A stretch of 40,561 nt of DNA, from positions 1-40,561 of the forward strand of contig JAHLWZ010000387.1 in NCBI GenBank assembly GCA_020536535.1, written 5' to 3'. A program made the position numbers and the translations under genes. The notes below the pieces were generated by a model that was not told the origin of the DNA, did no database searches, and worked only from the letters and a program-made list of their open reading frames with translations. This document shows positions 1-40,561 of this stretch, piece by piece (the stretch's first letter is position 1; each line of letters opens with the position of its first letter). Source of the DNA: Pelomyxa schiedti (taxonomy: Eukaryota > Protista > Evosea).

Positions 1-46
1 TTGGTGGCGCAAGAGGAAGTTCGACTACCGGCCTGTCAATGAATAA
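1..46 (+). CDS. 3' end of a second copy of the PQ-loop transporter gene (partial, enters from window edge)
   Basis: Nt 1-46 are identical to 16966-17011, encoding ...WWRKRKFDYRPVNE* (TAA 44-46). Confidence 0.8.
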   Translation, partial: WWRKRKFDYRPVNE

Positions 47-267
47 AGGCAAAAGAATTTATTGTTCAGAACAGTAGTAACTACTACAAAAAATACAGGG
101 GTCCAACCCCTGGACCAGGACAGTCATACAACCATTTAAAGTTGGCAAGTTGCTTTCAAGGGTTTTTGGCTGAATAAAATAATCAACGGACCGGAACGCT
201 GTCATTTTCGTTATCGTCGCTCAGGCTCGGCGGTTGTTCAACAACAAACATTCCACATAATTAAGAG

Positions 268-596
268 ATGGGCGGGTACTTCAGTAGCAGTACAACGGAC
301 ACGCCGAAGGTACCCTCACAGGAACAGCCACAGCAACGAGAACGGCCACTACGCTGTGACCTCGTGAGGAAAACAAACCCGGTGGCACGACCGTCGCCAG
401 CATCATCCGACGACGTGACCGAGCTGCGGGTCGCGGTGGTGGGATACTCGTGGCGGTTCCTCAGCGACCCAGTGCTTTTGGCTATGAGCAAGGAATCGGC
501 GGGCCGGCAGCCCTTCAACGCCGGCGGCATTTCGCCCCTGGTTGTGACTTGCAAGGGCCCCCCCGACCCTGAGCCGGACTATTACAGCGGCCCCGT
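268..596 (+). CDS. 5' part of a paralog/allele of the MG-initiated degenerate Ras-like protein at 17263, truncated by the gap
   Basis: MGGYFSSSTTDTPKVPSQ... is almost identical to ORF 17263 (K/N, RP/PR and L/F differences). Confidence 0.8.
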
Positions 597-696
597 NNNN
601 NNNNNNNNNNNNNNNNNNNNNNNNNNNNNNNNNNNNNNNNNNNNNNNNNNNNNNNNNNNNNNNNNNNNNNNNNNNNNNNNNNNNNNNNNNNNNNNN
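597..696. other. Scaffold gap (100 N, probably arbitrary size)
   Basis: Run of exactly 100 Ns, with unrelated truncated genes on each side. Confidence 0.97.
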
Positions 697-1602
697 TGGC
701 ATGCCTTCACTTGTTGGGGAATTGCAAGAATGGCTCCTTGTTTTGAGACGAGGATTGAATAAGCGTCGTATGGCAATTGTGAACTGGCTGCGTTGGCAAA
801 TTGCACCAAACTGGTGATCAGAATATCAATACCAGTGACTCCCAGAAAGTCACCGTTGGAAACGCTTCTCACTTGAGTGAGAAGTGAGACCATCCACGCA
901 TTTGACAAAATGTCGAGGTAAGGTTCACACCAAACCTGCCCTCCTCCGGGATTGTTCTCTGGCATTGCTGGGTAATAATAGATTTGATCCTCCACCCTCC
1001 AGAACGGGGGCACATTGTAGGCAACTATGTCGTACCAGGGATAGCACCTTATAAAGCCAACCGCAAGACATGTGTATACATTCACAATATTCGGCCACAG
1101 CTGCATCATCTGTGCCGCCAGGTCATCAGTACTTCCAGTCCTCCAGAAGAAATACTCAATCTGTTCCTCTGACAACGGATCCTGTTGGGAGCAAATTACT
1201 TACCGACCACAAGAAAAAAAAAAATATATATATGCCTACTGTTGTCAACCAGTGAGCAGCACTGCCACCGTAAGATGGGAACGTGACGTACGTTGTCCAG
1301 TTCCAATACGAATTCGTGCGCCATTCATAGCTTGCCAGTTCTTCGGCAGGCGGAGTGCGAGGAGTCTGGAGAGATTTAGAGAAGCTGAGAGCCATCAATT
1401 CGGCAGGTTTCTGGTGGCGTGATAGGAGATGCGACACCATCAGGGCACTTTTGGATGTTTTCAACAGGAAGGAAGCGACTCCAACGTCGTACAACTCATC
1501 GTATGTCTTAAACTGAGTGTACGAGGCATACAACACAGCTGAAAAAATGGCAGCGGTAATAACACCAGTGAAGCACACGGCAATCACGTCTGATCTTCGC
1601 AT
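697..1602 (-). CDS. Membrane-anchored Cache (dCache-like) sensor-domain protein, 3' end lost in gap; one intron (~1182-1239)
   Basis: N-terminal hydrophobic helix (VIAVCFTGVITAAIFSAVLY). Splice AAHWLTT|DPLSEEQ joins the two ORFs. Cache-type motifs YYYPA...VWCEPYLD...MVSLLTQV...FLGVTGIDI and YSILVSKQGAILAIP. Confidence 0.7.
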
Positions 1603-1908
1603 TTCCCCACCCTTTTGGTTGGTTAGCCGCCCCAGGCACCAGATCCCGTCCCACTTTGTTGTGTCAAATGTCACTTTTCGTTCCTCGTTTTGGACTAGTT
1701 CCATTATACAAAAAAATGTCAGTTTAGAAGAAGTCGTTGTCCTTCTGGCACACAGATACGGAAATTCGTCCTTATTGGTGTTTTGTACCTTCACAAATAT
1801 CAAAGAACTGCAAGTCACTCGACGGGAAGAAAACTCGCTTCCTTTTATTTATTTTGTTCAGTTTGTTATGTTGCTGTGTTGTGCTTGTGTGGGTGTATCT
1901 CATATCTA

Positions 1909-3189
1909 TTACTCGTGGCTGGTGTTAGCCTCGTCTGATTCCAGTACAGCCTTTCTGAGTGCTGCTGCGGTGTTGGGGGTGGCTGCGGCCGCTAGTGCTG
2001 ACGAGGATGCGGAGCCGAACTTCCACTTCTCGCGGACTCCCACTGGGTTGGTGAGTGGCTTCCCGCTCCCAACTACACCTACTTTGCCTTCAGGTGTGTC
2101 CGGTGACTTGAATATGCTCTCCTTTGGTGCCTTTTTCGAGGCGACTGAGTGTTGTTTTGTGAGGAAGTTTTGCCACTGCATCTTCTTGCTGTCACCTTCG
2201 TCTTCCAGCTTCTTTAAACTAGTTTGCGGTAAGTCTTTTCGTTTTTGTGATAAGTAACGATGCCAAACCGGTTTTGTGACTTGATAGCATGGATTTTCCT
2301 CTTCTTCACTTTTCTCTCTTGTGGTGTATCATTAGGGTATATCTTTAGTGATTTTGGAATTTCGCGGTACTGCGGTGCAGTTGTGCTCGGAGTGGTAGAA
2401 GGATACTTCCTTACTTTACCAGCTTTCTTTCTACTTAGATGTTAGTTTTAGTTCTACGTGTAACACCGGGACTGCACCCTTTTTTCGAGAGTGGTCGAAC
2501 TGATGATGGTGGCAACGTCTGGAGTCCATGAGGACTACTGGCAGTTGCACCAGAAAATGAAACCACGTAATTACCGTCGTCACAAACTTCTTGAACCACT
2601 GCTTTTTTCCAACTTTCATCTGTGTTGAAGTCACTCGTTTTACTTCAGAATACTCATACCGGCTGCTAATGCTTCACATTCCGCTCCGACCGTAAGTACA
2701 AGAGAAGCATAAGCGGCTTCAACTTCATCGTCTCGCGTACTTGACTTGGGGTCTGTGGGAGTTGTTGAGGATGTGGTTGTGGTGCTGGTTGTTTGGTTAA
2801 GTGCTGCAGCAGCAGCTGCATTTGCAGTGACAGTTGCAGCGCACTCGACCTATTTGGTGTTATGCTGGGAGGAAAGGGGGAAATTGAGGCCAAAGGAAAA
2901 AAGAATGGGAGAGTTGCGCTGCAATCTCGTGTAGAGCGAACTGTAAGTGCATCCGTGAGTAGGAACAAACAGAAAGCACACCTGAAGTAATTCTTTCGTG
3001 AGTTTGATAACATCGAGAAGTTCCTCTCTCGCTTTCAAAAGATCGTCATTATGCGGGTCAGAAACGATTGCCTGCTCCACCTACCAAAAAAAAAAAAAAA
3101 TCTTGAGCAAAAAACAGCCAGTGACAGCCACACGCAACCTGTTGCAACCCGCTCTCGTAAACCGACAGTTTCCCCTGTAACCCCTCCAT
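1909..3189 (-). CDS. SMNDC1: Survival-of-motor-neuron-related splicing factor 30 (Tudor domain), spliced
   Basis: N-term MEGLQGKLSVYESGLQQV|EQAIVSDPHNDDLLKAREELLDVIKLTKELL and C-term WQNFL...ESIFKSPDTPEGKVGVVGSGK are characteristic of SPF30. A Tudor-like exon lies near 2500-2690. Confidence 0.85.
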
Positions 3190-3430
3190 TCTTTTGTGCT
3201 CAGTGTCTGGGTTTCGGCACCACGGGTGGTAACTGCGCAGCACCTTCCCCAATTTTTTTTTTCTTTTGTTTTTTGGCAAATCGAGATCTTTTCGAAGGGA
3301 GATCTGGTCCTGAAGGAGAAAAAAAAAAATCGCGAGGGTCTCTGAGACCAAGGCCGTGTTGTGTGAGGGAGAGCCGATGCAGAGCGGATCCGGAGCAGCG
3401 AAACCCAACAGTACTTCTAGTGCACGTAAA
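3190..3430. promoter_or_regulatory. Probable bidirectional promoter between SPF30 and RPC2
   Basis: 241-bp head-to-head intergenic interval between the two inferred ATGs. No specific motif identified. Confidence 0.5.
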
Positions 3431-6400
3431 ATGAGTCAAGGCGGGGCCACCGGAAACGCGACTGACGATGTTGTTGTGCTGCCTTCTCCCGACGCCGGTG
3501 CGAAGGTGAAGCAGGACAGCCCTGGTAGTGGCGACGACGACGATGTGGTGGTCGTGGATGCTCCATCCAAAGGTCCGCTTCAGGAAGGCGTCAAATCGTG
3601 CCCCCCTTCCGCCCCTGCTGAGAATCCCCCGTCTGGTTCTTCTTCGTCTGCGTCGAAGCCAGCAAGTTGGCCAGATACGACGTTTATAGAATCGACATCC
3701 AAAGAGATCTTTCCAGGGTGCTCCATTCAGGATCTTTCTGCCCCAGTTGCTACTCTAGAGGTTGCTTACGAAAAAAAAGAAAAAAAAAAAAAAAGCATTA
3801 AGAACTTATTGTCACTCAGGACAAATGGAAGCTGCTCCCTGCATACTTAAAAGGTACTTATTTTGTTTCTGCTCCTTTCAAATAAACGTTTCTTCAGTGA
3901 GAGGACTTGTGAAGCAGCATATTGATTCTTTCAACTACTTCATCAACGTTGACACCCTACTCCCTCAAACCAACTAACAAACAAACAACAGGTTGAAATT
4001 AAGAAAATTGTTATGGCAAACCAGTTGGTCACAGCTGAAAATGATCCAGGTAGTCAATTTCCCCCTATCAATGATTAACACCTTCCAGAGTTTTATTTAA
4101 AGTACTTCGATGTGCGAGTATGCACACTCTCTTCTCCATTTTCAAATATTTACCTATTAATAGGTTTTACCTCCATCTATTGATGTATGCACTGAAATTT
4201 CTGTGTCAGTTGTTAATCTTTGTAGGAGGACATGGGACAGCCATCTATCACTCCTAATCAATGTCGTTTACGAAGCATCACATACTCCTGTATTTGATAC
4301 CCACCCATAGGGCTCACTTATCTAATTCTAATTAGCACCCATTGTTGTTGACATTGCATATATACGTGCACATCAGAGAGTTGCACGAAAAGGTGTACAA
4401 ATTGGTCGCATTCCAATAATGCTCAGGTAGGAACTCCTCAGTCAACAATATGAAATCAAATTTATGTTCCAATCAGATCAAGTCACTGTATTTTAGCAAA
4501 TGAGACCCCAGACGAAATGACCAAAAATGGTGAATGCCCTCTTGACCCAGGTTTCGTACCAAACATCACATATGCGACTTAACAGGAAAAAAGGAGGATA
4601 TTTCATCATCAAAGGTGTAGAGAAAGTAATGCTCATTCAAGAACAAATGGCCAAAAACAGAATAATAATTGACAAAAACAGCAAAGGCTTTTTTTGTGCT
4701 GATGTCACCAGGTGAGGCCCATAACCTCACGAAATGTCTCTGATATATGTAGCTCATCACATGAAACAAAGAGCCGAACAACAGTTTACCTCAAAAAGGG
4801 AAGATTCTTACTGAAACAAGCTACATTCACTGAAGGTAATCATTTGAACACAAACAAATACTAAAAGAAGGCAAAAGATATCCCACTGATGGTTATTGTA
4901 AAGGTTGATATAGCTGGATTGGTAATTTATCCCCTCCCACTTACATTTTGACAGGGCATGGGTATTGTTGCAGACCAGGAGTTTGCACAGGTGTGTCGGT
5001 ATTTTAAATATTGACTTCTAATTACCCCTCAGTTGGTTGGTGGCATAGAGGGGCTATATGGCTCTATTTCAGAGTGCGGGCTCTTGGGGATATATTCTGA
5101 AGTCCAAGCACTTAATTACATAGCAAACAAGTTGAAAGCTCATAATAGGTGTGTAATGTGGTCGTTATACTTTTGTTTTTAATTCTACTTTTAGAGCTGG
5201 TTCAGGGTTTGTTTCACAACGTAGTGAGTCAACAAATGCTCGAAGCAAGGTTCTCCCCCATTACTTGTACTAGCCACTACAAACAAACACCAGACAGAAC
5301 ATGCGCGAGATGTACTGGCAAGCCTTGTCTTGTCACATATTCCAGTTAAAAAATACAATTTCCGTGTCAAGGTGCCCCCACCTTCCAGAAAACTGAGTTT
5401 AATCTTAAACAGATACTATACCTTGCCCTGATGGTGAGGTGGGTACTCGCAGCAGTAGACAAGTCAAAATTGGATGACAAGGACTACTATGGAAATAAGA
5501 GACTTGAACTGTACCTCTCTTGTTGACTCTTCTATTACTAACAAGGCCCAAAAAGTGCTGGAAGTTTAATATCGCTACTTTTTGAAGATGCTTTCAAGCG
5601 TATGAATACTGAGTTACAACGTGCCGCTGACCTAGAGCTGGGTAAAACTAACCGCGCCGAAGCCTTTGATGCTTGTGTGGAGATAAACTTTTTTTTTTCT
5701 TTTGCTCACTTCTACTTTCTTCAGCTAGATGCATTCAATCCACAATCATCACCAATGCCATGACACACGCCATTCAATCAGGGAACTGGGTAATAAAACG
5801 CTTTAAAATGAACAGAGCTGGTATCACTCAGGTCAACTTGCACCAGTTCCAACCGCAGTCTTAATTTCGACAGGTACTATCAAGACTATCGTATATAGCT
5901 TGCCTTGGCATGATGACAAGAATAACCAGTCAGTTTGAGAAAACAAGAAAAGTCAGTGGACCTCGCGCTTTACAGGTAGGCAGATTGCTTACAGGCATGA
6001 ACAGGCACCAATAGTTATTAGGCGAGTCAATGGGGATTACTTTGCCCTTCCGACACACCAGAGGGTGAATCCTGTGGTTTGGTCAAAAATCTTGCCTTGC
6101 TCACCCATGTAACAACTGATGACCACAATAGCCCTATACGCACACTTTGTTACAATATGGGTGTCCAAGGTATTCCTCCTTCCTAGAATAGTTTTAAATT
6201 CAAAGTGAGCCTAGACGTGAACTACCTAACTGGCCGCGAAATTCATGCACCGGATAGTTATATCGTCTTTCACAATGGTCAAATTTTGGGCATTCACAAC
6301 AATCCTCTCTGGCTCCAAAAAACAATTAGATTACTCCGAAGAAAGGGCAGAGTAAGTAAGACATTCAAGTGGAGTTTTCTTAACACGTTGAAAGGTTGGC

Positions 6401-8898
6401 GAGCAAGTCTCTGTTTACACAAATACATCGCAAAAGGTCGTTCACATTGCTTCCGATGCTGGTCGAGCTTGTAGGCCCCTGATTATTGTGGAAAATGGGA
6501 GACCATTGGTTACCAACAAGCACATCGAGGTATGTTTCCCTATTTTGAGATCATTTCTTTTCCCTAATCCCCGATTCCTTTTTTAGCAACTCAATGAAGG
6601 ATTTCGCAACTTTAATGACTTCGTCATTGATGGTCCTTCTTATTGTCTGTTCGCGGGTTCCATCTAATAGGAAACAGGATTGATAGAATTTCTCGATGCA
6701 AATGAAGAAAATGACTCGCTGATAGCAGTCTACGAAAAAGATATTACTCCCAAGACAACGCACCTTGAGATTGACCCTCTTTCCATCCTTGGAGTTGTTG
6801 CTGGGCTGATCCCATATCCTCACCACAATCAAAGTCCTAGGAACACGTAACTTCACTTCCCCTTATCCTCATTTAACACTTGATCAGATATCAATGTGCT
6901 ATGGGTAAACAAGCCATGGGCGCGATGGGATTTAACCAGTTCTCGCGAATTGACACCATTCAGGTACTTTGAGATTCTCCTTCCACAACTTATGTTCAAC
7001 AGTATTTACTTGTGTACCCTCAAGTCCCCATGGTGAGAACACGAACTATTGATATGGTTCAATTTGATAAGGTTTGTAATTCACAACCATTTATACCCTT
7101 GCACATATTCCTTAAGCTATCAGCTGGGCACAATGCAACAGTTGCGGTAATGAGCTACTCCGGATATGATATTGAAGATGCCGTACGTTCATTCTTCCAA
7201 CCTACATACCCTCAACTTTCACTAGATTATTTTGAACAAAGCTTCGCTTGACAGAGGATTTGGCAGGTGCATGACAAGGAGGAGATATGAAACATCTCTG
7301 AAGACATTTCCAAATCAGACGTACTTCAATCCTCCCTTTCTCACTTTCTCATCGACAAACGTGGATTTTTCGTTGTATGATGAAGTGTGGAGCGTCTAAT
7401 GTTCCCACGTGTTGAAGACATTGGCAACAACCCGAAGCGGTTTGCATCCCTGGATTCTGATGGTATATGCCAGCCAGGCGAAAAACTCAACCAGTACGAT
7501 GTCTATGTAAATAAATACAGCCCGCCTCCATCTCCCTCAAACGAAACAGTAGCAAATCCAGACTTAATCCCAATGTCAGGTTATATGCTTTCAGTCAAAA
7601 AAAAAGACAGTTCTCACGTTTTTCCAGTGTACAAACACAGTCCTCTTACCTACAAATCAGCTGCTGATGCTATTGTTGACCAAGTAGTTGTCAGTTCGAA
7701 TGATGAAGAGAAAGTTTTAATCAAGGTTATTCTTTGTTCGATTTTACTTTCTTTTCTGGTCTTTTTCCAACTTGCCTTGTAGGTATGCCTGCGGGTACCT
7801 CGGCGTCCAGAACTGGGTGACAAGTTCAGCAGCAGACATGGTCAAAAAGGTGTTACAGGCCTCATTGTACGCCAAGATGATTTGCCATTTAACCGTGAAG
7901 GTACCTCTAGCTGCATAACAAACATTTCAACCATATACAAGGTATATCACCTGATCTTATCATGAATCCACATGGTTTCCCCAGTCGTATGACTGTCGGT
8001 TGTACCCTAATCCTCATTCTGTCTCTAAACTGCAGACAGGGAAAATGATCGAACTTATTGCTGGAAAGGCTGGTGTATTGGAAGGCAAGTTTAAATATGG
8101 CACTGTACACCTTCGCTTTCATGAGACTTCGAGTTCATTTTGTATAGGCTTTTGGAGGGGATAGAGTTGAAGATATATCGAGAATCCTGGTTAAACATGG
8201 GTTCAACTATGGCGGGAAGGATCTCCTCACTTCAGGTGTGCGATATTCTTCCTGTTCTACTTTAGTAATTGGCACAGGCATCACGGGCAGACCTCTATCT
8301 GCTTATGTTTTCTTTGGGCCGGTGTTCTATCAGAAGCTCAAGCACATGTAATCAGTCTCTTATCCTAATAAATAAATTCATATTTCTCACACTGATAACT
8401 GTCCCAGGGTTTTAGATAAAATGCATGCCAGAGCAAGGTTAGTAGTGTTCTTTCACAGATCCATGTATAACACCCTGGCAGAGGACCAAGGACAATGTTG
8501 ACACGACAACCAACAGAGGGTCGCTCAAGAGACGGCGGCCTTCGTCTTGGTGAGATGGAGCGCGATTGTCTAATCGGTACTGGGATTTATGGTGCAGCGC
8601 GGTATTTAACCATTTCACAGGTTACGGTGCTAGCTCCCTTATTTTGGAGCGACTGATGATTTCTTCAGATCAGTTCCTCATCAACGTTTGTGAGGTATTT
8701 GACCAGAACACCGTAACTATTTTCTAACATCCACAAACATTCCAGACCTGTGGCATAATAGCACAGAAAAACTGGTGCCAGTACTGCAAATCGGCAGGCA
8801 ACATCTCCTGCATGCAAATCCCGTACGCCTGCAAGCTGTTGTTCCAAGAGCTCCATTCCATGAACATTGTGCCGAGACTCACCCTCATCGACCAGTAA
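3431..8898 (+). CDS. RPC2: DNA-directed RNA polymerase III second-largest subunit, ~40 exons
   Basis: Manual splicing gives an open frame with [35 protein letters not shown] (Pol III-type N-terminus), [85 protein letters not shown] and [11 protein letters not shown]; stop TAA at 8896-8898. Confidence 0.97.
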
Positions 8899-10352
8899 AC
8901 ATTACCCTCTGCCCACTCAAACTTCGCGTTCCCTGTTGCTTCCCCACGCATGAGAAAAACGCCTTGGCTAGTTCACCAAAGCACTTGAATAGAATCAAAT
9001 CCGTAAAAGAATGAAAACCATGGCGGTGATGGTGCGGCTCTACGCCGCTGCTGAAAAAAGCCGAATTGCCAGTATCCATCCCACAATTTGTTTTTTTTTC
9101 CCCTTCGTGGTGTGTATCCTTCATGACGATGGTTCCCCAGCAATCGTGACTGCTTGTGTGGTGGGTTCATTGATACCGCACATCATTTATGGCCACTTGG
9201 TGTGGAAGTACGTTGCTTTACAGCAGAATGGTACAGGTAAATGAAAAAAGTGTGTTATAATATAAACAACCATTATTCCCTTAACCAACACTGTACACAC
9301 ACAAAGGCATTGAATTCAACCCCAGGGAACATGGCAATTAAATTCCGCCAGACTCATTTTCACTGGTTGGGCACTGTCCACCTTGCTGCGGGATGCTCTC
9401 ACAACTCATTTTTTACTCACTCAACTGTCCACCTTTCGGCAAAATGCTATAACAACTACATTCGCACTCCACATGCCAGGTATCCATTACATTGTATTTC
9501 ACATAACCACACTCGACTCACACAGAAAAAACACAATTCTGCTGAGATCGGATCCGCATCAGAATGGACTCCGCATGACATTCACTCTCCCCATCACCAA
9601 ACCACGCATTACAAGTGACTCTAGTCCAAGACCTCTGGCCTTTGTATCTCCACAAAAAAACCTTAAAATAAACAACAACCACACATTCTCTTCCTTCTCT
9701 GTCACTGCGGAAAAAAGAAACTTGGTTTTTGGCAAAAAAGTGCTATTTGTACAATTATTGCTGGCACTTGGCAAGGATTGGGCTGCTGGTGGTGGTATTT
9801 TGGGGGGCTTGTGTCTCCATGACCAACAGGCTGCTGGGGGATTTGCACGAGAGTCAAATTGGGGGGGTGGCTCGAATTGGGGATTGCACTTGATACTCCA
9901 TGAGAACCCACCCAACAACCCCCCATTGGCACCCAGTCCTCCGCGGGGGATTCCCAGCCCAGTTGGGTTTGGTCTGGGAATGTGTTCGGGGTTTCCAAAC
10001 ACCCACCGCGGTACTTTGGTGCCAAACTCGGGGGAAGGGTTCTCGTGGGGTGAGCCCAGCCCGGCCAATCTTCTTCTCTGTGGGTGTGCAACGCGCAGCC
10101 ACTTGAAATGGTCATCAGAGATCATACTGAACTTGAACCACCGGGGATGGGAGGGATTTGCCGGAACTCAGTGAAGATGAAGTACAAGTGGGCAAGAGGT
10201 TCCGGGAATCATCGTGGATCAGGTGAGCAGCTGTGAATTGGTGAGTTGGGAGAAAAAAAAAGCATGCAAGGTGTGCATTGCAATACCTTGCGTCCGGCTG
10301 CTGCTGACTCTGGCTGATTTTTTATTTTGGCTCTCAAATCAGATGGCTTGCT

Positions 10353-12867
10353 TTATTCATCGGTTATGTCAACAACAAGACTGTTGATTGGGATGTGAGT
10401 TGGGAGAAGACCCAAAACTGAAGAAGAGACCTGCTGACAACACAACTTGGTAATAATAATTTCGCGGATCGGGTAAAATAAACTGCCTGCCAATATATAT
10501 CATACAATCATCCACCACACTCGACGTGGTGTGAATCGCAGATGACCACATGATCACACATGGGAGTGTTACTATTATTTTCTCTGTGTGCGATATATTA
10601 GAACACACGGAATTCAACGGGAAAAGGGAGCCATACCCTCTCATGATAGCGGCGGCATTCCTCGATTCCAGCGAAACTATTTTGAATTGATGATCAAGCC
10701 ATATATGGTGAGTCAATACAGCAGCATATTCGGAGTTTCAGCACAGCAGAAATTACGGACTTTGAGCACGTGTGGGATGGTCGATGGTGTTACATGTTGG
10801 GGTGGTATTACAAATGCAAGTGCGGGTCTCTACAAGGTGGTCCCCACCAGCCTGGGGATCCACACTGCTGCTGGTGGCTGCTGCTGGTGGCTGCTGCTGT
10901 GGCTGCGGGGGAATGTTGGGCCACAAAGAGGACAAAGGCGAGGACGAGGGCCGCCACGTGGCCGGGGAGACTGGCGCAGCAGCTGCAGGATCAACGGCAT
11001 CAGCCATTTGGGCGTCGCGCTGTTGGGCAATCAGTCGCAGCAACCAGGCAGGCTGAACAGGCCCAGCAGGGCGTGGTGGCTGCGGGGGCGGCGTCGGGGG
11101 GTCTATGGCGGGCAACAAAGCTGCTGGTTGTGACGGTGGTACCCCAAACGGGAACCAACCAACGCCAGGTACACTAACACCAACAGCAGCAGCAGCAGCA
11201 GGCTGAACAGGCCGAGCAGGGCGTGGTGGCTGCGGGGGCGGCGGTACTCCAAACGGGAACCAGCCAACGCCAGGTACACTAACACCAACACCAACAGCAG
11301 CAGGCTGAACAGGCTGAGCAGGGCGTGGTGGCTGCGGGGGCGGTGGTACTCCAAACGGGAACCAGCCAACGCCAGGTACACTAACACCAACAGCATCACC
11401 AGCAGCAGCGGTACTAGTACTAGTGGTGCCAGTCCCCGGGGGCTGTTGCTGCTGCTGTGGGGTGCCACTACTGGTAATCCGTGGTTGTGAAGGCAGCGTA
11501 GGCATCATCATTATGGGAGCGGCGTCAGCAGAAGCAGAAGCAGAAGCAGCAGGAGATGATGTCACGTGGGTCTGCGGCTGTGACTGTGACTGTGACTGTG
11601 ACTGTGACTGTGACTGTGACGGGCCCTGCGCATCCCAGTCCCAGTCAAGCGACCCTGGTCTCACAGGGCGGGTCCACGACGTCGTCGTTGTCCCATCAGT
11701 ACTTGTAGTCACAGCCGCGGCGGCGGGGGTCGTTGTCGTACTTGGTGCCTGTGCCTGCGACGGCGGGTGCTGCACTCCCCAGTCCCAGTCGAGCGCCCCG
11801 GGCAGCGTGGGGCGGGTCCAAGTAGGGGTCGGGGTCGCGCTGCTGCTGTCGCTGAGGCCATCACCGCCGTCTGCTGGAGGGGCTGCACTGGGAGTGTGTC
11901 GTGGGGCGGGCGACGGCGAGGCGGAGGAGGACGAGGGCGAGGATGATGGGCGACGTAGCAGGGGGCTCGGCGGCGACGCGGCACGAGAATGATCGTCGGT
12001 AGCAGCAGCATCAGGGAGCAGGGCGGCACCTGTTGTGGCAGCGGCAGCCGCAGGAGCGAGGCGTGGGCGGGCCACGATGCGGGAGAAAAGCGTCCCGTCT
12101 CGTTGGAAATCAAATGCAAAGCAATTCTCGGGCAGAGGTTCACGTGTCGAGCCGGCTGGTCTGTTCAGCTTCGGAACGACGAATGCTACTCTTTGTCCAA
12201 AGACCTGTTGTGGGTATGGATCAGTGGGACTGCAACACGAAGATACAGAAACACCCAAACACAGTCAATTCCACTCACAGCAACACACAAAACACACCCC
12301 GTAAAGCACGTCAGCCACTGCGCCAGCAACCGACTGGGCTGCAACCAAGAACAGAGAGTCGGCCAGCCACGGCGGCACGTAGTCCACGTCGCGCCCCGGG
12401 GCGCAGAACGACTCGTCGTCGGCGGAGACCCAGTAGCAGTCGTCGGGGAGGGCTCGCCACCACCCCGTGCCTGTCCCGCTGCCAACAGCTCCAAACGGGT
12501 GCGACGAGGGGGATGATGGCGACGAGGGCGACGAGAGTGACGGCGAGGAGGATGACCACGAGGAGGAGGAGGAGGAGAAGCCAGCAGCGAGGGGGAGGCT
12601 CGTAGGCGTCGAGGAGCGGGGGCGGGGAGTGTCGAGCACGCGGAGGTGCTGGTCGTCGCCGTGGTCGTGCAAGTCCAGGAGGGGATGCGTGGGCCAGCCA
12701 CCGAGCGGATCACGACGAGGAGCACCGATGTACGAGGAGGGGACGCGTGGCTCGGCTGCGAAGCTGCGCGGGGGGGTGGTCGGCGCGGGAAAGGCGAAGG
12801 CGCGGGCAACTGGGAGGCTCGCGGGGGTGAAACCGCGTCTGGTCGTGGCACTAGTACTCGCGGGCAT
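10353..12867 (-). CDS. Hypothetical Pro/Ser/Ala/Gln-rich protein with internal peptide repeats and a small Cys/His-rich C-terminus (spliced)
   Basis: Exon 1 (MPASTS...DVLYG) splices into the 501-aa ORF (PTDPYPQQ...). Four further short GT-AG introns keep the frame through ISLESRNAAAIMRG, ENNSNTPMCDHVVICDSHH, AVYFTRSAKLLLPSCVVS and LVVDITDE*. The 3' exons are tentative. Confidence 0.55.
11044..11395. repeat. Coding tandem repeat, ~102-105 nt unit, 3 copies plus a partial
   Basis: Unit containing ccaaacgggaacca(a/g)ccaacgccaggtacactaacaccaac recurs at ~11135, 11240 and 11342; it encodes GVSVPGVGWFPFGVPPPPQPPRPAxPVQPA on the minus strand. Confidence 0.92.
11579..11620. repeat. (TGTGAC)7 microsatellite encoding (SQ)n on the minus strand
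   Basis: Seven perfect hexamer copies read directly. Confidence 0.95.
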
Positions 12868-13749
12868 GGCCCGGCTGCAAAAAAACGTTAGTCTCGAGAC
12901 GATGGAAACACGCAAAAATTGTGGGAGAGCTGCTCACCGTACGAGGACGGCAATACCCAAAACAGTGATCGTAACCAAAACGCTTCCTAACGCAAACATT
13001 GCGGTAATACGGTATGCAAGAAACTCAAACTCGAAAAAAAAGCAAAAGTGGTCGTCTCCTTCAAAATTTGACCTTTTAAATCAAAAAAACCAAAAACCAC
13101 AGTTGCACAACGTGAGAATTTACATCCTGATAGATCACTGGCACCACCCCCACCTCAGAACAACCTCCGCATCGTGGAAAGAATCATGCCTCTGCACGGA
13201 GCCCCCAATTGTTCCGGCAGGTAACTCTTCAATCACTGCGCTACTAGACTAAACTCTTACCAGAAATCATCATCAACCCGGCGAACTTAAAATTTAAGTT
13301 GAGCCAGTGCTGCGATACAACTGTAACTATGATGTGGATGCAGAGGCAATTGCATCGCCGGTGAATCACAACAGTTCCAAACGGCCTTTTCCACCCGGCC
13401 GCATTTTCGTTTTACTCTTCGAATCCCACAATCACCCACAAAACAACAACAGCCACCCTGTGGCGAGGTGACCTGTTTCCCCTGCACCACACCAAAGAGA
13501 CAGTAATACCAAAACTTATTGATTTCATTATACTGGGGACACACTCCCAAATTCAGACTTGAGGGCCGTGTGGACCACATCTTTCTACTCTTGCAGGTAT
13601 TAGGAGATTGTTGTTTGGGTGACCAGTACCCAATATCCAATCTGGAAACTATTTCTCTTTTTCGCTTGTGTCATGTCGGCTTTTCGTTTTCGCTATGTGT
13701 GAGTGCAGTGCTTGTTGGTGGCGGATCTACGACAGGGACAGCAACGCAA

Positions 13750-15230
13750 ATGGGCGACACAACTGGCTGCAGTAACTGCGAAGGCGAGGGCGTCCCTCGC
13801 TATGCGGAGATCTCTGTCGCGGTTCAGCCGGATCTCGAGATCCAAGGCTCAAGCGCAAGTGCGGCAGCGATATTGGTGACCAACACAAACACCAGCGGCG
13901 ATGACGCCGTTGACGACCCTGTACATCGCGATGACGGCGACGGCGGCGTTGGCAAACCAACTACAACTACTTCGTCGTTGTGCGGGATGTTGGACAAGGC
14001 ATGCGTTGCTGTGTTCCGGTGCCGATTCGCAGGTGGCGTGAAGGAGGAGTTGTTGGCAGTGTGGAAGATGGCTTGGCCTATCTGCCTCGGCTACGCTCTG
14101 TGGATGCAAATCGGCGTGGTGAACTTGATATTCATGGGTCACGTTGGCCCTAATGAGATGGCTATGCACGGAGCTCTGCTTTGTCCTCTCTGCCTATAGT
14201 GAACGTTAGAACGAGAATGACGAGAAACTATTGGTGTTTGGTTCTGTTCGGAATACATTCTGGTGTTTCTGAGACAGGTCACTTCTCTTTCTTGCTTTAA
14301 GATGCCAAAATTCTCTTAGGATCCAGAGATCTCTGCTGCAGCTGCAAGATTCATGAAGATAATCAGTCCGTCATTGTTTCCCTTTTTCTTGTACGAATCC
14401 ACCGAGAGAACTCTTCAGTGCCAAGGGATAGTTTTCCCAGCCATGGTACCATCTCTTTCTTGGTCGCTCTTCTCCAACACACCTTGCAGATCATTTGTGC
14501 GGCCTCTGTTGTACTTCTGGTGATTCTGCTCTGTTTTTTTGTTTTATATCTTGGGCTTGGCCTCACAGGTAAAGAGGCATACCAATTTTGCATTTAATGG
14601 TTTTCAGGATCCGCCATGTCAATGACAATTGTTTATTTCTTCATGCCTTCCGTTCTCATACCCTACATTCTCATCAGAAAATTGCATCGCCAGTTAAGAT
14701 CCAAATTCCATAGAAACATATAACACCGTACTAGAATGTGGGGAGGATTTTCTCGCGAATGTTTCAAAAATTGGAAGGAATTTTTGTTTTTGGGCCTGCC
14801 TGGCGCCTTCATGACCTGTGCTGAGTGGTGGGCTTTTGAAATCATGACGATTCTTTCCGGTAGGCCTAATTAATTTTTGGACTCTGTTCTAAGATAAAAA
14901 GGTCTTCTTGGCACTGTCTCTCTGGCATCAAACGTTGTAATCATGAACACCTACGGCATCTTTTTCATGGTGTGTCCTTCTTTTCTCCGGTGCAATTTCA
15001 TTAACTGCCGGTTGTCAGATTCCACTTGGAGCCAACTTTCCTACCCGAGCAAGGTGCATAGCACTATCCAGTGGTCTCCTAAACTCAGAATAATGATGAA
15101 GTAGCACTGGTATGACATTCTCCAATACCTATTTCTTTGCCCAACAAATTTGAATGCAGGTTGCCAAGCTGTTGCCCATGTGCGCCCTGTTTCTCACCTC
15201 TGATGGACTCATGAAGCATTCAACATATTT
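13750..15230 (+). pseudogene. MATE-family efflux transporter, internally deleted and probably non-functional
   Basis: MATE motifs EELLAVWKMAWPI...FMGHVG, DPEISAAAARF, WGGFSRECFKNWKEFLFLGLPGAFMTCAEWWAFE, FMIPLG and VAKLLP...DGL are present. The LDTLCxQAYGA segment and the segment between IPLG and ANxPxRAR (normally carrying RVGNxLG) are absent, and similarity stops after DGL. Confidence 0.7.
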
Positions 15231-15740
15231 CCTTGTAATGGGATGGATACCTTACCCTCACACTCAGATTACTCCTTCCCACTTGCCCTTCTCCAAGCCT
15301 TTGCCGCCTCGGTCGTGGCGTCCGAGGTGTTTTGAACCTGCCTGCCCATTTATGTGTCATATAAGCAGGGGCGGGGTTCCCGTGAGAGTGGTGATTATGG
15401 GTGTTGGTGTTGCCCTTGTGCTGCTGGCCAGCATGACGATGAAGGTGGGATCCCTCCGCAACACCCAGACCCAAATTTGGGCTCCACCAGAAAGAAAATC
15501 TTTTCTTTTTCCGCACGCGATTCTTGTACTCGTAACCCAAAAAGAGAAAGAAATCTAAGTTCGGCACCATCGCTTCGTAGACACGCCAAAGCGCACCGAA
15601 CCGCGACGCAAACAAAGCAAGGAGCGCCCCGCAAGCTACACACTTTGGCTCTTTGGAGTGAGGAGGAAGTTGTTTGCTGCTCTGAACAGAGGAGGAGGGC
15701 CGAAGGGTAAGTTTTTGGCTGGGACGGTTGGGGAGGTGGT

Positions 15741-17011
15741 ATGCTGTTGTGCACGTGCCCAGGGGATGGATTCGTGGCGTGGATGACGACGCTCCACACG
15801 TGCGCGTATACGGCGGCCGAGCAGGCCTCGCTGTACCTCGGTTTGATTAACATTGCCATTTGGATCATCGCACAGGTTCGTCCCGTGTTTTTTTGGAAAT
15901 TTCTGTCGGTGTTTTTAGTTTGTGTTAGGACTTTTAAGTTTTTCTTTTTGAATCGCTCTATTCTAACTTGCATCCTGTGGTTCTTTTTGGCAGATGCCTC
16001 AAATTATCACAACGTTCCAGACAGGTGAGTTTCTGTGGGTTTTGTTTCATAAATTAATTTTCGTAAGGTAATGCTGGCGCTCTCTCTTTCACATTTATAT
16101 TCACGTGGCTCGCTGGCGACACTTGCAACTTGTTGGGGTGCTTTTTTACTAAACAGACCGCTGTGCAAACTCTCACAGCTGTCTACTTCTGCTCAATTGA
16201 TGTTGTTATGATCTCACAGTGGTCCTTTTTCACCATCCGCAAGCGGAAACGGGATAAACTTGCAATGTTGAACCCATACTCACGTGGTGACCCCGAATCA
16301 GTACCACAGGAGGAGAGTACCACCATTAACCCCACTGGCGATTCCTACAACTCCACTTCAAACAAACTCCTTGCCAGTGCCACACTTTTATTTATCTTTG
16401 TCACACTGTGCCGGTTCTATACAAGCGAACACACCCAACCAGGGCAACTTTCAACCCCACACACGGGCAGAACCCTGCTGGAGTTTCAGGACACACCACA
16501 GTCACCACTCACCAACCCACTGCCACATCACGAGGAGGGCACAATGTATTCGGCAGCTGAATTCACAACTACTTCTACCACTGCAGTTACCACCACCTTA
16601 TTTAATGGCAGCTCATACTCACTCTCGTCATCCTCATCACCAGACTACTGTAATACTCCTTATGACCTCTCCACAGTAATGAGAGTGCTTGGTGACATTT
16701 GCGCTTGGAGCTCAGGGCTTCTGTACTTCTTTGGCAGGGTTCCTCAGGTGTACCACAATTGGAAGCGGAAGTCAGTGGAGGGTCTATCGCCCATCATGTT
16801 TGCGTGTGCTGTTCTGGCCAACATATGTTACAGCGTGTCAATTCTTCTTCTGCAGCCGGACTGGTCAAGCCCAGAGTTTTGGGAGAGCAAGTTTCCTTAC
16901 CTGTTGGGAAGCTTGTTCACACTTGTGTGGCCTGCCTTCATTCTATGCCAGTTTGCTTACTATGGTTGGTGGCGCAAGAGGAAGTTCGACTACCGGCCTG
17001 TCAATGAATAA
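15741..17011 (+). CDS. PQ-loop repeat lysosomal/vacuolar amino-acid transporter (PQLC2/YPQ-like), 3 exons
   Basis: Two PQ motifs, IWIIAQ|MPQIITTF...ALSFTFIFTWLAGDTCNLLG and LYFFGRVPQVYHNWKRKSVEGLSPIMF, plus multiple TM segments. Confidence 0.9.
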
Positions 17012-17591
17012 AGGCAAAAGAATTTATTGTTCAGAACAGTAGTAACTACTACAAAAAATACAGGGGTCCAACCCCTGGACCAGGACGGTCATACAACCAT
17101 TTAAAGTTGGCAAGTCCCCTGCTTCTCTCAAGCTCGGGCCTGCGGGCGCCCAACCCATTCGCGGCAGGTTGCAGCCAAATGTTCTATCTGTTCACCTGAA
17201 GGGCTGTAAATTGTTCCGAGCTTTTTCCTTGTTCAACAACAAACACTTCACATAATTAAGAGATGGGCGGGTACTTCAGTAGCAGTACAACGGACACGCC
17301 GAACGTACCCTCACAGGAGCAGCCACAGCAACGAGAACGACCACTACGCTGTGACCTCGTGAGGAAAACAAACCCGGTGGCACCACGGTCGCCCGCATCA
17401 TCCGACGACGTGACCGAGCTGCGGGTCGCGGTGGTGGGATACTCGTGGCGGTTCCTCAGCGACCCAGTGTTTTTGGCTATGAGCAAGGAATCGGCGGGCC
17501 GGCAGCCCTTCAACGCCGGCGGCATTTCGCCCCTGGTTGTGACTTGCAAGGGCCCCCCCGACCCTGAGCCGGACTATTACAGCGGCCCCGT
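16966..17591 (+). repeat. Copy 2 of the duplication shared with 1-596
   Basis: Direct sequence match at offsets 16965 and 16995. Confidence 0.95.
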
Positions 17592-18475
17592 TGTAACTTA
17601 TGAGTGGCTGGGGCTGTATGATAAGGAAACCGAAACCAGACGCCATCAGAAGCTCTGGGATTACTGCTGTGTGCACGTTTTTTTCCTCCCTTCCTTCCTT
17701 CTTACTTGCTCGACTCGCCACACAAAGTTATTCACCACTGATTTTACCATACATTATAGTGGACGAAATGCACTGGCCACTTAGGGCCATTCCAACAGAG
17801 GAACCACCAGACAATGTGTACCTCACAAAACTGGATGCCTTGAACCATGAGGCCTTTGTGTTCTGGTACGAGGAAGGAAACATAAAGAGCTGGACATTCC
17901 TCAAGAACACTCTGGAATACACGGTACTGCCACAGAGGCAACAGGTTCGCTTTTGTCCGTTTTAAGTCAATCCACCCATCTCACACTTCCTCATTCATCC
18001 ACGATCCACATCAGAACGTAACGCGCCGTGAGCACAAATGCTCGTATGGTGACATTAGCATTATCGACGAAGGCTGGCAGGACTCCAACCATGTGTCCAT
18101 CTCCCAAGTGCCAATGGTGATTGTAAGTGTCCGATGTGCTCCGATGGCTGCTGCATACAAATACACCCCGATGACTGCACCACCACCGGAGGGTGTTATC
18201 AAAGAGGCCAGAGACTGTGCCAAGGCTCTTGACTGCCCATTCTTTGAGGTGTGTCCGTGTCAATGACTGACATACTTCCACAAACAAACTGGCAACGCTC
18301 ACACAGTCATTCACTGCAGGTTGACCTTGCCGACCGCGACGGGGCCATAGGTGCCTTCCGCGCACTATTCACAGAGTGCAAGCGGCTGGGATTCACAAAG
18401 TCAGGCAGGCTTGCTAACGCCACTGCCGATTGGGAAATAGAGGCCATCACTGGCGAAGCTCCACAGTGGTCGTGA
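17263..18475 (+). CDS. Degenerate Ras-superfamily (pseudo-)GTPase with N-myristoylation motif, spliced
   Basis: MGGYFS start (MGxxxS). GTPase-fold segments LRVAVVG, EAFVFWYEEGNIKSW, VPMVIVSVRC and EARDCAKALDCPFFEV...AFRALF are recognisable, but the GxxxxGK[ST], DxxG and NKxD motifs are not. Confidence 0.6.
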
Positions 18476-18557
18476 ATCAACTATCATTATCCTCAAAGCA
18501 AATCGTGTCCTTTTTTTTTTTTTTTCCCCTGTTGAGTGTTAGACTGCCAGACAGACA

Positions 18558-20229
18558 TCATGATAAGGTTGAAGCTAGTTTGTATTTTGCCCATGTGGGT
18601 GGTGATGCGTGCACCCAAGGAAAGTCATGCCTTGATTGAAGCCACTCCACAACACACTCGGAACCCCAGAAGGGATCCTCATAACCTGGAACACTCATCC
18701 CGAGTGTGCAGCACACAATCCCGCCAACAACAACTGTTGTCCTCCTTCCTCCCACCTCATCAGTGTTGGATTGCACCACGATGTTGTACACACAGTCAAT
18801 GTTTGGATCCATGTGGTACGGCTCGCCAAGAACCGTTGGGAGGCACCACTTGTTGTTGTGCAGTATTGGGTGGTCGGGTGTGATCTCAAGAAGAGAACAA
18901 TTTCTGTCACTCGGTGATGCCACTACACTGATAATGAGTGTTGGCTTCACAACTGGGCACCTGCGGCGATGTGAGGAAGAATTAGAATTATTACTATTGC
19001 GTACTTCCAAATGCAACACACAGTGGCAGTGGAGGTGATTTGGGTTTCATTGCATTTTAGTTTGACAACAGAAGAAGCAACGGAATCACCCACTTCGAGG
19101 TCTTTCATGCAACATTCCTTGTTGTTTGCCAGTAAAATGGTGGAGTGTGCCCCAAAACATACAATCTCGGTCTAAATATTGTAAGAACTCCAAAAGGATA
19201 CATAGGGGCGACACTCTTGAAGGCAGGAGCATCCCAAATTGGAAAACATCTCGTTGGATCCCACAGGAAAGAGGACTTCTGCCATCCAATTCCTCGGGAA
19301 AAGCCAGGGTAAGTCCAAGAGCCGTTTTGTGCATTCGTCCACAATGGTTCGGTCTTGGCCAAGTTATACAATGGCTTGCATGTGCGTGAAATTCTTATCA
19401 AGGAAACAAAGTCGAGGTATTCCAGAGTGAGCTTCAAAGCTTGGATATCCAGTGTTCGCAATGTACTGAATAAGAAATAAGCGAAACATCGGTAATATAA
19501 CCTGTACCTAATTACTGGCTGTGAGTCGAGTCCCTTGTGACTGCTTTTAGAAAAAAAACTAAAATTGAAACTGAAGAATCGGGGCGGTTTCGGCTTTGTA
19601 CCAATCGGGTCTACAAATAAACCAGCTCTTCCGACACTCTCAAAGAGGAACTCAAGTCCAATTTGTAACTTGGAGCTTGTTAGTAGTTTCAGTGAATTGT
19701 ATACGGGAAAAAGAAGCAACCTGCACTGGAAGTAACCATATGACTCTGTTTTTATTGCTGCAGCAACTCCGCTATGAAATGCAACCTAACGGAGATTTTT
19801 TACTTGTAGCATTTCTTTCAAGTGCATTCACCTCTCGATGTATCTCAGAAAGAAGATCCATTTGCAGTCCCACAAGAAGAACAATGACCTTTATGAATAA
19901 AACAAGGGAAACAGAAGGAGAGATACATGAGGTGATGCTTCTCTCAAAGCAGGGAAGAAGTCGTCGAACACCGAATCAAAAGACTGTGCATCAGCAAGTG
20001 AGAAGCAAAGAAGAACAATGTTGATGTAATCAAAGCTGAATGGTGTTCAAAACGAGATTTCTTGTACTGGAATGTTACTAAATGTCTTTCATTGCTGTGA
20101 ACATTTCTAATCCTCCACTACCAATAATAGAGTGTTATCTTATCCTGAATGGTAACTTTGGACTAAGATTCACCTTTCATGCAACTCCAACTGCACAATG
20201 GTACCATAGACAGTTACCTGCTTGCTCAT

Positions 20230-20261
<32 letters not shown>

Positions 20262-20516
20262 AGTCAAATAATAAGTGCTCTAAACACACGTCTGATACGA
20301 GGGTGCCAGAGAACTCTTCATTAAAATGCTCATCTATCCACCTGTCATAGATTGTGTAACTTGAGAAAAAACAAGCGCTCTGGCACCAACATTCCAAAAG
20401 TGAAAGACAACACACGTTCGTATGAGTTTTGTTTTGCCCACGTTATTAGGACCGCACACCAACACTCTCCCTATCCTCGGTGATACAGCCCCACTCAATG
20501 ACGACGTTGTCATCAT
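18558..20516 (-). CDS. Ras-like GTPase + F-box + Vint-type Hint domain fusion, paralog B (spliced)
   Basis: G1 GPNNVGKT; G3 region ES-GGLEMFTAMKDIY; LLCFSL; G4 GLQMD; G5 CSSK; F-box LDIQALKLTLEYLDFVSLIRISRTCKPLYNLAKTEPLW; Hint CFGAHSTILLANNKECCMKDLEVGDSV (Cys codon 19157-19159), ITPDHPI, VYNIVV and VGGIVCCTLG. Confidence 0.8.
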
Positions 20517-20597
20517 TGTGGGAGTTGTGTAACCGCCGGTTGTGCGGGCGGCGAAAGGAGAAGAAAACACAAGCGTTCCGGAAGAAGCCTTTATTGT

Positions 20598-22812
20598 TTA
20601 AGTGATGCACAAAGGCGGGGTGGCGTGGACAAGTGGGAAGTCATGCCTTGATTGAAGCCACTTCACAACGCACTCGGAACCCCAGAAGGGATCCTCATAT
20701 CCTGGAACACTCATCCCGAGTGTGCAGCACACAATCCCGCCAACAACAACTGTTGTCCTCCTTCCTCCCAACTCCACTTCACCTTCTCCTCTGGATGAAC
20801 CATCAGAATCATCAGCAGAGCAATCGCTGTCGGATTGCACCACGACGTTGTACACACAGTCAATGTTTGGATCCATGTGGTACGGCTCGCCAAGAACCGT
20901 TGGGAGGCACCACTTGTTGTTGTGCAGTATTGGGTGGTCGGGTGTGATCTCAAGAAGAGAGTGATGTGTTTTTGTCTCTCCCTGTAACTTGCATGCTCTG
21001 GTCATGGTGATGATGGGTGTTGGTCCCACAACTGGGCACCTGGGTGGTGGGAGTCACACTTATGTAAGTTGGAGGTGGTACTACACACTTCCAAATGCAA
21101 CACACAGTGGCAGTGGAGGTGATTTGGATTTCACTGCTGTCAACGCAGTTACCAATTGAAGATGCAACGGAATCACCCACTTTGAGGTCTTGCATAAGGC
21201 ATTTCTTGTTGTTTGCCAGCAAAATGGTGGAGTGTGGACCGAAACACACAGTCTCATCAGAGTCAGCCTGCCAGATGTTTAGAAATTGGGAAAAAGGGTT
21301 GCCAACACACCCTCCTCCGTCTTCGGCTTGGTGGCGGAGGAACCCAAACGGTAAAGCACTTGTCTGGATCCCACAAGAAATTGGGGTTCTTCCAACCAAG
21401 TCCACGGACAACGCCAGGGAAAATCCAGGCACTTTTAAGGGCATTTGTCCACAATGGTTCAGTCTTGGCCATGTGGTACAACTGATGGCAAGTTCGTGAA
21501 ATTCGAACCAAAGAAACAAAGTCAAGGTACTCCAGGATGCCTGCAATTGAATGTTGGTTTTGGTGCTACTCGTTTATTGGAGCTTTTCACCACGTAAGAT
21601 ATCAACCGGAATCGTTGCAAGTGAAGATTCGCTTGTATCCGATGCTATCATCTTGGTTGTGTTGCTAAAAAGAATTCAGAGAACAGAAGGCGTCTTAAAT
21701 GTTACCTGATTGTACGTGCCTCATTGCCTTTTCCGGTACTTGAGGAAAAAAAGCTGAAATTGAAGAATCCAAACTTCTTTGGCTTTGTCACTGGCACTGA
21801 AGTGAGACCAGCCCGACAAACATGTTCAAAGAGGTGATCAAGCCCCAATTTCATCTTTGAACTTGAATTCATGGAGTGAGTGAAAAATTGAGTAAAATTT
21901 CACAGGATTATTGATTACCTGCACTGGAAGTAACCATAGGATTCTGTTTTGATTGCTGCAGTGATGCCTCGTTGAAATGCAGCCTAAAGGAGACCATTCA
22001 CCACGGCAACCAAAATTTGTCATGTTACCTCTTGATTACTTTCAGTGAGAAGGTCCATTTTCAATCCCACAAGGAAGGTAACAGTCTGAATGTATAAAGG
22101 AAGGATGAAACGGACGGAGTGATACGAGGACTACTTTAGGAGATACAGCTCTCAGTGATGGGAAGAATTCGGTCATTATTGTATCAAACGATGGTGTGTC
22201 AACAAGAGAGAAACAAAGAAGGACAACGTGGGAACTCTTGTAGCTGAGTGTGACATGAAAAGACTCAATGGTAGTTGGAGAAGAAAGTGTACTAGCAATC
22301 CCTCATTGCTGTAAATTGCTCTGTTCCTGGACTGAAATCGCGTTTGATGGCAACCAATGTATTATCTCTTGTTTGTGGCAGGGATGGTACCTGTCAAGTA
22401 GCTCAATTATTGCAGCGGTTCCGTCGATGTCCAGTTGTCTACGGTACTTTTGTTTTTACTGTTGTTAAAAAGAGATGATGGTGAAGAGGGGAAAGGAGAG
22501 AAGGCGTTTCCAACACAACAGAGTACGCACTGATGGCTCCAGTGATCCTTCATACTCACGGTCAGAAAAGAAACCATTGATGTACCTACGTGGCGGCCAT
22601 AAGGGAGAGAGAAGGAGCCAGACCAAAACCAAACTCCGAACCAAAAGCCCCAACTACCCAACACCATGGGATTGGGAAAAAACAAAAAAAAAGTAGCCTC
22701 CGGAAAAACAACTGGTAGCACGCCCAAAAACACACGTTTCAACGAGTGCTGTTTTACCGACGCCATGCGCCCCCAACACAGCCACACGCCCAATTCTCAT
22801 GCCAGACGACAT
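20598..22812 (-). CDS. Ras-like GTPase + F-box + Vint-type Hint domain fusion, paralog A (spliced)
   Basis: MSSGMRIGRVAVLGAHGVGKT (G1); YRRQLDIDGTAAIIELLDS-PGTEQFTAMRDCY (G3/switch II); GLKMD (G4); CSSK (G5); F-box IPVDILRGILEYLDFVSLVRISRTCHQLYHMAKTEPLW; Hint CFGPHSTILLANNKKCLMQDLKVGDSV (Cys codon 21244-21246), ITPDHPI, VYNVVV and VGGIVCCTLG...DPFWGS. Confidence 0.82.
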
Positions 22813-23050
22813 TCACCAGAACAACAAGGAAAAAAACCGGAACGGGTCTTTGGCGTTGTTGGGTTGGATGTCTGCCCAAATAAGTCAACTCTCGAGCCTG
22901 TGATTGTGGGCACCCCTAGCAGTTGCTCTGTCGTGGATTTCTCCTCAACAGATAGGTCTGGACAGAGGCACAACAGCAATCTTGCCATGAATGGCTTCAT
23001 CTTGGAAAAAGAACTACCCCAAAAAAAGAACAATGGTCTTTTGTAAAAAC

Positions 23051-26000
23051 TTAAAACAGGGAGTCGCCTGGGACAAGAGAAACCTCACTAAGTGGTTGTG
23101 GTGTTGTGTTTGTGGGTGTGAGTGTGGTTGTGGTTACATTTGCTGTTGCGGTTGCGGTTGTGGTTGAATCCAGAATGGACATGTTGTCACTGTGCTGTAT
23201 ACTGCTTCCTTCTTCAAAGTTGGGCAGGGATTGATACGCAGTGGGTGCAAGAATACTGGGACCACCCAGTGATGTAATGCATATTTTCCAGAATCTTCTT
23301 ACTAGGAATGCAGTTCTGAAGGCTGTGTTTGGTGAGGGAAGTCAAATAGTATGTTCTTGTACGTACTTCCAATGGTCTTGTTCAGTTTTCCTTGAATAAT
23401 GTCCCGGGTTTTGTCATCGAGAAAACCAGAGTGGGCAATCTCATGGACCATGCTCCGCTTTTTCATGAGAACGAAAGTAGTTGCAAGAGCTGTTTCAGCC
23501 AGGGCGAACAGTACCGGCCACTGCTTTCGTTGTTTATCGAGTGCAAAGTCAACCTGGTCGCAGAACCAGTCAACCTGGGCTTTGAAAGAAACCTTTTTTA
23601 TGTGTTAAGTGCGGTTCTCATGATAAGGGTAGGGTACGCCGGTTTCTTTCTCAATGTGTATAGCTGCCTCAATGTGTGCATCACACACACTTTTAGCACA
23701 CTGGATGCTGGCACGCATTTTCCTAAGCAGTAAATACAACCCAAGAAATCTAACAAAAGGTATTCGCAGGAACCGTTTGATTATGGGCTTGAACAAATTA
23801 GTAATTACCACCCAGGGGATTAAAAAGATACAAACCAAGTTAGAAGGTACAATGTGCGAAAAAACAGCATCTCTTGTTGCCACAAACAATCTATCTGGTG
23901 CTTCAGCAGCATGATCACTCATATTAACAAGAGTGGAAACATTATGCGGGTTAAGACGTGATTCCTCAAATTGTTCTTGATAATGAGCTCTCACAGCATT
24001 GATAAACATAGACCTGGCCTGCTTTTTATAAGAACACACTTGAGAGAAGAAATGTTGATACCACAGCAAAATTTTCTTCCACGGGCTTGTTGAAGTCAGC
24101 TTCTCCTTGTGGCTCCCATTTTTCAGAAACCTTGGGTGTGGAACATAGGGGAGCTGCAGCATTTGTGGTGCTCTCCAGTATGTTAGGGGCTGGCGCAGAA
24201 CTTCTGGAATAACTATCAATGTCCTCTATTCTCGGATCAATGAAAGGCGTTCCCGTTGCGTTGGCATTTATATTCCTCAACTGGGCTTCCCAGGTATGAC
24301 TCCATGAAAGGGTGTGCTGAAGTGTGAGGGAGATATCAGTTTCCTTCACCAATGCCGGTATAGCCACTGTGACCATGTCCCAATCAACATGTTTCCAATC
24401 TTTATTTTCACGCTGTTCAGTGAGGTACTGTGCTAAATCCCTAATCACTCACTGAGGGGATGGATACTTTCTTTTTTCAGAAGCATACAGTTCGACGTGG
24501 GCAATTGCTTGCTCATAAATTCGTGTGATATGCGTATTTGGTTTGTCAAACTTCAACATTGGGTAGAGAAACTTGGAGATTATGCCATTGATGACGGCTG
24601 TGAGCAACACAGACCCAGAAACCTGCAGCACATTAAAAATAGAAGGGAATTAGTAACCACCAACTCACCTGACGAATGAACTGAGACCGAAATGCAGGTT
24701 GCAAGTCTGTGGAACTGCTGACCATGAGGCCCAATGAGAGGGCCACACCACCTCGCAGCCCTGCACTCCACACCAGTGCAAACATTTTTAAAGAAAAGCC
24801 ATATCCAGTGAAACGTAGAATTGGGTACATCATAATAAGACCAATGAATCTGGCCACCTTGAAAGGGTCATCTCTAAAGTCAAACATGAGAAATACCTCG
24901 AGAAATGCAAACAATATAAGCACATTTAAGAAGTCAGCACCACTTGCAGTGAGTAACTCATCAATAACTATCACACCAGCAAAGAAGAACAAAATGGAGT
25001 TGATGAAAAATTCCATTTGTTCCCAGAAGAGGATATTGGGCTAATGAGATTTAGTTGATTAACTAACTCCTCTAGGATCGTACTTCACTGGTCCCAGGAC
25101 TATAACCATACTTGCCTCGAAAGGCCATGAATAGGCCAAAGGTTACAACAGCAAGTACTCCAGAAGCGTGAATGTATTCTTTTCTAAATAAGCAACAGAC
25201 AAATCGCAAATGTATCGCAGTGCAATGAATACCTGATACAAACATAGTCGTGAATACAGAGAAAACAGTAATTCCTATTTCTAGAACAGGTTGCCGTCTG
25301 ACAAGCCTCAGCCATAAATAAGTAACTAAAGCAAAGGCGAGGCCAAACAAAGGTCCACCAATGGTTAACTGGAACAGTAAGAAAATTCTCAGTACTGCTA
25401 GTCACACACAGTACAAAATTCTTTGATCGTATTTGAGAAGGAAAAAGTATTTGTAGCCAGTATATCGTACACAACAATGAAAAGCACATAAGCAGAGCCA
25501 TCATTCAAAAGTGCCTCACCTTCAATCAGCACACTTATCTTGGGCGCACACCCAAGCTTTTTTATTGTTGCTATAGTTGCAACAGGGTCAGTGGCAGAAA
25601 GAGCTCCTCCCTCATTTCAAAAAGTCAATGTACGGTTTAAGGTCAGGAGATCCTACCAACAACAGTGCCTCAGTCCAACTCCAGTTGTAATCAACAAAAC
25701 AAAACTTTACTCCAAGAGTTGTAATACCAGCATTTATCAGGACACCTTTTCAAGAATTCGTCCAAGTGATCAGGGAAAAGTTAAACAATTAAAGCCAACC
25801 TGGCCCAGCTAATATGATAGACTGGAAGGCAACTCTCTTGAAGACATGCCAGTTTAATACCAAACCTGATTGAAACAATATCGGTGGTAAAAACACCAGG
25901 AGTATAATCTCGGGATCTAACCCACGAACGACATCCCATAATGAAGGAATGGCACCCAATCCCAGCCCTGTGTAGCAGAAACAAATAATTCAGCTGAATC

Positions 26001-26297
26001 CAACAAAGAGAGTGAGCGCAAGGGGAAAATACCAAAAGCAAATATAACAATGGAAGGTAGTTGCAGCTGATCAGGTAAATACGCAGACCCAAAAGTGACC
26101 AGGCACCCAACCAACAATCCAATCGCAACCGACTGCACAGTCACTCTCACATAGTCGTCCTCTGATTATTATCATTAGAAAACGCAGCGGGCCACATCTT
26201 CCAAAAAAGAGATCTCTTTCGTATGTGCGGTACCTACTTGCGGCAGCGAAGATGAAACAATCGAACTCAACAACGACGACGATAACGACGAAGACAT
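23051..26297 (-). CDS. CPA1-family Na+/H+ antiporter (NhaP/SOS1-like), multi-exon
   Basis: SATDPVATIATIKKLG...IEGEALLNDGSA, HASGVLAVVTFGL and WSAGLRGGVALSL motifs, followed by a long soluble C-terminal tail. The termini are tentative. Confidence 0.88.
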
Positions 26298-26451
26298 CCG
26301 CGTGAATCTATCTCTCCTCTCACTGTTTAAACAACACCGCGTTTGGCTTGTTTAATTTTGTTTGTTTTTGGACCGTTGTTTGTTGATTTCTGCCATCTTA
26401 CAACCATGATTATTTTTTCATGACACCGTAGATTGATAATGTATTCCATAT

Positions 26452-27261
26452 TTAGAGAGAAGAACCGAGAACGGAACCACCAAAAGTCACGTCGTGAGGC
26501 TGCGTTTTTTTTTGTTTTGTAATTGTTGAGTGGATTGGTGAGGGTTTGGTTTGTTGGTTTGGGGCAGGTACTTACTTCTTTGAATGGTAGATAGGCTATC
26601 CAATCAGATGCTGTGGTTGGAAAAAGCCCAAGTGTGTTGATCTTCCAGATACATAGTAACAGTGTTGCAAAATGTACCGTGATGAACATAAGTTTGGGTA
26701 AGACAATCTTTGTGTTTGGTCCACTGTATGGCTTAAAAACTAGGACATTTAATGGAATGAAGCAAGAAATGCAAAATACCTGTGTTGAGGCTAAAAATTC
26801 CTTTCAATGCACTCGACAGAGGGACGTACATCATCATAACCGACATTACATTGAGCGTGGATCCAACCATCCACAACATGAGCAAATTCGGCAAAATTCC
26901 TTGCAAAGGGGATTTCCCCAACTCCCATGCTTTCTTTTTTGTTTTTGTTAGTTAGTCAGAATACTGGACGGTGTTTTGAATTGTTGCTCTCAGCATTCAA
27001 AAATATGTCTATTTTTATATAATTCAGCGCGAATTACTTTAGTTTTGAGTTCAGCAACTTGCATTCTATGTTGATTGGAAGTATGTGCACTTTCGTCCTG
27101 CCAACAATACAATGTAAGTGCAGCCCAGATGGTCGTGGGGGGGAAAAAAAGGGGGAAGCTTGAGACGCTACCAGATTTGGTCTGCCGGGAACCATCCCAA
27201 CCGGGTCGTCATAGTCTCGGTCGTTTCCTGCTTCCAGCACAACCTGCCATCGTCGTGACAT
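26452..27261 (-). CDS. EMC4: ER membrane protein complex subunit 4 (spliced)
   Basis: MSRRWQV...DDPVG, SPLQGILPNLLMLWMVGSTLNVMSVM and WKINTLGLFPTTASDWIAY match EMC4/TMEM85 signatures. Confidence 0.88.
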
Positions 27262-27509
27262 GATCACAAAAGCCGGAAAAAAGTGATTGATTGCCCTCAA
27301 TTGACAACAGATCTGGGAGCTCCAGCCTGGCAAAGTGCTGATCCGATGATATCACTAAACAGCTCTTAATCATTCCAGAGCTCCGAAACAAGGAGGGAAT
27401 TGGAAGGACCGAATCAACCTCCCCACAACTCATCACAAAACAAAAACACACAAAAAGTTGAGGGCCTTCCTCGAAGCAACGACATCAGTAAAAGAAAAAA
27501 AACGAAAAA

Positions 27510-30500
27510 ATGAGCCAAGGTGCTGCGCCCTCACTATCGATCAAAGTTAGATCTTCCGTTTCTTTGCCTCATTCTTACCTTACTTTTCTCCCTGCCATTC
27601 AGAGTTCATTGGAGCATTCGATCGAAGCGGAGCAGCGCGCGGCCGTGGCCAGATCTCGAATCACCGAAGCCGCGATAATCAACTTGCTTCGGCGCCACGA
27701 TGCCGATTCTCTTAAACGCCGTTTCAAACCGCCAACAGTGCCCCCTCAAACGACGCCTGCAGTTGCTGTTAATTGTGGTGCCGCTTGCGAGACCAGGGAT
27801 TCTGCAGCGCCGGCGAGCGCATTGACGAATACAGCAGCGACGAATGGTCATTCAGCGGCCTCTGATTCTGTGGGAACCACGACCACTCTGACTAGGGAGC
27901 ATGAGGAACACGACGCGTTGATGGATTCCTCAGGGATTGTCTTTTCTAGTGGTGACAACGATTGTGGTGGAGCCCCGCCTAATGACCCTCTGGAAGATGA
28001 AAAAGATGCTATTAGTTCAGAGGGACCCCGGTGTGTTACTGGCCATGTAGCTATATGCTCTTCTGGGGGTGGCGTTCGTTCTCTCACCGCTACGGTTGGA
28101 TTTATGGACGGACTGTGCGAAACCGGGATCCTGGATTGTGTTGAGTATTGTGCTGGGCTGTCTGGTAGTACTTGGTGTTTCTCTCAGTGGCTTACTGACC
28201 CACTTTGTGGAAACCCGTTCCATGGGGATACTGACCCTTGGGCTTGTACTACAGAACCTCTTTCTGGTGCTTCCCCACTTTCTTTACCAGAACCACCAAT
28301 GGATGCAACAAATCCCACCAATTTACCAGCAGTACCATATGTTTCTCCACCCAGTCAACATCGAATCAATGACAAAGGAACCATCCCTCATGCCCTAACT
28401 CTCTCCACGCATTTGGGACTTAAGCAACAGCTGGAACAAACCTCTCCGGAGCGTCCCTTTTCTCTCTTCTTGGTTGGGCTGGGACTTGACTGGAAACAGG
28501 TTACACAAGCTCTATGGCAAGGTTTAAAGTCGCGTGACTCGGCAGCAGTAAATGCCTGGGCGTCAATTCTAGCCTCTCAGCTAATGCAAAAGAGATGCGA
28601 AATCGCTGGCATTCCCAGCCCTCGGGATATACTTTTTAGTAGCTGTGCAGAGAAATGCAACACAGGAAAGTTTCCTATTCCCATTTGCACTACGATATGC
28701 AGCCGGAACGGCGACGGAAATCGAGAATGGGTTGATATCTCTCCTTTCATTGTGCGCAAGTCACGTGTACCCGTGTGCTCCACCAAGAACCTTGCTCTCG
28801 ATCCAATACCAATACTTATGGCTGTCTGTGGCTCAGCGTTTGCAATAGATCTTAAGACAAAGATACCCCCATTAGGGTACGCTACCCTGGAAAGCATGGA
28901 AGAGCGGCTTCCGTATTGCATTCAGAAGTACGTTCACCCACTCTTGCAACAGCATTTTCCTGCACATGGAGTGTGGCATGAGTCACTAGTAGGAGATTTG
29001 CGTGATGCTGGCTTGGATTGCAATATACCACTTCCAGCACTACAACAGCGCACCAGTGCTGATGGAAGAGGCGTTTCACTCATTCTCGTCCTTGATTCAT
29101 CAAGAAAGACACTTGGATGTGAACAACTAGCAAAAGCAGTCGATAAGGGGTATTTCAGGATTTCTGAAGCTGATAGAGACAAATTGAGAGCTCCTTTTGG
29201 CCCAACAGAGGGGGTCAGATTCTTTCGCCCTGCAAGAATGGGAGATCCTGCAGTTTTGTATTTTCGTGGTTACACTCTACTGCGTACCATAACACTGGCT
29301 TTCACCAGTGAGCAAGTAGATGCCATGACCTCACACGTGAGACAACTTGTGGTAAACAATGCTCAAACCATAGCCTGGGCAATCAAAAAGTACTGTACCA
29401 CTCCCTGCTCAAAAGTGTTACCACTCCTTAAGAATGTTGTGGAATGCACAAATATGCGTGAAATTGTGCGTAGAAAGCTCAGCCTTTTTTACAAAGAAAA
29501 ATTTACCACTATGTCCTTCTTTGACAACAATATTGATCCCAGAAACTTTGCATCAGTTTTTTGCAAAATGCTGCTCACTCCTGAAAGCAAAAATGATACT
29601 GGAATGCCGGAAAAGGAAACTAGTCACAAAGTAGATATCGAACAGCTACCAGCACTACTGCTGGCTTCTAGGAAAAAGCGCTGCATACTTGAGGCTGCAG
29701 TTGGATCAGGAAAATCCACAATATGTAAGTTCCTTTGCAGGGAACAGGGGAATGATACAAGCAGTTTTGCTGCAATAGTGCTGATAGAATTACAATCAGT
29801 GGAACCTGAAGCACTGTCGGCTGACAACTTTGATGTATTTAAATTTATCACCGAAAAGCTGGGAATCAGAGATGAGCAAGTTACTACGTTTATCCAGAAC
29901 TATTGCTCGGAAGTGTTGTGGGTTTTTGATAGTTTTGATGAAGTTGATTCCAATCCACATTTCTCCAAATTCCTCCAGCATCTTCGAGATGGAAACGTGA
30001 GGTGGGCACAATGGGCAATTATTGCGTCCAGAATGGAGCGGAGACACTCACACTTTGTTAATGCAATGTGCATCAAAGTGCAACCCTGGTCAGAGGACAA
30101 TGCTGTAGAATATATCGAGAAGTTCTTCGGAAACATGGAGAGTTCCGGGGAAGGTCCCCCAGAGCTAGGAAAGCAGAAGGCCAAGAAAATTCTGCGTAAT
30201 ATTCCTATTGGAGATAAGACACCACTCATTTGCGAACTCGTGTGCACTATAGCACACAAATTGCCAGCTGATAGTACCTCAAAACTGTCTTTATTATCTA
30301 ATATCACGGACTACCTTTGGGAACGCGCAATGATTAAGTTTGGCAATGAGTTCTCACTTGAGGCAGTGCACCAAGCCCAAGAACGTCTACTGGATTTGTC
30401 CAGTGAAGCTTACTGTGCAAGTGATGGAAGAATAGCTCTTGACGTTTCTCAATCCATTGATGGCCTGGTATTCAGGAGTGGGTTGTTGTGTCAATTCGGC

Positions 30501-32510
30501 TCATCAGACAACAACCCATCAAACAATAAAAAATGGTGTAGATTTGTGCATAGAATGCTACTGGAATACCATACGGCTAAGGCAGTTGAGAGAGACTTCC
30601 AGGAACTAGAAAAAACACTACCGCAGCAGGTTGTGCCTGGGCAACAATCTCTCCGCAAATCCGCTCCTGGTATACCACTCAAAGCAAGTAGACCCACCTT
30701 GTTTGAAAAGTGCATCAAAAGGCTTTCCCCTGATAACTACGAACTTCTTAGACTCATCTCAGAGTTTGTTCAAAATACCAACCACTGGGAAGTAGTCTTT
30801 TCCTTTGCAGTGAACAAGTTTTTAGGGAAACTTCAAAGGAAAAAAGCGCAATTTGAGTTGGATATGAGCATGTGTGGGGACAACTTGCTGACAAGAGAGT
30901 ACTGGTGTTCAAAGCTTCGCTTGGATATTTGTGTATTAATGGCAACAATTATTGGGGGGAAAGCAGGCACGTACTTTGTAAACGCAGTAACAGTACCTGA
31001 AAGTACTATTGGTTCAATCGGAAAGCTTTTTTCTGCAAAGAAATCCCCTGTTTTTTACCAATTAATGGTGGAACCTTCTGCCAGGTATGGTAACATATTC
31101 CTACTGAGACATTTCATAGAATGTGGCGGGAAGAACCAAATCAAGGACGCTTTATTCATCGCCTTTGTAGCCAACCAAGGCCATGTTGTTGAGTGGTTGC
31201 ACTCAACCTACAGTGGTCTTCATACAGTTTCAGTAGCTGACGCCGCTCATATTGGTAACACGGAGGCCGTCATATCCCTCATAAAAGCTCAACCACCTGG
31301 GGTCTCGGTCACTAATGCAGTGATTCAAGCGACTAATGCTGCAGTGGAGAGTGACCGTCAGCTTGTCTTGAAACGGCTCCATGAATGTAACTTGATTACA
31401 CCCAAAGATCTGGCTCCTTTCATTTGCAAGTCCTGGAAATTGCATAAGATGTGCAAGTGTTTCCACTTCCTGAGTCGCTTAGTCTGCACTGACTTGCTGC
31501 AGCTTGATTGGACTACATTTGGAGTTGTGTCTTGGCTTGGGGTAGAAACAGAAATGCTTCGGGCATTTTCTGAATTTATTGATGGGAAATTACTCACCAA
31601 GATTGACCTTGGGTGTCTGAAGGTTGAAGACATTACATTGACATCTCTTATTCAGAAATGCAGTAGCCTTCTGACACTGGAAGTTCACTCTCCTAAGGTA
31701 ACAGACAAAAGTCTTTATGTACTTGCGAAGTCGTGTTGCAATCTTTCTTGCCTCAACCTTGCGTACTGTAATGTTTCCGACTCGGGTGTCATCTCCGTGT
31801 TAAAGTCGTGTATATTTCTCACGTCACTCAATCTGAACATGACCCAAACAAGTGCCAAAGCCGTTCTTGCTATTGCTCAATCTGACACTAAATTCACAAC
31901 CCTTTCCCTGAACAACGGTGCTTCCGCCCAGCATGTCCTACAATTCGTGGAAAAGCACCCTGACCTTACCTCCTTGGAGATATCTGGTCCAAGCATTTCC
32001 GACGCTGAAACTCTAACCTCGCTTCAATGCTTCCCGGCACTTGCGACTTTGGGCTTGTACCAGGTTGAAGGTGTCGGGCAGGAATGGATGCTCCAGCTCA
32101 CACAGTTATGCTACCTTCAATCCCTGTCTGTTTGGGGTGCAGTGCTTACAGATAGCGTTTTCTCGGTTCTCCTGAGAATGCCGGCACTCAAATCCCTCAA
32201 ATTGCACAAAGTAGAGCTCCTAGGGACCGGCACCCGTGACTTCTTGAAACCACCTTTTTGCTCTCTCCACAGCTTGGAACTGTGGTGTTCCAACATTTCA
32301 TCCACCGGCATTTCTGGCATTCTACAATTGATACAGACCAGAGCAAACCAAAGCCCCACAACCAACACCGAGACTGTCACTTTTGAAGGAGTACCTTACC
32401 CCATACAAACACCATGTTCTGATGTACTTATCTTTGTGACCACACCATGTCCACCCAAATGGAGGGACCTGCACAGACGAAACATCATCAGATTTTGTGG
32501 TAAATCGTAG
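27510..32510 (+). CDS. NLR-like STAND protein: cPLA2/lysophospholipase domain + NACHT + ankyrin-like repeats + LRRs (intronless, 1666 aa)
   Basis: SSGGGVRS (G186-188), GLSGSTW (S218) and DAG (D499); Walker A AAVGSGKST (K735); Walker B LWVFDSFDE (807-811); sensor IIASR; TPL; winged-helix FVHRMLLEYHTA (~1012); ankyrin-like helices aa ~1190-1295; LRRs aa ~1360-1610. Confidence 0.88.
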   Translation: MSQGAAPSLSIKVRSSVSLPHSYLTFLPAIQSSLEHSIEAEQRAAVARSRITEAAIINLLRRHDADSLKRRFKPPTVPPQTTPAVAVNCGAACETRDSAAPASALTNTAATNGHSAASDSVGTTTTLTREHEEHDALMDSSGIVFSSGDNDCGGAPPNDPLEDEKDAISSEGPRCVTGHVAICSSGGGVRSLTATVGFMDGLCETGILDCVEYCAGLSGSTWCFSQWLTDPLCGNPFHGDTDPWACTTEPLSGASPLSLPEPPMDATNPTNLPAVPYVSPPSQHRINDKGTIPHALTLSTHLGLKQQLEQTSPERPFSLFLVGLGLDWKQVTQALWQGLKSRDSAAVNAWASILASQLMQKRCEIAGIPSPRDILFSSCAEKCNTGKFPIPICTTICSRNGDGNREWVDISPFIVRKSRVPVCSTKNLALDPIPILMAVCGSAFAIDLKTKIPPLGYATLESMEERLPYCIQKYVHPLLQQHFPAHGVWHESLVGDLRDAGLDCNIPLPALQQRTSADGRGVSLILVLDSSRKTLGCEQLAKAVDKGYFRISEADRDKLRAPFGPTEGVRFFRPARMGDPAVLYFRGYTLLRTITLAFTSEQVDAMTSHVRQLVVNNAQTIAWAIKKYCTTPCSKVLPLLKNVVECTNMREIVRRKLSLFYKEKFTTMSFFDNNIDPRNFASVFCKMLLTPESKNDTGMPEKETSHKVDIEQLPALLLASRKKRCILEAAVGSGKSTICKFLCREQGNDTSSFAAIVLIELQSVEPEALSADNFDVFKFITEKLGIRDEQVTTFIQNYCSEVLWVFDSFDEVDSNPHFSKFLQHLRDGNVRWAQWAIIASRMERRHSHFVNAMCIKVQPWSEDNAVEYIEKFFGNMESSGEGPPELGKQKAKKILRNIPIGDKTPLICELVCTIAHKLPADSTSKLSLLSNITDYLWERAMIKFGNEFSLEAVHQAQERLLDLSSEAYCASDGRIALDVSQSIDGLVFRSGLLCQFGSSDNNPSNNKKWCRFVHRMLLEYHTAKAVERDFQELEKTLPQQVVPGQQSLRKSAPGIPLKASRPTLFEKCIKRLSPDNYELLRLISEFVQNTNHWEVVFSFAVNKFLGKLQRKKAQFELDMSMCGDNLLTREYWCSKLRLDICVLMATIIGGKAGTYFVNAVTVPESTIGSIGKLFSAKKSPVFYQLMVEPSARYGNIFLLRHFIECGGKNQIKDALFIAFVANQGHVVEWLHSTYSGLHTVSVADAAHIGNTEAVISLIKAQPPGVSVTNAVIQATNAAVESDRQLVLKRLHECNLITPKDLAPFICKSWKLHKMCKCFHFLSRLVCTDLLQLDWTTFGVVSWLGVETEMLRAFSEFIDGKLLTKIDLGCLKVEDITLTSLIQKCSSLLTLEVHSPKVTDKSLYVLAKSCCNLSCLNLAYCNVSDSGVISVLKSCIFLTSLNLNMTQTSAKAVLAIAQSDTKFTTLSLNNGASAQHVLQFVEKHPDLTSLEISGPSISDAETLTSLQCFPALATLGLYQVEGVGQEWMLQLTQLCYLQSLSVWGAVLTDSVFSVLLRMPALKSLKLHKVELLGTGTRDFLKPPFCSLHSLELWCSNISSTGISGILQLIQTRANQSPTTNTETVTFEGVPYPIQTPCSDVLIFVTTPCPPKWRDLHRRNIIRFCGKS

Positions 32511-32621
32511 TGTAAAATAAATACAATAAATTTTTGTTTTTAACACAGAGGGTTCTCTTCTTTTTCTTTACTCCTAACATACACTTGAAATAGAAGGGTG
32601 CTCCTTCCTAGCAAATTGATG

Positions 32622-35089
32622 CTAGTGGTGGTGATTTGGCCTGATGTGTACTGGGGGCAAGGAGGGGCAGTTTGCAAGTGAATTTATTACCTCGGATAGG
32701 ACTGTAGCCACAGGCATGGGAGAAGCCAGTCCTGGTACCATAACCATTGGTACACTGTGTTTGGTCTCCAGGGCTGTACAGCATGCTCTGAGGGCACATA
32801 GTGCCTGTACTGGCACGGCTTGCCTCTCTTTGGTGTGCCTATCAAGAAGTCCGGAGGCTGCAAGAAGCCAATCACTGCGGTCAGAAGCTGGCATCATATC
32901 GAAAAAGGTATAGGATGTGATTCGCAAACTGTTTGAATGTGAGTAAAACTGGGAGGAAAAGAGCATGAGCATTACTCGGTTTTAACCAAGTCGAAATCAG
33001 TGTTAAGCTTTGCGTACAATTCCCATGAAAACTCAAATTGTTGGGATGTTGATTGTTCTACTTTCCTATGGCATACAGTCTACACTGATCATAGAAATTC
33101 GTGGATTAGTAGGTCAAATATAGGTAGATAAACCAAAAAAAAAAAAAAAAGCCCGAGCCCACTTACAATGTGGGTGGAGCTGAACTTCAAGTTGGCTTCC
33201 CTCACGGAATCTCGTTTGTCTTTAAATGGAAAGCGTGCATGCAGTCGTTCCCTCAGCCTTTTGTAGGCAAAAAAAATAAAATCCTGTTGGAGCGATTGGC
33301 AGTAAGATATCATGTGGATTTTACTTTGGGTTTTTTAAACGTGTTATACTTGCGATAATAAGGATACACATTTCAAGAACTTCGGCTCTGATGGAAATTT
33401 TTGGAAATCGATAAAGCCTGATTGCTGATTTAACTAGGTTTTCGTGAGTATTTTTCACAGAGAATCTAAAAACCTCAGTTACACGAGCAAGGAGAGGGCC
33501 AGTCTCAGCTCCATCAAAATATTGCGCAATTGTGCAGATAATTCGATATTTGGCCTCAGGAACGGAATCTAGGAGAGCGGATTGAAACAGAATCTTTCCA
33601 CTTTGTATTATCGACACCCTAGTAGTTGATTCAACTGTCAGTTTTTTTTTTTTTTTTTGGGAAAGGACAGGAAACAACCCAGATGTTAGAAGAGTCCATG
33701 GGCGTACTGCAGATGGCACTTGTGTAAGGAACTACTGTATGTGAGCATTATTGAAGCAGAGTACACTGTCTCCATACTCGTTGGAATGCAATGTTCGGGT
33801 GCAATTCAGGTTCAAGTAGTGATATGAGCTCACTTTTTTGGGGCTCTATTACAGAGTCATGTATCCGATAATCTGTGACATATAATTGGGCCTGAATGTC
33901 TCCACTGTCTGGTGTTAAATTGTACAAACAAGAAGAAAAGAAGCCAACCTGGTCTTTATTTCCATCTCCAAATCCCAATCAAATGAAAACATATCGGGTT
34001 CATGAGATAGTTGTCCTTTGTGGTGGGTCACTGTGAGGTCTGCTCGTCTGCTTCTATGTTTACAAATTGCTACATCAATATGCCAAGTTCCTTTGTTGTC
34101 TTTGAAAGGATATTTTGGATAAATTAGCTGCCTGTAGTACATAACAGCAGGATAAATTACATCTACTTGGTGTTCAAATACAGGGAAAAATTGGAAATCA
34201 TTACCTTGGCATACACACTTCATTGCTTTTATGGTTGCTAACTCTTCATTAGCTTCTTCAAGAAAGTGCTGCAATACTAATCAGGGAGTGAAATAGAGGG
34301 ATAAAAATCACTTGGAATTGCTCTGCAAAGTCAGCATCTTTGCGTGCAACATGCTTTTGAAACAACTGCTCCAGACTCGCTGCATCCTCCTCAGTTTCAG
34401 CTGATGTATACAAAGCCTTCAGCATGGCAAACCCTCTTTCCAGATCAGGCGCATCCTCACTTGTTCCGGTGTCACTGTTAAACAGTACTTTGCCTTTGAA
34501 AAAGAAAAGAAATTAGAATTAGGGGTGCTATAAGCCAGTGTTCTGGGGGAAAAAAAAAAAAAAAAGGATCCCCCCCCTCCCCAGTCAAAACACGAATATC
34601 AATCCCATAATAAGCACCTGAGAGTCTATCAAGTACACGAAACGTGTGAGAAAGCCTGAGCCAGTCCTTGGCCACGGGCAATTTCGACACAGGCTTCGAC
34701 GTGATCTCCTTCACGCCGCCGCCGACGGTGATGTTCTTGTCGATGGCCAGCGGAGGGAGCGCGGCAGGGGGCGCGGCCGCCGCCGTGGTGGACGGCGAGC
34801 TTAGCGACGGCGAGGACTGCGAGAACGCCGAGGCGAGCGGCAGCATGGAGGCGATGGCCGACCCCCGCTGGCCCATGCGCGCCAGCGTGCTGGTGCTGCG
34901 CGGGGACGGCGGCGGGGGCGACGGCGACGTCGACGGCGACGACGAGAGCGGCGAGTGGCTCGTCGCGTGGGGCGACAGCGGCGCCGAGGACGACAGCACC
35001 GACGGCGCCGAGGAGTGCGACGACGACGGCGACGAGATCGGTATGGCCGCGCTCGAGTTGCTGCTGCTGTTGTTCGTTGCCGAAGACAT
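32622..35089 (-). CDS. Hypothetical protein with Ser/Pro-rich N-terminus and two tandem copies of a domain resembling the amoebozoan GlfB-like C-terminal domain
   Basis: The pattern [Q]...PFKD...VxHxK.[QE].S...FxFxWxL occurs twice: KCVCQ...YPFKDNKGTW...VTHHKGQLSHEPDMFSFDWDL and CQSLQQ...FPFKDKRD...VCHRKVEQSTSQQFEFSWEL. The family name is from memory and was not searched. Confidence 0.55.
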
Positions 35090-35303
35090 CGTTTTTGTTT
35101 GTTTTTTTTTACGGCTCGTTTTGTTGTTGTTCTTTTTGGACTTTGAAGGGACAGGATGCCTTCCTAATCTGGTATTTAGAAAATGTAAGTTCGTTCCTCA
35201 ACGTCACTCACGCTTGTCATGACAACTTACTGTTCCTCTACTGAGTGGCTCTGTTGTTTGTTTGTTTGCTATTGGGCAACCTTCTCCCTCAGTTTTCTTT
35301 CTT

Positions 35304-37699
35304 CTAGGGGTACAGAACAAGAATGGATGTAGAGAATGGTGTGAGGTCAAACGAGGATACATCGGAGATTGCTCTGGAACGAGGGGGTGTATCGCCAGTG
35401 GTCTCGTCCACGTAGTACAGGATTCCACTTGTTGTTGCAGTTCCGCCGGAATTGATTCCTACGGTTGCGGTGCTGTACAACTTGTTCACTAACAGAACTT
35501 TCTTCTGGCCAGTTCCTTCTGTGGTGACCGCCTTTGTTAAACCGGACCGTGTGAGAGAAGTTTAGATTGGGTTGGTTGCTTGCGGAAGGGAAAGGGAGTG
35601 AGTACTTGTGCAAACACTTGGGTTGCTTGGTCTGGGGGGTAGCCATATCCACCTGAGCCACTGCACCTTGCTTGTACTTTCAGTGTTTTGTAGGTACCAT
35701 AGCACGGGTCTCCAAAGTACGGATAAGACGGTATTTCACAGCTGAGTTTTTGGTTGGTCTTTGGGTGTATGTTTAACAATACCTTTGCTTTCCAACGCAA
35801 TTGGTAACAGCATAATCATAAACCCCCTCAGCATTGCAACTTTCATCCACTGAGTAATTACCACAATGGCCTGTTGGTGTACCAAAGGCAGCAAAATCGA
35901 TCGAGGTTATCACTGCAAATGAGTCGGAACACTATCCACTCAATCAGGTTTTTTACCCGGCTGTGAAGGTTTTGAGAAAGAGAGTTTACTTGAAGAAGAG
36001 CGCTGTCGTATGAAACTGCACCATTTACAAGAGCACAGAAGGGATTTTCAGCTTCCGTTTCTGGTTCTGTTGTCCTAACGAAATTGTCTCCTGGTGTAAA
36101 GTGCTCCAGAAGCAGTCTGAGAACCCAGTACCTTGCATTTCCCTCTCCAGTGGTCCAATTTGTCATGGACACGGAAGGATATTGCGGGTCTGGGATGCCC
36201 CACTCTAATTTAATTACTCACCATTCCTGTAGTTTCTTTTAGTTTTGGTGTTACCTGGAATTTCTGGTGAGCCACAAAGTTGGGACTCCCCGAATACTTC
36301 AACACCATAAGGAGCTAACTTGCCGAACAAGTATGCGTACATAGCTCCAGCAGCAGGCCAGTATGAAGAGGATGGGATAGCCGCACCCGGAGTGTTATCA
36401 TCGGGGAGGATAACACCCAACTCGTCCAGATCGATTTTAGTTGAAGGTGAAATGGAGTTCCTCTGGGGAAGAACCGTGTTTACCATAGTTGAAATAAACC
36501 CATCTGCAGAAGAGAAGAATCTGAATGGGAATTACCTTGGAGAATTGAAACAAAAAATAGAAACGCACGTTTCATAAGAATAAGGATCAGTGCGAGATGA
36601 ACAGCTTGCATAAAAATGGAGAGAAATCCAGTCTAATGGTGTTGTGGAAGGATTGTGGTTGGAGTGATCAATGAAGTAAGGAACCCAGTCGGATGAGGCA
36701 CCACCAATTCCCATGAATTTGATGGTGTGCTTTTTGGTAAAATTAATTTAAGCAGCTAGAATAAAAGGTCTACATTTGGAGAGGCTTCTTGAATAGCTGC
36801 AACCACAGAATCATAAGTTTTAGTGTAGGTGACTACATCATAGCCATGTTCAGCTTCATTGAATACCTCCCACACATTGAGTTGATACTTGTGTCCTCCA
36901 TAATGAGTCAAGCCGTTTTCATCAACAAATTGTGCACTTGTCATCCAGCTTACAAGTCTTCTGTAGTAATCAGCAAGCTTGATGAAAGTGAGTCGAACTC
37001 CTTGGTTCAGTCAAAGATACAAGTGGGATATTGTCCAAAACTGGGGCTCCTTTAGGGTAATCCCAGTCTACCTCAGCAGGGTCCGCAGGATAAGACCAGT
37101 CAGTTGTGTCATATAACCACGTTGGTTGTGTGGAGAAGTTGATCACTGTAGTGTGCCCATTGTCGTGAGTAGCTTCCATAAATTGCTTTTTGAGCAGGAG
37201 TCACTAATTGCTCACATTGCTTATATAAGGGATACCGAAAACTCAGGGTCCACGTATGTGAAGTCCCAAGACGTTGAATTTGCAGAGGGTGGCTCCAATT
37301 CTGCCACAGCCACATGAGGGTAAGGAAACCTTTTTGCTGTTTGAGTCCCATGGCCACACAATTCTCAGATAATTAAACAAAGGAATAGGGAAAACCATGG
37401 TACATAGCGAACCATGTCGGCCTGCAAAGCACCCAGCGTCTGAAAGAACTTATCCTTAATGGGGCAACTGTCTGTGAGCAAAGGGTTCGACACAACCTGA
37501 TCTTAAGGTTCAGCCCCAAACACCCAGCCACCCGTAAACAAGGGGGAAAAAGAAAAGGAAAGGAAACCTGCAGCGTGGTGATAGAACGAGACACAGAGTC
37601 GACAGACGTCCAGTCCACGCCGAATACATACGGGTCTAAAGCCGCACATCCCACAATCAACACCAGCACCCCAACGGCAACCGCCGATCGGCACTTCAT
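35304..37699 (-). CDS. Secreted GH39-like (clan GH-A) glycoside hydrolase with an inserted SUEL-type galactose/rhamnose-binding lectin domain
   Basis: Signal peptide MKCRSAVAVGVLVLIVGCAA; WEVFNEAEH (acid/base), ISLHFY and IDLDELGVI (nucleophile); lectin motifs FAAFGTPTGHCG and FGDPCYGTYKTLKVQARC. Confidence 0.8.
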
Positions 37700-37930
37700 T
37701 CTTGCCGTTTTAAAGATCGTTTCCGATTGTATCTAGTCTGGTCCTCCGGGACCTGGGACTGCAATTGCCCCCGAAACAACGCGGGGTTTGTGTAACAAGC
37801 ACCATTGAACCGGCAGCCTCAGGATTTGGTGCAGGACAGCGTGGTTCACTTGGTTGATAACGGTCTCGGCGAAACCGAGAAAAATCACGGATCTTTTTCG
37901 CACAAGCACTTATCTTCCAAAGTGCAGCGT

Positions 37931-40561
37931 ATGTCGTTGCGTAGCGCCGAAGAGCAGCCAGACCTAGGTGCCAACAAAGGCGGCCTAAGCGCGTCTGCCG
38001 AACCCCCTTCCACGCCATCACCCTCCTCCCCGTCTTCATGTGATGCCACCACTGCGGCTACCAGTGCTGCTGCAACAACCACAACCGCGGCTAGTGCTGC
38101 ACACACAGAAGTCGGCGGATCTACGACGAGAAAGCGGTCGGGGTCGTCGTCGGAAAAGCCTTCGGAGAAGACAGTGACTTTGGAGGAGGCCGCGTGTGGG
38201 CACGGCATGATGCTTGTCCACACCACGACGAAAGCAAAGTGGAGTGATTTGCAGAAGCAAGCGGCTTCTAGTTCTACTTCTAGTTCTAGTTCTACTGCTT
38301 CGGCGGCGACACCCGCTGTAGTTTTTCTACTTCTATAGTTAGTACGAAACTAATGGGATAAAAGAGAGCAGAACTAAAAGGACCTGGTGGGCTAACTGCC
38401 AGCTTTGGGGAAAAACTTGTGAAGAAGGCACTGTTCCCCGATTTCTTTCTCGTTCTCTTACTGTTCCTTCTCCCTTCACCCAATGGTAGGTGAGTGCTCT
38501 TCAATCTTCTTCTCAGGTTTCCAGAGTGTCTTCTGAGCGGGTTCACGAACTAGAAATTACCTTGGCAGAAAAAGAAGAAATAATTCGAAATCTTCAGCGT
38601 CAGTTGGAAGCAGAACACTTCCTCAGTAACAAACTCATATCTACAAGTTTGGCTCCAAAACCTAAGGTCTGCCCCTCATTTTCTCAATAAATTGCCTACA
38701 CTTCTCTCCAGTTAAGTAGGAACTGGAAAATGGTAAAGATGCAAATTCTTCGAATGTACCGATTAGGGATTGTGGTTCGTGATCTCTTCTGTGTGACTCC
38801 TCTCACATATCGTTAGGCAAAACTGGCAGAACCTGCAAATTGGGCCAAATGGCTGGACACTGCAGTCTTGAATAATGTATTGCTATCAATCACTGAACTG
38901 GTAGAATTTCATCGAATGCTTGTGGACACCAACATGTTACCCTTCCCCCCACCCTCAAGATAATCAACCAACAATATCACAAACAGGCAATGGCACCATG
39001 AGTTTCTAGTTTCTGGTGGCTTGGTGGCAATGATACGATTACTAACTCTCTTTGACTCAATTCCTAAACAGTAAACTTTCTGGCTTTTTTTTTTTTTTTA
39101 ACTCTTCTTCCCAGAAAATTTGATCTTGGAAAAGTAGCCAGACAATCCATTCTAATTAAATGTTTTCTCATTGTTATTGACCACAGGGTTTGTTAATTCT
39201 CCTACGTACTCATACCTAAGTTACACCCTCAAAGAGTTGTCTTGATTACATATTGGAAGAAAACTCAGTTCTTGTTCTCCTGTTTAACTTGATAAAGAAA
39301 ACCACAAATATGTATTTGCGAAGCCGTGTTCTTTCCGTCTATACAGCACTAGTCATGTACTCTCCAAAAGGAGTTTCGTGAGTACTTTCTTCTAAAATAT
39401 GGGCCGTCTATCTGGTTAACTTCTTTCAGGGTTCTTAAGAAGTGTTTAATGAGTATCTTCTCTCACAGATATCATACTCAAACTCATCCTTTTCAGAGTG
39501 CTCACGTTATGCATCACCATATACACTTTTACTTGAGTGGCTTGATGAGGGTGATGAAGGAATTGATGTATGGTCCAGTTGTGACTTTTGTTTCTCCTCA
39601 TACATTGGCAGTTCGCGTGTTTGCGACTCATCAATGCACTCATCAAAACGCCGTTTAACACACTAGAAGACCGAGTAGAAATCAGAAATATATTTATACA
39701 AATGCAGGTCATTGACATGTAATAAAAATGACCATTAATTTTTTTTTTGTAGATCATGGATCTTCTCCAAGTATAATTATGTTCCTTGGCGTTACTGTAA
39801 CCACTCCATTTTCCTCTCCAGTCTTTGAAGGCAACAAGGCTTACTCCTCAATTGGAAGCACAGATAGATTTATTTTGTGAATGCAAAGAAGCTGACGAAA
39901 AGGAATATGCTCAATTGAAACGGGAGCAATCAGTAGAGACAATGTTTCTGTCATATTCAATTTCCAGCATTCGATTTATTGAGCTATAGGGATCTACCAA
40001 CCATTGGTAGCTTCATCATTAGTCGAGCCAAGACCCACCCTGATTTGACAAAACGAGTACTATCAATTTTCCGTGCAATGACCAGAATTCCTGAAGATGA
40101 TGTTATACTCTCGTACTCTTTTTTCCCATTGGCTTTTTGTCTAATACGGACAAGGCTGCAAATATGGAATTTTGTTGCTAAAGCATTGGAAACAGCACTC
40201 GAGATTGCTGAGAGGGATAATATGGATGGTACACTTCCCTAAGAAACCAACTAACTAACTCCTTTTAAGAAATTGAAATTGCATTTGAGGCGGTGACCGA
40301 GGCCCTCAAAACGAGATCTGAAGCTTTACCAACACTACTCTCCAGTGTAGGTCTTGAGGAGGAAATCCAGCCCGAAGCCATTGAAGTCAGTGACCAGGAC
40401 GTTTCCACTGAATCTCCTTCCGTGCCTTCAGCTGGGGGTCCCCCACCCCCTCCCCCCCCTCCGCCACCTGGTGGCCCCTCCCCAGGCGGACCCCCTCCGC
40501 CTCCACCACCTCCACCACCGCCTGGTGCTAAACTTCCAGGGGGCACTGCCCCACCGCCGCC
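37931..40561 (+). CDS. Formin (GBD/FH3 + FH1 polyproline), truncated at window end
   Basis: FH3-like exon FACLRLINALIKTPFNTLEDRVEIRNIF and LEAQIDLF...EAD, followed by repeated GPPPPPPP tracts at 40436-40561. The FH2 domain would lie beyond the window. Confidence 0.82.

Follow-up and report, generated by a model that had tools for sequence, protein, structure and literature searches.

Examination of a 40.5-kb stretch of genomic DNA from the amoeba Pelomyxa schiedti (hereafter the window, by which we mean the whole stretch analysed) revealed one unbroken reading frame of 1666 codons, stop included, at positions 27510–32510 of the + strand. The encoded protein combines a lipase of the cPLA2 type with a NACHT module, an ankyrin-like stretch and LRRs, and so has the effector–NTPase–sensor layout that a preceding sequence-only reading had proposed for a single ORF of a protist; P. 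schiedti is indeed such a host. Judging by analogy with characterised receptors, we consider it on balance probable that the protein is an intact STAND/NLR-type switch with a group-IV phospholipase as its output, which would be gated by a ligand, activated by oligomerisation and employed in cell-autonomous defence.

Gene model and transcript evidence

In GenBank, the gene is represented by KAH3763376.1, an entry automatically named 'cytosolic phospholipase A2' and 1647 aa in length after removal of a 57-nt intron. This in-frame, pyrimidine-rich GT..AG intron (27546–27602; + strand, as are all features below unless stated otherwise) derives from the GenBank annotation and is located outside the RNA contigs. 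Residue numbers in the spliced GenBank model are 19 lower than in the unspliced frame, whose numbering is used here; searches were run with either the unspliced window frame or database proteins. The second-longest ORF in the window measures 501 aa, and simple arithmetic puts the chance of encountering 1666 stop-free codons at ~e^-80.

At the N-terminus, residues 1–174 (27510–28031) form a low-complexity region rich in Ser, Thr and Ala, which up to residue ~174 yielded no family match and showed no conservation among paralogs. The C-terminal tail (residues ~1596–1666; 32295–32507) was modelled with low confidence and had no family match in Pfam. A SKICH-like domain follows the LRRs in one of the paralogs (C820); for the window copy, this domain was ruled out, with neither a Pfam match in the tail nor a tblastn match downstream.

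A single-cell RNA-seq run belonging to the study that produced the genome supplied the transcript evidence for the window copy, namely two cDNA contigs (strand not given) at positions 28301–28640, one end of which carries part of the SMART oligo, and 31967–32369, with a full SMART oligo tail. The thinness of this RNA evidence, two short contigs obtained with the same single-cell library, was counted against a role in defence. At the DNA level, two runs yielded contigs that contain the genomic stretch in full, and a third run contigs that cover nearly all of it (0.97 of the words sampled), with one sample underlying all three.

Paralogs and relatives

The P. schiedti genome contains six intact paralogs, including the window copy, the other five being located on different contigs and sharing the same layout. 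All six PLA2_B (cPLA2-type) domains detected in the genome sit in these fusion genes, none of them in a free-standing cPLA2, and patatin-type genes number at least seven. Outside Pelomyxa, transcripts of Mastigella, the cercozoan Papus and ~8 metagenomic eukaryote-like sequences show the same layout (8 matches in the metagenome scan, most of them partial). Complete fusion transcripts were found in Mastigella eilhardi, implying that, in this relative, a single mRNA encodes both the lipase and the NACHT half. One ortholog pair (C951 in Pelomyxa, P0006 in Mastigella) shares 50.6% identity, and the Archamoebae copies fall into one clade in a quick tree. A pattern scan of limited sensitivity returned no fusion relatives from 185,579 prokaryotic species genomes (GTDB) or from IMG/VR viral contigs, a negative result that makes a viral or bacterial origin less likely; PLA2_B matched none of 14 prokaryotic control genomes.

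Paralog C951 carries an in-frame TAA and was considered as a pseudogene. This was ruled out, as the TAA falls inside a ~33-nt GT..AG intron that is spliced out in the GenBank model. As a separate observation, the P0026 contig (L015) is ORFan-rich, harbors SET and DUF5710 genes and has a GC content of 52%; for this contig, a giant-virus origin was considered.

These data also bear on whether the ORF might be an artefact, i.e. two adjacent genes joined in error, a contig from a contaminant, or a pseudogene in decay. The assembled DNA came from single cells out of a polyxenic culture and had undergone whole-genome amplification (PMC8887013), and RNA coverage of the window copy is sparse, both of which would be in line with such an origin. 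Conversely, the 5 kb are free of stops, the stretch recurs in contigs of three runs from the one sample, five paralogs of the same layout reside on other contigs, the Mastigella fusion transcripts are complete and the Archamoebae copies group in a single clade. An artefact is, in our judgement, extremely unlikely.

A cPLA2-type lipase domain

The lipase domain, of the cPLA2 type (PLA2_B, group IV), spans residues ~175–640 (28032–29429) and emerged from Pfam, profile and AF2/Foldseek searches alike. As a single sequence, it scored 33 bits against the PLA2_B family of Pfam, passing the cut-off of 23, and the lipase profile A3 aligned with human cPLA2-alpha (1cjy) at an E value of 4e-51, covering chain residues 187–435 and 540–718. 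The AF2 model of the domain (pLDDT 77.7, pTM 0.81) had cPLA2-alpha (1cjy; 3e-16) and cPLA2-delta (5iz5; 4e-15) as best Foldseek matches, both at a probability of 1.0, and Atlas cPLA2 clusters matched the model with a TM of up to 0.68 over 385 residues. The earlier assignment of the domain to the cPLA2/PLB type was thereby borne out.

Alignment with cPLA2-alpha further located the catalytic elements. The oxyanion/phosphate-binding loop S-G-G-G-V-R (residues 185–190; 28062–28079) aligned with S-G-G-G-F-R200, placing it at G197/G198/R200 of the human enzyme, with R190 opposite R200. The nucleophile elbow G-L-S-G-S (residues 216–220; 28155–28169) corresponds to G-L-S228-G-S of 1cjy, S218 being equivalent to S228, and in the profile alignment R-D-A-G (residues 498–501; 29001–29012) lies opposite V-D549-S-G, such that D499 coincides with the catalytic Asp549. 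Both the Ser and the Asp are invariant across the family. With its catalytic residues intact, the output domain is predicted to be a catalytically competent group-IV (cPLA2-type) phospholipase. A Pro-rich insertion at residues ~250–295 (28257–28394), for which AF2 confidence is low, occurs in this copy only.

The domain shares the patatin superfamily, and within it belongs to the cPLA2 branch, not to the patatins. A patatin (PNPLA) identity was rejected, as there was no Pfam Patatin match and the motif reads G-x-S-G-S instead of G-x-S-x-G; patatin-type structures, including patatin, VipD and CapE, reached Foldseek E values of 1e-3 to 1e-1 only, vs. ~1e-16 for cPLA2. Pfam detected no C2 domain in the window protein, whose N-terminal ~170 aa match no family. 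C2 is an accessory that does not define the cPLA2 catalytic family, most mammalian members having one and cPLA2-gamma lacking it. Given the missing C2 domain, calcium cannot be what recruits the protein to membranes; oligomerisation or some other part of the protein must do so.

The NACHT module

Downstream of the lipase, Pfam, profile and fold comparisons delineated a NACHT NOD module at residues ~651–1180 (29460–31049), in which a leading helix is followed by NBD, HD1, WHD and HD2. The single-sequence NACHT score of 27.1 bits passes the Pfam cut-off of 26.7. An AF2 model reaching from the NACHT module to the end of the protein (pLDDT 75.7) retrieved NLRC4 (8.6e-16) and NOD2 (1e-15) in Foldseek, and the NLRP3 NACHT crystal domain (134–676) superimposed onto residues 651–1205 with a Z score of 21 and an rmsd of 3.6 Å over 408 residues. 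Profile A4 matched NOD2 (4e-35) and NLRC4 (2e-28). A feature search of the ESM Atlas returned generic NACHT clusters only, with every score <0.9. These Pfam and NLRP3 matches agree with the earlier placement of a NACHT domain at residues ~720–1030.

The module contains a Walker A motif, G-S-G-K-S-T (residues 732–737, with K735; 29703–29720), and a Walker B motif with acidic extension, hhhhDSFDE (residues 802–811, with D807, D810 and E811; 29913–29942), as well as S-R841, harboring the sensor Arg, and T-P905-L. His1014 (30549–30551), part of an F-x-H motif in the winged-helix region and invariant in the family, is a candidate counterpart of the ADP-contacting His in animal NLRs. Every motif named by the sequence-only reading, namely S185-G-G-G-x-R190, S218 and R498-D499 in the lipase and G732-x-G-K735-S-T, D807/E811, R841, P905 and H1014 in the NACHT module, was recovered, with S218, D499 and K735 at the residue numbers it had given.

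The ankyrin-like and LRR region

Of the double ANK+LRR sensor proposed earlier, the LRR part was clearly recovered and the ankyrin part proved degenerate. The LRRs, ~10 repeats of ~25 residues each and of the Cys-containing FBXL/SKP2 type, occupy residues ~1364–1595 (31599–32294), as deduced from model and profile. LRR families remained below the Pfam cut-off with the single sequence, from which SKP2 was matched at an E value of 4e-7, and profile A4 matched FBXL2 at 6e-59; the model comprises ~10 strands with a period of ~25 residues, and the fold matched FBXL17, FBXL2 and ribonuclease inhibitor at Z scores of 22–26.

The ankyrin-like stretch consists of degenerate helical repeats at residues ~1185–1340 (31062–31529), with helix pairs every ~33 residues in the model. 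Pfam found no Ank match in the window copy as a single sequence; among family members, Ank_2 was matched in 7 of 17, with a best E value of 3.7e-4. When the family profile of the stretch was used, the best PDB matches were nearly all ankyrin-repeat proteins or designed ankyrins (E values of 3.8e-5 to 1e-3). Visible with the family profile only, this stretch is the weakest part of the architecture.

Conservation and rates of evolution

The GGGxR, GxSGS, RDAG and P-loop motifs are invariant in ~19 aligned members wherever the respective region is present, at identities of only 17–35%. Likewise, the six paralogs, and also their relatives in other protists, retain Walker A and B, the sensor Arg and the His of the WHD region. 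Among three close paralogs (a set that leaves out the window copy), dN/dS increased from 0.20–0.26 for the lipase, the lowest of all domains, to 0.60–0.71 for the LRRs, with all values <1; the LRR end thus changes at a higher rate than either the lipase or the NACHT domain. This gradient toward the LRRs resembles immune receptors. Together with the invariance of the lipase and P-loop motifs, we count it as indirectly supporting a role akin to that of a receptor.

The lipase domain might alternatively be a pseudo-enzyme or adaptor, kept as a surface for oligomerisation or recruitment and leaving the output to other proteins. Its cap/lid region is poorly modelled and contains the copy-specific disordered insertion, as could be expected of such a domain. 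This explanation is nonetheless quite improbable: dN/dS is lower in the lipase than in any other domain, and no member that has the region has lost GGGxR, GxSGS or RDAG, at identities down to 17–25%, a retention hard to explain without catalysis.

Proposed function

Extrapolating from NLRC4, NLRP3, NOD2 and fungal PLP-1, the resting protein would be a closed, ADP-bound monomer. Binding of a ligand to the LRR and ankyrin region would free the NACHT module, which could then exchange its nucleotide and oligomerise. The N-terminal lipase domains, clustered in this way, would be switched on at the membrane, and the ensuing phospholipid hydrolysis might either kill the cell or rupture a membrane compartment holding a microbe. 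In favor of such a defensive role, we count the at least seven patatin-type genes in the genome, as these could handle housekeeping lipolysis. Counted against it, in addition to the RNA evidence given above and to dN/dS values that all lie below 1 and stem from three other paralogs, are the FBXL-type LRRs, since repeats of this type mostly bind endogenous proteins, and the combination of six genes with stable Mastigella orthologs, which implies less turnover than in typical expanded immune NLR repertoires.

Part of this evidence also suits a regulated housekeeping or signalling lipase that is no pathogen sensor, where NACHT, ANK and LRR would form a nucleotide-gated scaffold that brings the only enzymes of the cPLA2 type in the cell to endogenous partners. 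Such a lipase could operate in phagosome or vacuole remodelling, in control of obligate endosymbionts, or in the release of fatty-acid or lysolipid messengers. As the genome's only detected cPLA2-type domains (six of six PLA2_B matches), with no free-standing cPLA2 beside them, the six fusion genes could encode the cell's ordinary cPLA2s, and mammalian cPLA2 is a signalling enzyme. The stability of Pelomyxa–Mastigella orthologs, the FBXL/SKP2-like LRRs and dN/dS <1 throughout point the same way, as do the bacterial and archaeal endosymbionts of P. schiedti described in PMC10579272. We still regard a housekeeping or signalling lipase as rather unlikely, given that the protein shares its layout and fold with STAND proteins of the death and immunity type, that the sensor end is the quickest to evolve, that patatin-type lipases are available for housekeeping, and that the nearest NACHT relatives bear CARD, DED, TRADD-N, HEPN or kinase domains.

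Returning to the preferred reading, a defensive switch, one may extend it from the single protein to the family. In free-living protists (Archamoebae, Cercozoa and others), cPLA2-NACHT-ANK-LRR proteins would then serve as genuine immune receptors that act cell-autonomously, sensing microbes, viruses or misbehaving endosymbionts and unleashing a phospholipase in response. We put this generalisation forward as a tentative possibility. If true, the NACHT-LRR plan, equipped with a killing enzyme of its own, is found far beyond animals, and amoebae possess a lipase-executed pathway of death or compartment rupture.

NLR-type receptors are central in animal, plant and fungal immunity; in the literature searched, almost nothing was found on such receptors in amoebae and most other protists. 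Here, a NACHT-LRR switch structurally near NLRC4, NOD2 and NLRP3 occurs in anaerobic amoebae and a cercozoan, wired to a cPLA2-type lipase instead of a death-fold adaptor, adding data on whether the NACHT-LRR arrangement predates or extends beyond Metazoa. As Pelomyxa hosts obligate prokaryotic endosymbionts, the family offers an entry to protist immunity or symbiont control, and it provides a simple, self-contained system for asking how oligomerisation switches on a phospholipase.

Comparison with known systems

With animal NLRs (NLRC4, NOD2, NLRP3, NAIP), the Pelomyxa protein has in common a NACHT module (NBD-HD1-WHD-HD2) followed by C-terminal LRRs. Where animal NLRs carry an N-terminal CARD, PYD or BIR adaptor, however, it has a cPLA2-type enzyme; it also differs in the ankyrin-like stretch between HD2 and the LRRs, and in LRRs that are FBXL/SKP2-like and not purely ribonuclease-inhibitor-like. 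We know of no caspase-1 or ASC pathway in this unicellular amoeba host.

The closest characterised analogue, and the best functional precedent, is PLP-1 of Neurospora crassa (patatin-NB-ARC-TPR), a self-associating protein whose induction of cell death requires both the lipase active site and the NB-ARC P-loop (PMC12881547). As in the Pelomyxa protein, a phospholipase effector at the N-terminus is joined to a STAND NTPase with a sensor made of repeats. Patatin NLRs of fungi are nearly all of the NB-ARC type (PMC12258605), whereas the Pelomyxa protein pairs a cPLA2/PLA2_B lipase with a NACHT NTPase and an ANK-like plus LRR sensor. The novelty asserted by the earlier reading stands in part: no description of a cPLA2-NACHT fusion was found in the literature searched, but the protein is already in GenBank as one of six paralogs and has relatives elsewhere, and the general principle of a lipase-bearing NLR is already established by PLP-1 (PMC12881547).

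Mammalian cPLA2 enzymes (group IVA alpha and IVD delta) share the catalytic fold, the Ser-Asp dyad and the GGGxR loop, at an identity of ~17% over the structural alignment. In contrast to them, the Pelomyxa protein lacks a C2 domain and a visible MAPK-site region, and ~1000 residues of NACHT, ANK and LRR sequence follow its lipase.

Bacterial anti-phage systems (CBASS CapV/CapE; bNACHT and Avs) display a shared logic, being built either on a sensor-switched membrane phospholipase or on a STAND NTPase whose N-terminal effector is an enzyme. To the Pelomyxa lipase, CapE and CapV are only weak fold matches, and these patatin-type CBASS lipases are switched on in trans by cyclic nucleotides, whereas the Pelomyxa lipase is of the cPLA2 type.

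An uninterrupted reading frame and its genomic setting

The longest ORF of the 40.5-kb window by far runs over 1666 codons without a stop (27510–32510, plus strand; the runner-up encodes 501 aa), bearing out the single ORF proposed in the sequence-only reading. A database search retrieved the same protein from GenBank, where it is already deposited under an automatic name (KAH3763376.1, 'cytosolic phospholipase A2 [Pelomyxa schiedti]', 1647 aa). The two versions differ solely by a 57-nt GT..AG intron in frame (27546–27602, plus strand), which the GenBank model annotates and removes; none of the RNA contigs matching the gene covers this intron. Residue numbers used here refer to the unspliced ORF, as they do in the sequence-only reading. 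With one tiny intron at most, the 5-kb gene compares with a genome average of 7.43 introns per gene in P. schiedti (PMC8887013); the gene may have been retroposed or transferred, or introns may have been selected against. Relatives from metagenomes are also single ORFs, a biased observation as prokaryote-style gene calling recovers only such copies. That the ORF is an artefact is unlikely. Each of its P. schiedti paralogs likewise contains an uninterrupted open frame of ~1000–1430 codons.

Transcription of the gene is hinted at by two contigs (28301–28640 and 31967–32369) from one single-cell RNA-seq run of the same study, whose ends carry the SMART template-switch oligo, in full on one and in part on the other. 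The stretch is also present in three runs of unrecorded type from one sample (whole in two of the three), which may be the source DNA and so lend no independent support. The Mastigella transcriptome contains complete fusion ORFs, so the relatives in that organism are made as single mRNAs.

Elsewhere in the window, an F-box ORF (19108–19719, minus strand) and a PQ-loop repeat ORF (16130–17008, plus strand) have no obvious link to the NLR-like gene. Positions 10001–14000 stand out by a GC content of 0.56–0.58 (vs. ~0.45 elsewhere) and hold several overlapping ORFs of 175–501 aa on both strands, two of which (501 and 226 aa) had no match in Pfam.

The effector is a cPLA2-type lipase

Searched alone, the window copy exceeded the cut-off of Pfam PLA2_B only at aa 180–226, the stretch that phmmer also matched to human cPLA2-alpha (E 1.3e-9). 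A family profile built from 34 related lipase domains matched cPLA2-alpha (1cjy; chain residues 187–435 and 540–718) with an E-value of 4e-51 and cPLA2-delta with 3e-31. This alignment pairs S-G-G-G-x-R190 with the R200 loop of human cPLA2-alpha, G-L-S218-G-S with its S228 and R-D499-A-G with its D549. An AlphaFold2 (AF2) model computed from the same alignment (pLDDT 77.7, pTM 0.81) had only cPLA2-alpha or cPLA2-delta among its ten best PDB matches (3e-16 to 3e-11), with patatin, VipD, PlpD, ExoU and CapE/CapV reaching only E > 1e-3, and an ESM Atlas shape search returned cPLA2 clusters (TM 0.68). Within the patatin/cPLA2 superfamily, the effector therefore belongs to the cPLA2 branch, and the earlier assignment of aa ~180–630 holds by both profile and fold. 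The window copy lacks a C2 domain, its aa 1–169 match no family, and a Pro-rich insertion at aa ~250–295, modelled with low confidence, is peculiar to it. Loss of activity, i.e. a pseudo-enzyme, is unlikely: the lipase triad motifs, like the P-loop, are kept by every family member in which the respective region is present.

NACHT module and proposed composite sensor

Pfam NACHT scored barely above its cut-off in the window copy (27.1 vs. 26.7 bits). The AF2 model of aa 640–1666 (pLDDT 75.7) matched NLRC4 (8.6e-16) and NOD2 (1e-15), then NAIP and NLRPs, and the crystallized NACHT domain of NLRP3 (residues 134–676) could be superimposed on aa 651–1205 (Z 21, rmsd 3.6 Å, 408 residues). These model matches settle the NACHT identity that the sequence-only reading gave to aa ~720–1030. 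A family profile of the NACHT-LRR part likewise found NOD2 (4e-35), NLRC4 (2e-28) and NLRP3 (5e-24). G-S-G-K735-S-T, a Walker B motif with D-E extension (D807, E811), S-R841, T-P905-L and H1014 show little or no variation across the family.

The C-terminal LRRs read from the sequence were recovered by fold, with matches to FBXL17, FBXL2, SKP2 and ribonuclease inhibitor (Z 22–26), and by the NACHT-LRR profile (FBXL2, 6e-59); in the AF2 model, aa ~1364–1595 form ~10 strands at ~25-residue spacing. The ankyrin claim is the least secure. Pfam Ank did not match the window copy, but seven of 17 relatives matched Ank_2, the top PDB matches of the family profile for this region were nearly all ankyrin-repeat proteins or designed ankyrins (Kidins220 3.8e-5, ankyrin-1/2 2.4e-4, FEM1C 5.5e-4), and the AF2 model places helix pairs every ~33 residues between HD2 and the LRRs. 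This real, if weak, evidence points to an ankyrin-like stretch.

Paralogs and rival readings in P. schiedti

Five further copies share the layout and all motifs: a tandem pair on contig C682 (C682a, C682b) and single genes on C231, C820 and C951. The C951 copy was considered as a broken gene, but is intact because its in-frame TAA lies inside a ~33-nt GT..AG intron (L011:5904–5938). The GenBank model of the C820 paralog (P0002) ends in a SKICH-like domain (aa 1612–1692; 26.1 bits in the whole protein against a cut-off of 23.4, 20.3 bits alone), a fold known from autophagy receptors such as NDP52; a search of the window copy's tail and downstream DNA found no such domain.

In C682a, C682b and C231, three paralogs that are closely related and do not include the window copy, dN/dS was 0.20–0.26 in the lipase, 0.22–0.37 in NACHT, 0.31–0.63 in HD2/ANK-like and 0.60–0.71 in the LRR and tail. 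A receptor would be expected to combine a slow effector and switch with a fast sensor, as is seen here in three genes, with dN/dS above 1 in no domain. These genes (L002, L013, L014) resemble one another in a mosaic fashion: C682a and C231 share 84% N-terminal identity, C682a and C682b 46%, whereas HD2/ANK dS is 0.24 for C682a–C682b vs. 0.65–0.69 for the other pairs, suggesting gene conversion between paralogs.

The 52-Mb assembly contains six PLA2_B matches, all of them within the six family genes, which also account for six of the 11 NACHT matches reaching Pfam's cut-off. Other NACHT genes examined, namely one NACHT-WD40 gene (L023:1128–5915, minus strand; 1603 codons) and two ARM-NACHT-pentapeptide genes (L025:1860–9680, minus strand, and L024:4582–9999, plus strand; open frames of 2672 and 2906 codons), are giant uninterrupted ORFs too, despite the intron-rich genome.

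The main rival reading, a regulated lipase without an immune role, draws on these six genes holding the genome's only cPLA2-type domains, on the stability of orthologs and on the FBXL-like character of the LRRs; it is weakened, though not removed, by the at least seven patatin-type genes that exist for housekeeping lipolysis. A patatin-like phospholipase is joined to a dynamin-family GTPase and a protein kinase in a single 1407-aa ORF (L027:1691–5911 = G000:C927:29690–33910, plus strand), a second NTPase-plus-lipase fusion of this genome and different in kind from cPLA2-NACHT. Some 7 kb from the tandem cPLA2-NACHT pair lies a 1040-aa ORF (L026:3369–6488 = G000:C682:18368–21487, minus strand) whose patatin domain is C-terminal and whose ~640 N-terminal residues are unassigned.

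Relatives outside P. schiedti

The domain-architecture search called for by the sequence-only reading placed the cPLA2-NACHT protein in a family rather than as a one-off. When 1.84 billion representative proteins were searched exhaustively with a profile, ~15 clusters showed both domains in one stretch. Members include three genes of the Mastigella eilhardi transcriptome (P0003, P0006, P0018), one of the cercozoan Papus ankaliazontas (P0009), and metagenome, Logan or unnamed-assembly sequences (P0008, P0019, P0020, P0022, P0023, P0024, P0165, P0026). Scanning IMG/VR and prokaryotic species genomes by sequence pattern turned up no relative, and PLA2_B matched none of 14 prokaryotic control genomes.

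P0165 lies on a compact eukaryotic contig (L018, JGI 3300062241, 49 kb) among intron-free neighbours on one strand (myosin, BEACH, ZPR1, Nop, endonuclease, carbonic anhydrase), a gene run that recalls polycistronic euglenozoan genomes. P0026, with BspA-type LRRs, occurs on 17 contigs; its 90-kb contig (L015, JGI 3300062177; 52% GC) is dense in ORFs with almost no Pfam matches except SET and DUF5710, and may stem from a virus or a eukaryote.

In a quick ML tree, Pelomyxa and Mastigella copies group together (SH-aLRT 94), the window copy forming a long branch beside a group of C951, C820 and Mastigella sequences. Several lineages are therefore older than the Pelomyxa/Mastigella split, and the window copy is without a close ortholog in the data. 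Among lipase-only relatives with a name, a protein of Bodo saltans is nearest; the closest NACHT-only ones are a NACHT-kinase, whose cluster includes a Dracoamoeba member, and NLRs of the echinoderm type that carry CARD, DED, TRADD-N or HEPN.

Proposed mechanism and comparison with known receptors

The best-supported reading is that the gene encodes a putative nucleotide-gated, sensor-controlled phospholipase. The parts list and its conservation are the sole observed portion of this mechanism, the steps being modelled on NLRC4, NLRP3, NOD2 and Neurospora crassa PLP-1, a patatin-NB-ARC-TPR protein whose induction of death depends on the patatin site as well as on the P-loop (PMC12881547). At rest, the protein would adopt a closed, ADP-bound form; binding of a ligand to the ankyrin-LRR end would open it, and NACHT oligomerisation would cluster the lipase domains, which might then become active on a membrane.

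Literature searches turned up neither a cPLA2-NACHT fusion nor NLR-like lipases of amoebae. The lipases listed in surveys of fungal NLRs include patatin and SesB but not PLA2_B, and choanoflagellates are on record as having proteins that combine NACHT with LRRs and lack death-fold domains (PMC6040629). As a kind, the lipase-armed STAND receptor is already known; the window protein differs from known examples in its lipase family, its NTPase clade, its composite ANK-like plus LRR sensor and its protist host.
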